A stretch of DNA of 64,000 nucleotides from an uncultured Bacteroidota bacterium (GTDB lineage: Bacteria; Bacteroidota; Bacteroidia; Flavobacteriales; BACL11): positions 88,171 through 152,170 of the forward strand of contig CACAMX010000001.1 in the NCBI GenBank assembly GCA_902533655.1. Reading direction: 5' to 3'. Position 1 is the stretch's first letter. Each line of letters starts with the position of its first letter. The position numbers and the translations under genes were made by a program. The notes under the pieces were generated by a model that was given only the letters and a program-made list of their open reading frames with translations, did not search any database and had not been told where the DNA came from. Shown in pieces: positions 1 to 64,000 of the stretch.

Positions 1-14
1 AATTTATATTAATT

Positions 15-242
15 ATGGACAATGTATTTAAGTATTTTAATGGCTTTTTCAAAGGCTTAACTGGTTTAATTATGACAGTTTTAGGTCTTGGAGTTGCTGT
101 AGAGATTCTTTTTGGAGGAGGATCAATGTTTGGAATGACTGTTATTGACAACGTTATGGCTGTTATTAACGGTTTAGGTGGAGCTGGCTTCGCTGGATTA
201 GTTGGTTTACTTGTATTGTTTTCTTTATTAACAGGAAAATAA
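15..242 (+). CDS. small two-helix membrane protein (75 aa), function unknown
   Basis: ATG ORF with Gly/Ala/Leu-rich hydrophobic segments. A clean terminator hairpin follows. Weak collinear similarity to ORF 418-630. Confidence 0.5.
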   Translation: MDNVFKYFNGFFKGLTGLIMTVLGLGVAVEILFGGGSMFGMTVIDNVMAVINGLGGAGFAGLVGLLVLFSLLTGK

Positions 243-268
243 TAATAACTCAATGTTTTAATTTAATA

Positions 269-301
269 AATAGCCCTGCATTGTGTTAGGGCTATTTTTT
301 T
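269..301 (+). terminator. Rho-independent terminator after ORF 15-242
   Basis: A 9-bp perfect stem, aatagccct (269-277) / agggctatt (288-296), with a 10-nt loop, running into a T-tract to 301. Confidence 0.7.
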
Positions 302-307
302 AATAAT

Positions 308-385
308 ATGACAGCTTTTATTTGTACACTTATTGCAATTGCACTGTTCATGATGCTTTCTAGCAGAATAGAAAAACATCTTTAA
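308..385 (+). CDS. candidate 25-aa hydrophobic mini-ORF (MTAFICTLIAIALFMMLSSRIEKHL)
   Basis: ATG...TAA ORF below the ORF-track cutoff, lying between the two small membrane-protein genes. There is no other support. Confidence 0.15.
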   Translation: MTAFICTLIAIALFMMLSSRIEKHL

Positions 386-417
386 GCGAGTATTTTTAGT
401 AATTTTAAATTTAAAAA

Positions 418-630
418 ATGCTTAATTTTTTTAATAAAATTCAGTCCCTCATAATTCGCATAATCAAATTAGCACTCACGCTACTATGCCTTGGAGTTGT
501 AACGCAACTATTAATTAACGATAAAATTCTTGGTTGGGACCCAATTGGAAATATTCAAGATGCGGGAAGTTCTTTCATAGGAATTCTTTTCATCGTTATT
601 TTGTATCAACTCTATAACAAGAACAGTTAG
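418..630 (+). CDS. small two-helix membrane protein (70 aa), probable paralogue of ORF 15-242
   Basis: Same architecture and collinear identities with ORF 15-242 (M-x-N-x-F ... T-x-L-x-L-G-V ... L). Its 3' end overlaps the polA stop by 4 nt. Confidence 0.5.
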   Translation: MLNFFNKIQSLIIRIIKLALTLLCLGVVTQLLINDKILGWDPIGNIQDAGSSFIGILFIVILYQLYNKNS

Positions 631-3257
631 TGAGCATCTAACCAATTATTTGAGATTCCAATATCTACTTTAAGTGGTACTACCAATTTCGTTGCGCACT
701 CCATTCTTTCTTTCACTAATTTCTTCATCTGATTTATTTCTGATTTGTCAACATCGAAAACTAACTCATCGTGCACTTGCAAAATCATTTTAGAATTTAA
801 ATTTTGAAGTGTTATTTCATTATTTATATCAATCATTGCTATTTTTATAATATCAGCAGCTGTTCCTTGAATTGGCATATTGATTGCTATTCTCTCCTCA
901 AATGATTTTAAAATATAATTTTTTGAATTTATATTTCTAAGTGGTCTTTTTCTATTAAAAATTGTCTTAGCAAACTCATTGTTTCTAGCTTCATCAATCA
1001 AATAATCCATGTACTTTTTTACACCTTTGAACTCATTAAAATAACTATCAATTATTTCTTTTGCTTTGTTTCGACTAATTCCTAAATTTTGAGACAAACC
1101 ATGAGGAGATATACCATAAATTATACCAAAATTTACAGCTTTAGCATCAGACCTCATTTCTCTTGTTACATTTTCTAAAGGAACATTATTAATTTTTGAA
1201 GCTGTTGCTGAATGTATATCTAAATTGTTATTAAATGCGTTTATCATAAAATTATCATTACTTAATGAAGCCATTATTCTTAGCTCTATTTGTGAGTAAT
1301 CAGCAGCTAATAAAGTGAAGTCAGAACTTCTTGACTTGAAAGCCTTTCGAATTAGCTTTCCTCTTTCTGACCTTATAGGTATGTTTTGAATATTAGGGTT
1401 TACAGAGCTCAAACGTCCTGTTGATGTAACTGTTTGATTAAACGTAGTATGGATTCTTTCAGAAACTGCAACTTTTGGTAATGCTTTTACATAAGTACTA
1501 TTAAGTTTGTTTATTTCCCTATGCTCAAGGATCAAATTAATAATTGGGTGTTTATCCCTTAATTTTATTAATGTTTCCTCCGATGTAGAGTATTGTCCAG
1601 ATTTAGTTTTCTTGGGCTTGTTTGTTAATTTTAAATAATCAAAGAGCACCTCTCCTAATTGTTTAGGCGAGGAAACATTAAATGTTTTTCCAGAAATTTT
1701 AACTATTTCATCTTCAAGATTAAGCAATTCATTATCTAATTGCTTAGAAAAATCATCTAAAAACTTAATGTCTATTTTAATTCCATTTTTTTCCATTTCA
1801 AGCAGTGCATAAATTAATGGAATTTCAATTTCTTGAAAAAGATCAAGTAGATTGCTACTCTTTAGTTCATCTAATTGTTTTTTGTAAGTTTCATAAAAAG
1901 CTAAAACAAAATGATCATTTAAATTAATATCAATGTATTTTGTGACTAAATTTCTTGTTTGACTGTTGGCAGATGAGTCTAATAAATACTCAGCTATATG
2001 GAGATCGAAAAAATTGGTCTCTAGTTTTTTTGGTTTTTGAAAAATAGTTTTAAGTAGTAACTTAATATTATTACCTATAATTGTTTTTGTTGAACTATTA
2101 AAGTTTAACTCAAGAAAATTCTTTATAAAAACTTTTGTGTCTTCATTAATTTCATTTACCAACAATTTTTTGTTTCTATCGCAAATGAAAATACATGAGG
2201 TTTTTTCATCTAAAAAGTTATCTAACGAAATTGATAAACATGATACGTCTCTAAGACTATTTAATTCTCTTTTAAACTCTAAATCATTCATTTTAATAAT
2301 CTCGGATTTGTTTTCTATATTGGAATTAGTAAATAAATCAACTTGTTTTGACTCATTTGTAGATGTCACTTTTGAATTTTCTTTTGAAAAAATCTTTTCA
2401 GAAAGATTTCTAAACTCAAGATCATCAAAAAGTTGTTTAAGCTTGACCATATTAAATTGACCAACTATCATTTCTTTCTCATCAATTTCAATTGGAACGT
2501 CAGTAATAATAGTTGCCAGTCTTTTTGACAGAATTGCTGATTGTCTTCCATCTATTACTTTTTCCTTAACTTTTCCACTTAATTTATCTACATTTTCTAG
2601 TAAGTTTTCTACAGAACCAAATTGAGAGATAAACTTTTGTGCTGTAACTTTCCCTACGCCTGGAATTCCGGGAATGTTATCAGATGCATCTCCCATTAGC
2701 GCAAGCAAATCAATTACCTGACTTTGATTTTGAATTTTAAATTGCTCTTTAACATTTTCTACCCCCCATATTTCACTTGGCTTCCACTTACTAGAGGGTC
2801 TATACATTTTTATGTTTTTAGAAACTAACTGAGCAAAGTCCTTATCGGGTGTCATCATAAAAACTTCAAATTCTTTTTTTTCTAAAAACTTAGAAATAGT
2901 TCCAATAATATCATCAGCTTCGTAGCCTGCCTTAGCGTAAGTCTTAACATTAATTGATTCAAGAAATTTAAAAATATAATCTAAAGAGTTTTTTATAGGG
3001 TCAGGCATTTCCTGCCTATTTGCTTTGTAACCTGAAAACTCAATATGCCTAAATGTTGGTTCTTTAGAATCAAAGACAACAGCTAAGTGTGTGGGTTTGT
3101 GTTTATTTAAGATTTCAAAAATTGAGTTAGCAAATCCGAAAATAGTTGACGTATCATAACCTTTTGAATTAATTCTGGGGTTTTTTATGAAAGCAAAGTA
3201 TGCACGATAAATTATTGCGTATGCATCAACTAAAAATATTTTTTTTTTTACTTTCAT
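627..3257 (-). CDS. polA: DNA polymerase I (5' nuclease + vestigial 3'-5' exo region + polymerase domain)
   Basis: 876 aa. 5' nuclease motifs are LVDAYAIIYRAYF and GYEADDIIG. Polymerase motifs are DYSQIELR, RSDAKAVNFGIIYG and QVHDELVF. Confidence 0.95.
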   Translation of the reverse strand: MKVKKKIFLVDAYAIIYRAYFAFIKNPRINSKGYDTSTIFGFANSIFEILNKHKPTHLAVVFDSKEPTFRHIEFSGYKANRQEMPDPIKNSLDYIFKFLESINVKTYAKAGYEADDIIGTISKFLEKKEFEVFMMTPDKDFAQLVSKNIKMYRPSSKWKPSEIWGVENVKEQFKIQNQSQVIDLLALMGDASDNIPGIPGVGKVTAQKFISQFGSVENLLENVDKLSGKVKEKVIDGRQSAILSKRLATIITDVPIEIDEKEMIVGQFNMVKLKQLFDDLEFRNLSEKIFSKENSKVTSTNESKQVDLFTNSNIENKSEIIKMNDLEFKRELNSLRDVSCLSISLDNFLDEKTSCIFICDRNKKLLVNEINEDTKVFIKNFLELNFNSSTKTIIGNNIKLLLKTIFQKPKKLETNFFDLHIAEYLLDSSANSQTRNLVTKYIDINLNDHFVLAFYETYKKQLDELKSSNLLDLFQEIEIPLIYALLEMEKNGIKIDIKFLDDFSKQLDNELLNLEDEIVKISGKTFNVSSPKQLGEVLFDYLKLTNKPKKTKSGQYSTSEETLIKLRDKHPIINLILEHREINKLNSTYVKALPKVAVSERIHTTFNQTVTSTGRLSSVNPNIQNIPIRSERGKLIRKAFKSRSSDFTLLAADYSQIELRIMASLSNDNFMINAFNNNLDIHSATASKINNVPLENVTREMRSDAKAVNFGIIYGISPHGLSQNLGISRNKAKEIIDSYFNEFKGVKKYMDYLIDEARNNEFAKTIFNRKRPLRNINSKNYILKSFEERIAINMPIQGTAADIIKIAMIDINNEITLQNLNSKMILQVHDELVFDVDKSEINQMKKLVKERMECATKLVVPLKVDIGISNNWLDAH

Positions 3258-3303
3258 TTCATAAAAGTAAACTTTTTAAACTTTAATTCATCAATCTAAT
3301 AAA

Positions 3304-3909
3304 TTGAAAAAAAAAAATCTGAACTCATTAAAATTTTCTGCAATATTGATAACGATTATTTGGTCTGTTAAACTATTTGAAATTATTTTTAGTTATGATT
3401 TTACGAACTATGGTGTTTTGCCAAGAAACTTTCACGGTCTTATAGGAATATTCTTCAGCCCTCTTATACATTCAGACGTTAATCATCTACTAAGTAATAG
3501 TTTGCCAGTAATTATTTTATGCCTACTTATTTTTAACTTTTATATTCAAATTGCAAAAAAAATATTGATGTATCTTTACTTTATTTCAGGGCTATGGCTT
3601 TGGTGTATTGGAAGAGAATTCTTTCATGTAGGTGCCAGTGGTTTAATTTACGCAATGGCAAGCTTTTTATTTTTTAGCGGGGTTTTGAGAAAAAACACTC
3701 AGTTAAGTGCGGTTGCATTGCTGGTTGTTTTCATTTACGGTGGACTTTTTTGGGGTCTTTTCCCAGTACATGAAAATGTGTCATGGGAAGGACATTTAAC
3801 TGGTTTTATTGCTGGGGTTTTAGTTGCATTTATTTACAGAAAAGATGGACCCAAAAGAGAAAAATATGATTGGGAAATTGAGGATGATATAGAAAATAAT
3901 GATAATTAA
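3304..3909 (+). CDS. rhomboid-family intramembrane serine protease
   Basis: Multi-pass membrane protein with GASGLIYAM (GxSG) and a later EGHLTGFIAG His. TTG start. Confidence 0.8.
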   Translation: MKKKNLNSLKFSAILITIIWSVKLFEIIFSYDFTNYGVLPRNFHGLIGIFFSPLIHSDVNHLLSNSLPVIILCLLIFNFYIQIAKKILMYLYFISGLWLWCIGREFFHVGASGLIYAMASFLFFSGVLRKNTQLSAVALLVVFIYGGLFWGLFPVHENVSWEGHLTGFIAGVLVAFIYRKDGPKREKYDWEIEDDIENNDN

Positions 3910-4162
3910 TCAAATCATTATATCAACTAAATTTTGTTCAACTAAAACAAAATTATTTAACTAACTATAATAAATAATTAACTACAAAACATGTCTTATT
4001 CTAACTTAAAGTAAAATAACTTTAAAAAATTAATAGTAATCGTAAGCACAAAGCATTTTTGATGAATAAATTGCCAGTACTAGTCTAAAAAGTGTTTTGT
4101 TTTTCTTCATACATAATTTAATACTTATTTAATATAATTTAGTTTGAAAAACATAAATAAAC

Positions 4163-4170
4163 TAAATTTG
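4163..4170 (+). promoter_or_regulatory. Bacteroidetes-type -7 box TAAATTTG, 5 nt upstream of the lepA ATG
   Basis: Exact match to TAnnTTTG. A TTTG lies at 4143-4146 as a possible -33 element (short spacer). Confidence 0.35.
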
Positions 4171-4175
4171 TTTAT

Positions 4176-5966
4176 ATGTTAAATATTAGAAATTTCTGTA
4201 TAATCGCGCACATAGATCACGGAAAAAGCACTTTAGCTGATAGACTATTACAAGCCACAAATTCTATTTCAGAAAGGGAGTTTAAAAATCAAATGCTAGA
4301 CGACATGGAACTTGAGAAAGAGAGAGGAATCACAATAAAAAGCAAAGCAATTCAAATGAAGTTCCTTAGAAATAATATTGAATATACTTTAAATCTTATA
4401 GACACGCCAGGTCATGTGGATTTTTCATACGAGGTTTCTAGGTCGATTGCTGCATGCGAAGGCGCTCTATTAATTGTTGACGCAGCTCAAGGGATTCAGG
4501 CGCAAACAATCAGTAATTTATATTTAGCACTTGACAATGATTTAGAAATTTTACCAATAATTAATAAGATTGATCTACCAAGTGCTGAACCGGAAGTTGT
4601 GAAAGATCAAATCGTTGATTTAATTGGATGTGGTAAAGATGAGATTTTAGAGGTAAGTGCAAAAACAGGACAAGGAATTGATAAAATTTTAGATTCTGTC
4701 ATAGTCCGTATTCCACATCCTAAAGGAGACCCTGAATCGCAATTACAAGCTATGATTTTTGATTCAGTTTACAATCCGTTTAGAGGAATTGAAGCTTATT
4801 TCAAAATATTTAACGGTAAAATTCAAAAAGGTGACAAAGTAAAATTTATTGCCACTGGCAAAGAATATTTTGCAGAAGAAATTGGAGTATTAAAAATAAA
4901 TCAAGAACCAAAAAAAATATTATCAACTGGAGAGGTTGGATATATTATTTCAGGAATTAAGAATGCTAATGAAGTAAAAGTTGGTGACACAATAACATCA
5001 ATAAATAACCCTTCAAAAGATGCAGTTTTAGGATTTGAAGATGTTAAGCCTATGGTCTTCGCAGGAATATACCCCGTTGATACTGATGATTATGAGGAAC
5101 TCAGAGTTTCTATGGAAAAATTACAACTTAATGATGCTTCACTAACATTTTCGCCTGAATCATCTGTTGCTCTAGGTTTTGGTTTTAGATGTGGGTTTCT
5201 AGGCATGTTACATATGGAAATTGTTCAAGAAAGATTGGAAAGAGAATTTGAGATGAATGTAATCACTACAGTACCGAATGTGTCATATTTTGCTCATAAC
5301 AAAAAAGGCGATAAAATCATAATCAACAATCCCTCTGATTACCCTGACCCTAGCACTTTGGATTATGTTGAAGAACCCTACATTAATGCACAAATAATTA
5401 CAAAAGCTGATTTTGTTGGACCAGTTATGAATCTTTGCATTGAAAAACGAGGCGTTTTAAAAAATCAAGTTTATTTGACAACAGATCGTGTAGAGCTAAC
5501 CTTTGACATACCTCTTTCCGAAATTGTATTTGACTTCTATGACAAACTAAAAAGTATTTCTAAGGGTTATGCGTCTTTTGACTATCATCCAATTGACTAT
5601 AGAACATCAAATTTATCTAAACTTGATATTTTACTAAACGGGGATCATGTAGATGCCTTGTCAGCCTTAGTACACAAGGATAATTCATTTACATTAGGCA
5701 AAAAACTTTGCAAGAAACTTAAGTCACTAATTCCAAGGCAGCAATTTGATATCGCTATTCAATCAGCTATTGGTTCCAAAATAATTTCAAGAGAAACAGT
5801 AAAAGCTGTGAGAAAGGATGTCACAGCTAAATGTTATGGAGGGGATATCACAAGAAAAAGAAAACTTTTGGAAAAACAAAAAAAGGGAAAGAAGAGAATG
5901 AAACAAGTTGGAAATGTTGAAATTCCTCAAAATGCATTTTTATCTGTACTTAAGTTAAATGATTAA
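4176..5966 (+). CDS. lepA: translation elongation factor 4 (LepA)
   Basis: 596 aa. [21 protein letters not shown]1 motif, [13 protein letters not shown], and a LepA-type C-terminal domain. Confidence 0.97.
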
Positions 5967-5975
5967 TAAATAAAA

Positions 5976-6722
5976 ATGGCTGGGCACAGCAAATGGGCAA
6001 ATATTAAACATCGTAAAGGAGCACAAGACGCCAAAAGGTCTAAAATATTTACAAAACTTATAAAGGAATTGACGATTGCTGCTAAAGTTGGTGGAGATGA
6101 CAAAGATTCTAATCCAAGATTAAGAACTGCTATTCAAAATGCCAAAGGAGCAAATATGCCTAAGGATACTATTAATAGAGCAATTAAAAAGGGTATGAGC
6201 AATGAATCAGAAAATTACACTGAAGTTAGTTTTGAAGGATATGGTCCAGGTGGTATTGCTATTTTTATAGAATGTTCAACAGATAATAATAATAGAACAG
6301 TATCCAATGTAAGAGCTATATTTAACAAATTTGGTGGTGAATTGGGAACAAAAGGTTCTTTGGAGTTTGTTTTTAATAGAAAGGGTCTTTTTATTATTGA
6401 AAAAAATAAAATTGATTTTGATGTAGACGAATTTCAAATGAATCTGATTGATTGGGGACTTGAAGATTTTATTATAGAAGAAGAATTATGTTTTTTGTAT
6501 GTTGAGATGATGGACTTTAGTAAAATGCAAAAAAAACTTGAAGAAGATAACATTTGTGTTAAATCTTCGGAGCTAATAAGAGTACCTACTACAACAAAAA
6601 GTTTAGAACTTGGAAAAGCTCAAACAATAATTAAAATGATTGAGAAATTCGAAGAAGACGTTGATGTTCAAAATGTTTTTCATAATTTAGAAATAACTGA
6701 GGAAATAATTATAAAAATATAG
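5976..6722 (+). CDS. yebC: YebC/PmpR-family transcriptional regulator
   Basis: MAGHSKWANIKHRKGAQDAKRSKIFTKL is the hallmark N-terminus. 248 aa. Confidence 0.95.
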   Translation: MAGHSKWANIKHRKGAQDAKRSKIFTKLIKELTIAAKVGGDDKDSNPRLRTAIQNAKGANMPKDTINRAIKKGMSNESENYTEVSFEGYGPGGIAIFIECSTDNNNRTVSNVRAIFNKFGGELGTKGSLEFVFNRKGLFIIEKNKIDFDVDEFQMNLIDWGLEDFIIEEELCFLYVEMMDFSKMQKKLEEDNICVKSSELIRVPTTTKSLELGKAQTIIKMIEKFEEDVDVQNVFHNLEITEEIIIKI

Positions 6723-6726
6723 TTTT

Positions 6727-8007
6727 ATGAATGTGATGATCATTGGAAGCGGTGGTAGAGAACATGCTATTGCTTGGAAAATTTCTAAAAGTAGCATGAT
6801 TAAAAAACTAATTGTTTGCCCCGGCAATGCTGGTACAGCATTAGTTGCGCAAAATGTTAAACTTGACATTAATGACTTCAATAAAATTAAATCATTGTGC
6901 TTAAGAGAAGAAATTGATATTGTAATTGTTGGGCCAGAGGACCCATTGGTAAACGGTATTTCTGACTATTTTAAGCTTCAAAAAGAATTAAAAGACGTAA
7001 CCTTGGTTGGCCCCTGCAAAAATGCTGCTCAACTTGAAGGTAGCAAAGACTTTGCAAAGCAATTCATGAAAAAATATAACATACCGACCGCCAAACACAA
7101 AACTTTCGATATTGACTCAATAGATAATGGATATATATTTCTGGAAACCCTATCACCTCCTTATGTGTTGAAAGCTGATGGGCTAGCCGCTGGAAAAGGT
7201 GTCCTAATTGTTGATAATCTCATTGAAGCAAAAAAATGTTTGAAAGAGATGATCTTAGAAAATAAGTTTGGTAATGCTTCAAATAAGGTTGTAATTGAAG
7301 AGTTCTTAAAAGGTACAGAATTATCGGTTTTTGTATTAACTGATGGCTCAACTTATAAAATTCTTCCAACAGCAAAGGACTATAAAAGAATTGGTGAAAA
7401 AGATACTGGCTTAAACACTGGAGGAATGGGTGCCGTATCACCTGCAACTTTTGTAGATCGATTTTACCTCGAAAAAATTGAACTAGAAATAATTAAACCA
7501 ACAATAGATGGATTAAAAAATGAAAATATCAATTACATAGGATTTATTTTTTTTGGTTTAATTGACGTTGCAGGAGAACCTAAGGTAATTGAATATAATG
7601 TAAGAATGGGAGATCCTGAATCAGAAGTTGTTTTTCCGAGAATTAAATCTGACTTTCTAAATTTACTTTTAGGAATAAAAAACGGCACGTTCAGTGAAAA
7701 AGATTTGCATATTGACAAAAAAGTTGCTGTTACTGTAATGCTAGCTTCTAAAGGTTATCCTGAGAGCTATGAAAAAAACAAATTAATTTATTTGCCAGAA
7801 GATTTTACTGAAAGTTTAATTTTTCACTCTGGCACAAAATCCAAAAAAGGGAAACTGTATACAAATGGAGGCAGAGTGATGTGCGTAACATCTTTGTCTG
7901 AAAACTTAAAGTTAGCACTAGAAAGATCGCTAGAGCTATCCTCAAAGATTAATTTTGATGGAAAATACTATAGAAAAGATATTGGATATGATTTGATTAA
8001 TTATTAG
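6727..8007 (+). CDS. purD: phosphoribosylamine--glycine ligase
   Basis: MNVMIIGSGGREHAIAWK N-terminus, ATP-grasp core, and GGRVMCVT near the C-terminus. Confidence 0.95.
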   Translation: MNVMIIGSGGREHAIAWKISKSSMIKKLIVCPGNAGTALVAQNVKLDINDFNKIKSLCLREEIDIVIVGPEDPLVNGISDYFKLQKELKDVTLVGPCKNAAQLEGSKDFAKQFMKKYNIPTAKHKTFDIDSIDNGYIFLETLSPPYVLKADGLAAGKGVLIVDNLIEAKKCLKEMILENKFGNASNKVVIEEFLKGTELSVFVLTDGSTYKILPTAKDYKRIGEKDTGLNTGGMGAVSPATFVDRFYLEKIELEIIKPTIDGLKNENINYIGFIFFGLIDVAGEPKVIEYNVRMGDPESEVVFPRIKSDFLNLLLGIKNGTFSEKDLHIDKKVAVTVMLASKGYPESYEKNKLIYLPEDFTESLIFHSGTKSKKGKLYTNGGRVMCVTSLSENLKLALERSLELSSKINFDGKYYRKDIGYDLINY

Positions 8008-8170
8008 ATTTCCTTTCTTTTTCATGTTTAAACATTTGCACAGTCCAAAGAACTAGAAAAGCAAAGATTATCAGCATATATAAATAATTAAACTTATTAC
8101 CTATGATAGGCAAAATCTCAAAAGATTTTGTGAAAAAATCACCAAGAAAACACCAAAACTCTTTAAACAT
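7997..8170 (-). CDS. unlisted 57-aa membrane protein (MFKEFWCFLGDFFTKSFEILPIIGNKFNYLYMLIIFAFLVLWTVQMFKHEKERKSNN)
   Basis: Hand translation gives ATG (8168-8170) to TAA (7997-7999), 174 nt with no internal stop. It has one clear TM helix and fills an otherwise empty 188-nt gap. Confidence 0.4.
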   Translation of the reverse strand: MFKEFWCFLGDFFTKSFEILPIIGNKFNYLYMLIIFAFLVLWTVQMFKHEKERKSNN

Positions 8171-8195
8171 TTTTTTTGTAAAATTACATTTTTAA

Positions 8196-9095
8196 ATGAT
8201 AATTGAAAGACTAATTAACAGTAAACCTCAAACGATAATATTTTTTTTAATTGTTTCAATAGTATATTTACTACTTCCACTATCTAAGTTGTTTGAGCCC
8301 GATTCTGAATCTTTTGAATTTATTAATTTAATTTTACCTTCATTATTACTTTTTTTTTCCTCTTTATATTTAACAAATGTAATATTTGAAAAAAGCGTCA
8401 TTAAAAAGAATAACATCGTAGTGCCAATAGTTTTTTTATCATTATGTATGCCTTTTATTGATTTTAATTATTTAATGGTTGGAAATTTAATATTGATCAT
8501 CAGCTTAAATGAAATATTCAATTTTTATCAAAAAACTAATCCTTTTTCTAATTTGTTTAATTGCAGTTTTGCAATTAGCTTTTGTATGCTTGTTTTTAAT
8601 TACTATTTAGGCTTATTTTATTTTCTTGTTCCACTCTCACTTTATGTTTTTGGGAACAGCTCATGGAGATCATACATGGTCTCAATAATTGGCTTACTCT
8701 GCCCAATAATAATTTTCTATTTTTTAAAACATAACGGAGTCTCTTTAAATAATGAAAATAATCAAATATCTATCTTTTTAAACATATATAAATTAAAATA
8801 TTGGATAATAATTCTTTTGATTATAAGCTTTTTTTCAATAGTAGAACTCTTTTTTTGGATTGACAAAAAAAGTAGTAAATCCAGAAGATGTTTTTACATA
8901 ATACTTTTATATTTTTTTATATCAATTTCAATCTTTTTATTTTCAGTAGACAATGATTCCTTGATTTTTTTAATTGCACCTGCTTCTATTATTTTATCCA
9001 ACTTTTTTATTTACTCTAGTTATCGATTTATTGCTAATTTTTTATTAATAACACTCATATTAAATTCTCTTTACAATAGATTTTTAATAATTTAA
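8196..9095 (+). CDS. polytopic membrane protein, function unknown
   Basis: 299 aa, with about 8 hydrophobic segments. I recognise no catalytic motif. Confidence 0.6.
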   Translation: MIIERLINSKPQTIIFFLIVSIVYLLLPLSKLFEPDSESFEFINLILPSLLLFFSSLYLTNVIFEKSVIKKNNIVVPIVFLSLCMPFIDFNYLMVGNLILIISLNEIFNFYQKTNPFSNLFNCSFAISFCMLVFNYYLGLFYFLVPLSLYVFGNSSWRSYMVSIIGLLCPIIIFYFLKHNGVSLNNENNQISIFLNIYKLKYWIIILLIISFFSIVELFFWIDKKSSKSRRCFYIILLYFFISISIFLFSVDNDSLIFLIAPASIILSNFFIYSSYRFIANFLLITLILNSLYNRFLII

Positions 9096-9101
9096 TATTT
9101 A

Positions 9102-9109
9102 TAAATTTG
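9102..9109 (+). promoter_or_regulatory. -7 box TAAATTTG, 4 nt upstream of the purQ ATG
   Basis: Exact TAnnTTTG match. I see no convincing -33 TTG. Confidence 0.3.
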
Positions 9110-9113
9110 GTTA

Positions 9114-9803
9114 ATGAAATTTGGTATTGTAACGTTTCCTGGTTCAAATTGTGATCAAGACATGCATCACGTGTTAAAAACTGTACTAAAACAAAAAACG
9201 GTTAGCTTATGGCACAAAGACAAAGATTTACAAAACTGTGATGTTATTGTTCTTCCGGGTGGATTTTCCTATGGCGACTATTTGAGATCTGGAGCCATTG
9301 CTAAATTTTCGAGAATAATGAACTCTATAATTGATTTTGCGAATAATGGTGGTTTTGTAATTGGCATATGCAATGGGTTTCAAATATTATGTGAATCAAA
9401 ACTATTACCCGGAGCTTTGTTGCATAATGATAATCATAAGTTTATTTGTAAAAACGCTTATATTAATGTTACTTCTAATTTATCACGCTTTACATCCAAA
9501 TATTCTTTAAATCAAGTGATAAAAATTCCTGTTGCACATGGTGAGGGAAGATATCATGCAGATAAATACACACTAAAATCTTTGAAAGAAAATGATCAAA
9601 TTATTTTTCAATACTGCAACGATAACGGAAAGATTGAAACAAGTAGTAATATTAATGGGTCAGTTCTAAACATTGCTGGAATATGCAACAAAAACAGAAA
9701 TGTTTTTGGAATGATGCCACATCCTGAGCGTGCGTCTGATTCAGAGCTAAACAATGTAGACGGAAAAAATTTCTTTCTAAGTGCAATAGAATCAAATACT
9801 TAA
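9114..9803 (+). CDS. purQ: phosphoribosylformylglycinamidine synthase, glutaminase subunit
   Basis: 229 aa. GICNGFQIL nucleophile Cys elbow and MMPHPER His/Glu motif. Confidence 0.93.
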   Translation: MKFGIVTFPGSNCDQDMHHVLKTVLKQKTVSLWHKDKDLQNCDVIVLPGGFSYGDYLRSGAIAKFSRIMNSIIDFANNGGFVIGICNGFQILCESKLLPGALLHNDNHKFICKNAYINVTSNLSRFTSKYSLNQVIKIPVAHGEGRYHADKYTLKSLKENDQIIFQYCNDNGKIETSSNINGSVLNIAGICNKNRNVFGMMPHPERASDSELNNVDGKNFFLSAIESNT

Positions 9804-9828
9804 CAACATTGTTAAAAAATCTTTTTTG

Positions 9829-10103
9829 AAAATTCCAATCACTGATTCAGAGGAAAGGTTTTATGCTGATGACGAAACAATTAAAAATGATCAAATTATT
9901 TTTAAATAATGTGATAAAGGTTGAGATGTGAATAATAATGAGTTTAATTCGAACGAATCTCTAATTAACATTACAGGAATTTGTAATAAAAACGTTGTTT
10001 TTTTAGCATGATGCCGCACCCAGCAATGGCAGCTGACACTAATTTACCTAATGAAGACGGGGAGTTTTTATTTGATAGTATTATAAAAAACTTTAAAAAC
10101 TAA
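9829..10103 (+). pseudogene. decayed 3' fragment of a second purQ-like gene
   Basis: It translates to KIPITDSEERFYADDETIKNDQIIFK*CDKG*DV..LINITGICNKN.. then, after a frameshift, MMPHPAMAADTNLPNEDGEFLF. This is collinear with PurQ residues about 137-229. It carries two in-frame stops and one frameshift. Confidence 0.75.
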
Positions 10104-10494
10104 CTAAACATACATATTTCTGTTTTAGAAATTATAGATATATTATATAGTATGTGGGATAAAAAGTGCTTCACTACATATTTTTTTAATAATTCTGTTA
10201 CATCCATTTTGTTTTTTTTTTAACAATTTAAGTTGATAAATATTTTTGTTTTTTTCATACACAAAATTGGACTTTTAAATTATAAATTAAATATTTGCGA
10301 TGTTGTTTATCAATATTCCATCTTGCTTAATATATCTCTGCCGCTGAGGTAAATTAATTTAGTAAGTTGGGCACCAATTTTTATAAAACGTATTTGATTA
10401 TTAGCAATAAGTTGTTAATAAAGAAACAAAACGTGTTGTTTATAAATCTTGTTAAGTTGTAATTTTAATTTTTTAAAATCTATTAAGTAATATT

Positions 10495-11787
10495 ATGCAA
10501 GTCAAAGAAATTATGCAAATCAATGAAATTTTTAAGCGCAATCACACCAAAGTGCCTTTTCAAATTGAAAAGATCATAGAGGCTGTACTAAAAGCAATGC
10601 TATCGGTGAAAAACGGATCTCCCAAAGATGCAGAAGAAATTGCAAACAAAGTTTGCTCCAATTTAAATGAAAGAAAAGCTAGTATACCTAACTACGTTCC
10701 AAATGTTGAAGAGATTCAAGACCTAGTTGAACAAACTTTAATGAAAAGTGAGTTTTTAGATGTTGCAAAAGCATATATATTATATAGAAATATTCAGGCG
10801 AAAAAAAGACAAAGAAATATTTTTGAAAGAAAAATTACTCTCAAACCTTTTGAGTATCCAGAACTCTACGAATATGTTCCTGCAATTAGACATTCATATT
10901 GGATTCATACAGAGTTTAATTTTACAAGTGATGTCCAAGATTTTAAAACACATTTAACAGATATTGAAAGAAATGCAATTAAAAATGCCATGCTAGCAAT
11001 TTCTCAAATTGAAGTTGCTGTAAAAAGTTTTTGGGGAGATATTTATCACAAAATCCCCAAGCCAGAAGTTGGTGCTGTTGGTTCTACTTTTGCTGAAAGC
11101 GAAGTGAGACATACAGATGCATATTCACACTTGCTTGAAATATTGGGCCTAAATACTGAGTTTAAAAATTTGAAAAAGAACCCTGTGATAATGAAAAGAG
11201 TTCGCTATTTGGATGCAGCGCTTGTTAGTTCAAAAAGTGAAAACGACAAAGAATATACAGAAGCAATATTATTATTCTCACTATTTATTGAACATGTATC
11301 TTTATTTTCACAATTTTTGATAATAATGGCCTTCAACAAACATAAAAATATGCTTAAGGGGATATCTAATGTTGTAGAAGCTACGTCAAAAGAAGAGCAA
11401 ATTCATGGAGATTTTGGTATTGATTTAATTAATATAATTAAAAAAGAAAATCCACAATGGTTTGATGTCAAGTACGAGTTCAAGGTGCAAAATATGTGCA
11501 AAACCGCATATGAAGCTGAAAGTGCAATTGTAGACTGGATTTTTGAAAAAGGAGAGGTTGATTTTTTGCCTAAAAATCAAATTAAAGAATTTATAAAAGA
11601 TAGATTTAACAGATCATTATCGAGTATTGGAGTTAAAGAAGTATTTGAAACAGATTCAAATATATTAAATGAAACCGAATGGTTTAATGATGAAATTATC
11701 GGAACCAAACATGTTGATTTTTTTGTTAAAAGATCTATTAATTACAGTAAAAAAGCTCAAAGTATAACCGCTCAAGACTTATTTTAA
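10495..11787 (+). CDS. nrdB: class I ribonucleotide reductase small (radical-generating) subunit with N-terminal ATP-cone
   Basis: 430 aa. An N-terminal stretch of about 100 aa shows the ATP-cone pattern (FKRNHTKVPFQIEKIIEAVLKA ... AKAYILYR). The ferritin-like core has ESEVRHTDAYSHLL and EEQIHGDFG. Confidence 0.9.
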   Translation: MQVKEIMQINEIFKRNHTKVPFQIEKIIEAVLKAMLSVKNGSPKDAEEIANKVCSNLNERKASIPNYVPNVEEIQDLVEQTLMKSEFLDVAKAYILYRNIQAKKRQRNIFERKITLKPFEYPELYEYVPAIRHSYWIHTEFNFTSDVQDFKTHLTDIERNAIKNAMLAISQIEVAVKSFWGDIYHKIPKPEVGAVGSTFAESEVRHTDAYSHLLEILGLNTEFKNLKKNPVIMKRVRYLDAALVSSKSENDKEYTEAILLFSLFIEHVSLFSQFLIIMAFNKHKNMLKGISNVVEATSKEEQIHGDFGIDLINIIKKENPQWFDVKYEFKVQNMCKTAYEAESAIVDWIFEKGEVDFLPKNQIKEFIKDRFNRSLSSIGVKEVFETDSNILNETEWFNDEIIGTKHVDFFVKRSINYSKKAQSITAQDLF

Positions 11788-11790
11788 GAT

Positions 11791-13584
11791 ATGCAAAACA
11801 CTAAACCAGATTTAGCTAAAAACCAATCTATAGAAAACAAAAAAAATTCGGACTATGAGTACCTAATTGAAGCAAGATCAAAAGCAATAAACGCAAAAAA
11901 AGAAAACGCTAGCTTTGGCTGGTTAACTGAACATAGTAGAAGTTTTTTAGCAGCAGGTTATGTTGCAGAAGGTGTTAAAGCAGAAGAAAGAATTAGAGAG
12001 ATTGCCAACAGAGCAGAAGAAATATTAAAGTTACCTGGATTTAGTGATAAATTTTTTAACTATATGGAAAAGGGCTATTATTCCCTTTCTTCACCTGTGT
12101 GGTCAAATTTTGGAAAAAAGAGAGGCCTCCCTATCAGTTGTTTTGGGTCGAATATTGCCGACGACATGGGTAATATTTTATACACCCAATCAGAAGTGGG
12201 TATGATGTCAAAACTTGGTGGGGGAACTTCTGGATATTTTGGTAATATAAGACATCGTGGGGCAAGTGTTAAAGACAATGGTGAAGCGTCCGGTTCTGTA
12301 CACATTATGCAATTGTTTGAAACTATGGTTGATGTGGTTAGTCAGGGGTCTGTTCGTCGGGGTCGTTTTTCTCCTTATTTACCAGTTGAACATCCAGACA
12401 TTTTAGAATTCCTTGACATTGGAACCGAAGGAAATCCTATCCAAGAACTTACTCATGGTGTTTCTGTTACTGACAAATGGATTCAAGAAATGATTGATGG
12501 TGATGTGGAAAAGCGTACTGTTTGGGCGAAAGTACTTCAAAGGAGAGGAGAAATTGGATACCCTTATATATTCTTTAAAGACAATGCTAACAATGGGGCT
12601 CCAGAGGTTTATAAGAAGAACAACTACACAGTAAACGCAAGTAATTTATGTACTGAGATAATGTTGCCATCAAATGATGAGTGGTCTTTTGTTTGTTGTC
12701 TTTCATCTCTTAATGCTTTACATTATGACGACTGGAAAAATACAGACGCCGTTGAAACAATGATATATTTTTTAGATGCCGTAATAAGTGAATTTGTTGA
12801 AAAACTAGATGTTTATAAAGACTCTTCCGACTTAGGCGATCAACAAACCTTTTTGTTCATGAAAAGAGCATACAATTTTGCAAAAGATCATAGAGCCCTA
12901 GGGTTAGGGGTATTAGGTTGGCACTCATTACTACAATCTAAGATGTTTTCCTTTAACAGTCAAGAGGCTTATAACTTAAATTCAGAAATATTTAAATTTA
13001 TAAAAATTAAATCCTATGAAGCATCAGCAAAATTAGCAGAAATTTACGGAGAACCCAAAGTGTTAAAGGGGTTTGGAAGAAGAAACACAACGTTAAATGC
13101 TATTGCTCCAACAACATCATCCGCTTTCATTCTTGGACAAGTTTCTCAAGGAATTGAGCCTATTTGGTCAAATATTTATGTTAAAGATATCGCAAAAACC
13201 AAATCAACAATTAAAAACCCTTTTTTAGTTACGTTGCTTGAAGAAAAAGAAAAAAACACACAAGATGTATGGCGAAATATTAGAGATAAAGACGGTTCGG
13301 TTCAGCATTTAGATTTTTTATCTGATCATGAAAAAGACGTATTTAAAACCTATACTGAAATAGATCAAATGGATATAATCTATCAAGCTGCTAATAGACA
13401 GAACCACATTGACCAAGGACAGTCAGTGAATCTTATGGTCCACCCCAACATGCCCGTAAAGGATATAAACAAATTATATATAACAGCATGGAAACTTGGT
13501 TTAAAATCTTTATACTATCAACATAGTATGAATGCAGCACAACAATTTAAACAAAAAAAAGAATGTGCTTCCTGCGAAGCCTAA
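11791..13584 (+). CDS. nrdA: class I ribonucleotide reductase catalytic subunit, no ATP-cone
   Basis: 597 aa. SNLCTEI active-site motif and a C-terminal CASCEA redox Cys pair. The N-terminus has no ATP-cone signature. Confidence 0.92.
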   Translation: MQNTKPDLAKNQSIENKKNSDYEYLIEARSKAINAKKENASFGWLTEHSRSFLAAGYVAEGVKAEERIREIANRAEEILKLPGFSDKFFNYMEKGYYSLSSPVWSNFGKKRGLPISCFGSNIADDMGNILYTQSEVGMMSKLGGGTSGYFGNIRHRGASVKDNGEASGSVHIMQLFETMVDVVSQGSVRRGRFSPYLPVEHPDILEFLDIGTEGNPIQELTHGVSVTDKWIQEMIDGDVEKRTVWAKVLQRRGEIGYPYIFFKDNANNGAPEVYKKNNYTVNASNLCTEIMLPSNDEWSFVCCLSSLNALHYDDWKNTDAVETMIYFLDAVISEFVEKLDVYKDSSDLGDQQTFLFMKRAYNFAKDHRALGLGVLGWHSLLQSKMFSFNSQEAYNLNSEIFKFIKIKSYEASAKLAEIYGEPKVLKGFGRRNTTLNAIAPTTSSAFILGQVSQGIEPIWSNIYVKDIAKTKSTIKNPFLVTLLEEKEKNTQDVWRNIRDKDGSVQHLDFLSDHEKDVFKTYTEIDQMDIIYQAANRQNHIDQGQSVNLMVHPNMPVKDINKLYITAWKLGLKSLYYQHSMNAAQQFKQKKECASCEA

Positions 13585-13585
13585 C

Positions 13586-14608
13586 TTGATAAAACAAATA
13601 TTTTTGATAGCTGTTGTTTGTTTATCAGCTTGCGCTAATGTCATCCCACCTAGTGGAGGACCGCTGGACAAAGAGCCACCACGTTTAGTTTCTAAAGAAA
13701 TATTAGTAGATAATAATAAACTACAAAAAGTAGACTTACTATTTGACGAAAACATATCGTTGAATAACTGGAACCAAAACTTTTATATGTCTCCTCCTAG
13801 CGAATGTACAATTAAAAAAAGTGTAAATAAAAGAAAACTTACTATGTACTTTGAGCCATATTTTTTAATTGAACACGGTTATAAATTATGCTTATCTAAT
13901 GCTGTAAAAGACTATAACGAAGGTAATATTTTAGACTCGCTTGAGATTAAGTCCAAAACTGTTTACAATAATATTTTTAAAGGAATCCTAAAATGTGTAT
14001 ACGAGGATATGCCTCTTCAAAATCATTGGGTAACTCTTTATAATAGTAGTATTTCTGACTCTTTAATTTTTAAAAAATTACCATCGTATATCACAAAATC
14101 TGACGAAAATGGAGAGTTTAAATTTGAGGACATAAAACCTGGTAATTATAAGCTTCTTTCAATAGAAAATAGCTTTAATTTTTATGATTATAAGCAGTAT
14201 GTATCCTTTAGTAATAACTATTATCTAGTTCATGACTCCTCTTTTATCAATACTCGTCTTAATGCATATAGTTCTGAACTTTCATTCAAAAATGATTCAG
14301 TGGTTAATGACACTCTGAAAACAAATAATCAAATTATTGTTAATACTAACAAAGACAAAAATTTAATGATAGAACTTTACAATAACAAAAAATTAATAAA
14401 ACGCGAGGAGGTAATTAATAAAGCTTGTACACTTAATAATCTTAAAAAGGGGGAATACCATTTAAAATATTTTATCGATTTAGATTCAAATAAAATTTTC
14501 AGTAATGGTAGATTTTTAAAAAAGCAATCTGAAGTAAAATTAAATTATAACAAAAGTATAAACGTGCTGGAAAATTGGTCTGCAGAAATTGACCTGATTA
14601 TTGACTAA
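13586..14608 (+). CDS. lipoprotein with Ig-like domain(s)
   Basis: I prefer the TTG start at 13586 because it yields the lipoprotein signal IKQIFLIAVVCLSAC. PPSGGPLDKEPPRLV is typical of Bacteroidetes Ig-like lipoproteins. The ORF-track start at 13532 would overlap nrdA by 53 nt. Confidence 0.65.
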   Translation: MIKQIFLIAVVCLSACANVIPPSGGPLDKEPPRLVSKEILVDNNKLQKVDLLFDENISLNNWNQNFYMSPPSECTIKKSVNKRKLTMYFEPYFLIEHGYKLCLSNAVKDYNEGNILDSLEIKSKTVYNNIFKGILKCVYEDMPLQNHWVTLYNSSISDSLIFKKLPSYITKSDENGEFKFEDIKPGNYKLLSIENSFNFYDYKQYVSFSNNYYLVHDSSFINTRLNAYSSELSFKNDSVVNDTLKTNNQIIVNTNKDKNLMIELYNNKKLIKREEVINKACTLNNLKKGEYHLKYFIDLDSNKIFSNGRFLKKQSEVKLNYNKSINVLENWSAEIDLIID

Positions 14609-15366
14609 CGTCTATCTTTAAAAAAAGGATATCTTTTCCTATATTTTTTTAAGTTATTTAAATCAATTTGAAAAAATAAATGATCTTTTTCACTATTTTT
14701 TTTATGTAAATCATCACCTGTATAGCTTATTAATCTCGAGTGCCCTGGATAATTAATTTTGTTTTCATCATCGTATCCATTTCTATTTACTCCGATTACA
14801 AATGATTGGTTTTCAATAGCTCTTGCAGGTAATAATAAGTCCCATGCGTTAATTCTTTGAATCGGCCAATTTGCAACATATATTATTATATCATATACTT
14901 CCTCTTTTGTTAACACTGGAAATCTTAAGTCATAACAAATTTGTGGACAAATGTTCCAATTCTTATATTTAAATGATTTTACTTCAGTGCCTGAGGTAAT
15001 ATGTTTATCCTCATTTGCAATAGAAAATAAATGAAGTTTATCATAGGTGTGTATAATGTCATTTAGATTGTCGTAAAAAATAAATCTGTTGAAAATATTA
15101 TCATTTTCTTTAACCATTAAACTACCACAAATTGCACACTGCTTTTCTCTTGCTAATGTCTTCATCCATAAAATTGAAGGGTTATTTTTAAATTGATAAA
15201 CATTTTTAGGAGGAAAGTTAAATCCCGCATCAAAGGTCTCAGGTAGTACTATTAAATCAATATTTATTAAATTTTTTAATTTGTTGTAAATGTTCTCAAG
15301 ATTTTGATTTATGTCAAAGCCTATTATTCCTGATTCTACTAGACAAACATCCAGCTTTGAACTCAT
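14605..15366 (-). CDS. carbon-nitrogen hydrolase (nitrilase-superfamily amidohydrolase)
   Basis: A Glu-Lys-Cys triad context: LPETF, KLHLF, and CYDLRFP. Confidence 0.85.
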   Translation of the reverse strand: MSSKLDVCLVESGIIGFDINQNLENIYNKLKNLINIDLIVLPETFDAGFNFPPKNVYQFKNNPSILWMKTLAREKQCAICGSLMVKENDNIFNRFIFYDNLNDIIHTYDKLHLFSIANEDKHITSGTEVKSFKYKNWNICPQICYDLRFPVLTKEEVYDIIIYVANWPIQRINAWDLLLPARAIENQSFVIGVNRNGYDDENKINYPGHSRLISYTGDDLHKKNSEKDHLFFQIDLNNLKKYRKRYPFFKDRR

Positions 15367-15369
15367 TAT

Positions 15370-16119
15370 TTACTGAGATTTATATTTTGCTTTTACAAAC
15401 TCTCTGTTTAGTCTAGCGATATTATCTAGTGATATTCCTTTTGGACACTCTACTTCACAAGCTCCAGTATTCGTGCAATTGCCGAAGCCTTCCTCATCCA
15501 TTTGTTTAACCATGTTTAACACCCGATCTGTGGCTTCAACTTTTCCTTGTGGAAGTAATGAGTACTGTGATACTTTTGCAGACACAAACAGCATGGCCGA
15601 GGCATTTTTACAAGTAGCTACGCATGCAGCACATCCAATACATGTTGCGGCATCAAATGCTTTATCAGCATCTTTTTTTTCTATAGGAATTGCGTTGGCA
15701 TCTTGAGTGTTTCCTGATGTATTTACCGATATATAGCCTCCAGCATGTTGAATTCTGTCGAAGGCTGACCTGTCAACAACCAAATCCTTAATAACAGGAA
15801 ATGGTTTTGCTCTAAATGGTTCTATAAAAATGGTATCACCATCATTGAACTTTCTCATGTGTAACTGACAAGTCGTAACTAATCTATCAGGACCATGAGC
15901 TTGTCCATTTATAAACATAGAGCATGAACCACATATACCTTCTCTACAATCGTGATCAAAAGCTACTGGATCTTCATTTCTATTAATCAGCTCCTCATTT
16001 AGAACATCCATCATCTCTAAAAAAGACATGTCTGGTGTGATGTCAAAAATTTCATAATCTTTTAATTCACCTTTAGATTTATTGTTTTCTTGCCTCCAGA
16101 TTTTTAAATTTAGTTTCAT
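15370..16119 (-). CDS. sdhB: succinate dehydrogenase/fumarate reductase iron-sulfur subunit
   Basis: [11 protein letters not shown] (2Fe-2S), [11 protein letters not shown] and [12 protein letters not shown] cluster motifs. Confidence 0.95.
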
Positions 16120-16120
16120 C

Positions 16121-18133
16121 TTATTTATATGATCTTGTTTTAAGTTCTACGTTTTTAAATGTTAATTCTTCTTTATGTAAAATTGCCTCTGATGGCTCTC
16201 CATTGTATTCCCAAGCTGAAACAAAGTTGTATTTTTCGTCATTTCTCAAAGCCTCACCTTCTTTTGTTTGATGCTCTTCTCTGAAATGACCACCACATGA
16301 CTCCTCTCTATCAAGGGCATCTTTTGCAAACAGTTCTCCCAGTTCCAAAAAATCTGCAACTCTTAAAGCTTTTGAGAGTGTTTCATTAAACCCTTTATTT
16401 TTTCCTGTTACATTTACACTTTTATAAAACTCTTTTCTCAACTCTTTAACTTCTTGAATAGCTTCTTCTAACCCTTTTTTATTTCTTGCCATACCACACT
16501 TATTCCATATTATCTTTCCTAACTTTTTATGAAAATAATCTACTGTTTTACTTCCTTTAGTGGATAATAATTTTTCTATTTTTTCTTCAACAGATTTTTG
16601 AGCCTCTTCAAATTCCTTAGTATCAGTGGAAATTGGACCAGTTCTAATGTCAGCAGATAAGTAGTCACCTATTGTGTATGGAAGCACAAAATAACCGTCA
16701 GCTAAACCTTGCATAAGTGCTGATGCTCCGAGCCTATTTGCTCCATGATCAGAAAAATTTGCTTCACCAATTGCAAAGCATCCAGGAACAGTTGTCATCA
16801 AATTATAATCAACCCAAACTCCTCCCATTGTATAATGTACAGCTGGGTATATCATCATTGGTGTCTCATATGGATTTTGGTCTACAATTTTTTCGTACAT
16901 CTGAAATAGATTTCCATATTTTGATTTAACAATTTCCTTTCCAAGCTTTTCAACAAGATCTTTGTCCTCAGTATCTAAATTTTTTATTTGAGCTTGCTCT
17001 TTTCCATATCTTATTATGGCATCATAAAAGTCTAGATAAACCGCCTCACCTGTTTTATTTACTCCATACCCAGCATCGCACCTTTCTTTTGCCGCTCTTG
17101 AAGCAACATCTCTTGGAACAAGATTACCAAATGCAGGATATCTTCTTTCCAAATAATAATCTCTGTCCTCTTCTTTTAGATCAGTAGGTTTTAGGCTTCC
17201 TTGCCTAATTTTCTTGGCATCTTCTTTAGATTTTGGCACCCATATTCTTCCGTCATTTCTCAAAGACTCTGACATTAAAGTAAGCTTTGATTGATAATCT
17301 CCCGAAACTGGAATGCATGTTGGATGAATTTGAGTGAAACAAGGATTAGCAAAAAAAGCTCCTTTTTTATGTATCTTCCATGAGGCTGTTACATTACTTC
17401 CCATAGCATTAGTTGATAGGTAAAAAAGATTTCCATATCCCCCAGAAGCTATTACAACTGCATGAGCTGAATGTCTTTCTATTTCACCAGTAACCAAGTT
17501 TCTAGTAATAATCCCTCTTGCCTTTCCATCAACAATTACAAGTTCTAACATTTCATGTCTGCTATACATTTTTATCTTTCCTCTCGAAATTTGTCTGTTC
17601 ATCGCTGAATACGCACCAAGTAGTAATTGCTGGCCCGTTTGACCTTTTGCATAAAATGTTCTAGAAACTAGAACTCCACCAAATGATCTGTTATCTAATA
17701 GCCCCCCATAATCTCTGGCAAATGGTACTCCTTGAGCAACACATTGATCAATGATATTAGCAGATACTTCAGCAAGTCTATAAACATTTGATTCTCTGGA
17801 TCTATAATCTCCTCCTTTAATTGTATCATAGAACAATCGGTATGTAGAGTCTCCGTCTCCTTGGTAGTTCTTTGCAGCATTTATACCTCCTTGAGCTGCT
17901 ATAGAGTGTGCTCTTCTTGGTGAGTCTTGAAAACAAAATGATTTCACATTATATCCCAGCTCAGCTAGAGTTGCAGATGCTGAACCTCCAGCTAGTCCAG
18001 TACCAACAACAATAACATCGATTAATCTTTTGTTTGCAGGACTGACCAGATTAATTTCATTTTTGTGTCTTTCCCATTTCCCTGCTAAATCTCCATTGGG
18101 CTCTTTTGAATGTAAAAACTTTGTATCTGCCAT
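16121..18133 (-). CDS. sdhA: succinate dehydrogenase/fumarate reductase flavoprotein subunit
   Basis: 670 aa. [14 protein letters not shown] fold, [13 protein letters not shown], and HYTMGG. Confidence 0.95.
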
Positions 18134-18136
18134 TTC

Positions 18137-18793
18137 TTAATGCATTAAATGATGATATATAGCAATAAATGCAAAGCCGAACGGGACTACTATTGCAAAT
18201 ATTTTTCCAAGTATATTTATTTGATTTGCATACTTTCTGTCAGTTCCAACACTTTGAAAAGAAGAGCTAAACCCATGAAGCAGATGTAGTGACAAGAAAA
18301 TAAAAGATATAACGTAAAGACCTACGCGAACTGGATTATGAAACTTGTGTACCAATTCTTCATAATATCTATTAGGGTCTTCGGGTAAGAAATTTATGTA
18401 TTTATATTGCATTTCTGGCACCCAAAAGTCATAAAAGTGCAAAAACAAAAAAGAAAGAACTACTAAGCCAGAAATAATCATATTTCTAGAAACCCATGAT
18501 GAGTTTTCTGAGCCCTTGAAGTACTGGTATCTACTTTTTCTTGACGATCTGTTCTGTATCTCTAACACAAAACCCATCACAAAGTGAAAAACTACACCAA
18601 AAATTAAAATTGGTTGTAATATAAACTGCACTAGAAAATTTGTTCCCATGAAATGTGAGAATGTATTAAAGATATTTTCACTAAAAACAGAAGTTATATT
18701 TATTGTAAAATGTTGGAGTAAAAAAATCATCAAAAACATGCCAGAGACTGCCATGAGAATTTTTTTTATAATCGACGAATTGGTATTTACCAT
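18137..18793 (-). CDS. sdhC: succinate dehydrogenase cytochrome b subunit (Bacteroidetes type)
   Basis: 218 aa, five TM helices with conserved His residues, immediately upstream of sdhA and sdhB. Confidence 0.85.
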   Translation of the reverse strand: MVNTNSSIIKKILMAVSGMFLMIFLLQHFTINITSVFSENIFNTFSHFMGTNFLVQFILQPILIFGVVFHFVMGFVLEIQNRSSRKSRYQYFKGSENSSWVSRNMIISGLVVLSFLFLHFYDFWVPEMQYKYINFLPEDPNRYYEELVHKFHNPVRVGLYVISFIFLSLHLLHGFSSSFQSVGTDRKYANQINILGKIFAIVVPFGFAFIAIYHHLMH

Positions 18794-18797
18794 TATG

Positions 18798-18828
18798 CAA
18801 ATTTAAACCACAGAACTTAAATTAGCAA
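18798..18828 (-). promoter_or_regulatory. sdhCAB promoter: TTG-N20-TAAATTTG, with the -7 box ending 4 nt before the ATG
   Basis: On the minus strand, TTG lies at 18826-18828 and TAAATTTG at 18798-18805. The sdhC ATG is at 18791-18793. Confidence 0.5.
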
Positions 18829-18900
18829 CAATAATTATATGAATTCAGTAAATAGAGAAAAAAAAATTAAGTAAACTATATTTGTAACAAATTAAATGTT

Positions 18901-20184
18901 ATGAGATATCAAAAAATTAACAGAGAATTATTCATCAATAACAGATTTAAATTTAATCAAAAAACTACTGACAACAGTTTAACTGTATTTAATTCGAATG
19001 ATCAGATGCCAACTAATGCTGATGGAACGATGCCCTTCAAGCAAAATAGCGATCTATTTTGGATGACAGGAATTAATCAAGAAGATACTACTCTGATAAT
19101 TGCAAAAATTAATGGTGAAATTTTCGAAAAGCTTTATATCAAAGAGACGAATGAACATATCTCGATTTGGGAAGGGGAAAAGTTAACAAAACAACGTGCT
19201 AAACAAATTTCAGGTATTGATTCAATTTATTGGAATGAGTGTTTTTTAAAAGATTTTAAAAATTTATGCAATCAGATCAATTCAATATATCTGAACAAAA
19301 ACATACATACAAGATCAAAAAATAAAGTTGAAACTTGCGATGATAGATTTAGAAAGAAAATAAAATCAGACTTCTCAAATAAAGAAATTTTAGAAGCCGC
19401 CCCAATAGTTAATGATTTAAGAAGAATCAAATCAAATGAAGAAATTAAATTATTGAAAATAGCTTGCAACATTACCGAAGAGGCTTTTAGAAGAGTTTTA
19501 AAATTTGTAAAACCGGGCGTAATGGAATATGAGATTGAAGCTGAAATAGCTCATACATTTATTTCTAATTGTTCAAAGGGCTTCGCATATGAGCCAATAA
19601 TTGGTTCTGGCTTTAGCTCTTGTATTTTACACTATATAGAAAATAATAAAATTTGTAATGATGGTGATATCTTACTAATGGATTTTGGAGCTGAGTATGC
19701 TAACTACTGTGCTGATCTTAGCCGAACTATTCCAGTAAATGGAAAATACACAAAAAGACAAAAAGATGTATATAATTCTGTTTTACATGTTTTCAATTGC
19801 GCAAAAAGCATGCTTGTTCCAGGTACATTGATTAAAGACTATCATAAAGAGGTTGGAAAAATCATGCAAAATGAATTGATAAAGCTCAAACTCATTGACA
19901 GTCATGATGTGAAAAAGCAAGATGCAAAAAATCCAATTTATAAAAAGTATTTTATGCATGGAACATCTCATTTTCTAGGTCTTGATGTACACGATGTTGG
20001 TAATGTAAAACTTCCAATTGAAAATGGAATGGTTTTTACATGTGAACCAGGAATTTATATTCGCGAGGAAAGCTTAGGGGTAAGAATTGAGAATGATATT
20101 CTCGTTTCTGACAGTGAACCTATTGACCTGATGGGGAAAATACCTGTAGAGGCTAATCATATTGAAGAGATTATGAACTCTTAA
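18901..20184 (+). CDS. pepP: Xaa-Pro aminopeptidase (M24B)
   Basis: HGTSHFLGLDVHD and EPGIY..LGVRIEND metal-ligand motifs. A TATATTTG box lies at 18877-18884. Confidence 0.9.
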   Translation: MRYQKINRELFINNRFKFNQKTTDNSLTVFNSNDQMPTNADGTMPFKQNSDLFWMTGINQEDTTLIIAKINGEIFEKLYIKETNEHISIWEGEKLTKQRAKQISGIDSIYWNECFLKDFKNLCNQINSIYLNKNIHTRSKNKVETCDDRFRKKIKSDFSNKEILEAAPIVNDLRRIKSNEEIKLLKIACNITEEAFRRVLKFVKPGVMEYEIEAEIAHTFISNCSKGFAYEPIIGSGFSSCILHYIENNKICNDGDILLMDFGAEYANYCADLSRTIPVNGKYTKRQKDVYNSVLHVFNCAKSMLVPGTLIKDYHKEVGKIMQNELIKLKLIDSHDVKKQDAKNPIYKKYFMHGTSHFLGLDVHDVGNVKLPIENGMVFTCEPGIYIREESLGVRIENDILVSDSEPIDLMGKIPVEANHIEEIMNS

Positions 20185-21199
20185 GAGAATCCCAACCTTG
20201 AGCTGTTAGCTCATGGGCTTGGTTATCGTTGGATATGAAAAAGTTGCCCTCAGATTTATCTGTAACATGACCAATTATAGTAAAATCAGGGTCTTTCTCT
20301 AACTTTGAATATTCTTTTTGATCAATTGTAAATAACAGTTCATAATCTTCACCTCCATTTAGAGCGCAAAAAATTGGATTTAAGTTTAATTCTGCTGCCT
20401 TATTCATTACAGTATAATCAATTGGAATTTTATCTTCATAAATTTTGACAGAAACTTTTGAGGATTTTGAAATATGTAAAAGCTCTGAAGAAAGGCCATC
20501 AGAAATATCAATCATTGAAGTTGGTATAATTCCTATTTCATTTAATATTTCAAAATACTTTTTTGGTGCCTCAGGTTTCAATTGTCTTTGTAAAATATAA
20601 TCATAACCTTCGAGCTTGGGTTGAACATCTGGATTTTCCAGAAAAATTTCTTTTTCTCTTCTCAAGATTTGTAAGCCAAGGTAAGCTGCTCCTAAATCTC
20701 CAGTAACAACAATTAAATCATTTTTTTTAGCACCACTTCTTTTAACTACTTTTTCTTTTTTTACTTGTCCCAAAGCTGTGATTGAAATAGTCAAGCCAGA
20801 TTGTGAAGTTGTAGTATCTCCACCGACTAAATCTATCTTATATTTTTCACAAGCCAGTTTTATACCTTTGTATAATTCTTGAATAGCATCGACTTTAAAT
20901 CTATTTGAAATTGCTATTCCTATAACTATTTGCTTTGGCATACCGTTCATAGCATAGATATCCGACAAATTTACAATTACACTTTTGTATCCAAGATGCA
21001 GTAGAGGTGTGTAAGAGAGATCAAAATGAATTCCCTCTACTAATAAGTCTTTAGTTACGAGTGTGTGTAGTTTAGAACTTTCTATAATAGCCGAGTCATC
21101 ACCTATTCCCAATAAACTTTCAGAATTTTTTATTTCAAAATTCTCAGTAATTTTTTCAATGAATGAAAACTCACCTAATTCAGAATTGTTTTTTGTCAT
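20171..21199 (-). CDS. thiL: thiamine-monophosphate kinase
   Basis: GIGDDSAII N-terminal motif with an AIR-synthase-like fold. A TATCTTTG box (minus strand) lies at 21208-21215. Confidence 0.9.
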   Translation of the reverse strand: MTKNNSELGEFSFIEKITENFEIKNSESLLGIGDDSAIIESSKLHTLVTKDLLVEGIHFDLSYTPLLHLGYKSVIVNLSDIYAMNGMPKQIVIGIAISNRFKVDAIQELYKGIKLACEKYKIDLVGGDTTTSQSGLTISITALGQVKKEKVVKRSGAKKNDLIVVTGDLGAAYLGLQILRREKEIFLENPDVQPKLEGYDYILQRQLKPEAPKKYFEILNEIGIIPTSMIDISDGLSSELLHISKSSKVSVKIYEDKIPIDYTVMNKAAELNLNPIFCALNGGEDYELLFTIDQKEYSKLEKDPDFTIIGHVTDKSEGNFFISNDNQAHELTAQGWDSLKSS

Positions 21200-21246
21200 T
21201 TATTTAGCAAAGATAAATATTATGTGTTTTCTGATTTGAAATTTTG

Positions 21247-21254
21247 TAATTTTG
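21247..21254 (+). promoter_or_regulatory. -7 box TAATTTTG, 4 nt upstream of the ATG that opens the suf cluster
   Basis: Exact TAnnTTTG match. Confidence 0.3.
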
Positions 21255-21258
21255 TAAA

Positions 21259-21582
21259 ATGATATTAGTTAGCGATAATGCAAGAGACAAGTTAAACCAA
21301 CTGCTGATTGAAGACAATAGCGGAAAGGAATACGTAAGAGTTGGCGTTGAAAGCGGTGGTTGCTCTGGTCTTGTTTATAAACTTGATTTTGATGATAGCA
21401 TGAACAATGAAGATGAATTAGTTGAGCATAACGATATTAAGCTCGTTATTAACAAAAAAAGTATTTTATTTCTAGCAGGCACAACATTAGAGTACTCATC
21501 CGGACTAAATGGCAAAGGATTTGTATTTAACAATCCTAATGCAAACAGGACTTGTGGCTGTGGAGAAAGTTTTTCATTATAA
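21259..21582 (+). CDS. A-type Fe-S cluster carrier (IscA/SufA/ErpA family)
   Basis: 107 aa. GGCSG and a C-terminal CGCGESF motif. Confidence 0.9.
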
Positions 21583-21590
21583 ATAGAGGC

Positions 21591-23048
21591 ATGAAAATTG
21601 AACCAAAAATATCCGAAGATATTTTACTGGACGAAGTAACCAGTAAAGAATATGAATATGGTTTTACAACAAACATTGAATCTGAGAAAATTGAAAAAGG
21701 TTTAAATGAAGATGTAATCAAATTCATTTCCAAGAAAAAAAATGAACCAGATTGGATGCTTGATTTTAGGCTTGAAGCCTTTAAGGTTTGGAAAGAAATG
21801 GAGGAACCTGATTGGGCCAATATAAATTATCCAAAGCCAGATTATCAGGACATAGTTTACTACTGCGCACCAAAACAAAAGAACAAATTAAATAGTCTTG
21901 ACGATTTGGATCCGGAGATGAAAAGAACATTTGATAGACTTGGAATTTCTATTGACGAACAAAAAAGACTAGCTAATGTAGCTGTGGATATCGTTATGGA
22001 TTCTGTTTCAGTTGCAACATCATTCAAAGAAAAATTAGCTGAACTCGGAATTATATTTTGCCCAATTTCAGAAGCTATTCAAAAATACCCTGAGCTTGTC
22101 AAAAAATATATTGGTACAGTTATTCCTGTAAGAGATAATTTTTTCTCCGCATTAAATTCTGCAGTTTTTTCAGATGGATCTTTTTGTTACATTCCTAAAG
22201 GAACAGTGTGCCCTCTGGAATTATCTACTTACTTCAGAATAAACGAAGCGGGTACTGGGCAGTTTGAGAGAACGTTAGTTATTGCCGAAGAAGATAGTTG
22301 TGTTAGTTATCTTGAAGGTTGCACTGCTCCAATGCGAAATGAAAACCAGTTGCACGCTGCTGTTGTTGAGTTAGTTGCACTGGATAGTGCTGAGATTAAA
22401 TATTCTACGGTTCAAAATTGGTACCCTGGTGATAAGAATGGTAAGGGTGGCGTATTTAATTTTGTAACTAAAAGAGGGATTTGTCATGATAATGCTAAAA
22501 TTTCTTGGACACAAATTGAAACAGGTTCAGCAGTCACATGGAAGTACCCCTCTTGTGTATTAAAAGGAAAAAATTCCATTGGTGAATTTTTCTCTGTCGC
22601 TGTTACAAACAACTTTCAACAAGCCGATACAGGAACTAAAATGGTTCATTTGGGTGAGAATTCAAAAAGTACAATTATCGCTAAAGGAATATGCGCAGGT
22701 AAAAGTAACGGAAGCTATCGAGGTCTTGTAAAAATTGCAAAAGGCGCTAAAAATTCAAGAAATTTTTCACAGTGCGACTCATTGTTGATGGGAGACAAGT
22801 GTGGTTCTCACACATTCCCCTACATCGAAGTTGATAATAAATCTTCGCAAGTAGAACATGAGGCAACAACATCTAAAATTGGAGAGGATCAAATATTTTA
22901 TTGTAATCAAAGAGGTATAGGAACTGAGGAAGCTGTTGCACTTATTGTTAATGGATATTGTAAAGAAGTTTTAAACAAATTACCAATGGAATTTGCTGTT
23001 GAGGCAAAGAAATTATTAGAAATTAGTCTAGAAGGCTCTGTTGGATAA
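21591..23048 (+). CDS. sufB: Fe-S cluster assembly scaffold SufB
   Basis: I prefer the ATG at 21591 (MKIEPK...), which removes the overlap with the preceding gene. The SufB core includes YSTVQNWY and FPYIEV. Confidence 0.95.
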
Positions 23049-23060
23049 AAAAAGACAAAT

Positions 23061-23798
23061 ATGTTAGAGATTAAAAATTTAAAAGCACAGATTGAGGACA
23101 AGACAATTCTCAGTGGAGTAAATTTAAAAGTAAATAAAGGCGAGGTTCATGCCATCATGGGACCAAATGGTTCTGGTAAAAGCACATTATCCTCAGTTAT
23201 CGCGGGTAATGAAGATTATGAGGTGAGCTCTGGAAGCATTAAATATGAAGGTGAAGACTTATTAGAAATGGCTCCAGAAGAAAGATCACACAGAGGGGTA
23301 TTCCTATCATTTCAATACCCAGTTGAGATTCCTGGCTTAAGCGTTTCAAATTTTATAAAAACAGCTATTAATGAAAAAAGAAAAGCTTTCGGACAAGAAA
23401 ATATTAGCGCCAAGGAACTATTACAATTGTTCAAAGAAAAATGTGAGTTGTTAAACATTGACAAGGAATATTTGTCCAGGTCTCTCAATGAAGGTTTTTC
23501 TGGCGGGGAAAAGAAGAGAAATGAAATTTTTCAAATGGCAATGATGGAGCCAAAGCTGTCTATTTTAGATGAAACTGATTCAGGTTTGGATATAGACGCT
23601 CTTAAAATAGTCGCAAATGGGGTTAATTCATTAAAATCAAGCTCCAACTCCATAATTTTAATTACTCATTATCAAAGACTTCTTAATTATATTGTACCAG
23701 ACTTCGTACACATACTCAAAGACGGTAAAATTGTAATGTCTGGTGATAAATCGTTAGCTCTGAAATTAGAAAAGGAAGGATATAGTTTTTTAAATTAA
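23061..23798 (+). CDS. sufC: Fe-S cluster assembly ATPase SufC
   Basis: GPNGSGKST Walker A, FSGGEKKR signature, and LSILDETDSGLD. Confidence 0.95.
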   Translation: MLEIKNLKAQIEDKTILSGVNLKVNKGEVHAIMGPNGSGKSTLSSVIAGNEDYEVSSGSIKYEGEDLLEMAPEERSHRGVFLSFQYPVEIPGLSVSNFIKTAINEKRKAFGQENISAKELLQLFKEKCELLNIDKEYLSRSLNEGFSGGEKKRNEIFQMAMMEPKLSILDETDSGLDIDALKIVANGVNSLKSSSNSIILITHYQRLLNYIVPDFVHILKDGKIVMSGDKSLALKLEKEGYSFLN

Positions 23799-23804
23799 TT
23801 AATA

Positions 23805-25019
23805 ATGTTGATTGAAGAAATAAAAAAATATGTTGTTGATGCTGACTTGACCAGTACACAAAAAAAGAGCCTTGATTACTTCCTTGAAAATGGATTTCCA
23901 ACAACAAAAGACGAAGATTGGAAATATACATCTTTAAAAAAAGTTTTAAAGAGAAAATATTGCCTAAAATCCTCTGATTTTGAACTAAATGATGAGATGA
24001 TTCAACAATATTCTCTAGGAGTTAAGGACAAAATAATATTTAAAAACGGTAAGATTTATTCAGAGCCGAAAATCTTAGGTGTAAGTATTAAAAAAATGAA
24101 AGACCTAGTGATGCCAAAAAATAGTGCTTTGTGCTATTTGAACGAAGCAATCTGTGAAAATAGTTATGAAATTGTATTTGACAAAAATTTAAATCTAGAT
24201 AATCCTATCGAAATTTTACATTTTATCAATAATTATAATGATTACTTTTTGCAGCTTAGAACAAAGATTACTTGTGGTTCTGGTTCAAATGTAAAATTAG
24301 TTGAGAGATTTTGCAACATAGGAAACAACACATTAATCAACAGTTGTATGCACGCAGATGTTAAAAGAAATAGCTTTTTTGAAATTAGTAAATTACAAAG
24401 TTATAATGACAACACGCATACCATTGACAACACTTTAGTGGACCAAGACAGAGACTCCACTGCTAATGTTCATACATTTAGTTTTGATGGGTCTTTTATT
24501 AGAAATAATCTAAACTTTTACCAAAACAATGAAAATTGTACAAGTAATATGAACGGAATAACTATCATTGACAAATCTAATTTTGTTGATCACCACACTT
24601 TCGTTGATCACAAATTTCAAAACTGCTTAAGTAATGAGTCATATAAAGGTGTATATTTTGACAGTACTAAGGGGGTTTTTAACGGAAAAATCATGGTAAG
24701 ACCAGATGCTCAAAAAATTAATGCTTTCCAGTCAAACAACAATTTATTATTTAGTGACAACGCCAGTATTAAAACGAAACCGCAGCTGGAAATCTATGCT
24801 GATGATGTGAAGTGTAGTCATGGCTGTACAATTGGACAAATTGACAAAAAGTCCCTTTTTTACATGAGATCACGTGGTTTCTCAGAAAAAACTGCAAAGG
24901 GACTTTTAACTTTCGCATTTTTAATTGAAGTTATTGAAAAGCTTAATGCCAAAGAAATTGTTGATTACGCAAAGACTGAAATAGCAAAAAAACTTTCAAT
25001 TGAAAAGGATTTATTGTGA
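23805..25019 (+). CDS. sufD: Fe-S cluster assembly protein SufD
   Basis: 404 aa. Supported by position between sufC and sufS and by C-terminal PQLEIYADDVKCSHG. Confidence 0.88.
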   Translation: MLIEEIKKYVVDADLTSTQKKSLDYFLENGFPTTKDEDWKYTSLKKVLKRKYCLKSSDFELNDEMIQQYSLGVKDKIIFKNGKIYSEPKILGVSIKKMKDLVMPKNSALCYLNEAICENSYEIVFDKNLNLDNPIEILHFINNYNDYFLQLRTKITCGSGSNVKLVERFCNIGNNTLINSCMHADVKRNSFFEISKLQSYNDNTHTIDNTLVDQDRDSTANVHTFSFDGSFIRNNLNFYQNNENCTSNMNGITIIDKSNFVDHHTFVDHKFQNCLSNESYKGVYFDSTKGVFNGKIMVRPDAQKINAFQSNNNLLFSDNASIKTKPQLEIYADDVKCSHGCTIGQIDKKSLFYMRSRGFSEKTAKGLLTFAFLIEVIEKLNAKEIVDYAKTEIAKKLSIEKDLL

Positions 25020-26230
25020 TTGATTTTGAAAAAATTATAAGTAGTTTTCCAATACTTGATGTAAAAGTTAACGATAATAAACTTGTGTATTTTGACAATG
25101 CTGCAACCACACAAACACCTACTCAAGTTACAAACAGTATAAGAGATTATTTTAATAAACAGAACTCAAATATACACAGAGGGGTACATTATCTCAGCAA
25201 TATATCAACAGAAGATTTTGAACAGAGCAGAAAAAAAGTAAAAGAGTTTATTGGGGCTGAGAAAGATGAAGAGATTGTATTTACTAAAGGAACAACTGAT
25301 TCTATTAACTTAGTAGCAACATCTTACCAAAAATTTCTTAACCCTGGGGATGAAATTTTAATCTCTGAAATGGAACATCATTCTAATATTGTTCCTTGGC
25401 AACTATGCGCTGAAAAAACTGGTGCAAAACTAAAGGTTGTGTCAGTCACTAAAGAAGGAGAAATAGATATGGACCATTTAGAAAAGCTTTTAAATGAAAA
25501 AACAAAAATTTTATCAATCACTCACATATCTAATACCTTAGGAACTATAAATCCAATTAGTGAAATAACTAAATTAGCTCGCAAATTTGATGCTAAAGTG
25601 TTCATTGATGGAGCACAAGCAATTGCTCATCAAAAAGTAAATGTGACAGAGTTAGATGTAGACTTTTACTGCTTCTCAGCTCATAAATTATATGGGCCGA
25701 CAGGAGTAGGTGTTTTATATGGTAAAGAAGAGATTTTAGAAAAGTTGCCTCCATATCAAGGAGGTGGTGAAATGATTGAATTGGTAACTTTTGAAAAAAC
25801 AACATATGCAAAGTTGCCGTCGAAATTTGAGGCTGGAACTCCAAATATTTCTGGAGTGATTGCTTTGGGCAGGGCTATTGAATTTATCGAAGAGATTAAT
25901 TTAGATTTAATATTTGAATATGAGGCTATGTTGTTAAACCATTACAACGAAAAATCAACTATACTTGAGTATTATGAGCCTTTTGGAACAAGTTTAAATA
26001 AATCGGCAATCGCTTCATTCAATTTAAAAAAAGCACATCACTATGACATTGGTGTACTTTTAGACAATATGGGTATTGCGGTCAGAACCGGTCATCACTG
26101 CACTCAACCTCTACACAAAAAATTTAATTTATCTGGAACCATTAGAGCATCTTTTGGGATTTATAATACCAAAAGTGAAATCGATTATTTCTTTGATTGC
26201 CTAAGCAGGGCTTACAAAATGTTGTATTGA
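25016..26230 (+). CDS. sufS: cysteine desulfurase SufS
   Basis: FSAHKLYGPTG PLP-Lys motif and RTGHHCTQP active-site Cys loop. Confidence 0.93.
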   Translation: MIDFEKIISSFPILDVKVNDNKLVYFDNAATTQTPTQVTNSIRDYFNKQNSNIHRGVHYLSNISTEDFEQSRKKVKEFIGAEKDEEIVFTKGTTDSINLVATSYQKFLNPGDEILISEMEHHSNIVPWQLCAEKTGAKLKVVSVTKEGEIDMDHLEKLLNEKTKILSITHISNTLGTINPISEITKLARKFDAKVFIDGAQAIAHQKVNVTELDVDFYCFSAHKLYGPTGVGVLYGKEEILEKLPPYQGGGEMIELVTFEKTTYAKLPSKFEAGTPNISGVIALGRAIEFIEEINLDLIFEYEAMLLNHYNEKSTILEYYEPFGTSLNKSAIASFNLKKAHHYDIGVLLDNMGIAVRTGHHCTQPLHKKFNLSGTIRASFGIYNTKSEIDYFFDCLSRAYKMLY

Positions 26231-26655
26231 TGACAAGCGTTGAAAAAACACAAAATGAAATTGTTGAGGAATTAAGTTTATTCACGGACTGGATTGAAAA
26301 GTATGAGTACTTAATAGAGCTTGGAAAAGATGAAATTGATTTTGATAAAAGGTTCATGAAAGATGAATTTCTAATAAATGGTTGTCAGAGTAAAGTATGG
26401 CTATATGCGAAACAAAACAATAGTAAAGTTACTTTTCATGCATACAGTGATGCTATAATGACAAAGGGTATAATTGCTCTTCTAATAAAAGTTTTTTCGA
26501 ATCAATCACCAGATGATATCATTAACTCAAAGCTTGATTTTATAGACAAAATTGGTTTAAAAAGCCACTTATCAGCAACAAGAGCAAATGGATTAATGTC
26601 CATGATAAAGCAAATAAAAATTTACGCGATCGGATTTAAAGAAAAAAATGGATAA
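26230..26655 (+). CDS. sufE: sulfur acceptor SufE
   Basis: I prefer the ATG at 26230, which gives a TGATG overlap with the sufS stop. It has the INGCQSKVW active-site Cys motif. Confidence 0.88.
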   Translation: MTSVEKTQNEIVEELSLFTDWIEKYEYLIELGKDEIDFDKRFMKDEFLINGCQSKVWLYAKQNNSKVTFHAYSDAIMTKGIIALLIKVFSNQSPDDIINSKLDFIDKIGLKSHLSATRANGLMSMIKQIKIYAIGFKEKNG

Positions 26656-26968
26656 AGACAAAATTTCAATACTTGGAGACATAATTATAAAAAATTTATG
26701 TGAAATTTTTGATCCTGAAATTCCAGTAAATATTTATGACCTTGGATTAATATATGATGTAAAGGTTAACGAGGACTGTGATGTAGAAATTGACATGACA
26801 TTAACATCTCCAAACTGCCCAGTTGCAGAGTCACTTCCTTTAGACATTGAGAAAAAAATTAAGAGCATAGATGAAATAAAGTCTTGTAAAGTTAATGTTG
26901 TATTTGAACCAGCTTGGAACAAGGGTATGATGAGTGATGAGGCTAAATTAGAACTTGGAATGCTTTGA
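26648..26968 (+). CDS. DUF59/SufT-like Fe-S assembly protein
   Basis: 106 aa. DPEIPVNIYDLGLIY and TLTSPNCP motifs. Confidence 0.85.
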   Translation: MDKDKISILGDIIIKNLCEIFDPEIPVNIYDLGLIYDVKVNEDCDVEIDMTLTSPNCPVAESLPLDIEKKIKSIDEIKSCKVNVVFEPAWNKGMMSDEAKLELGML

Positions 26969-26969
26969 A

Positions 26970-27476
26970 ATGTCTAAAGAAATAATAAATCGTGTTGAAA
27001 AAAGTGGTATAATTAACATTGACCTATCTAACTTTATCACAAAAGAAGTTGTTGAGCTTGATATTTGTTGTTTTTTAACAGAAACCAATATTGTTATCGA
27101 AAAAGAATTTAGAAAGAGTTTGTCAAATTATGATTGGAAAAAATTATCTAACAAAAATGTAGCTGTTTTTTGCTCTGCTGATACTATTTTACCAAAATGG
27201 GCCTATATGCTCATCGTTTCATATTTAAACGAAGTAGATGCAAACGCTTATTTTGGTGAAAAAAAAATCGTTACTAATCAAATAGCGATCGATAAAATAA
27301 AAACTCTTGACATAAATAATTATAATCAAAAAATTGTTTTAGTTAAAGGTTGCAGTGATATAGATATTAGTTCAGATTTATATGTTGAAATAACTAAATT
27401 ATTATTACCAGTTGTTAAAAAATTAATGTTCGGTGAAGCATGCTCATCTGTTCCAATTTATATGAAAAAAAAATAG
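26970..27476 (+). CDS. uncharacterised protein (DUF2480-like)
   Basis: ATG at 26970, 1 nt after the preceding stop. The N-terminus EIINRVEKSGIINIDL resembles, from memory, the flavobacterial DUF2480 family. Confidence 0.55.
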   Translation: MSKEIINRVEKSGIINIDLSNFITKEVVELDICCFLTETNIVIEKEFRKSLSNYDWKKLSNKNVAVFCSADTILPKWAYMLIVSYLNEVDANAYFGEKKIVTNQIAIDKIKTLDINNYNQKIVLVKGCSDIDISSDLYVEITKLLLPVVKKLMFGEACSSVPIYMKKK

Positions 27477-27513
27477 TGCATATTAAAAACATGACGTAAT
27501 TTTGTAAGAAAAA

Positions 27514-28254
27514 ATGAATCCGAAAATCTCAGAACTAAACAAAAAACTACAACCTTACAGAAATGAAATAATAAAACATAAGCTATATTCTAAGCTAAAA
27601 ACTAAGTCCGACATCAAAAAACTTATGGAGTCACACGTGTTTGCAGTTTGGGACTTCATGTCTCTTCTTAAGGCTTTACAAATAAACCTAACATGTTTTG
27701 AAATTCCCTGGAGACCTATTGGTGATCCAAAAATTAGAAGGCTAGTTAACTCGATTGTTTTAGAGGAGGAAAGCGATGTTGACTCTGAGGGGAATCCTGC
27801 ATCTCATTTTGAATTGTATCTTGACGCTATGAAAGAATGTGAGGCTGAAACAATTACAATTGAAACATTTATGAAAAATTTAAATAAAGATTCAAGACCA
27901 AAAATCAATGAAGATATTGATAGCTTTTTGAACACTACATTTTCTATAATCGATGGTGGAAAATCTCATGAAATTGCATCAGCATTTACATTCGGAAGAG
28001 AAGATTTAATTCCCGATATGTTTTTAGCTATAGTTAACGACATGAACAAAGAAAAGTCTTTTGATAAATTTGTTTATTACTTAGAGAGGCACATTGAATT
28101 AGATGGGGGTGACCACGGTCCTTTAGCGCTCGAACTTATTTGTAATCTTTGTGGAGATGATGAAAAAAAGTGGGATGAAGTTCAAGAGGTTGCTATTAAG
28201 TGTCTTAAGGCTAGAAAATTACTTTGGGATAAAATTAATAATGATATTAATTAA
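27514..28254 (+). CDS. uncharacterised all-helical protein (DUF3050-like, probably heme-oxygenase-like fold)
   Basis: 246 aa. ESHVFAVWDFMSLLK, SHFELYLDAM and YYLERHIELDGGDHG are His/Glu-rich helices. A TAATTTTG box lies at 27497-27504. Confidence 0.6.
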   Translation: MNPKISELNKKLQPYRNEIIKHKLYSKLKTKSDIKKLMESHVFAVWDFMSLLKALQINLTCFEIPWRPIGDPKIRRLVNSIVLEEESDVDSEGNPASHFELYLDAMKECEAETITIETFMKNLNKDSRPKINEDIDSFLNTTFSIIDGGKSHEIASAFTFGREDLIPDMFLAIVNDMNKEKSFDKFVYYLERHIELDGGDHGPLALELICNLCGDDEKKWDEVQEVAIKCLKARKLLWDKINNDIN

Positions 28255-28275
28255 ACAGATTATGTTTTTTATTAA

Positions 28276-30435
28276 ATGAGAATTCTTTTTTTAATTTTTA
28301 TTTTTTCTGTATCAGTCTCATCTCGTGCTGATGAGGGAATGTGGTTGCCTAATTTGATCAGTACCATGAATATTGATGATATGCATTCCAAAGGGTTGTC
28401 TTTGAGTGCAGAGGATATATATAACGTAAACAAATCTTCACTAAAAGATGCAGTTGTTGCCCTGTCTTGGGGTAGCTGCACTGGAGAAATTATTTCAAAA
28501 GAAGGTTTACTTCTAACAAACCATCACTGCGCAGATGATTTAATTCAATTTCACAGTTCTACTGAAAAAGATTACCTAAAAAATGGGTTTTGGGCAATGA
28601 ATCGTTCTGAAGAACTTACTAATGAAAATTTAACCGCATCGATTTTAGTTAGAATTGAAAATGTTACTGAAAGAGTGTTTTCAAAAATTAATGATTCAGT
28701 TACTGAGGACGATAGAAGAGAAAAAATACGAGCTGTTGCTAATGAAATTTCAAATGAAATTTCAGATACATCCCACTACACTTCAAGGCTAAGGTCATTT
28801 TATGGAGGAAATGAATTTTATCTTTTTATTTATGAAACATTTTTAGATGTTAGATTAGTTGGAGCGCCCCCATCTTCGATTGGTAAATTTGGTGGAGATA
28901 CTGACAATTGGATGTGGCCAAGGCACACTGGAGATTTTACTCTACTTCGAATTTATGCTGACACAAATAACAAACCTGCTAAATACTCTAAAGAAAATGT
29001 TCCATATAAGCCTAAATACCATTTTAAAATTCAACTTGATGGAGTAGAAAATAATGATTTCACTATGGTATACGGCTTTCCGGGAACAACAGATAGGTAC
29101 TTAACTTCTTTTGGTGTTAATCAAGCATTGAAACTTAAAAACAAAACAATAATTGATATTCGCTCAAAGAAGCTAGAGATAATGAAGGAAGGAATGGACA
29201 AGAGTAGAGAAACATATTTAAAATATGCAACGAAATATAGTAGTGTATCAAATTATTGGAAATACTACATTGGACAAAATAGAGGGCTTAGGAAATTAAA
29301 AGTTTTAGAAAAGAAAAAAAATCAAGAAAAAAGTTTAAAAAAATGGATACATTCTGGCGGTGACATAAAAGTTGAGAAATATAAAAATGTATTGCCCTCA
29401 ATAGAAAATGCATACAAAAAAAATGAAGCTATTCTTGTTTCAAGAACTTATCTTAACGAAGCTATTTACAGAGGTCCTGAAATTTTATATTTTTCATACA
29501 GCATGCAAAGAGAAATTAAAAAGGCTATTGAAAGTCGAAACACGGACATGCTTGAAGAACTAGAAAAAAGAGCTGTTAATTTTTACAAAAATTATGATGA
29601 ATCAATAGATGAAAAAATGTTATCAGCAATGTTAGAAATGTATTACTATAATGTTCCTGAACACCAACACCCTTCAATATTTAAAAAAATTAAAAACCAA
29701 CCATTTAGCAGAGGTTTGGATTTTGATTACTTTGCCTCACAGGTTTTTAAAAAATCTATTTACTCAAATCAAAACAAGTTTAGTAAATTTATTAAAACTC
29801 CTAGCTTATATAAGCTAGGTAGTGACCCAGCATATCAAATTATAGAATCCATCTACTCATTTTACACTAATAATATTAGTCAAACAAGAAAAGAGGTTAG
29901 AGATGAGCTTTCGATAAATAATAGACTTTTTATTTCAGCTTTAAAAGAAATGAATGGTTCAAACAAGTTTTACCCAAATGCAAATTCAACGTTGAGGTTA
30001 AGTTATGGAAATGTTAAGGATTATATCCCCTCTGATGCTATTCATTATGATTATTATACTACTATCGCGGGAATTATTGAAAAAGAAGATAGCACTAATG
30101 AAGAGTTTATAGTCCCTGAGAAATTAATTGACTTATACAATGATAGAAACTTTGGAAGATATGCTGATTCAGATGGAAATCTTAGAGTAAACTTTATTGA
30201 TAATAACGACATAACGGGTGGTAATTCTGGAAGCCCAGTTTTGAATGCTCATGGTGAATTGGTAGGGACTGCTTTTGATGGAAATTGGGAAGCAATGAGT
30301 GGTGATATTGTATATGAACAGGGTTTACAAAGATGTATTTCTGTTGATATACGCTACATACTTTTTATAATAGACAAATATGCTGAAGCTGGTTATCTGA
30401 TTGATGAGATGACAATTGCTGAAAGTAGAAAATAA
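28276..30435 (+). CDS. S46-family dipeptidyl-peptidase (DPP7/DPP11-like), secreted
   Basis: A signal peptide followed by ADEGMWLP, with LLTNHHC (His) and GGNSGSPV (Ser). Confidence 0.9.
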   Translation: MRILFLIFIFSVSVSSRADEGMWLPNLISTMNIDDMHSKGLSLSAEDIYNVNKSSLKDAVVALSWGSCTGEIISKEGLLLTNHHCADDLIQFHSSTEKDYLKNGFWAMNRSEELTNENLTASILVRIENVTERVFSKINDSVTEDDRREKIRAVANEISNEISDTSHYTSRLRSFYGGNEFYLFIYETFLDVRLVGAPPSSIGKFGGDTDNWMWPRHTGDFTLLRIYADTNNKPAKYSKENVPYKPKYHFKIQLDGVENNDFTMVYGFPGTTDRYLTSFGVNQALKLKNKTIIDIRSKKLEIMKEGMDKSRETYLKYATKYSSVSNYWKYYIGQNRGLRKLKVLEKKKNQEKSLKKWIHSGGDIKVEKYKNVLPSIENAYKKNEAILVSRTYLNEAIYRGPEILYFSYSMQREIKKAIESRNTDMLEELEKRAVNFYKNYDESIDEKMLSAMLEMYYYNVPEHQHPSIFKKIKNQPFSRGLDFDYFASQVFKKSIYSNQNKFSKFIKTPSLYKLGSDPAYQIIESIYSFYTNNISQTRKEVRDELSINNRLFISALKEMNGSNKFYPNANSTLRLSYGNVKDYIPSDAIHYDYYTTIAGIIEKEDSTNEEFIVPEKLIDLYNDRNFGRYADSDGNLRVNFIDNNDITGGNSGSPVLNAHGELVGTAFDGNWEAMSGDIVYEQGLQRCISVDIRYILFIIDKYAEAGYLIDEMTIAESRK

Positions 30436-30439
30436 TAGC

Positions 30440-32326
30440 TTAGTAAGCTCTTTTGTTAATTTTTTCCACGTAGTTTATAAAAGCTCTGTTGGCAACTTTG
30501 TTACCCCCTTGGGTTGGGTAATCACCACTAAAATACCAGTCACCTGTGTGCTCCGGGCATGAGCTGTGAAGGTCTTCGATCGACTGATAAACAATTTCAA
30601 CTTCTGCTGTAATTCCTTTTGGCTTTAACAATTCACTGATTTTATTGGAAATTTGTTCAGCTGAGAATGGTTTGTATATTTCTTTGACACAGTTTTTTAT
30701 ATTTTCTTTCTTTTCATTTTCTTTTTTACACCTTTCATATATCTCGTTAATGAAATTGTCTTTATTAGTTTCCTTAATAAGTTTAATAGCTGCCTGAAAA
30801 GCAATAAAGTCACCCAGCTTAGCCATATCAATGCCGTAGCAATCTGGGTACCTGATTTGTGGTGCTGATGAAACGATTATTATTTTTTTTGGCTCTAGTC
30901 TATCTAAAATTCTCAAAATACTTTGTCTTAAGGTTGTACCTCTGACAATACTATCATCAATGATTACTAATGTGTCGTTCTTTTTCACAATTCCATATGT
31001 TGTGTCATAAATATGAGTGACTAAATCCTCTCTGCCTTCATCAGCTGAAATGAAAGTTCTCAGCTTAGCATCTTTAATTGCAATTTTTTCAGACCTAACT
31101 TTAAGGTTGAATAAATTTTTAAATTCTTGACTTTGAAAATTTGGTTCTTTAAGAAGGTATTCTGTCTTAATTTTATTTAAATAATTATGACACTCTTTGA
31201 TTAATCCATAATAAGAAACCTCTGCAGTATTTGGAACATATGAAAAAACTGTGTTGCTTAGATCTGCCTCTACTGCTTTAATTACTTTTTTAAAAACTCT
31301 TTTACCAAGATTAATTCTTTCTTTGTAAATGTCTCTGTCATTCCCTCTTGAAAAATATATTCTTTCAAAACTACATGCTTTTCTCTCCTTTTGAGGCTGA
31401 ATATTTTTTTCGTAAACCTGACCACTTTTTTTAATTATCAGAGCGTTTCCTCTACCTATTTCTTTAATAGAATTTATATTTACATTAAAAGATGTTTGAA
31501 TTACCGGCCTTTCCGATGCAATGACTACAACTTCATCATCTGCGTAATAATAACCTGGTCTTATTCCATTTGGATCTCTTAAAGCAAATGAGTCACCATG
31601 GCCAATGATACCACAAATTACATATCCCCCATCCCAATGTTTTGCTGACTTTTTTAATATTTCTGTTAATGAAATCTCGAATTCGATTTTTTTTGAAATT
31701 TCTTGCTTATTAAATTTTTTCTGTTTATATTTTTTGAAAACACGCTGATTTTCTTCATCTAAGAAATGACCTATTTTTTCCAATATTGTTACAGTATCTG
31801 CCTTTTCTTTGGGGTGCTGACCTAAGTCAATCAAATCATTAAATAGCTCGTCAACATTTGTCATGTTAAAATTACCTGCAAGCACCAAATTTCTAGACCT
31901 CCAGTTATTTTGCCTGAGGAAAGGGTGACAGTTCTCAATCTTATTTTTACCGTAGGTACCATATCTTAAATGGCCTAAAAAAATTTCTCCTGTAAATGGA
32001 AGATTTTCTTTTAACCAATTAATGTCGTTTAACTTATCTTTTTCCGATAAATTATTAAAATAACTATTTATATGACTGAATACTTCTTGTATTGGATTAG
32101 CAGAAACGGATCTTTTTCTGCTTATAAATCTTTCTCCAGGTTTTACGTCAAGCTTTATGTTAACTAAACCAACTCCATCTTGCCCTCTATTTCTTTGCTT
32201 TTCCATCATTAAATACATTTTGTTTAGCGCATAGAACGATGTATTATATTTTTCCTTGTAATAACTCAGTGGTTTTAATAGTCTAATCATAGCTACACCA
32301 CATTCGTGTTGAAGAAAATCACTCAT
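30440..32326 (-). CDS. purF: amidophosphoribosyltransferase (long Bacteroidetes form)
   Basis: The N-terminus has ...HECGVAMI (Ntn Cys). The PRPP loop is LVIIDDSIVRGTT. Confidence 0.9.
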   Translation of the reverse strand: MSDFLQHECGVAMIRLLKPLSYYKEKYNTSFYALNKMYLMMEKQRNRGQDGVGLVNIKLDVKPGERFISRKRSVSANPIQEVFSHINSYFNNLSEKDKLNDINWLKENLPFTGEIFLGHLRYGTYGKNKIENCHPFLRQNNWRSRNLVLAGNFNMTNVDELFNDLIDLGQHPKEKADTVTILEKIGHFLDEENQRVFKKYKQKKFNKQEISKKIEFEISLTEILKKSAKHWDGGYVICGIIGHGDSFALRDPNGIRPGYYYADDEVVVIASERPVIQTSFNVNINSIKEIGRGNALIIKKSGQVYEKNIQPQKERKACSFERIYFSRGNDRDIYKERINLGKRVFKKVIKAVEADLSNTVFSYVPNTAEVSYYGLIKECHNYLNKIKTEYLLKEPNFQSQEFKNLFNLKVRSEKIAIKDAKLRTFISADEGREDLVTHIYDTTYGIVKKNDTLVIIDDSIVRGTTLRQSILRILDRLEPKKIIIVSSAPQIRYPDCYGIDMAKLGDFIAFQAAIKLIKETNKDNFINEIYERCKKENEKKENIKNCVKEIYKPFSAEQISNKISELLKPKGITAEVEIVYQSIEDLHSSCPEHTGDWYFSGDYPTQGGNKVANRAFINYVEKINKRAY

Positions 32327-32368
32327 TTGAAAAGTTTGGGTAAATGTACATTTTATTTACTTTATTTA

Positions 32369-32647
32369 TCACAATTCAAGTTTGTCTTTTAATAAAAATA
32401 TATAAAGAAGTTCGTTTTGTTTAATTGTACATTTTTGGCAGTGAGATATATAAGTAAATTCAAAATGTTTGTTAATTTCAAACCCCTTGTTAGTTAATAA
32501 AAACTTGTTATCACACTCAACACTTCCTTTTGGGCAAAACCTTCTGATTCTATAAAGCTCGCCTATTTTTTGAATATGAAACCACGAACCCGAACCAATT
32601 CCAGAAAGCCATTGTGAGTTAGGTGGGATGTTGAAGGGTTTTTTCAA
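32369..32647 (-). CDS. 92-aa protein with CX6C...CX2C (possible metal-binding), unknown function
   Basis: The TTG start is 2 nt after the upstream stop. Cys residues sit at FCPKGSVEC and HCQKC. Confidence 0.5.
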   Translation of the reverse strand: MKKPFNIPPNSQWLSGIGSGSWFHIQKIGELYRIRRFCPKGSVECDNKFLLTNKGFEINKHFEFTYISHCQKCTIKQNELLYIFLLKDKLEL

Positions 32648-32649
32648 GG

Positions 32650-33303
32650 CTAATAGTTTTCAATACTTGTAAAATAAGACTTTAAGAATGATTTTTTTAT
32701 AGTCTTTATTTTTTTATTTTCAATAACATAGTATTCTTTATTGCCAATACAAACATTTCTTTTTGGTGATGGAGAAACAGTTACTGGTAAAAAAAGTCTC
32801 AACTTTTTAAATGAAAATTTTAGAGATTTAAACATTAGTTTAGAAACAAATCTAGAGCAATTGGTTCCAAAGATATTTAACGGACCATAAACAATCATAT
32901 CTTTTTTTTGTAATTTTTTTGCACAATTGTAAGACTTTGTAAAACTTACTTTTTTCATCACAGAAGCGTACATTTTTCCTTTTCCGTGAGTTGATTTTTT
33001 ATCAGCTGTTTCTAACAAAATTGAATGCAGATTTGTTAGCTTGTTATTCTTAATTTTTGGTTTTGTTAAAATTTTTAAATCTGGGTCAGTAACCTCATCT
33101 CTAACTCTTCCAAATCCATTTGGCGTGTGGTATCTTCCAAAATCAAAATAATTTATACTTTCTAATTCATTGTTAATCAAAATAATTGCTGAGTGCCCAA
33201 CTCTATACATTCCGTTTTTTGACAGAAAGAAGTCATACCAGGAATCAGCGTTTTTTACCATACCCTCAGGCCATGCCAATACTATTATTGTGCCGTTTTG
33301 CAT
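32650..33303 (-). CDS. LRAT/PLAAT-like (permuted NlpC/P60) putative thiol acyltransferase/hydrolase
   Basis: YRVGHSAIIL, GRYHTP and GTNCSRFVSKL occur in the same order as the His-His-Cys motifs of the LRAT/HRASLS family (YRHWAIYVG, VVHLAP, NCEHFV), though the His-to-Cys gap is about 20 residues longer. The start overlaps the decarboxylase stop (TAATG). Confidence 0.55.
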   Translation of the reverse strand: MQNGTIIVLAWPEGMVKNADSWYDFFLSKNGMYRVGHSAIILINNELESINYFDFGRYHTPNGFGRVRDEVTDPDLKILTKPKIKNNKLTNLHSILLETADKKSTHGKGKMYASVMKKVSFTKSYNCAKKLQKKDMIVYGPLNIFGTNCSRFVSKLMFKSLKFSFKKLRLFLPVTVSPSPKRNVCIGNKEYYVIENKKIKTIKKSFLKSYFTSIENY

Positions 33304-34697
33304 TAATTACTAATCTTTTTTAGGCGCTCATAATTTTCCTCAACAAAATCTTCCATAATTTTAAAGAAGTCTTTGACCTCATCTATATCATTTTGAGAAT
33401 TTACATTAACTAACCTTACAAATGTTTTGTGTGCGTGAGACCCATAACTCACCATTAACTTATTAGAGAAATAAAGCTGATTACATAAATCAATAGAGTC
33501 GATATTTTTATATGTAAAACAAATTGGTAATGAGTATCTTGGGCCTATGAGTTTGTATTCTGATTTTTCCGATAAATATTCTTTAATTTTATTTGAAATT
33601 AAAAGTTGTTTTTCCACAATGTTTTGTATTCCAATACTTCCAACACTTTTCCATAATGTCCAAAATTTTAATGCATTATTTCTTCTTCCACACTCCAAAG
33701 ATGTCTTACCTAAATTATATTTGTCATTATGTGTTTGGAACAAATAATTGGCATCTGTATCAAATGAACGCAATAAGTCTTGATCATTTTTAAATAATAA
33801 GACAGAACAGCTTAGAGGGGCTCCTAAAGTTTTATGAGCATTAAAACAAAATGAATCTGATTTTTCTATTCCCCTCAAGAGTTCTTTGTGTTGTTTGGAA
33901 AAAATTAATGACCCCCCAAAAGCACCGTCAATATGCAACCACAAATTATATTTTTTACATATTTTCGAGATTTCATCAAAATTATCAAATGAGCCTAATA
34001 CTGTAGCTCCAGCTGTAGTATTAACATAAAAAGGACATAAGTTGTTTTTTAAATCAATTTGAATGCTTTTTTCGAGCTCTTTGCAGTTCATTTCTCCATT
34101 ATTATCAACAGAAATAGATCTAATGTTATTAATTCCTATACCTGAAAAAGAAACATTTTTTTTAATTGAATAGTGTGCTGTTTCTGAACAGTAAAGGATG
34201 AGTCTTTTTTTTGATTCACCATCAAGTCTATGATTACTAATCTTGTCTCTTGCTGCGACCAATGTCATAAAGTTACTCATTGACCCCCCTGTTGGGAAAG
34301 TACCTCCATATCCAAAGGGATATTTAATTTTTTTTCTAACTTCCTCTAAAATCTGTTTTTCAATCAAAGTTTGTATTCCTGAGATTTTGTATGTTGCCAT
34401 ACTGTTATTTAGTAAAACCGCAAGAAGATCTCCTATGACAGATTTACTATGTCTGCCTCCAAATAGTTGATTAAAAAATCTTTTAGATGAAGTTTTTGGG
34501 GTTTCTTTTATAACTTCTCTTAGTATTTGATAAAACTCCATATCATCAGTTGGGCTATCATTAAGACTGATGTCGACAACCTTTAGAAGTTCCTCTGGGT
34601 CTTTAAATACTGGCTCATTGTTTTCGCTTGAGATTAGCTCATTAACAATTTTAATAAATTGCAAAAGGTCTTTACTAATATTGTTTTTTTCTTTCAT
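33303..34697 (-). CDS. group II PLP-dependent amino-acid decarboxylase (CSAD/GAD clade)
   Basis: FFNQLFGG, GGSMSNF, WLHIDGAFGGS and FNAHKTLG (PLP Lys). I prefer the ATG at 34695-34697 over the TTG at 34700. Confidence 0.9.
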   Translation of the reverse strand: MKEKNNISKDLLQFIKIVNELISSENNEPVFKDPEELLKVVDISLNDSPTDDMEFYQILREVIKETPKTSSKRFFNQLFGGRHSKSVIGDLLAVLLNNSMATYKISGIQTLIEKQILEEVRKKIKYPFGYGGTFPTGGSMSNFMTLVAARDKISNHRLDGESKKRLILYCSETAHYSIKKNVSFSGIGINNIRSISVDNNGEMNCKELEKSIQIDLKNNLCPFYVNTTAGATVLGSFDNFDEISKICKKYNLWLHIDGAFGGSLIFSKQHKELLRGIEKSDSFCFNAHKTLGAPLSCSVLLFKNDQDLLRSFDTDANYLFQTHNDKYNLGKTSLECGRRNNALKFWTLWKSVGSIGIQNIVEKQLLISNKIKEYLSEKSEYKLIGPRYSLPICFTYKNIDSIDLCNQLYFSNKLMVSYGSHAHKTFVRLVNVNSQNDIDEVKDFFKIMEDFVEENYERLKKISN

Positions 34698-34702
34698 CAA
34701 GA

Positions 34703-34710
34703 CAAAATTA
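34703..34710 (-). promoter_or_regulatory. -7 box TAATTTTG (minus strand), 5 nt upstream of the decarboxylase ATG
   Basis: The plus strand reads caaaatta, an exact TAnnTTTG on the minus strand. Confidence 0.35.
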
Positions 34711-34765
34711 GAAATAACATTTTATCAAATTGGCCTATTTAGAAAATAGTTTCTCCGGTATTTCT

Positions 34766-34773
34766 TACTTTTG
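34766..34773 (+). promoter_or_regulatory. -7 box TACTTTTG, 5 nt upstream of the ATG at 34779
   Basis: Exact TAnnTTTG match. Confidence 0.3.
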
Positions 34774-34778
34774 TAATT

Positions 34779-35915
34779 ATGAGAAAAACAAAAATTATTT
34801 ATTTATTGATGTTTGTGGTGTCGTTTTCAAGAGCTCAAGTTTTAATAAATGAATACTCAGCAGCAAATTTTGACTCATACTTAGATAATTATAATGAATA
34901 TGAGGATTGGATTGAGCTATATAATTCTTCTAGCAATAGTGTTGATATCAACGCCAATATAGATCCGCTTTATTCATTTTTATCATGGGTTTCTGATAGT
35001 AATTATCTTAACAGCGGGACATCAAGTATAAATAACTCGTTCTATGTACTTTATAATGACACAATCACTCTAAATATTTTTGAATTGCCAACAATAAGTG
35101 CATTTATTTCTGGTAATGATACTATTTGTGAAAATTCTAAATCAAATGCTGAAATTAATTTTTCATTTAACGGTGTTGCACCTTATACTTTCACCTATAG
35201 CATAAATGGAGATATACAACCAAGTATCACTACTATGAATCCATTCTATTTCATCTACACTAAAACTGAAGGTTTATATGATCTAGTTTCTTATTTTGAT
35301 GCTAATGAGCAAGGAGATGTCAGTGGGCAAGCAATTGTTACGATTAAATCAGCACCAACCGCGAGCTTTACTGTTAGTCCTGATACAATAACAAGTCTAA
35401 ACCTTACAACACAATTGTATGATCAATCAAGTGGTTATATTACAAGCAGAATATGGGACTTTGGAGATAATTCACCTAACCAGTATGATCTAAATCCAAC
35501 TCATATTTACTCTGACTCCAACAGTGTTTATCAAATATCATTAATTGTTGAGGATGAAAACGGATGTAGAGACACTAGCTCGAAGTTTTTGTTGTATCAA
35601 GAAGAGTCTTGGGTATATATACCAAATGCATTCACTCCAGACCTTGATGGTGTAAACGACAGATTTTGTATAAGTTACAGCGGAATAAGAGAAAATACTT
35701 TTGTTTTTAATTTATACAATAGAAACAGTCAATTAATTTTTTCTACTAATGACATTAGTTCTCTTGAGTGTAGCAGTACAAGTATTAGTGGGTGGAACGG
35801 TGAAGATTTAACTGGAAATAATGTTCCACTGGGCATCTATATTTATGAGCTCTACTACCAAGATGTTAATGGTTGGAAGTACAACAAAACAAACAACTTG
35901 TTAATTGTAAGGTAA
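34779..35915 (+). CDS. secreted T9SS cargo: partial LTD-like N-terminus + PKD domain + type-B (gliding-motility-associated) C-terminal sorting domain
   Basis: Signal peptide; LINEYSAAN..YEDWIELYN; WDFGDNS..HIYS..ISLIVEDENGC; YIPNAFTPDLDGVNDRF ... LLIVR at the C-terminus. Confidence 0.8.
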   Translation: MRKTKIIYLLMFVVSFSRAQVLINEYSAANFDSYLDNYNEYEDWIELYNSSSNSVDINANIDPLYSFLSWVSDSNYLNSGTSSINNSFYVLYNDTITLNIFELPTISAFISGNDTICENSKSNAEINFSFNGVAPYTFTYSINGDIQPSITTMNPFYFIYTKTEGLYDLVSYFDANEQGDVSGQAIVTIKSAPTASFTVSPDTITSLNLTTQLYDQSSGYITSRIWDFGDNSPNQYDLNPTHIYSDSNSVYQISLIVEDENGCRDTSSKFLLYQEESWVYIPNAFTPDLDGVNDRFCISYSGIRENTFVFNLYNRNSQLIFSTNDISSLECSSTSISGWNGEDLTGNNVPLGIYIYELYYQDVNGWKYNKTNNLLIVR

Positions 35916-35921
35916 TCACAA

Positions 35922-36752
35922 ATCGAAAAAAAAATTATCAGAAATTTACATGATGAACTCAATGTTGAAGTTCTATCATATGAACCTACAAGTGGAGGTT
36001 GTATCAACTCTTGCTTTAAAATTATAACAAGCCAAGGAAATTATTTTATCAAATACAATAAAAATGCAAAAGACGATTTTTTTAAAAAAGAAGCTGATGG
36101 ACTTTCATTGTTGAGCTCTTCGAACTCTTTCAAAACTCCAAAAGTTTTAGCTATTAATAAAAATTATTTAGTTCTTGAGTTTCTACAAGCTGGAGGCGAA
36201 AAATGTTGGAGAGAATTTGGAAAAAATTTGGCGGCTTTACACTCATGTCATAGTTTAAAATTTGGGCTAAATAGTGACAATTATATTGGCACTTTAAATC
36301 AAAAAAACTTGTTTTATGACAAGTGGTGTGACTTTTATATAAATAATAGAATCATTCCTTTGATTAAGGGCATGGATTATGACAAAAAAATAGTTAATAA
36401 ATTAGAAAAGCTTATGCTGAAACTAGATGATTTTTTTGACAATAATATGAAGCCCTGCTTGATTCATGGTGACTTGTGGGCCAATAATTTTATGTTTTGT
36501 GAAAATAATGAAATTGGTTTGTTTGATCCATCTGTTTACTATGGTTGTAGCGAAACTGATATTGCAATGAGCAAATTATTTGGTGGATTTGACAAGTCTT
36601 TTTATGAATCATATTACTACTATGCTCCTAAAACTAGTAAATCAAATGAAAGAATAGAAGTGTTAAAAATATACCCACTTCTAGTGCATGCAAAACTTTT
36701 TGGAAAAAGCTATCTTGAGGATGTTAGGTTAATTTTAAATAATCTATTGTAA
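35922..36752 (+). CDS. fructosamine/ketosamine-3-kinase-family protein; start codon unresolved
   Basis: LIHGDLWANNF and FDPSVYYGCSETDIAM kinase motifs. A conserved N-terminus (IEKKIIRNLHDELNVEVLSYEPTSGGCINSCFKI) is encoded upstream of the ORF-track TTG at 36108. No ATG, GTG or TTG lies in frame between 35916 and 36104, so I place the start provisionally at ATC 35922. Confidence 0.75.
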   Translation: MEKKIIRNLHDELNVEVLSYEPTSGGCINSCFKIITSQGNYFIKYNKNAKDDFFKKEADGLSLLSSSNSFKTPKVLAINKNYLVLEFLQAGGEKCWREFGKNLAALHSCHSLKFGLNSDNYIGTLNQKNLFYDKWCDFYINNRIIPLIKGMDYDKKIVNKLEKLMLKLDDFFDNNMKPCLIHGDLWANNFMFCENNEIGLFDPSVYYGCSETDIAMSKLFGGFDKSFYESYYYYAPKTSKSNERIEVLKIYPLLVHAKLFGKSYLEDVRLILNNLL

Positions 36753-36762
36753 AAATTAGCTA

Positions 36763-36792
36763 TTGTTAAATTGGAAGCAAAGCATATATTTG
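36763..36792 (+). promoter_or_regulatory. ileS promoter: TTG-N19-TATATTTG
   Basis: TTG at 36763-36765 and TATATTTG at 36785-36792. The ATG is at 36820. Confidence 0.45.
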
Positions 36793-36819
36793 CATAGTTA
36801 TAAGTAATAAGAAACAAAG

Positions 36820-39800
36820 ATGTATCGAGAATATAAAAATTTAGACTTACAAAAAATTCACAAAGAAGAACTTGTAGAAATGGATAAACTCCAAGTTTTT
36901 TCTAAAAGCATTGAGAAAAATAAGGCTAATGAAAAATATATTTTCTATGAAGGTCCTCCATCAGCTAATGGTCTTCCTGGTATTCATCACGTGATGGGAC
37001 GAACCATTAAAGATGTTTTTTGTCGATTCAAATCTTTAAAAGGTTATCACGTTGATAGAAAAGCCGGGTGGGATACTCATGGCCTTCCTGTTGAGCTAAC
37101 TGTGGAAAAGCTTCTTTCAATAACAAAAGAAGATATTGGAGAGAAAATAAGCGTTAAAGAGTACAATGAAGAATGTAGGAAAAATGTTTTGAAATATAAA
37201 AAAGATTGGGAGCTACTTACTAAAGAAATGGGTTATTGGGTTGATATGGAAAATCCTTACATAACTTATGAAAATAAATATATTGAAAGTGTCTGGTGGC
37301 TTTTAAAAGAGTTCTACAAAAAAGACCTGCTCTACAAGGGTTTTACAATACAACCATATTCGCCCAAGGCTGGAACTGGCCTGAGCACTCATGAGCTGAA
37401 TCAACCTGGATGTTATAAAGTGGTTAAAGATACATCTGTTACAGCTCAGTTTAAAATAGTCAAGAATGATTTGAGTAATTTTTTATTTGAAAACAATGAA
37501 GATGTATTTTTACTTGCCTGGACCACTACTCCTTGGACACTTCCTTCTAACACTGCATTGGCAGTTGGCAAAAAAATTGATTATTTAAAAATTAGAACCT
37601 TTAACAAGTATACTGAAAAACAAATATCAGTAATCATTGCTGAAGATTTGTATAAATCATATTTTACATATGATGAAACAAATGAAGAGCATTCATTCAT
37701 TTTCAACGAAAAAAAACCACCCTATAAGATTTTAAGAAAATTTAAAGGTGTTGATTTGGTAGGTGTAAAGTATAATCAGTTAATGAATTATGATGTTCCG
37801 AAAAATGGTAATGCATTTTTAGTGATAGCTGCAGATTTTGTAACTACAGAAGATGGAACTGGAATTGTACATATTGCGCCTTCATTTGGTTCTGATGATA
37901 ATCATGTAGCAAAGCTAAATAAAATTGGCTCATTAACTTTGGTAGATAAATATGGTAAGTTCAAGAAAGTTGTTACTGATTTTGCTGGAAAATATGTTAA
38001 GGATTCTTACTACGAAGAAGGAGAAAGCAAAAACAAATTAGACGTTGATGCACAAATTAGCATTAAACTAAAAAAAGAGAACAAAGCTTTTTTAGTTCAA
38101 AAGTATGAGCACTCATATCCACATTGTTGGAGAACTGACAAGCCAATACTGTACTACCCCCTTGACAGTTGGTTTATAAAAACAACAGCTTTCAAAAAAA
38201 AGATGTCAAAATTAAATAAAACTATTAATTGGAAGCCTAAATCCACAGGTCTGGGTAGGTTTGGAAATTGGCTTGAAAATCTAGTTGATTGGAACCTTTC
38301 AAGATCAAGATATTGGGGGATTCCTATTCCAATCTGGAGGTCTAAAGATGGAAAACATGAAAAGTGCATTGGTTCAATTGAAGAGCTTAAACAAGAGATA
38401 AATTTATCAGTAAGTTTTAAAATTATGAAAAACAATCCTTTAAATGAATTCGTGGTTGGAGATTTTTCTGACAAAAATTACAATGTTTTTGATTTACATA
38501 AACCATATGTTGATGATATAGTGCTTTGCACTGATAATGGAAAAACAAGGCTGTTCAGGGAGCTCGATTTAATAGATGTGTGGTTTGACTCCGGAGCAAT
38601 GCCCTATGCTCAACTTCACTATCCATTTGAAAACGACAATTATTTTAAAGAAAATTTTCCGGCAGATTTTATTGCTGAAGGCGTCGATCAAACTAGAGGT
38701 TGGTTTTTCACCCTACATGCTATTGCGACAATAATTTTTGATTCTGTGGCTTTTAAAAATGTAATATCTAATGGGCTCGTTCTAGATAAAGAGGGAAATA
38801 AGATGTCAAAAAGACTTGGTAATGCAATAAACCCTTTTGAAACAATCAAGCTATATGGTGCTGATGCTACAAGATGGTATATGATTTCTAATGCTCAGCC
38901 GTGGGAAAACTTAAGGTTTAATACAGATGGCATTGAGGAAGTGAAAAGAAAATTTTTTGGAACGCTATTTAATACATATAGCTTCTTTTCTTTATATGCA
39001 AATATTGATAACTTTAAGTTTACAGGAAGCAATTTCAACATTGAAAAGCTTGATAAGTTAGATAAATGGATTCTTTCTGAGTTAAACACATTAATATTAA
39101 ATTGTTCTAAAAACTTTGACGCTTTTGAACCAACTAAAGCTTGTAGAGATATCCAGTTTTTTGTTGTAAATAAGCTCAGCAATTGGTATGTTAGATTAAG
39201 CAGAAGGAAGTTCTGGAAGGGTGAGTATAATGAAAGTAAAATTTCAGCTTATCAGACACTATATGAGTGTCTTGAGAAAATAGCAATAATTTCATCACCT
39301 GTTATTCCTTTTTTTAGCAATCGCCTATTTAACGATTTAAACATAGTCAGTAAAAGGCACAAAATTGAAAGTGTTCATCTTGCATCATTCCCAAATGCTT
39401 CATTAGAAATAATAAATAAAAAGCTTGAAAATCAAATGGCAATAGCGCAAGAAATTACATCAATGATACTCTCCTTACGTAAACAAGAAAAAATAAGAGT
39501 AAGACAGCCTTTGCCAAGAGCTCTTGTGCCAGTTAATGACACCGTCACACATAAAAATATTATGGAAGTTAAAACCTTAATTGAAGAAGAAACCAACATA
39601 AAAGAACTAAAAATAATTGATGAAAAAAGTGGGTTTTTTGTAAAAAAGATTAAACCCAATTTTAAGGTTTTAGGACCAAAATATGGTGAAAAAATATCAA
39701 AAGTAATTTCAATAATAAATCAACTGGACAATAAAAAGATTGAACTGCTAGAGAAAAATAAACGTTTAGTAACTAAAGAAAACATTACATTGTTAGCACA

Positions 39801-40170
39801 GGATATAATTATTACTTCTGAAAACAATTCAGGGCTTCCAGTTATTTCCAATACAAAGTTTACTGTGGCTCTTGACACTAAAATTAATGATGCTTTAAAA
39901 AATGAGGGGTTCTCAAGAGAGTTGGTTAATAGAATTCAGCTTTTAAGAAAAGAAAGGTCTCTTGATGTAACAGATAAAATTAATGTTAAAATTCAAGACG
40001 AGGATAACATACGAAATATCTTAAATAATAATTTAAATTATATTTGTAATGAAACACTTTGCGAAAAAATTAGTTTTTCAAAAAAAGTTGAGAATTATAG
40101 TAATTTAGATTTAACAGATAACATTTCAATCAAATTAAAAATTGAGTTAATAGATGTCAAAAAAAAATAA
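36820..40170 (+). CDS. ileS: isoleucine--tRNA ligase (type 2, long form)
   Basis: 1116 aa. PGIHHVMGR (HIGH) and KMSKRLGN (KMSKS). Confidence 0.97.
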   Translation: MYREYKNLDLQKIHKEELVEMDKLQVFSKSIEKNKANEKYIFYEGPPSANGLPGIHHVMGRTIKDVFCRFKSLKGYHVDRKAGWDTHGLPVELTVEKLLSITKEDIGEKISVKEYNEECRKNVLKYKKDWELLTKEMGYWVDMENPYITYENKYIESVWWLLKEFYKKDLLYKGFTIQPYSPKAGTGLSTHELNQPGCYKVVKDTSVTAQFKIVKNDLSNFLFENNEDVFLLAWTTTPWTLPSNTALAVGKKIDYLKIRTFNKYTEKQISVIIAEDLYKSYFTYDETNEEHSFIFNEKKPPYKILRKFKGVDLVGVKYNQLMNYDVPKNGNAFLVIAADFVTTEDGTGIVHIAPSFGSDDNHVAKLNKIGSLTLVDKYGKFKKVVTDFAGKYVKDSYYEEGESKNKLDVDAQISIKLKKENKAFLVQKYEHSYPHCWRTDKPILYYPLDSWFIKTTAFKKKMSKLNKTINWKPKSTGLGRFGNWLENLVDWNLSRSRYWGIPIPIWRSKDGKHEKCIGSIEELKQEINLSVSFKIMKNNPLNEFVVGDFSDKNYNVFDLHKPYVDDIVLCTDNGKTRLFRELDLIDVWFDSGAMPYAQLHYPFENDNYFKENFPADFIAEGVDQTRGWFFTLHAIATIIFDSVAFKNVISNGLVLDKEGNKMSKRLGNAINPFETIKLYGADATRWYMISNAQPWENLRFNTDGIEEVKRKFFGTLFNTYSFFSLYANIDNFKFTGSNFNIEKLDKLDKWILSELNTLILNCSKNFDAFEPTKACRDIQFFVVNKLSNWYVRLSRRKFWKGEYNESKISAYQTLYECLEKIAIISSPVIPFFSNRLFNDLNIVSKRHKIESVHLASFPNASLEIINKKLENQMAIAQEITSMILSLRKQEKIRVRQPLPRALVPVNDTVTHKNIMEVKTLIEEETNIKELKIIDEKSGFFVKKIKPNFKVLGPKYGEKISKVISIINQLDNKKIELLEKNKRLVTKENITLLAQDIIITSENNSGLPVISNTKFTVALDTKINDALKNEGFSRELVNRIQLLRKERSLDVTDKINVKIQDEDNIRNILNNNLNYICNETLCEKISFSKKVENYSNLDLTDNISIKLKIELIDVKKK

Positions 40171-40528
40171 ATACACGCAAAAAGAACTCCTTGAGTTTAA
40201 AAAAATTATTAATGAAAAAATCAGCAGAGCAGAAGCTGATTTAAAAACATTAAAATCTGCTTACTCCAATGACTCTGATAATGGCACTGAGGATACATCA
40301 CCAACTTTTAAAGCTTTTGAAGAAAGTTCTTCAACCTTGTCAAAAGAAGAAAACATGAAGCTTGCTGAAAGACAAGAAAAATTTATTCGTAATTTGAAAA
40401 ATGCATTAATCAGAATTGAAAACCAGACTTACGGCATTTGTCGTGTTACTGGCAATTTAATTTCCAAAGAAAGATTGATGCTAGTCCCTCACGCAACCTT
40501 AAGCATTGAGGCAAAAAAATCTCAGTAA
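40154..40528 (+). CDS. DksA/TraR-family regulator (Bacteroidetes type)
   Basis: 124 aa. YGICRVTGNLISKERLMLVPHATLSIEAK C-terminus. Sits in the conserved ileS-dksA-lspA position and overlaps ileS by 17 nt. Confidence 0.8.
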   Translation: MSKKNKYTQKELLEFKKIINEKISRAEADLKTLKSAYSNDSDNGTEDTSPTFKAFEESSSTLSKEENMKLAERQEKFIRNLKNALIRIENQTYGICRVTGNLISKERLMLVPHATLSIEAKKSQ

Positions 40529-41126
40529 AAACTACAAATTGAAGTTAATTTTTTTAACCGCTTTTTTCTCTGTCATTATCGATCAGTGTATTAAAATTTG
40601 GATTAAAACAAATATGTTTCTTGGCCAATACTTTGAAATATTTGATTGGTTTATTATTTATTTCACAGAAAACAATGGAATGGCCTTTGGTCTTGAACTT
40701 GGTGGAGAATTAGGCAAGTTAATTTTAACCCTAACAAGAATATTAATAGTTGTTTTTGCTGTTAGATACTTATTCAAAATAAACTTATCCAAGTACAAAA
40801 CACCAGTACTTGTTTGCTTTGGTCTTATTTTGGGGGGTGCAATTGGAAACATTATAGATTGCTTGTTTTATGGGATTGTGTTTAATGATAGTTATAATAA
40901 TATAGCTTCAATGTTTTCTGAAGAAGGGGGGTACTCCTCAATGTTTTTTGGAAAAGTTGTTGACATGTTTTACTTTCCTTTTTTTAGCGCTGAAATTCCA
41001 AGTTGGGTACCTTACTTTGGAGGCAATAATTTCACCTTTTTTAAACCTGTTTTTAACTTTGCAGATGCATGTATTTCTGTAGGTGCAATTAGCTTGATTT
41101 TATTTTTCAGAAAGGATCTAAATTAA
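40506..41126 (+). CDS. lspA: lipoprotein signal peptidase II
   Basis: IIDQCIKIW, ENNGMAFG, GGAIGNIIDC and FNFADACIS motifs. The start is uncertain: TTG at 40506 or TTG at 40539. Confidence 0.9.
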   Translation: MRQKNLSKNYKLKLIFLTAFFSVIIDQCIKIWIKTNMFLGQYFEIFDWFIIYFTENNGMAFGLELGGELGKLILTLTRILIVVFAVRYLFKINLSKYKTPVLVCFGLILGGAIGNIIDCLFYGIVFNDSYNNIASMFSEEGGYSSMFFGKVVDMFYFPFFSAEIPSWVPYFGGNNFTFFKPVFNFADACISVGAISLILFFRKDLN

Positions 41127-41893
41127 TTACTTCTTTGGATTTTTCCATATACGCTGCTTTCAACGCTTTTCCTTTTAATTTTTGACCTAAAGGGGTAAAT
41201 GATTTTTTTTAAATAATTTATTAATCTATAAGCAAATTTTGTGTGTAATCTAATCTTTTTTCCACCCCAACCTTTTGGCATTTGATAGCCAAAATCTTTC
41301 ATGTATGGGGCAAAAACCTGTATCGCTCTATCTTTTATATCATCATTATAATAATAATCAAAATCATGCCTACCTTTTGTTTGATTGATTTTATGTATTT
41401 TGTGATTAGCAGCCACACCCAAATCATTTAAAAGCACATTGTAGTCATTTTCTAAATTTTCAAAAGAAATTATACGATCATAATCATTTTTTGAAATAGA
41501 TAATAAGCTTGTATAAGGCAACCAATAAAATTTCTTAAAATACTCTTGAAAACTAGCATTGTTTTTTCTTATAAATAGATAATGCTTTCTTTGTCTTTTA
41601 GAAATATGACCGCCATTTTTTTCTAACAAGTTTAAGTTTGTAAAATTTCCTTTTGAATCGTTTTTCATTTTCTCATAGATAGAAATTACTATATCCATTG
41701 GGTTTCTTTTTACTGCAAACACATAATAATCTTTTTCTGTCTTGCTAGCAATTTCATCAAACTCAGAATAAAGAGAATGTTTTCTCAGTATGGCTTTTCC
41801 ACCATAGTTTTTATGTAAATCTTTACTTATTGATGTTGATGCGGAGTACGGAATTCCAATAAACAATAATTTCAATTTATGTACTAAAATCAC
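41123..41893 (-). CDS. sulfotransferase-family protein
   Basis: A 5'-PSB-like loop (IGIPYSASTSI) and a 3'-PB motif (VKRNPMDIVIS). It overlaps the asd stop by 4 nt. Confidence 0.65.
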   Translation of the reverse strand: MILVHKLKLLFIGIPYSASTSISKDLHKNYGGKAILRKHSLYSEFDEIASKTEKDYYVFAVKRNPMDIVISIYEKMKNDSKGNFTNLNLLEKNGGHISKRQRKHYLFIRKNNASFQEYFKKFYWLPYTSLLSISKNDYDRIISFENLENDYNVLLNDLGVAANHKIHKINQTKGRHDFDYYYNDDIKDRAIQVFAPYMKDFGYQMPKGWGGKKIRLHTKFAYRLINYLKKIIYPFRSKIKRKSVESSVYGKIQRSN

Positions 41894-42885
41894 TTATTAA
41901 TAATTTTTTCTAAAATTTGGATAGCATTTGTTGCCGCACCCTTTCTTAAATTATCTGAAACAACCCACAGATTAAAACAATTATTTTTTGAAAAGTCCCT
42001 TCTCACTCTGCCTACATAAACTAAATCAGAGCCAGTTGCTTCGTGTGGTGTTGAATAATAATTATTTGCCTTACCCATATACTGAACTCCGTTTGTTTGT
42101 TTTAACACCTCTATTAATTCTTCAGTTGTGGTATTATTGACTAGTTCTATATTGACACTCTCTGAGTGGGAGTTCTCTATTGGTACTCTCACGGCAGTTG
42201 CTGTGATTCTTATTTTCGAGTTAAGTATCTTGTTTGTTTCATTAATTATTTTGTGCTCCTCTTTAGTATATTGATCTTCATCAAAGATATCACATTGAGG
42301 GATTATATTATTGAAAATTTGTCTTTCATATACTTTTTTTGTGCTGATAGATTTTGATTCATTATGTAGTTGGTTTATTGCCTTTTTTCCGCTTCCAGAA
42401 ACAGCTTGGTATGTAGACACTATCATTCTTTTAATTTTAAACTTCTTATGTATTTCTGAAATTGCAATAACAAGTTGAATGGTTGAGCAGTTTGGATTCG
42501 CAATAATCATGTCTGAGCTACTTACTGTGTTTGAGCTTAGATTTAGATCATTAAAATTAATCTCAGGAACTATCAATTTATGCTTGTGACGCATTCTCCA
42601 ATATGATGAGTTGTCAATTACTCGACAACCTATTTCCGCTAACTGTGGTGCCCACTCTGTGGAAACTTTAGAGCCTGCTGAGAAAAGAGCTATTTCAGGT
42701 TTTTTGTCAATAAGATCATTAATGCTTATAATCTTATATTCTTTGTTTTTAAATAATATTCTTTTACCTGTAGATTTTTCGGAAGCAACAGGAAAAAGCG
42801 CTTCAACTTTAATGTCTTTTTTCTCTAAAATCTCCAGCATTTTTCTTCCAACAAGGCCTGTTACCCCAACAATTGCTAATTTCAT
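41890..42885 (-). CDS. asd: aspartate-semialdehyde dehydrogenase
   Basis: MKLAIVGVTGLVGRKM NAD fold and NPNCSTIQL active-site Cys. A TATTTTTG box (minus strand) lies at 42903-42910. Confidence 0.93.
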   Translation of the reverse strand: MKLAIVGVTGLVGRKMLEILEKKDIKVEALFPVASEKSTGKRILFKNKEYKIISINDLIDKKPEIALFSAGSKVSTEWAPQLAEIGCRVIDNSSYWRMRHKHKLIVPEINFNDLNLSSNTVSSSDMIIANPNCSTIQLVIAISEIHKKFKIKRMIVSTYQAVSGSGKKAINQLHNESKSISTKKVYERQIFNNIIPQCDIFDEDQYTKEEHKIINETNKILNSKIRITATAVRVPIENSHSESVNIELVNNTTTEELIEVLKQTNGVQYMGKANNYYSTPHEATGSDLVYVGRVRRDFSKNNCFNLWVVSDNLRKGAATNAIQILEKIINK

Positions 42886-42948
42886 ATTTTTGAATCTATA
42901 AACAAAAATAGCATTTAGTTACTAAATTTAAACAACCCATTCAACATA

Positions 42949-44703
42949 GTGAGCGTTAAAAAAGAAGAAATTATTAAAAAACTTCCTCAAAAGATTGGGG
43001 TATATAAGTTTTTAGATTCTACAGATAAGATTATTTATGTTGGTAAGGCAAAAAACCTTAAAAAAAGAGTTGGGTCTTATTTCAGCAAAAAAACAAGTGG
43101 AAAAACATTAAGATTAGTAAATAAAATTGATGACGTTAAGTACATTTTAGTTCAAAATGAACTTGATGCTTTACTGCTTGAGAATAATTTAATTAAAAAA
43201 CATCAGCCAAAATACAATGTGTTAATGAAGGACGATAAGTCATATCCTTGGATAAAAATAACTAAAGAAAATTTTCCCAAAATTTTCTTTACAAGAAAAG
43301 TTGTGAATGATGGTTCTGATTATTTTGGGCCATATAAATCAACTTATGTAATAAATGTACTCATTGACCTTTTTTATGATATGTTTTATGATAATGGGTG
43401 GACTCCTATCACATTATTAAAAAACAAAGTAAATTCACAAAAAAATGAAAAATATCAAGAAATAATAAAGAAGATAAAATCCATTTTAAAAGGAAATTTA
43501 AAAATTCTAATAAATCAATTAAGCATAAAAATGGAAAAACAATCAGAACTTTTAAATTTTGAAGAAGCAAAAAAAATTAAATCTAAGATTGATTTATTAA
43601 AAGACTATAGATCAAAATCAATTATAGTTAGCTCTAAGATTAGCAACGTGGATGTTTTTTCCCTTGTCTCTAACAGTCTTACTGCAGTAGTAAATTATCT
43701 CTCTATCATAAATGGTTCAATCGTTTTGTCTCATATTATGGAGTTTAAAAAAAGACTCTCTGAAAAAGATGAAGAAATTATGAGGCTTGCTATAATTCGT
43801 TCAAGAGAAGTTTTTAATAGTAAATCAAAAACCATATACAGTAACATTAAAATTAGTGAGATATATGAAAATGTCAACATTTTTTATCCAAAAATTGGCG
43901 ATAAAAAAAAGTTGCTGATACTATCTGAAAGAAATGCAAAATATAATCTACTTGAAATTGAAAGAAAAAAACTTAAAGAGAATGAAAGGTCAAAAACCAA
44001 ACCCTCATTAATTTTTTTGATGAAAGACCTTAAGTTAAAAACCATTCCTAATCACATTGAGTGTTTTGACAATTCTAATATTCAAGGCTCCTTACCTACT
44101 TCGTCATGTGTTGTTTTTAAAAAAGGGCTTCCATCTAAGAAAGACTATAGAATTTTTAAAATTAAAACAGTAACAAAAGCTGATGACTTTGCTAGTATGA
44201 GAGAGGTTGTTTTTCGAAGATATAAAAGAGTGTTAGATGAAAAGGGAGCCCTTCCTGATTTAATTGTTATTGATGGTGGGAAAGGTCAATTAAGCTCGGC
44301 TAAAGAAAGCTTGAAAAGATTGGGGCTTTTTGGAAAAATTGCTATAATAGGCATTGCTAAAAAGCTAGAAAGCATTTATTTTCCCAATGACAAGATTCCG
44401 TTATTCATAGATAAAAAATCGCCAAGCTTAAAATTAATTCAAACAATTAGAAATGAAGCACACAGGTTTGCTATCAATTATCATAAAAAAAGGAGACTAA
44501 AAAGTGCTCTTTCAAGCGCTCTAACTGATATTGATGGTATAGGTGAAAAAACCGCTGAATTATTAATTAAGAAGATTGGATCTGTGAGAAGAATATATGA
44601 AACTGATTTAGATGTTTTATCATCAATTATTGGTGAGAAGAAAGCGAGTTTGGTTTTAACTGGTCTGACCTCTGTATTTGAGAATACCACCAGAGAGATT
44701 TAA
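42949..44703 (+). CDS. uvrC: excinuclease ABC subunit C
   Basis: GTG start. GIY-YIG motif (GVYKFLD..IIYVGKAKNLKKR), an endonuclease domain, and a C-terminal HhH (IDGIGEKTAELL). Confidence 0.93.
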   Translation: MSVKKEEIIKKLPQKIGVYKFLDSTDKIIYVGKAKNLKKRVGSYFSKKTSGKTLRLVNKIDDVKYILVQNELDALLLENNLIKKHQPKYNVLMKDDKSYPWIKITKENFPKIFFTRKVVNDGSDYFGPYKSTYVINVLIDLFYDMFYDNGWTPITLLKNKVNSQKNEKYQEIIKKIKSILKGNLKILINQLSIKMEKQSELLNFEEAKKIKSKIDLLKDYRSKSIIVSSKISNVDVFSLVSNSLTAVVNYLSIINGSIVLSHIMEFKKRLSEKDEEIMRLAIIRSREVFNSKSKTIYSNIKISEIYENVNIFYPKIGDKKKLLILSERNAKYNLLEIERKKLKENERSKTKPSLIFLMKDLKLKTIPNHIECFDNSNIQGSLPTSSCVVFKKGLPSKKDYRIFKIKTVTKADDFASMREVVFRRYKRVLDEKGALPDLIVIDGGKGQLSSAKESLKRLGLFGKIAIIGIAKKLESIYFPNDKIPLFIDKKSPSLKLIQTIRNEAHRFAINYHKKRRLKSALSSALTDIDGIGEKTAELLIKKIGSVRRIYETDLDVLSSIIGEKKASLVLTGLTSVFENTTREI

Positions 44704-45000
44704 AACCTTTTCAAAACCCACCCTTCTTAAAAACATTTGAGCTTGAGCAGATCTTCCTCCAGATTTGCATTGAGCAATAATTAGCTTCTGCTTGAAATTT
44801 TCTAATTCATCAACTTTATTAGACAATTCTGACATTGGGACTAATTTATCAACGCCAATAATATGTTGATTATTAAACTCATATTCTTCTCTTACATCAA
44901 TCAAGACAAAATCTAACTGGTTCTTTTTTCTTAATTCAATCATTTGCTCTAACTCAGAGCCGTCAATTTTATCTTTTTTTAACAGACTTTCAATTTTCAT
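44656..45000 (-). CDS. rhodanese-domain protein
   Basis: 114 aa. AQCKSGGRSAQA active-site loop and LSGGILKY. It has a 48-nt convergent overlap with uvrC and an 11-nt overlap with lysS. Confidence 0.85.
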   Translation of the reverse strand: MKIESLLKKDKIDGSELEQMIELRKKNQLDFVLIDVREEYEFNNQHIIGVDKLVPMSELSNKVDELENFKQKLIIAQCKSGGRSAQAQMFLRRVGFEKVLNLSGGILKYRGQTS

Positions 45001-46507
45001 TATTTTGTTTTTTCATTTGCGGGAAAAATAAAACATCTTGTATTGATTTGCTACCAGTCATCAACATAGCTAGCCGGTCTATTCCTATTCCTAAGCCTGC
45101 TGTAGGAGGCATTCCGTGCTCTAAAGCTCTAATATAATCCATATCTAACATCATCGACTCTTCATCGCCCTTTTTTCCTAATTCGACTTGTTTTTCAAAT
45201 CTTAGTTTTTGGTCAATTGGATCATTAAGCTCTGAAAAGGCATTACACAATTCTTTTCCATTAACTATTGCTTCAAAACGCTCTACTAAACCGTTTTTTG
45301 ATCTATGTTTTTTTGCTAATGGAGACATTTCAATTGGGTAGTCAGTAACAAATGTAGGTTGAACAATATTCTTCTCACATTTTTCACCAAAAATAGCATC
45401 AATTAACTTGCCCTTACCCATGCTTGAATCTATCTTTATTTTTAGTTTACTACATAAGTTTTTTAAATCCTCCTCTCCCATATTTGATATGTCAACACCT
45501 ATATTTTCTTTTATGATTTCAAACATAGGTAACCTCTTCCATGGAGATTTGAAGTCAATTTCTTTGTTGTCATAAGATACTTTGGTTGTTCCGTGTAAAT
45601 CTAGTGCTATATTCTCTACCATTTTTTCAACCAAACACATCATCCAATCATAATCCTTATAAGCAACATATAACTCCATCTGCGTAAACTCTGGGTTATG
45701 AAAACGACTCATCCCTTCATTTCTAAAGTCTTTTGAAAACTCATAAACCCCTTCAAAGCCTCCAACAATTAATCTTTTCAAGTACAGTTCATTTGCTATT
45801 CTCAAATATAGCTTCATGTCTAACTTATTGTGATGAGTTACAAAAGGTTTGGCACTTGCTCCCCCGTAAATAGGTTGTAAAATAGGTGTTTCAACCTCCA
45901 AATACCCCTTTTTATTTAAAAACGAGCGCATTGAGTTTGTTAGCTTAGTTCGCAAAATAAATGTTTCCTTGACTTCTGGGTTAACAATTAAATCAACATA
46001 TCTTTGCCTGTACCTAGATTCTGGATCAGAAAAAGAATCATATTCCTTTCCTTCACTATCGACTTTAGGAAGCGGTAGGGGTCTTAGAGATTTTGAGAGA
46101 ATTGTTAACTCTCTAACATTCACTGAAACCTCTCCTAGCTTTGTCTTAAACACATTTCCTTTAACAAAAATTATATCACCAATGTCAATGAGCTTTTTAA
46201 AGACCTTGTTATATAACGATTTATCTTCACCTTTACAAATCTCATCTCTGTTTAAATAAAGCTGTATTCTTCCACAATCATCTTGTATTTCAGCAAAAGA
46301 GGCTTTACCCATAATTCTACGCCTCATCAATCTTCCAGCTATTTTTACTATTCTTTCTTCACTGCTTTCATCATAATTATCCTTAATATCTGAGCTATTT
46401 GAATCTATATCAACAAGCTCCGAAGGATATGGGTTAATACCAATTTCTAAAAGTCTATTTAAAGATTTTTTTCGTTGGTCAACTTGACTTAGGTTTTGAT
46501 TTTGCAT
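44990..46507 (-). CDS. lysS: lysine--tRNA ligase (class II)
   Basis: 505 aa, with class II motifs FRNEG, ELCNAFSELNDP and GLGIGIDRL. Confidence 0.96.
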   Translation of the reverse strand: MQNQNLSQVDQRKKSLNRLLEIGINPYPSELVDIDSNSSDIKDNYDESSEERIVKIAGRLMRRRIMGKASFAEIQDDCGRIQLYLNRDEICKGEDKSLYNKVFKKLIDIGDIIFVKGNVFKTKLGEVSVNVRELTILSKSLRPLPLPKVDSEGKEYDSFSDPESRYRQRYVDLIVNPEVKETFILRTKLTNSMRSFLNKKGYLEVETPILQPIYGGASAKPFVTHHNKLDMKLYLRIANELYLKRLIVGGFEGVYEFSKDFRNEGMSRFHNPEFTQMELYVAYKDYDWMMCLVEKMVENIALDLHGTTKVSYDNKEIDFKSPWKRLPMFEIIKENIGVDISNMGEEDLKNLCSKLKIKIDSSMGKGKLIDAIFGEKCEKNIVQPTFVTDYPIEMSPLAKKHRSKNGLVERFEAIVNGKELCNAFSELNDPIDQKLRFEKQVELGKKGDEESMMLDMDYIRALEHGMPPTAGLGIGIDRLAMLMTGSKSIQDVLFFPQMKKQNNEN

Positions 46508-46514
46508 TACTAAA

Positions 46515-46522
46515 CAAAGATA
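46515..46522 (-). promoter_or_regulatory. -7 box TATCTTTG (minus strand), 7 nt upstream of the lysS ATG
   Basis: The plus strand reads caaagata, an exact TAnnTTTG on the minus strand. Confidence 0.3.
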
Positions 46523-46557
46523 TGAATTCTTGTATTAAGAATTGTTATTTTTACAAT

Positions 46558-47541
46558 ATGAAAGATTACATAATAAAGTTTACAGATCAGATTGAAGAGG
46601 CTATTAAAATTGGCAACAATTTTGATTTTAATGATAAGTTTGAATACAAAAATGTTGTAATATGTGGTTTAGGTGGTTCTGGAATTGGAGGCAGCATTTT
46701 AAAAGACATTGTAAAAGATAAGCTTAAAATACCCGTTGAACTAGTTAAAGACTACAACATCCCAAATTACGTTAGTATGAAAACTCTGGTGATTTGCTCA
46801 TCTTACTCGGGAAACACTGAGGAGACAATTTCTGCGATGAAAAAATGCCATGAAAGAGAGGCAAAAATTTTTACAATATCCTCTGAAGGTTTTGTCGAAA
46901 AGTTTTCTGCTGAAAACAATATTCCTCATATAAAAATTCCATCAGGCTCGCCCCCTAGAGCAATGTTTGCTTATTCATTTATTCAACTGTTTTTTATACT
47001 TTATAAAAATCACCTAATATCAAATGAGTTTTTGAAAAACTTAGACCAAACAATTGCAAGCCTTAAAAAAAACAGTGAGAATATCATTTCTACTGCTAGT
47101 TCAGCTGCACATAAAATACACAAAACAACAGCTATTATTTATTGTTGTGATGGATATGAGGGTTTAGCTATTAGATTTAGACAGCAACTTAATGAAAATT
47201 CTAAGATGTTATGCTGGCATGCTGTTATACCTGAGATGAATCATAATGAAATTTTAGGGTGGCGAACAAACACTGATGATTTATCCGTAATATTTCTTCA
47301 AAATGATGATGATTTTTACAGGAACAAACTTAGGGCCAGTATCAACAAGAAGATCATACAAAAATATAATCCTAAAATAATTGAAGTCAATAGTTTTGGT
47401 AACTCGAAACTCGAAAAAACCCTTTATCTTGTTCACCTCACAGATTGGATTTCTTGGTTTTTGTCTGAACTAAACAATGTTGATTCTATTGAGATTGATG
47501 TAATTAATTACTTAAAAAGTGAACTCTCAAAAATTAATTAA
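46558..47541 (+). CDS. bifunctional phosphoglucose/phosphomannose isomerase (SIS domain)
   Basis: GLGGSGIGG and SYSGNTEET SIS motifs. I prefer the ATG at 46558 to the one at 46522, which would leave only 14 nt to divergent lysS. Confidence 0.8.
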   Translation: MKDYIIKFTDQIEEAIKIGNNFDFNDKFEYKNVVICGLGGSGIGGSILKDIVKDKLKIPVELVKDYNIPNYVSMKTLVICSSYSGNTEETISAMKKCHEREAKIFTISSEGFVEKFSAENNIPHIKIPSGSPPRAMFAYSFIQLFFILYKNHLISNEFLKNLDQTIASLKKNSENIISTASSAAHKIHKTTAIIYCCDGYEGLAIRFRQQLNENSKMLCWHAVIPEMNHNEILGWRTNTDDLSVIFLQNDDDFYRNKLRASINKKIIQKYNPKIIEVNSFGNSKLEKTLYLVHLTDWISWFLSELNNVDSIEIDVINYLKSELSKIN

Positions 47542-48235
47542 CAAATCCGTTTCTCTTCATGATGTTTCAACGATTGAATATGTTAAAGGCGTAGAATATC
47601 AAAAAAGCCTATTTGATGAAATTATTAGTGTAAAATCGAAAAACAGAAAAAACCAAACCTCTGTACCTACAAAAAATTATTTTATTTTTTGTGAACACAA
47701 TCATGTATATACTTTGGGTAAAAATGGAAATAATAAAAACTTTCTAGCTGACATTAAAACACAAAAAAAAATTGGAGCTTCTTTCCATTTAACGAACAGG
47801 GGTGGGGATATCACATATCATGGTCCTGAACAAATTGTTGGATACCCCATAATTGATCTTGAAAATTTTTTTACTGACCTTGGAAAATACATGAGAGGAA
47901 TAGAGGAGGTTATAATAAAAACCTTAAATGAGTTTTCTATTAAAGCAGAAAGATCTGCAGGAGAGACAGGGGTTTGGATAGATACAAAAAATAATCCAAG
48001 AAAAATATGCGCAATAGGTGTAAAAACCAGTCGATGGGTTACTATGCACGGATTCGCACTAAACGTAAATAACGATCTTTCATATTTTGATCATATCGTG
48101 CCTTGTGGTATTTCTAACAAAAAGGTCACTAGCATGAAAAATGAACTTAATGTTGATATTGACAAAAGTGAAGTAAAAAGAATTATTATTAAAAATTTCA
48201 CTAAAATATTTGGAATGAAATTTATAGTGACTTAG
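47519..48235 (+). CDS. lipB: lipoyl(octanoyl) transferase
   Basis: RGGDITYHGPEQ, KICAIGV and PCGI motifs. GTG start overlapping the previous gene. Confidence 0.9.
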   Translation: MNSQKLINKSVSLHDVSTIEYVKGVEYQKSLFDEIISVKSKNRKNQTSVPTKNYFIFCEHNHVYTLGKNGNNKNFLADIKTQKKIGASFHLTNRGGDITYHGPEQIVGYPIIDLENFFTDLGKYMRGIEEVIIKTLNEFSIKAERSAGETGVWIDTKNNPRKICAIGVKTSRWVTMHGFALNVNNDLSYFDHIVPCGISNKKVTSMKNELNVDIDKSEVKRIIIKNFTKIFGMKFIVT

Positions 48236-48273
48236 TTGGTACTATTACTTAAAATTATTTTCTTTGAAAATAT

Positions 48274-50052
48274 ATGAAAAAGAATAAAGCTTTAATCAAA
48301 TTTAATGGACTTGTAACTGAGTTTCATACTGATGGTAGTACAGTGCGGGCTGTTGATAACATAAGTTTCACATTAAATAAAGGTGAAACGATCGGTGTTG
48401 TTGGAGAGTCAGGCTCTGGAAAGTCTGTAACGTCATTATCAGCTATGAGGTTGGTACCCTCACCTCCAGGAAAAATATCCTCAGGTGAAATCATTTTTCA
48501 CAAAAATGAATCAACAAGTGTAAATCTACTATCTCTTTCTGAAGAGAACATGAGATCTTATAGAGGTAATGATTTAGCAATGATTTTTCAAGAACCTATG
48601 ACCTCTCTGAATCCTGTTTTTACCTGCGGAAATCAAGTTGTAGAGGCTATTATGTTGCATCAGAAACTTAATTCAAAAGAAGCTAAAGACTTAGCTATTG
48701 ATTTATTTAAAAAAGTCGAATTACCTGACCCTGAAAGAATTTTTAACACATATCCTCACCAAATATCTGGCGGTCAAAAGCAAAGGGTTATGATTGCTAT
48801 GGCAATGAGTTGTAAACCTTCTGTCCTAATTGCAGATGAACCTACCACAGCTCTTGATGTTACCGTACAAAAAACTATTCTTGAACTAATGCAGGGCCTA
48901 CAAAAGGAATATGAGATGGGTATAATATTTATAACTCATGATTTAGGCGTTATTGCAGAGCTAGCAGATAAAGTTGTAGTTATGTACAAGGGTAAAATTG
49001 TAGAGCAAGGAAATGTCTGGGATATTTTCACTAAGCCAAAACACCCATACACAAAAGGCTTGCTCGCATGTAGACCCCCTTTAAATAAAAGATACAAGTT
49101 TTTACCAACAGTATCTGATTTTATGCAGGTTGATTCGTCAGGAAATGTTATTGATAATAAAATTTCTGTTAAAGATTTTACAAAAAAAATTATTGTTTCT
49201 GATAAGGAAAGAAAAGAGAGGCTTGTGAATTTGTATAAACAAGAACCCATATTAAAAGTACAAAACTTAAAAACTTATTTTCCAATTAAAAAAGGTTTTT
49301 TTGGAGGTACGAGTGGGTATGTAAAAGCTGTGGATAACATCAGCTTTGATGTGTATCCTAAAGAAACACTTGGCTTGGTTGGTGAGTCTGGCTGTGGGAA
49401 AACCACAACAGGAAGAACTATTCTTAGATTAGAAGAGCCTATGTCTGGAAAGATGATTTATAAAGGCGTAGATATTGCATCAATGTCGGCGAATGAATTA
49501 AGAGACTTTAGAAAGGAGGTTCAAATTATATTCCAAGACCCTTATTCTTCACTAAACCCCAGAATGACTATTGGAAATGCTATAATGGAACCTATGCAGG
49601 TTCATGGAATATATGAAAGCGAAAAAGATCGAAAAAATAAAGTACAAGACCTTCTAGAAAAAGTAAGCCTTAATCCAACACATTTTTACAGATATCCACA
49701 TGAATTTTCAGGTGGACAAAGACAACGTATTGGTATTGCTAGAGCTCTAGCACTAAATCCGAAATTTATTATTTGTGATGAATCTGTTTCAGCTCTTGAT
49801 GTTTCTGTGCAGGCTCAAGTACTAAATCTATTAAATGACCTAAAAAAAGAGTTTGGGTTGACATATATATTTATATCTCACGATTTATCTGTCGTTAAAT
49901 ATATGAGCGATAGAATGGTAGTAATGCAAGGAGGGAAAATAGAAGAGATGGGAGACGCCGATCAAATATATAATTTACCCAAAACAGCCTACACTAAAAA
50001 ACTAATTGATGCTGTTCCAGAAGGCAAAACAGAGGACATTAGAAAGAAGTAA
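48274..50052 (+). CDS. tandem-ATPase ABC protein (DppD/DppF-like fusion)
   Basis: Two Walker A motifs (GESGSGKS, GESGCGKT) and two signature motifs (SGGQKQR, SGGQRQR). No permease or binding-protein gene lies within about 10 kb on either side. Confidence 0.9.
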   Translation: MKKNKALIKFNGLVTEFHTDGSTVRAVDNISFTLNKGETIGVVGESGSGKSVTSLSAMRLVPSPPGKISSGEIIFHKNESTSVNLLSLSEENMRSYRGNDLAMIFQEPMTSLNPVFTCGNQVVEAIMLHQKLNSKEAKDLAIDLFKKVELPDPERIFNTYPHQISGGQKQRVMIAMAMSCKPSVLIADEPTTALDVTVQKTILELMQGLQKEYEMGIIFITHDLGVIAELADKVVVMYKGKIVEQGNVWDIFTKPKHPYTKGLLACRPPLNKRYKFLPTVSDFMQVDSSGNVIDNKISVKDFTKKIIVSDKERKERLVNLYKQEPILKVQNLKTYFPIKKGFFGGTSGYVKAVDNISFDVYPKETLGLVGESGCGKTTTGRTILRLEEPMSGKMIYKGVDIASMSANELRDFRKEVQIIFQDPYSSLNPRMTIGNAIMEPMQVHGIYESEKDRKNKVQDLLEKVSLNPTHFYRYPHEFSGGQRQRIGIARALALNPKFIICDESVSALDVSVQAQVLNLLNDLKKEFGLTYIFISHDLSVVKYMSDRMVVMQGGKIEEMGDADQIYNLPKTAYTKKLIDAVPEGKTEDIRKK

Positions 50053-50057
50053 AAACC

Positions 50058-50714
50058 TTATAACACCATTGTTCTAAGATTTTTATCTATAATTAAATCA
50101 GCATCTGTTGAGTTAATAATTTCATCTTCTGAAACGCCAGGGGCTACTTCTGTTAATTTAAAGCCTTTACTTGTGACCTCAATAACAGCTAGGTCTGTAA
50201 CTATTTTTTTTACACAAGATACACCGGTTATTGGAAGCGTGCATCTTTTTAAAAGTTTACTTTGACCCTGTCTATTTGTGTGGGTCATGGCAACTATGAT
50301 ATTGTTTGATGAACTAACTAAGTCCATAGCACCACCCATTCCCTTGACCATTTTACCAGGAATTTTCCAGTTTGCTATATCTCCGTTTTCAGCTACCTGC
50401 ATAGCTCCCAAAACACTTAGATGGATATGGTTTCCTCTTATCATAGAAAATGACATAGCTGAATCAAAAAGAACTGCTCCGGGCAAAGATGTAATGGTTT
50501 GCTTGCCTGCATTTATTAAATCTGCATCTTCCTTTCCCTCTTTTGGAAAAGGCCCCATGCCTAATATTCCATTTTCAGATTGAAATTCAACATTAATATC
50601 TGAGGGTACATGGTTAGCAACTAAAGTAGGTATTCCAATTCCTAAATTTACGTATGTGTTATTTACAAGTTCTTGAGCAATTCTTTTAGCAATTTGATCT
50701 TTGTTTAAAGCCAT
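50058..50714 (-). CDS. scoB: 3-oxoacid CoA-transferase subunit B
   Basis: 218 aa. FQSENGILGMGP contains the catalytic Glu (SENG). Confidence 0.92.
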   Translation of the reverse strand: MALNKDQIAKRIAQELVNNTYVNLGIGIPTLVANHVPSDINVEFQSENGILGMGPFPKEGKEDADLINAGKQTITSLPGAVLFDSAMSFSMIRGNHIHLSVLGAMQVAENGDIANWKIPGKMVKGMGGAMDLVSSSNNIIVAMTHTNRQGQSKLLKRCTLPITGVSCVKKIVTDLAVIEVTSKGFKLTEVAPGVSEDEIINSTDADLIIDKNLRTMVL

Positions 50715-50715
50715 A

Positions 50716-51414
50716 TTATGCCTTTGTTATTGTTTTGTTTTCAATTCTTTTTTCATAAAATTCACCTTGAAAAATTCGCTGAACAAATATGCCAGGAGTG
50801 TGTATTTGATTTAAGTTTAACTCTCCTGCAGGTACTAAATGTTCAACTTCAGCTACTGTTAATCTTCCAGCCATAGCCATTAAAGGGTTGAAGTTTCTCG
50901 CTGTACCTTTATAAATTAGGTTGCCTAAAGTATCTCCTTTCCAAGCTTTTACAAAAGCAAAGTCTGCATTTAATGCGTATTCTAAAATATATTTCTTTTT
51001 GTTAAAAACCCTCACCTCTTTATCTCCTTGAACTTCTGTACCATAACCCGCAGGCGTAAAGAATGCGGGTATACCGGCTCCTCCAGATCTACATCTTTCT
51101 GCTAACGTTCCTTGGGGTATTAACTCAACATCTAACTCTCCTGAAAGCATTTGCCTTTCAAACTCAGCGTTTTCTCCAACATACGAAGAAATCATTTTTT
51201 TTATTTGTCTTTTTTTTAAAAGAAGGCCTAACCCAAAATCATCAATACCAGCATTATTTGATATGCATGTAAGACCTTTAATGGGTTTTTTAGAAAGTGC
51301 TTTAATGCTATTCTCAGCTATTCCACAAAGACCAAACCCGCCAAACATTAATGTCATATTATTTTTTACACCAGAAATCGCCTCCTCTGCATTGGCTACT
51401 GTTTTGTTAATCAT
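50716..51414 (-). CDS. scoA: 3-oxoacid CoA-transferase subunit A
   Basis: 232 aa. [13 protein letters not shown] and [13 protein letters not shown]. Confidence 0.92.
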
Positions 51415-51416
51415 TT

Positions 51417-53666
51417 TTAAAATTCTTCATCAAAATTATCCAAAAATTTAATTAAATCTTCATCGCAATCAATTGAAATGTCTATTGATTTAGAAATATC
51501 AAAATTTTTAGTTGCTAATCCTAGATTCAAAGTGTCATCATAAATTGCTTTCATATATTCTGCAAAAACTGGCAATGCTGTGTTTGCCCCTTGTCCATTC
51601 TGTATATCTCTAAAATGCACACTTCTGTCTTCACAACCAGTCCAGACTCCTGTGACTAAATCAGGCGTAATACCCATAAACCAACCGTCTGATTGGTTCT
51701 GTGTTGTTCCTGTTTTTCCTGCAATTTCATTTTTAAAGCCATATCTATATCTTAATCTAACACCCGTGCCTCTTCTTACTTTAGCCTCAGGGCTATATAC
51801 CCCATCAACAACCCCTTGTAGCAGTCTTATCATTATGTCTGCTGTTTTTTGGCTCATTGCTTCTTGAGTAGAAGGGGTAAAGCTTTCAAGAACGACGCCA
51901 TTTTTATCCGTTATTTTGTTAATGAAAATTGGTTCTGTCCAAACACCCTTATTTGCAAAAGTAGAGTAAGCGCCAACCATCTCATATACTGAAAGATCAA
52001 ATGTGCCCAAGCATAATGAAGGTACTGGTAAGATTTTCGAGTTTATTCCCATTTTCTTAGCTAAATCAACTACAGCATATGGGCCAAACTGTTTCATAAT
52101 ATGAGCTGTAATTGAATTAATAGAGTTTGCTAAACCAAATTTCATTGTTAGCGGCAAACCTTCATAATCATTTCCTGAGTTTTTTGGGACCCAATCTTTT
52201 TCTAGCTTCCATATGTTTTTATCGAAAACTACTGGAACGTTGGGAACTTTTTTACATGCAGAATATCCTTCTTGAACTGCTAACGCATAAAGAAACGGTT
52301 TAAATGTTGACCCCACTTGTCTTTTACCCTTAATTACATGGTCATATTTAAAATACCGATGATCTATTCCCCCAACGTAAGACTTAATAAATCCTGTTTT
52401 TGGATCCATGCTCATCATACCACAATGAATAAAAAACTTATTATAGAGAATGGAGTCATATGGACTTATTAAACTGTCAATAATGCCATCCCAAGAGAAA
52501 AGCTTAGTTCTGACTTTCTTTTTAAAAACTCTGCTGATTTCTTTGTTTGATTTTCCTGAGGCTTTCATTTTTTTATATCTCTCTGATCTTTTGACAGCTT
52601 GTTGAATAAGTGTTTCAATTTGCAAGGAATCAAAGTCTTCGGGAAATGGAGCATGATCATAACCCTGCCAGTGACTGTAAAAATCATTTTGAAGTTTAGC
52701 TACGTGTTTTTTCACTGCATTTTCTGCAAAAACCTGCATTTTTGAATTAATCGTTGTATATACCTTTAAGCCGTCAGTATAAAGATTATATCTACTCCCG
52801 TCTGGTTTGTTTTTAGTTTTGCACCAACTAGAGAGTATTGGCCTGAGTTGCTCTCTCAGATACGGAGCTAGGCCCTCATTATGACTAGCTTTTTTAAAAT
52901 CTAACAGAAGGGGTTTAGTTATTGTTGTATCAAAGGTTTCTTTGGAAATAAACTTATACTTTTTCATCTGTGAAAGCACTGTGTTTCTTCTTTGTTCAGT
53001 TTCTTGTAGCCTTCTGTTAGGGTTGTAAAGCGCTGAGTTTTTTAACATTCCTATTAATGTTGCTGCCTCTTCAAGTTTTAATTCAGATGGTTTTTTATTA
53101 AAATATACTCTTGACGCCGATCTAATCCCAACGGCATTATTTACCCAGTCAAATTTGTTTAAGTACATAGTTATTATTTCGTTTTTTGTATAGTGTTTTT
53201 CCAGTCTTACTGAAATTACCCACTCTTTTAGTTTCTGCACTATTCTCTGAACACCAGAACTCGGTTTTTTTGTAAAAAGCATTTTAGCTAATTGTTGCGT
53301 AATTGTACTCGCTCCTCCGCTAGACTTATTTCCTAAAGACTGACCATAAACGGCCCTTAATAATGACCTTATATCTATTCCCGAGTGGTTTTTAAACCTA
53401 ATGTCCTCAGTTGCTATTAAAGCGTCTATTAAGTGATTAGATAGGTCTTTGAACTCAGCATTACTCCTGTTTTCATAAAAATATGCGCCTAATATTTTTC
53501 CATCAGTTGAAATAAGTTGTGTTGCCAAGTTAGTTTTTGGGTTTTCTAGCTCATCAAAAGTTGGTAGTTGACCAAAAAAGCCGAAAGAAACCAAAGAAAT
53601 GATGGTGACGGCAAGCACAAAGGGTGTTAACGTAAAAATCCAGATTAGCCAAAAGTTTTTTTTCAA
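51417..53666 (-). CDS. mrcA: penicillin-binding protein 1A (bifunctional transglycosylase/transpeptidase)
   Basis: GT51 motifs [12 protein letters not shown] and [11 protein letters not shown]. Transpeptidase motifs STFKP and KTGTT. Confidence 0.93.
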
Positions 53667-54127
53667 TTGTCTTTAATTATTTTAACCCCTATTGAAGAAA
53701 TTCCTTGTAGTTCTTTTATTTGATTGGTTTCTTTATTTCGCATTGCATGATTAATAATTATACTTATACTCTTTGTATCTTTAATTGTTAGGTTGTCTAA
53801 TTTTTTAGAGTAGTATCTGGTGTCGCCAACTCCCTTTCCAATCCAGCTTCCGTTTTTTTTTGCCAAAGTTAAATTTAGTGTATCTAATTGATCATTTACA
53901 TTTACAAATAAAATTAAATTTTGAAAATAATAATCTGTCTTATGTTTAATAATTATCTGTGAATAATATTTATTTTTAATATCTATGTTATTAAAGTTGT
54001 ATTTAAGCGAATCTGAAACTAGCCATTTTTTATCATTTACTTTCACAAAAGAGGTTATTTCGCCTTGTTTGATACATGCGGATAAAATAAGTACGTGTAA
54101 AATTAAAGTCTTAAAGTTTATTTTCAT
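53663..54127 (-). CDS. gldH: gliding-motility lipoprotein GldH
   Basis: I prefer the start at 54127 (MKINFKTLILHVLILSAC lipobox). FQNLILFV, HAMR and LQGISSIGVKI match the GldH pattern as I remember it from F. johnsoniae. Confidence 0.75.
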   Translation of the reverse strand: MKINFKTLILHVLILSACIKQGEITSFVKVNDKKWLVSDSLKYNFNNIDIKNKYYSQIIIKHKTDYYFQNLILFVNVNDQLDTLNLTLAKKNGSWIGKGVGDTRYYSKKLDNLTIKDTKSISIIINHAMRNKETNQIKELQGISSIGVKIIKDN

Positions 54128-55178
54128 CAAAAATTTTAAAGAATTCAATTGATAAAGAAAGAAACAAAATTTTTGCGTTTGCATTTCTTTCCAACAAATA
54201 TACTGCTCGCTCTGTTTTTTTCAACAACTTAAATAGTGTTTCTAGACTTAAGTGTTTGCAAAATTTATTAACAAACCCCCCATCTATGACTCTTTCAACA
54301 GTTTCCTTCTTATATATTATATATCTAACACAAAAACTTAACATCTCTGAACAAAAACTCATAAAATTTTTATGTCCATTTTTTGTGTTTTTTGAAATTT
54401 CCAAGTTCAAATCAAAAAGATCAACTATGTTTTTCGAATGACATGCTCTCATCCATTTTTTGAACTTATTTAAGCTTTCATCATTAATATCGTCAAACAT
54501 GAAAACATTTTTGCTGTTCTCCATATTCTTAGCTTTAGTTGCTAATGTTAAGGTTGTGGAACATAGTTTTTCTGGAACATAAATCCTTTCGAGCCTTGAC
54601 TTTATGGTTTCTAATAATTCGTCTTTGTTATTAGCAACAAGAAAGAAATACGTTTCATCTGGAGGTTCTTCAAGCATTTTTAACAGTTTGTTTGAGGCTA
54701 CACTGTTAAGTTTTTCAGCATGCCAAATCAAAATAACTCTTTTTTTTGCTTCAAAGTTTCTAAGCTTTATGACTGAGTTTATCTTTGTTATAGCTTCTGA
54801 TCTAATTATAAGTTCTTTTTCCGTTCCGAGATTTGACGCTATTATTTTTTTCCAGCCCGTAAGGCTTAGGTTGTTGTTTTTTACAACATTTTGCTTCCAT
54901 AGTCTAATCGCTTCTAATTCAATTTTTTTTTCATTTGGTAGTGGTAAAACAATATGTAAGTCTGGGTGATTAAATGTTTTTAATCTTTCACAAGCATTAC
55001 ACTTACCACAAGGGTCTAACTCGACTAAATCATAACAATTTAACATTAAAATAGCGCGTTGTGCAACACTAAGTTTTGGCGCATTACTTAAACCATGAAA
55101 TAAAACGGAACCACTTTTATTATTTTTTTTTACAATATTCCTAACATAATTTTTAATTATTTGGGAATTATTGTTCAT
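54111..55178 (-). CDS. holB: DNA polymerase III delta' subunit
   Basis: AAA+-like fold with a zinc module (CGKCNACERL..HPDLH), LLKMLEEPP, and SRLERIY. Confidence 0.8.
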   Translation of the reverse strand: MNNNSQIIKNYVRNIVKKNNKSGSVLFHGLSNAPKLSVAQRAILMLNCYDLVELDPCGKCNACERLKTFNHPDLHIVLPLPNEKKIELEAIRLWKQNVVKNNNLSLTGWKKIIASNLGTEKELIIRSEAITKINSVIKLRNFEAKKRVILIWHAEKLNSVASNKLLKMLEEPPDETYFFLVANNKDELLETIKSRLERIYVPEKLCSTTLTLATKAKNMENSKNVFMFDDINDESLNKFKKWMRACHSKNIVDLFDLNLEISKNTKNGHKNFMSFCSEMLSFCVRYIIYKKETVERVIDGGFVNKFCKHLSLETLFKLLKKTERAVYLLERNANAKILFLSLSIEFFKIFDENKL

Positions 55179-55240
55179 TATTTAAATTTATAGATTAGTT
55201 ATTTTGTTTCTAATTTAGTTCATTATTTTATTTTTACAAA

Positions 55241-56431
55241 GTGAAATTAGTTGAAGATATTTGTTTTAAGAAAAAAACTGTTTTAGTTCGCGTTGACTTT
55301 AACGTTCCTCTTTCAAAAAACGGACATGTTGAAGATAAAACTAGAATTTCATCTCACTTAAGTACTATTAATTATATCATTGAAAAAGGAGGTAAGGTTA
55401 TTTTGTTATCACATTTAGGTAGACCAAAGGGTAAATGGAATAAAGAACTTTCTTTAAAAATTTTGTCTAAAACAATAAGCACTGAATACAAAAGAAATGT
55501 TTGTTTTTTTGATCAAAAAATTGGTTCAAAAAAATTGATTGAAAATATTTTGAACACCTCTCAAAAAGATATTGTTTTGTTAGAAAATATTCGTTTTTAT
55601 GATGAGGAGGCCTCTGGAGATTTAGATTTTTGCAAAAAGCTTTCTCAGTTAGCTGATGTTTTTGTAAACGATGCTTTTGCAACCGCTCACAGAAAACACA
55701 GTTCCACTTTTTATATCGCCAAATATTTTAATGAAAAGTGTTTAGGTAATCTATTTTATGAAGAATACAGTTCGATACTAAGAGTAATAAATAATTTCTC
55801 TTCCCCTTTAACTGCAATTATAGGTGGCGCAAAAATAAGTTCAAAAATAAATGTAATAAAGTCTTTCTTAAACTTTGCTGACAACATCCTGATTGGTGGA
55901 GGAATGATGTTTACGTTTATTAAGTCCTTAGGCGGAAATATAGGCGGTTCTTTGTATGAAAAGAAGGAACTAGAAAAAGCAGAGTTTTTAATTAAACTAG
56001 CTAAAAAAAACAATGTAAATCTTATGATTCCAAAAGACTCTATTAATTCATATGTTTTTGCAGATAATGAAAACTATAAAATAAGCGAATCGAATAAAAT
56101 CCCAAAAGATATGATTGGTTTAGATGTTGGTCCAAAAACTATTTTTGAATATCAAAGCATTATAGTTAAATCAAAGACAATTGTTTGGAACGGACCTATG
56201 GGGGTTTTTGAATTCAAAAACTTTTCAAAAGGAACTAAAATGATTGCTGAGTCTGTGGTCTCTTCAACTCAAGATGGCGCTTTTTCATTAGTTGGTGGAG
56301 GAGACTCTATATCTGCGCTGAAAAAATTCAACTTAACATCAAAGGTTAGCTATATTTCCACTGGTGGGGGGGCATTGCTACATTTTTTTGAAAAAAAAGA
56401 ACTTCCTGCTGTACAAGCTATTTTAAATTGA
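55241..56431 (+). CDS. pgk: phosphoglycerate kinase
   Basis: GTG start. RVDFNVPL, SHLGRPKG and STGGGALL. Confidence 0.96.
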   Translation: MKLVEDICFKKKTVLVRVDFNVPLSKNGHVEDKTRISSHLSTINYIIEKGGKVILLSHLGRPKGKWNKELSLKILSKTISTEYKRNVCFFDQKIGSKKLIENILNTSQKDIVLLENIRFYDEEASGDLDFCKKLSQLADVFVNDAFATAHRKHSSTFYIAKYFNEKCLGNLFYEEYSSILRVINNFSSPLTAIIGGAKISSKINVIKSFLNFADNILIGGGMMFTFIKSLGGNIGGSLYEKKELEKAEFLIKLAKKNNVNLMIPKDSINSYVFADNENYKISESNKIPKDMIGLDVGPKTIFEYQSIIVKSKTIVWNGPMGVFEFKNFSKGTKMIAESVVSSTQDGAFSLVGGGDSISALKKFNLTSKVSYISTGGGALLHFFEKKELPAVQAILN

Positions 56432-56945
56432 ACCTTTCTTCTATAACCTCCTTTTTTTTATCCAAACTGTTTTTTATCTCATGGTGGTCAAAATCTGGTG
56501 CTATTTTCTCAACAACCCCCTTACAATTTGTAAACAAAACTGATTCTTTTTTTATTTTCTTATCCAAAACGTTTATTTGACTATCAAAAAAAAGTATTAC
56601 TCCACAAAACAAATACAGTTTAAAGAGCCCAAAAGCTGCTCCAAGCAACTTACTAGCAAAGCCTAATGCCATAAAGCTCGTAATTTTATCAAGAAAAAAC
56701 CCTATTATTTTAACACTTAATAAGGTAAATAAAAATAACGCTCCAAACGCAATGAGAGACTTTATAGGCCCTTCGCTAATATAATCGCTAAAGTAAGGGT
56801 CAAAAATTGCATAAAAGCTAATTGCAACATAGAAAGAGATGAATAGAGAAAGTGTACCTGTGATTTCTTTAACTAAACCATTAACGTAGCCTTTAACAAG
56901 ACCATATATGCAAACTGATAATAAGACTAGGTCTATGTAATTCAT
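56418..56945 (-). CDS. cvpA: CvpA-family membrane protein
   Basis: 175 aa, four TM helices, with an N-terminus of MNYIDLVLL...G..KG. Confidence 0.75.
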   Translation of the reverse strand: MNYIDLVLLSVCIYGLVKGYVNGLVKEITGTLSLFISFYVAISFYAIFDPYFSDYISEGPIKSLIAFGALFLFTLLSVKIIGFFLDKITSFMALGFASKLLGAAFGLFKLYLFCGVILFFDSQINVLDKKIKKESVLFTNCKGVVEKIAPDFDHHEIKNSLDKKKEVIEERFNLK

Positions 56946-56969
56946 CTTTAAGTATTCAATAAACTATTG

Positions 56970-57320
56970 TTAATTTACCAAAACCGTTTTAAAAACAGTT
57001 TCATCTTTTACTAACTTAACAACGCCAGTGCCTGATAAATAATTATTTCCTAAAGTTTTTTGAGCATCAATGTTTAGTACTTTTTCTAACTCAAAAACAT
57101 GTATTGTTTGTCCGCGTGAATCAGTTATTTGTTGGTCACTAATGTTAGAAACCGTTCCTTGTGGGCTAATTTGACCATTTTGGCTCAACCAAACCGTAAC
57201 TCCTTCAATTGGTGATCCGTTGATGTCTTTTACAGTAATTACTGCTCTTGTTTCTGGCGTTTTTTCACAAGAAACAAGCGCAATAAGAAGTAATATGAAT
57301 AACAAAATTTTATGTTGCAT
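56970..57320 (-). CDS. small lipoprotein with a carboxypeptidase-regulatory-like beta domain
   Basis: I prefer the ATG at 57320 (MQHKILLFILLLIALVSC lipobox). VITVKDINGSPIEGVTVWL is present. A TATATTTG box (minus strand) lies at 57342-57349. Confidence 0.6.
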   Translation of the reverse strand: MQHKILLFILLLIALVSCEKTPETRAVITVKDINGSPIEGVTVWLSQNGQISPQGTVSNISDQQITDSRGQTIHVFELEKVLNIDAQKTLGNNYLSGTGVVKLVKDETVFKTVLVN

Positions 57321-57358
57321 AAATATTGTTAATTTGTAAAACAAATATAAGAAATTAA

Positions 57359-58360
57359 GTGTTAAAGGAAATAAGAGCTTATTACCAAGAGGTTGTTGAA
57401 ACAACAATTAGTTCAAAAAATGATGTCTTTGTTTTTAAAAAAAGGTTTTTTTCTAAACAGGGTGTTCTAAACAGTCTTTTTTCAAGATTCAAAAAAATTT
57501 CAAAAGAAGAAAAGAAGTTGGTCGGAAAAGACATTAACCTGCTTAAAGATCTATGTCAAAAAAAAATTAATAGCTTCAGCCTCTCTTTAGTTTCAAATAA
57601 AAATACTGTTGAAGATTTGACAAGGCCGTCCCCAACATTTACAGGCTCTAAACATCCAATAACAAAAATTAGTGGTCAAATTAACGAAATTTTCAAATCT
57701 TTAGGTTTTTACGTATCATCTGGTCCAGAAATTGAGGATGATTGGCATAATTTTGAAGCTTTAAATTTACCTAAAAATCATCCTGCTAGGGATATGCAAG
57801 ACACCTTTTTTGTTAATGTTAACCCTGATTTTTTATTAAGAACGCACACGTCATCTGTTCAAGTCAGACATATGAGTGGTAATAAACCACCGATAAGAAC
57901 TATATCTCCTGGTAGGGTTTTTAGAAATGAGGCTGTCTCTTCAAGAGCACATTGTATATTTCATCAAATTGAAGGTTTATATGTTGATAAAAATGTAAGT
58001 TTTACTGACATGAAAAACTTGCTTTTTGTTTTTGCCAAAAAATTTTTTGGTAATGATGTTAGTTTAAGGTTTAGACCATCTTACTTTCCATTTACTGAAC
58101 CTTCAGCTGAAATGGATGTTTTTTTAGGCACACAAACTGAGGCAGATTATAGGCTAACAAAAGGTTCGGGTTGGTTGGAGATTTTAGGATGTGGTATGGT
58201 TGATCCAAATGTTTTAAGTAATTGCAACATCAACCCCAAAACATACTCTGGCTACGCTTTTGGAATGGGTGTTGAAAGAATAGCTATGTTGAAGTATGGG
58301 GTCAAAGATTTAAGATTGTTTTTTGAAAACGATCTGAGTTTTTTAAAACAGTTTAATTAA
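57359..58360 (+). CDS. pheS: phenylalanine--tRNA ligase alpha subunit
   Basis: GTG start. HPARDMQDTFF, FRPSYFPFTEPS and GMGVERI. Confidence 0.95.
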   Translation: MLKEIRAYYQEVVETTISSKNDVFVFKKRFFSKQGVLNSLFSRFKKISKEEKKLVGKDINLLKDLCQKKINSFSLSLVSNKNTVEDLTRPSPTFTGSKHPITKISGQINEIFKSLGFYVSSGPEIEDDWHNFEALNLPKNHPARDMQDTFFVNVNPDFLLRTHTSSVQVRHMSGNKPPIRTISPGRVFRNEAVSSRAHCIFHQIEGLYVDKNVSFTDMKNLLFVFAKKFFGNDVSLRFRPSYFPFTEPSAEMDVFLGTQTEADYRLTKGSGWLEILGCGMVDPNVLSNCNINPKTYSGYAFGMGVERIAMLKYGVKDLRLFFENDLSFLKQFN

Positions 58361-59397
58361 TGAGCCCAATCATGTTGATCTAATTCCATTAGACACTCAT
58401 ACAGAAATATTATTGTATTTGATAAGTCTGTTTTGTTCACGGTTTCAATTGTTTGGTGTATGTGTCTAGTTGGTACTGAAATTGCTCCTGCTATTGAACC
58501 CCCTGAATTCATTCTCTGCAAGGGTGACGTATCGGTACCTCCTGAAGGAAGAATTTCTAATTGTGTTTTTATGTTTTTTAAGCTTGAAATTTTTTTCATG
58601 TATTTTACCATTCGATAATCGCAAATTGTCTGAGAGTCCATTATTTTAACACATGGGCCTGACCCTAGTTTTGAAACCTGTTCTTTTTCAGCAGATCCTG
58701 GTGTGTCATATGCTATTGTTGTGTCTAAACCAATACCAAAGTCTGGGTTAATTAACAAAGCGGCAGCATTTGCGCCTCTCAAACCCACTTCTTCCTGAAC
58801 AGTAAACACGCCATAAATGTCATACGGAGGGTTTTTTATTTTTTTTAAAACCTGTAAAAGAACAAAAACGGAAACTCTATTGTCAAGCGACTTACTATTG
58901 ACATTCTCTCCTAGTTCAATAAGCTCGCTATGTCTTGTTATAGGGTCTCCAACACTAATTTTCTTTTCTACCTCTTCTTTTTTTAAGCCCGTGTCAATGA
59001 AGTAATCTTCTATTTTAGGAGGCCTTTTTCTGTCTTCTTCAGACATTATATGTATTGGTTTACTTCCCATGACACCAACTACGTCTGTAAAGCCATGAAT
59101 TATAACTCTTTGAGAGGTTAGTGTTTTAGGATCAAACCCACCAAGTGGATGAAAAAAAACAAACCCGTTTTTATCAATATGTTTAACAACAAAGCCTATC
59201 TCATCCATGTGTGCAGCAACCATTACTCTCCTCGGGGTTTTTCCTTTGATTTTTACAATTAAGTTTCCTATGTTGTCAACACTGTGGTCCAGCTTTTCTT
59301 TACTTATATGTTTTATAATAAAATCTCTAATCCTTTTTTCGTAGCCTGGAGGCGCTGAAATTGAACATATTTTTGATAAAAGATCTAGGTTTTGCAT
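58357..59397 (-). CDS. M42-family metallo-aminopeptidase
   Basis: AAHMDEIGF, TVQEEVGLRGA and the PTRHIHQ context. Confidence 0.9.
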   Translation of the reverse strand: MQNLDLLSKICSISAPPGYEKRIRDFIIKHISKEKLDHSVDNIGNLIVKIKGKTPRRVMVAAHMDEIGFVVKHIDKNGFVFFHPLGGFDPKTLTSQRVIIHGFTDVVGVMGSKPIHIMSEEDRKRPPKIEDYFIDTGLKKEEVEKKISVGDPITRHSELIELGENVNSKSLDNRVSVFVLLQVLKKIKNPPYDIYGVFTVQEEVGLRGANAAALLINPDFGIGLDTTIAYDTPGSAEKEQVSKLGSGPCVKIMDSQTICDYRMVKYMKKISSLKNIKTQLEILPSGGTDTSPLQRMNSGGSIAGAISVPTRHIHQTIETVNKTDLSNTIIFLYECLMELDQHDWAH

Positions 59398-59398
59398 A

Positions 59399-60811
59399 TT
59401 ATATTGTGCTTATTTTTAAGGTGTTTGTTCCTCCTTTTTCTTTAGCTGGCATACTAGACGTGTTTATAATTATATCTCCTTTTTTTACAATTTTATTTTT
59501 ATGTAAAATGTCTATTGTTTCCTCAATCAGCTGATCTGTAGTTGACCCTCTATCATAATAAAACCCTACTACCCCCCAAAACATACTCATTGTGTTTAAA
59601 ATATTGTGGTTATTTGTAAAGGCATATATAAACGCCTTTGGCCTGTAACTAGAAACCTTAAGCGCACTGTATCCCGAATATGTTGCAGATATAATTGCTT
59701 TTGCGTTTAAGTCATTAGCAACCTTGACTGTGTTTTTACAAATATTATCAGCTATTTTTCTTTTTGTACTTACACGACCTCTTATTTTTTTAAACTCAAA
59801 ATCTTCCATGCTTTTTTCTGCATCTTTAATTGTTTTTCTCATTGTCTCTACAACTTTGAGTGGGTGTTTGCCAATTGACGTTTCTCCACTTAACATTAGG
59901 GCGTCTGCCCCATCAAAAACTGAATTTGAAACGTCGTTTATTTCAGCTCTGGTGGCTGAAAAATTATTAGTCATGCTTTCAAGCATTTGTGTTGCAATGA
60001 TGCAAGGTTTCGATCCGAACCTGCATTTATTAACTATTTTTTTTTGAAGTACCGGAACTTTGTGTGCTGGTATTTCTACGCCTAAGTCTCCCCTAGCTAT
60101 CATAATTCCGTCTGATAACTCGATTATTTCATCGATGTTTTTTACTGCCTCCGGTTTTTCTATCTTAGCAATAACTTTAGCGTTGCTTTTAGCTTTTTTT
60201 ATTTTCTTTTGTAAAAAAACCACGTCCTCTTTTTTTCTAACAAAAGACAGCGCTATCCACTCAATGTTTTCTGAAAGCACAAACTTAAGGTCTGCAAGAT
60301 CTTTTTTTGTTAGTGAGCTCATTTTAATGTTTGTGTCAGGCAGGTTAATTCCCTTTCTCTCTTTTATTACCCCATTGTTCATTGATCTTAAAAGAACTGT
60401 GTTTTTTTCTTTTTTAAGAACCTTAAAAGCTAACTTTCCATCTTCAATTAAAACATTATCCCCCTTTTTTACATCTTTAGAAAAACCTCTATAATCAACC
60501 GACATATCATGTTTTTTTGAGGCTCCTATGCTTATTGTCTGTCCTATTACAGTGTTAAGTTGGTTGTTTTTATTATTAATTTTCTTTACCCTAATTTTTG
60601 GCCCCTGCAAATCCGCCATGATAGCTGTATGTGTTGAAAGTTCCTGATTAATAGTTTTTACATTTGAAATTATTTCTTTTGCTTTTTCAAATGAAAGATG
60701 AGAAAAGTTTAACCTACAGACATTTACCCCCTTTTTTATCATTCTTTTTAAAATTGATAGTTTGGAGCAAGAAGGACCAATAGTTGCAATAATTTTTGTT
60801 TTCCTAATCAT
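59399..60811 (-). CDS. pyk: pyruvate kinase
   Basis: KIIATIGP, DLQGPKIR, IMIARGDLGVE and MLES. Confidence 0.95.
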   Translation of the reverse strand: MIRKTKIIATIGPSCSKLSILKRMIKKGVNVCRLNFSHLSFEKAKEIISNVKTINQELSTHTAIMADLQGPKIRVKKINNKNNQLNTVIGQTISIGASKKHDMSVDYRGFSKDVKKGDNVLIEDGKLAFKVLKKEKNTVLLRSMNNGVIKERKGINLPDTNIKMSSLTKKDLADLKFVLSENIEWIALSFVRKKEDVVFLQKKIKKAKSNAKVIAKIEKPEAVKNIDEIIELSDGIMIARGDLGVEIPAHKVPVLQKKIVNKCRFGSKPCIIATQMLESMTNNFSATRAEINDVSNSVFDGADALMLSGETSIGKHPLKVVETMRKTIKDAEKSMEDFEFKKIRGRVSTKRKIADNICKNTVKVANDLNAKAIISATYSGYSALKVSSYRPKAFIYAFTNNHNILNTMSMFWGVVGFYYDRGSTTDQLIEETIDILHKNKIVKKGDIIINTSSMPAKEKGGTNTLKISTI

Positions 60812-61208
60812 AAAATATTTCTTTTTTTTTACTGTCTTTTTCTAAATCTACCTCAAATATTAATAAAATTTCTGAGATACTATTCAGTTTGTTTATGAAG
60901 TTAGTTTTTTGTCTATCAAAAAAAGGTTTTTCAATTTTCAGAAAATAGTTGACTTTTTTATCTTTTGGGTCTAAGTAACCGTTACGCGATCTGTTTGAAA
61001 CAACCTCTATAATTTCACTTTCATTCAAATGCTTGTACCTATGAAAGGGGCCTGATTTTAAACAAGTAATTGGTTCTGCCCTACAAAGGTTGGTTTGAAG
61101 TTTCTTATTTATTCTCCAACATAGTTTATAAGATTTCTCATGACTAATAATTGAAAATAACAAAAAATTAACATTAAAATCTTCTGTTAGCTTTAACTTT
61201 TTTAACAT
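60804..61208 (-). CDS. IPExxxVDY-family protein (Bacteroidetes-specific, unknown function)
   Basis: 134 aa. It follows the family pattern as I remember it: LKL..DF....LL.I.S....YKL....N, then YLDPKDKKVNYFLKIE at the motif position. The family is usually found next to pyk and rnc. Confidence 0.55.
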   Translation of the reverse strand: MLKKLKLTEDFNVNFLLFSIISHEKSYKLCWRINKKLQTNLCRAEPITCLKSGPFHRYKHLNESEIIEVVSNRSRNGYLDPKDKKVNYFLKIEKPFFDRQKTNFINKLNSISEILLIFEVDLEKDSKKKEIFYD

Positions 61209-61681
61209 TAAAAAACTTTATTAATTATTTTTTCTAATTTATTTAGTATTAATCGCTCTCTCTTAAACTGCAAAATGTGTTTTATTATAAATTTTTCGCA
61301 GTGTTTTATCCCTTTATCTACAAATAAAGCACCTATGATTGACTCTAATGTGTTGCCAAGCATGTTTTTAGAAAGATAGCTGCTTCTATGCTTAATCACA
61401 TTTTTATTTAGTATTTTTTCAGCAATGTTGTTTAAGTTCTCTCTGGAAACATATTTTGATTTTTCTATACTTAAAAACCCTTCATTTGCATCTTTGTTCT
61501 TAATAAATAATTGTTGTGAAACTATTAGGTCCAGTACTGCATCCCCTAAAAACTCTAGTCTTTCATTGTTTGAAGAGTTACTGTAAGACTTGTGAGTAAT
61601 AGCTTTTAAATAAATCTCTTTCTCATTGGTCTTTATTCCTAATGCGTCTCTATAAAAATCTTTGATTTGTTTATCTGACAA
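61208..61681 (-). CDS. rnc: ribonuclease III catalytic domain only (no dsRBD)
   Basis: 157 aa. ERLEFLGDAVLD signature and NTLESIIGALFVD. The next gene starts at the stop codon, so there is no room for a dsRBD. Confidence 0.85.
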   Translation of the reverse strand: MSDKQIKDFYRDALGIKTNEKEIYLKAITHKSYSNSSNNERLEFLGDAVLDLIVSQQLFIKNKDANEGFLSIEKSKYVSRENLNNIAEKILNKNVIKHRSSYLSKNMLGNTLESIIGALFVDKGIKHCEKFIIKHILQFKRERLILNKLEKIINKVF

Positions 61682-61686
61682 CCTAT

Positions 61687-62935
61687 TTAAATCTTGCTAA
61701 ACATAATTGATGCGTTGTGACCCCCAAAGCCAAAGGTATTGCAAAGGGCTGTCTTTATATTTCTGTCTTGACTCTTGTTTAAAGTAAGCTGAAGCTTGTT
61801 GTTTATTTTTGGGTCTAGCTTAAAGTTATTAATCGTTGGTGGAACAAGACTATGCTGTATTGACAATACTGTAGCTATTGATTCTACAGCTCCTGCGGCT
61901 CCAAGCAAATGACCTGTCATTGACTTGGTTGAGCTTATATTAATTTTTTCACTGCGAGCGCCAAACAAGCTCTCGATTGCTTTTAGCTCGGCAACATCAC
62001 CAAGAGGTGTAGAGGTTCCGTGAACATTAATGTAATCTACTTCTGAAAGATCGAGGCCCGCATAATTTACAGCATCACTCATAACTTTTCTTGCACCATC
62101 ACCTTCTGGGTGAGGTGCTGTTATGTGGTGCGCGTCAGCTGACAGGCCAACACCTGTTATTTCTGCATAAATTTTCGCCCCCCGTTTCGTTGCATGCTCT
62201 AGCTCTTCAATTACTAAAGCCCCTGCGCCCTCACCTAATACAAAACCGTCTCTTTCAGAGTCAAACGGCCTTGAAGCCGTCTTAGGGTCCTCGTTTCTTG
62301 TTGATAATGCCATCATAGCATTAAACCCACCTATGCCAAGCTCATTAACACAAGCTTCAGAGCCCCCTGTTACAAACGCATCTGAAAACCCTAGTTTAAT
62401 ATAATTGAATGCATTTATTATAGCATTGCTTGCAGAAGCGCATGCAGATACGGCGCTATAATTTGGCCCTTTTAAACCATATTTTATTGAAATGTGTCCT
62501 GCAGGAATGTCTGAAATTATTTTTGGTATAAAAAAAGGGTTAAGCCTTGATGATTCTCCATTATTAAGAAAAAGTTTTGTTTCTTGTAGCATTGTTGTTA
62601 GCCCTCCTATGCCTGAGCCCCAAATAACCCCTGTTCTTTCTTTATTGAAATTTGTAGAAAGTAGTTTTGAGTCGCTTAGTGCTTGGTCTGCTACAACCAT
62701 AGCAAGTTGACAAAACCGATCTAGTCTCCTAGCTTCTTTTCTGTCTAGATAATCCTCAGCCTGAAAACCCTTTACCTCACAGGCAAACTTTGTTTTAAAA
62801 TTTTTTGCGTCAAAAAGAGTTATTTTTTCTGCGCCTGATTTTCCATCAACAAGACTTTTCCAATAATCGTTAATATTATTTCCAATGGGAGTTAGCGCCC
62901 CCCATACCAGTAACAACTACTCTCCTGTTTTTCAT
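61687..62935 (-). CDS. fabF: beta-ketoacyl-ACP synthase II, interrupted by a 1-nt frameshift 12 codons from the ATG
   Basis: Contains ACASASNAI (Cys), HGTSTPLGD and GHLLGAAG. MKNRRVVVTGMG is encoded from the ATG at 62933-62935 in one frame. ALTPIGNN... continues in another frame after the C6 run at 62898-62903. Confidence 0.9.
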
Positions 62936-62942
62936 TTAAGAG

Positions 62943-63173
62943 TTATGCGTTTTCGATAAATGAAATCGCGTCTCCTACGGTCTCTATTGATTCTGCTTTA
63001 TCGTCTGGTATTTGTATGTCAAACTCTTTTTCGAACTCCATTATTAACTCAACGGTGTCTAATGAGTCCGCCCCTAAGTCATTTGTAAAGCTAGATGTGT
63101 CTGTAACATCTGCCTCTGAAACTCCAAGTTTGTCTACTATTATTGCTTTTACTTTAGTTGATACTTCTGACAT
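62943..63173 (-). CDS. acpP: acyl carrier protein
   Basis: I prefer the ATG at 63173, giving 76 aa. [16 protein letters not shown] carries the phosphopantetheine Ser. Confidence 0.95.
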
Positions 63174-63272
63174 AATTTTTTTTTTGCAAATTACATTAAT
63201 AATTGAAACCACATCACAATTTAATTGTTACTATATTAACATATATTTGTTTAAATAATTTTAGTTAATTAT

Positions 63273-63833
63273 ATGAAAAAAAACATTGCTGTTTTTTCAT
63301 CTGGAAGAGGTGGAAATTTTGAAAACATTTGTAATTATTTTCAAAATAACAAAAATGTTTTTGTTTGTTTACACGTTACAAATAAATTTGACTCTTTTTC
63401 AAAAAAAATTGCCGAGAAAAGAAAAATTAAAAATATTTATGTAACTAAAAAAGAACTAGAGAAAAGTAGTTTTTATGAGGTTTTGCAAGAAAACAACATC
63501 CACTTTATTGTGCTTGCGGGTTTTCTTTTAAAACTACCCTCGCACTTAGTTTGTTCATACGACAAAAGAATTATTAACCTTCACCCCTCGCTTCTTCCAA
63601 AATTCGGCGGCAAAGGTATGTACGGGGACAATGTTCATTTAAGGGTGTTAGGCTCTGGTGAAAAAAAAACTGGCATAACTATTCATTATGTGAATGAAGA
63701 GTATGACAGTGGAGATATCATTTTTCAAAAAGAAATTGAGCTCTCTGATGTAGAAAGCCTAGAGACGTTAAGAGAAAAAATCAGAGAGGCTGAGTATTAT
63801 TATTTCCCAAGAGTCATAAAAAATCTTCTATAG
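63273..63833 (+). CDS. purN: phosphoribosylglycinamide formyltransferase
   Basis: [13 protein letters not shown], and [22 protein letters not shown] box lies at 63242-63249. Confidence 0.92.
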
Positions 63834-63834
63834 T

Positions 63835-64000
63835 ATGAACGTAAGCATATACACTGATGGTTCTTCAAGAGGAAATCCTGGGTGCGGAGGCTATGGTGTT
63901 GTTCTGTTATACGAAGGCCATAGAAAAGAAATTAGTGGTGGTTTTAGACTTACAACCAATAACCGTATGGAGTTACTAGCAGTTATTGTGGGTTTGGAGG
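63835..64000 (+). CDS. rnhA: ribonuclease HI (5' part; runs off the window)
   Basis: Hand translation gives [24 protein letters not shown]...[15 protein letters not shown]. The DG..GNPG and NNRMEL motifs are present. Confidence 0.85.

Follow-up and report, generated by a model that had tools for sequence, protein, structure and literature searches.

The genes described here come from a marine flavobacterium and were read in a 64,000-nt window, the whole stretch of DNA that we analyzed, from Flavobacteriales BACL11 (contig CACAMX010000001.1). Three minus-strand ORFs, encoding proteins of 465, 217 and 92 amino acids, are tightly packed in this sequence (Table 1). The first two meet at TAATG and have base 33303 in common, and the junction between the second and the third consists of TAG, 2 nt and then TTG. 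Translation of the decarboxylase probably starts at the second codon of its ORF, an ATG, rather than at the TTG that precedes it. A -7 box, TAATTTTG, ends 2 nt ahead of TTG 34700 and 5 nt ahead of ATG 34697. The Bacteroidetes -7 promoter consensus is TAnnTTTG, and most marine relatives have a box of this form before their decarboxylase gene, as a rule 23-37 nt ahead of the ATG. A TTTG further upstream is a weak candidate for a -33 element.

Table 1. Positions of the genes and putative promoter elements at the locus (window coordinates).
Feature	Position	Strand	Description
Candidate -33 element TTTG	34726-34729	(-)	from sequence only; 15 nt upstream of the -7 box
-7 promoter box TAATTTTG	34703-34710	(-)	Bacteroidetes type, read from sequence
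Decarboxylase ORF	33303-34700	(-)	465 aa, TTG start; second codon is ATG at 34697
TseH-like catalytic half	32650-33303	(-)	217 aa, ATG start
DUF6695 C-terminal domain ORF	32369-32647	(-)	92 aa, TTG start
purF-like gene	30440-32326	(-)	class II glutamine amidotransferase, 628 aa; GATase domains matched

Downstream of the trio, a co-oriented purF-like gene starts 42 nt past the stop codon of the 92-aa ORF, and 50 of 51 marine relatives have it in the same place. Its product scored 123 bits against TIGR01134, for which the equivalog cut-off is 350, and by sequence would be classed as a long Bacteroidota-type homologue of the purF product. This gene is probably carried on the same transcript as the trio; we make no case for its membership in the pathway proposed below. 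The ORF coordinates, the TAATG overlap, the 2-nt gap before TTG, the -7 box and the 42-nt distance to purF, all given in an earlier reading made before any database search (the sequence-only reading), were found in the sequence as described. An Rfam scan of the 64-kb window gave no match. Homologues of CDO, TANGO2, Grx, PanD, Lrp and PALP proteins were likewise absent from the window, where the homologue searches matched solely a rhodanese-like stretch at 44674-44907 and sufB.

The 465-aa protein matched PF00282 (2.6e-78; 263.8 bits against a cut-off of 27; profile positions 1-375), as the sequence-only reading had expected. Its nearest solved structures were those of GADL1 (6enz; 3.9e-74) and CSAD (2jis and 6zek), then GAD, in agreement with the collinearity with animal CSAD and GAD that had been noted. 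The FFNQLFGG, GGSMSN, WLHIDGAFGGS and NAHK motifs are all present, and NAHK, which holds the PLP-binding lysine K290, aligns with the NPHK of CSAD, GADL1 and GAD. Judged from these alignments, the protein is a predicted group II PLP-dependent acidic-amino-acid α-decarboxylase of the CSAD/GADL1/GAD clade. The names given to its orthologues by JGI are sulfinoalanine decarboxylase and aspartate 1-decarboxylase.

HMMER alignments to the CSAD, GADL1 and GAD67 chains place F80, S100 and A102 of this protein at the three selectivity positions, which are F/S/Y in CSAD, Y/S/Y in GADL1 and S/N/F in GAD67. These alignments agree with the earlier assignment of Phe/Ser/Ala, CSAD-like at two of three positions; the full CSAD motif of Phe/Ser/Tyr is not found in the 465-aa protein, whose third position is Ala. 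Among decarboxylases of the near clade the motif was FSA in 32 sequences, YSA in 6 and WSY in 2, the first position being Phe, Tyr or Trp. A Phe at the position of CSAD Phe94 blocks glutamate-size substrates (bioRxiv 10.1101/2020.09.25.308866). The aromatic gate Phe80 would limit the decarboxylase to acidic amino acids of four-carbon size (aspartate, cysteine sulfinate or cysteate), and its predicted product is, for this reason, a β-amino acid: β-alanine, hypotaurine or taurine. No CDO homologue was found in the 64-kb window. We consider β-alanine at least as likely a product as hypotaurine.

The 217-aa protein matched the TseH-like family PF25218 over residues 6-161 (1.9e-44; 152 bits against a cut-off of 27). 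An AF2 model of this protein (pLDDT 82.6) had one significant structural match in Foldseek, TseH (6v98; E 6.4e-8, probability 1.00, TM 0.61 on the query and 0.71 on the target), and a profile of the 217-aa family searched against the PDB recovered 6v98 at 2.3e-5. We therefore assign the 217-aa protein to the TseH-like/DUF6695 family, whose members are papain-like Cys/His enzymes of the circularly permuted NlpC/P60 type. A match either to PF04970 (LRAT) or to NlpC/P60 had been anticipated, and PF25218, a permuted NlpC/P60 family, was found.

YRVGHSAII (His37), GRYH (His59) and NCSRFV (Cys149) all occur in the 217-aa protein, and the distance from His37 to Cys149 is 112 residues, the value estimated earlier. 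Eight residues (H37, D54, R57, Y58, R66, R68, C149 and R151) are invariant in 165 of 165 TseH-like sequences, all of which keep the permuted order, with the catalytic His ahead of the catalytic Cys. Position 59 is His in 72 of these sequences, Ile in 63, Val in 12 and Gln in 9, and His59 of the 217-aa protein aligns with a Lys in TseH. The sequence-only reading had described an LRAT/PLAAT-like His-His-Cys enzyme and had looked to orthologues for conservation of these three residues. The permuted His...Cys papain-like order stands, as does the conservation of H37 and C149, but the role of His59 as a second catalytic His does not, since Ile, Val or Gln takes its place in over half of the family. 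At E ≤ 1 the 217-aa protein had no match to PF04970, neither PLAAT nor LRAT structures were among the Foldseek matches of its model, and hhalign against an approximate PLAAT3 sequence gave a probability of 0.8%, which is not significant. The Pfam and Foldseek results, together with the variability of H59, argue against membership of the LRAT/PLAAT family. A search of the TseH-like protein for a hydrophobic segment, signal peptide or membrane anchor found none (maximum Kyte-Doolittle 19-residue mean, 0.83). Nothing in these results points to a lipid donor or to membrane association, and the membrane-lipid dependence proposed in the sequence-only reading is not supported.

The 92-aa protein matched PF20405, the DUF6695 C-terminal domain (3.7e-26; 91.6 bits against a cut-off of 25). 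A homologue search with this protein gave only 11 close relatives, none of them fused; an exhaustive search of representatives supplied the fused forms, and both domains lay on one polypeptide in all 10 long representatives scanned. The TseH-like and DUF6695-C domains were also fused in the 80 metagenome loci, which we scanned with an 8-sequence alignment. In 80 of 80 genome loci the DUF6695-C coding region directly adjoins the TseH-like gene, with an overlap or a gap of at most 2 nt at this junction in nearly all split loci. Because it is fused to the catalytic domain in long relatives, we identify the 92-aa protein as the C-terminal domain of the TseH-like enzyme, split off in this lineage. 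An AF2 model of the concatenated 217-aa and 92-aa proteins, run as a single sequence, had a pLDDT of 32. The CX6C and CX2C spacings behind the earlier description of a 4-Cys mini-protein are present (C38-x6-C45 and C70-x2-C73), but the protein is not independent and C38 is replaced by Ser in 60 of 81 DUF6695-C sequences. The other cysteines are kept in most sequences (C45 in 77/81, C70 in 74/80 and C73 in 60/80), and a PanD-linked subgroup of DUF6695-C domains is without these cysteines. A zinc-ribbon or other four-Cys metal-binding mini-protein was ruled out by this poor conservation.

The occurrence of both parts as one polypeptide in all long relatives tested also argues against a toxin-immunity pair, in which the 217-aa protein would be a TseH-type antibacterial effector and the 92-aa protein its immunity protein. 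Such a pair is suggested by the name of PF25218, taken from the Vibrio cholerae T6SS effector TseH, by the conflict-type contexts described for the TseH clade (PMC12994826), and by the small downstream ORF, which is typical of immunity genes. However, the two genes are vertically inherited and fixed in position between housekeeping genes across the whole order, secretion-system, PAAR, VgrG and Rhs genes were not seen among the neighbours scanned, and a signal peptide or hydrophobic segment is absent. We rejected this explanation, which we regard as extremely improbable, because the two domains are fused in all 10 long representatives.

Neighbour genes in the loci of relatives were called with our own simple ORF caller. 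The loci make up two samples, one selected for similarity to the window protein and the other for similarity to a PanD-linked protein, so the adjacency frequencies that follow are biased. Within the 51 closer loci, from marine Flavobacteriales, 43 have at least 1.5 kb of upstream sequence; the decarboxylase is present in 39 of these and directly adjacent in 31. Junctions within the trio are overlaps or gaps of at most 2 nt nearly everywhere among the loci compared, and the order in the marine clade is ileS, a PKD/CHU_C protein, the trio, purF and an S46 peptidase. The trio is syntenic in these marine Flavobacteriales, the outcome that the check proposed in the sequence-only reading had looked for, and its arrangement is not due to chance.

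A group II decarboxylase is also found directly upstream in 7 distant loci from Bacteroidales, Sphingobacteriia and Flavobacteriales, which have other flanks and no purF, and where a CDO-like gene (PF05995) often precedes the decarboxylase. At least 28 metagenome loci, whose flanks vary, have a gene for the pyruvoyl enzyme PanD, matching TIGR00223 above the cut-off, that overlaps the 3' end of the fused TseH-like gene. When lineages were clustered at 70% identity, a decarboxylase was among the nearest co-oriented genes in 33 of 65. Roughly half of the lineages sampled lack an adjacent decarboxylase and carry an Lrp/AsnC regulator, DinB and TANGO2, a HAD hydrolase or a Wzx-like gene instead, so the TseH-like enzyme is not strictly dependent on a neighbouring decarboxylase.

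These distributions bear on whether the trio is more than conserved gene order, that is, genes that are neighbours by descent, share a promoter and are functionally unrelated. The whole region is syntenic within the marine clade and a few relatives have the decarboxylase at a distance of 3-6 kb, as such an explanation would allow. Nevertheless, shared ancestry of gene order fails to account for the adjacency, because it returns in distant lineages with unrelated flanks and also with a non-homologous decarboxylase, and we consider this explanation quite improbable. The joining of two non-homologous decarboxylases (group II PLP and pyruvoyl PanD) to the same enzyme family in different lineages supports functional coupling of the TseH-like enzyme to the decarboxylase product, which we hold to be rather probable. 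The idea in the sequence-only reading that the Cys enzyme works with the amine made by the decarboxylase is strongly supported by the same observation.

Genes for thioredoxin, glutaredoxin, peroxiredoxin, DinB and TANGO2 recur near TseH-like genes. Of the 51 marine loci, 42 carry a glutaredoxin gene, which in most marine relatives shares 11 nt with DUF6695-C and which encodes a protein nearest to mycoredoxin-type models. A rhodanese-thioredoxin fusion gene overlaps DUF6695-C in Bacteroidales. These overlaps, and the peroxiredoxin, thioredoxin, DinB-superfamily and CDO-like genes that recur nearby, would fit a module of co-regulated thiol or oxidative-stress genes with no chemical coupling. In such a module the decarboxylase would make the antioxidant hypotaurine from cysteine sulfinate, and the Cys enzyme would act elsewhere, for example on thiol conjugates or oxidized lipids. 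We regard this as unlikely: the PanD-linked and Lrp-linked groups have no redox neighbours, the glutaredoxin gene has been lost in the window lineage, and any enzyme whose catalytic cysteine is sensitive to oxidation would be just as likely to have redox neighbours.

PanD is the normal housekeeping source of β-alanine for CoA, so its adjacency to the TseH-like gene could reflect CoA/pantothenate homeostasis instead of a specialized N-acyl product. Both the PLP decarboxylase and PanD would then be housekeeping aspartate 1-decarboxylases for pantothenate, and the TseH-like enzyme would be an accessory, either an acyl-CoA- or CoA-reactive sensor or regulator of β-alanine supply (a PanZ/PanM analogue) or a pantetheine/CoA thioester hydrolase. 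Consistent with this, the PanD that overlaps the TseH-like gene is above the equivalog cut-off, a gene for a CysK/CBS/CapA-like PALP enzyme is often directly upstream, and pantetheine takes its two amino-acid-derived parts from cysteine and β-alanine. Neither the 64-kb window nor the flanks of the marine relatives yielded a panD gene, and PLP-dependent GAD homologues can replace PanD (Tomita 2014, as relayed in PMC7142369). GADL1-type enzymes produce β-alanine (PMC7367687), and TANGO2, an alternative upstream neighbour, has been reported to bind acyl-CoA (PMC11867700). However, there are no panB, panC or coa genes among the annotated neighbours, a PLP decarboxylase requires no maturation factor, and the CDO-like neighbours in Bacteroidales favour cysteine sulfinate over aspartate as the substrate. 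Overall, we consider this homeostatic role a possible but doubtful alternative.

The best explanation as a whole, to which we assign a probability of roughly 0.5, is that the three genes form one transcription unit for two enzymes rather than three, a decarboxylase and a split TseH-like enzyme acting on its amine. The first, a group II PLP decarboxylase of the CSAD/GADL1 type, would act in the cytoplasm. The second, a soluble two-domain TseH-like/DUF6695 cysteine enzyme, is split in this lineage: the 217-aa protein forms its catalytic half and the 92-aa protein, whose translation is coupled, its C-terminal domain. In this enzyme Cys149, activated by His37 and with Asp54 as the likely third residue, would form a thioester acyl-enzyme, and the substrate would be anchored at its anionic end by the four invariant arginines. 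The acyl group would be passed to the product of the decarboxylase, at its amino group, or such an N-acyl conjugate would be hydrolyzed. That the reaction is specifically N-acyl transfer to, or hydrolysis from, that amine is a tentative proposal, in which we infer the substrate, the direction and the acyl donor. A similarly tentative suggestion is that of a widespread, undescribed cytoplasmic Bacteroidota pathway in which a housekeeping relative of a T6SS toxin and of LRAT/PLAAT enzymes would, through its Cys149 thioester, attach or remove an acyl group on β-alanine, hypotaurine or taurine supplied by an adjacent decarboxylase. The products of such a pathway might be N-acyl or N-acetyl β-amino acids, or a related thiol-linked conjugate, and might serve in osmotic or oxidative protection or in CoA homeostasis.

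The TseH/DUF6695 clade has so far been known solely via a Vibrio toxin of disputed substrate, and the sole study that discusses it reads the clade as a conflict system (PMC12994826). The bulk of the TseH-like family appears to be a vertically inherited, cytoplasmic, two-domain Bacteroidota enzyme. Its link to β-amino-acid-forming decarboxylases of two unrelated folds and to thiol-redox proteins gives a concrete, testable substrate hypothesis for an uncharacterized family, and its repeated pairing, throughout the phylum, with decarboxylases of two unrelated kinds suggests a pathway that has yet to be described. This could also help to show from what the toxin branch arose. The finding also bears on the source and fate of β-alanine, hypotaurine and taurine in abundant marine Flavobacteriales, compounds that matter for marine organic sulfur and nitrogen pools.

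Among known systems, animal CSAD and GADL1 are the nearest solved relatives of the decarboxylase and agree with it at two motif positions, with an aromatic residue where CSAD has Phe94 and a Ser at the second, whereas CSAD has Tyr at the third motif position in place of the Ala of the window clade. A bacterial CDO-CSAD taurine pathway has been described (Agnello et al. 2013, as relayed in PMC8153620 and PMC12585060), and a cysteine-based taurine pathway has been reported in marine flavobacteria (PMC12585060). The CDO-like gene ahead of the decarboxylase in Bacteroidales relatives resembles this arrangement, from which the 64-kb window differs by having no CDO gene. In the papers searched, we found no description of a decarboxylase coupled to a TseH-like enzyme. 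The PanD-PanZ/PanM system of Enterobacteria (PMC3398536, PMC4410942) pairs, genetically or physically, a small aspartate decarboxylase with a CoA-thioester-sensing protein of acyltransferase fold, to which the PanD gene overlapping the TseH-like gene in many Bacteroidota offers a parallel. PanZ has a GNAT fold, in contrast to the papain-like TseH-like protein. The window decarboxylase, unlike PanD, is PLP-dependent and needs no maturation.

PLAATs N-acylate amines through acyl-enzyme chemistry, and the mechanism that we propose is modelled on that of LRAT/PLAAT enzymes. The LRAT/PLAAT (HRASLS, PF04970) proteins and the 217-aa protein both belong to the circularly permuted NlpC/P60 branch (PMC12994826, PMC3142127) and have a similar N-C-x-x-F-V motif around the nucleophile. 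The window protein differs in having no Pfam, hhalign or Foldseek support for this family, no conserved second His and no membrane anchor, and its four invariant arginines, unlike LRAT/PLAAT, suggest an anionic, possibly small, substrate. The TseH/DUF6695 clade has been placed beside the LRAT, YiiX, Tox-Act1 and DUF4105 clades of permuted NlpC/P60 enzymes, whose characterized members act on lipid acyl groups (PMC12994826). TseH itself (VCA0285, a Vibrio cholerae T6SS effector) showed phospholipase activity dependent on the catalytic Cys in a liposome assay, and its substrate, peptidoglycan or phospholipid, is disputed (PMC12994826). The window protein shares with TseH its Pfam family (PF25218), a similar modelled fold (6v98 is its sole significant structural match), the permuted order, in which the catalytic His is close to the N-terminus and the Cys to the C-terminus, and aligned GH...GRY and NC..F motifs; the structural alignment gives a sequence identity of only ~18%. 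Unlike TseH, a secreted toxin that has an immunity gene and no DUF6695 C-terminal domain, the window protein is soluble, vertically inherited and of housekeeping type, has a dedicated C-terminal domain, and is encoded among genes of amino-acid and thiol metabolism.

The three minus-strand genes of the trio lie where the sequence-only reading had placed them: all of its coordinates agree with the ORF list and the sequence, and every peptide motif that it quoted was found. A Bacteroidetes-type -7 promoter box, TAATTTTG (consensus TAnnTTTG), precedes the decarboxylase gene.

Features of the decarboxylase locus, with coordinates in the window
Feature	Position	Strand	Remarks	Source
Decarboxylase ORF, 465 aa	33303-34700	minus	TTG start, second codon ATG	ORF list and sequence
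217-aa ORF	32650-33303	minus	start inside TAATG overlap	ORF list and sequence
92-aa ORF	32369-32647	minus	TTG start, 2 nt past TAG stop	ORF list and sequence
purF-like gene, 628 aa	30440-32326	minus	starts 42 nt beyond 92-aa ORF	
TAATTTTG box	34703-34710	minus		read in sequence

In the sub-clade of the window the box ends 5 nt ahead of ATG 34697, a position that implies a leaderless or nearly leaderless mRNA for the predicted decarboxylase; in most near-clade loci a TAnnTTTG box precedes this gene as well, usually 23-37 nt ahead of the ATG. The purF-like protein, which scored 123 bits on TIGR01134 against a cut-off of 350, is a predicted long, divergent Bacteroidota form of amidophosphoribosyltransferase. 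An Rfam scan of the whole window (1-64000) at gathering thresholds returned zero RNA families. Divergent from the trio and upstream of it (34779-35915, plus strand) is a gene for a 378-aa PKD and CHU_C (type IX secretion signal) protein; as relatives encode an LTD/CotH/PKD/CHU_C protein of 1100-1190 aa at the same position, the version in the window lineage appears much shortened. A fructosamine-kinase-like ORF (PF03881; 35916-36752, plus strand) was listed from TTG 36108, covering profile positions 66-286 only. Upstream of that TTG the reading frame continues uninterrupted as far as the preceding gene's stop codon and codes for the N-terminal portion absent from the listed ORF (…SGGCINSCFKI…). 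This extension contains no ATG, GTG or TTG; the ORF has either a non-canonical start codon or a mis-called start.

The 465-aa protein matched PF00282 (2.6e-78) and no NCBIfam equivalog at its cut-off, and its nearest solved structures were mouse GADL1 (3.9e-74), human and mouse CSAD, and then GAD67 and GAD65. A passage of PMC8153620, citing Agnello et al. 2013, describes three positions as governing GAD versus CSAD selectivity. Residue-by-residue alignments placed Phe80, Ser100 and Ala102 of the window decarboxylase at these positions, which are Phe/Ser/Tyr in CSAD, Tyr/Ser/Tyr in GADL1 and Ser/Asn/Phe in GAD67; the full CSAD signature is absent from the window protein. Marine Flavobacteriales orthologues, named sulfinoalanine decarboxylase / aspartate 1-decarboxylase by JGI, carry FSA (n = 32), YSA (n = 6) or WSY (n = 2). 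Phe94 of CSAD blocks glutamate-size substrates, and both CSAD and GADL1 use cysteine sulfinate and aspartate (CSAD structure paper, bioRxiv 10.1101/2020.09.25.308866). Given these substrate data and the Phe-type motif, aspartate, cysteine sulfinate or cysteate should be the substrates. Apart from an unusual residue at the third selectivity position, the decarboxylase is a typical representative of an established family.

The 217-aa protein had been likened to the LRAT/PLAAT acyltransferases, with a catalytic His, His and Cys. Pfam assigned it to PF25218, "TseH-like" (1.9e-44), and at E<=1 returned nothing else, neither LRAT (PF04970) nor NLPC_P60; TseH (6v98) was the only match when the PDB was searched by sequence and by profile. 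Because these searches give the TseH family only, the link to LRAT rests on the literature, in which the permuted NlpC/P60 group comprises five clades, YiiX, LRAT, TseH (= Pfam DUF6695), Tox-Act1 and DUF4105, and in which TseH showed catalytic-Cys-dependent phospholipase activity in a liposome assay at pH 8.9 (PMC12994826). Among 165 family members, H37, D54, R57, Y58, R66, R68, C149 and R151 are invariant, whereas the proposed second catalytic residue, His59, is variable (His in 72, Ile in 63, Val in 12, Gln in 9) and pairs with Lys in the TseH alignment. The four invariant arginines suggest that the substrate may be anionic, and the 217-aa protein has no hydrophobic segment.

The 92-aa protein matched PF20405, "DUF6695 C-terminal domain" (3.7e-26). 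With the 217-aa protein as query, an exhaustive search yielded 316 cluster representatives, many of 300-395 aa, and all 10 of the 10 long representatives that were scanned carry PF25218 and then PF20405 on one polypeptide. Fused proteins are also encoded in the 80 metagenome loci, and in 80 of 80 genome loci the coding region for DUF6695-C lies directly 3' of the TseH-like one, the junction in split loci usually being a 4-nt overlap. These fused relatives and this constant adjacency identify the window's 217- and 92-aa pair as the product of gene fission of a two-domain enzyme. As a domain split off from what relatives encode in one piece, the 92-aa protein was ruled out both as a third enzyme and as an immunity protein, and we reject a toxin-immunity pair, since its two parts are fused in relatives. 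Nor do four cysteines define the family, as the description of a 4-Cys mini-protein had implied: most sequences keep C45, H69 and C70, and C73 is present in 60 of 80, but Ser replaces C38 in 60 of 81, and one whole DUF6695-C subgroup lacks all four cysteines.

The genomes closest to the window are those of the uncultured marine Flavobacteriales TMED84, SP47, and single-cell AG-913-I23 and AH-716-K08 (95-96% identity). Within the near clade (51 loci with at least 47% identity), the decarboxylase was found in 39 of the 43 loci whose upstream sequence extends to 1.5 kb or more, directly adjacent in 31, and purF lies 3' of the trio in 50 of 51; the trio is thus co-localized in related genomes. A small glutaredoxin (Grx) gene (~77 aa), whose best matches are mycoredoxin-type models below threshold, sits between DUF6695-C and purF in 42 of 51 loci and usually overlaps DUF6695-C by 11 nt. 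It is absent from the four closest relatives and from the window, where only 42 nt (32327-32368) separate DUF6695-C from purF. A suf operon lies 6-10 kb from the trio on the plus strand (21552-26655; sufB 21552-23048, sufS 25016-26230, sufE 26197-26655), and in another Bacteroidota group (loci L106, L108, L113-L115 and others) sufB is the divergent neighbor of a pair formed by an Lrp/AsnC gene and the TseH-like gene; together these observations suggest that the TseH-like gene has long been linked to the suf region.

In the 29 genome loci of more distant relatives (38-50% identity), neither purF nor Grx accompanies the TseH-like gene. Seven of these loci (Bacteroidales, one Sphingobacteriia, one Flavobacteriales) have directly upstream a group II decarboxylase that is 32-37% identical to the window's and has the motif YSY or FSY; a CDO-like (cysteine dioxygenase-like) cupin (PF05995, 27 bits) precedes it in four of the seven, and a peroxiredoxin, thioredoxin or rhodanese-thioredoxin fusion occurs in the same gene string. 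In MAGs labelled Bacteroidales (L055, L056, L064, L067), the CDO-like cupin, (peroxiredoxin), YSY decarboxylase and TseH-like gene lie in a single string, with thioredoxin or rhodanese-thioredoxin genes on its flanks; the string may constitute a cysteine-to-hypotaurine route, in a lineage that is generally considered anaerobic. In five other loci and on one metagenome contig, the genes immediately upstream are TANGO2 and a member of the DinB superfamily. The TANGO2 homologue (PF05742) and DinB-superfamily protein genes overlap the TseH-like gene in L057, L060, L062, L079, L082 and L083; TANGO2 has been reported as an acyl-CoA-binding protein (PMC11867700) and as a Cys Ntn-hydrolase fold, and this context may help with its debated function. 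With Grx, Trx, Prx and DinB as neighbors, the genes could form a thiol-stress module whose members are not chemically coupled, an account we consider improbable.

Among fused representatives, three overlapping genes encode a PALP enzyme, the fused TseH-like/DUF6695 protein and PanD. This PanD passes the TIGR00223 cut-off, and the PALP enzyme is nearest to cysteate synthase CapA, cystathionine beta-synthase and CysK, no cut-off being reached. PanD is 3' of the fused gene, with varied flanks, in at least 28 of 80 metagenome loci; in other metagenome groups an Lrp/AsnC regulator overlaps the 5' end of the fused gene or, in another, a HAD hydrolase is present. All 164 loci, from two samples selected for their resemblance to the window protein and to a PanD-linked protein, with genes called by a simple in-house ORF caller, fell into 65 lineages at 70% identity. 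In 33 of these the closest co-oriented genes include a decarboxylase (20 group II PLP, 13 PanD); several of those scored "none" are short contigs.

Because decarboxylases of two non-homologous families are coupled to the same enzyme in lineages whose flanking genes differ, inherited gene order is unlikely to account for the pattern, and non-orthologous decarboxylase replacement leads us to reject mere synteny of the trio. The recurrent coupling points to a functional tie between the TseH-like enzyme and the decarboxylation product (probability about 0.6). Beta-alanine is the sole product that PanD shares with GADL1/CSAD-type enzymes; PMC7142369, citing Tomita 2014, describes a PLP GAD homologue in place of PanD in archaea. 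The CDO-like neighbors in Bacteroidales point to hypotaurine, and the CapA-like PALP neighbors leave a cysteate-to-taurine step possible.

The fold family works by a cysteine thioester, and its characterized branches transfer or hydrolyze acyl groups. Together with the invariant arginines, this leads us to favor, tentatively, amino-group chemistry in which the enzyme would transfer an acyl group to the amino group of a beta-amino acid or remove one from it by hydrolysis. The PanD, CysK-like and TANGO2 neighbors would also fit a role in CoA/pantothenate homeostasis, as a PanZ-like accessory or a pantetheine/acyl-CoA hydrolase, which we regard as rather unlikely.

That marine flavobacteria make taurine by a cysteine-based route was proposed earlier (PMC12585060, citing Agnello 2013). 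Our full-text literature search on DUF6695 found no description of the pairing of a TseH-like protein with a decarboxylase, and the TseH/DUF6695 clade has been treated as conflict-related (PMC12994826). The window Cys enzyme is no member of the LRAT/PLAAT family. It shares its Pfam family with TseH but differs from it in being two-domain and, to all appearances, cytoplasmic and vertically inherited, and in its metabolic context.
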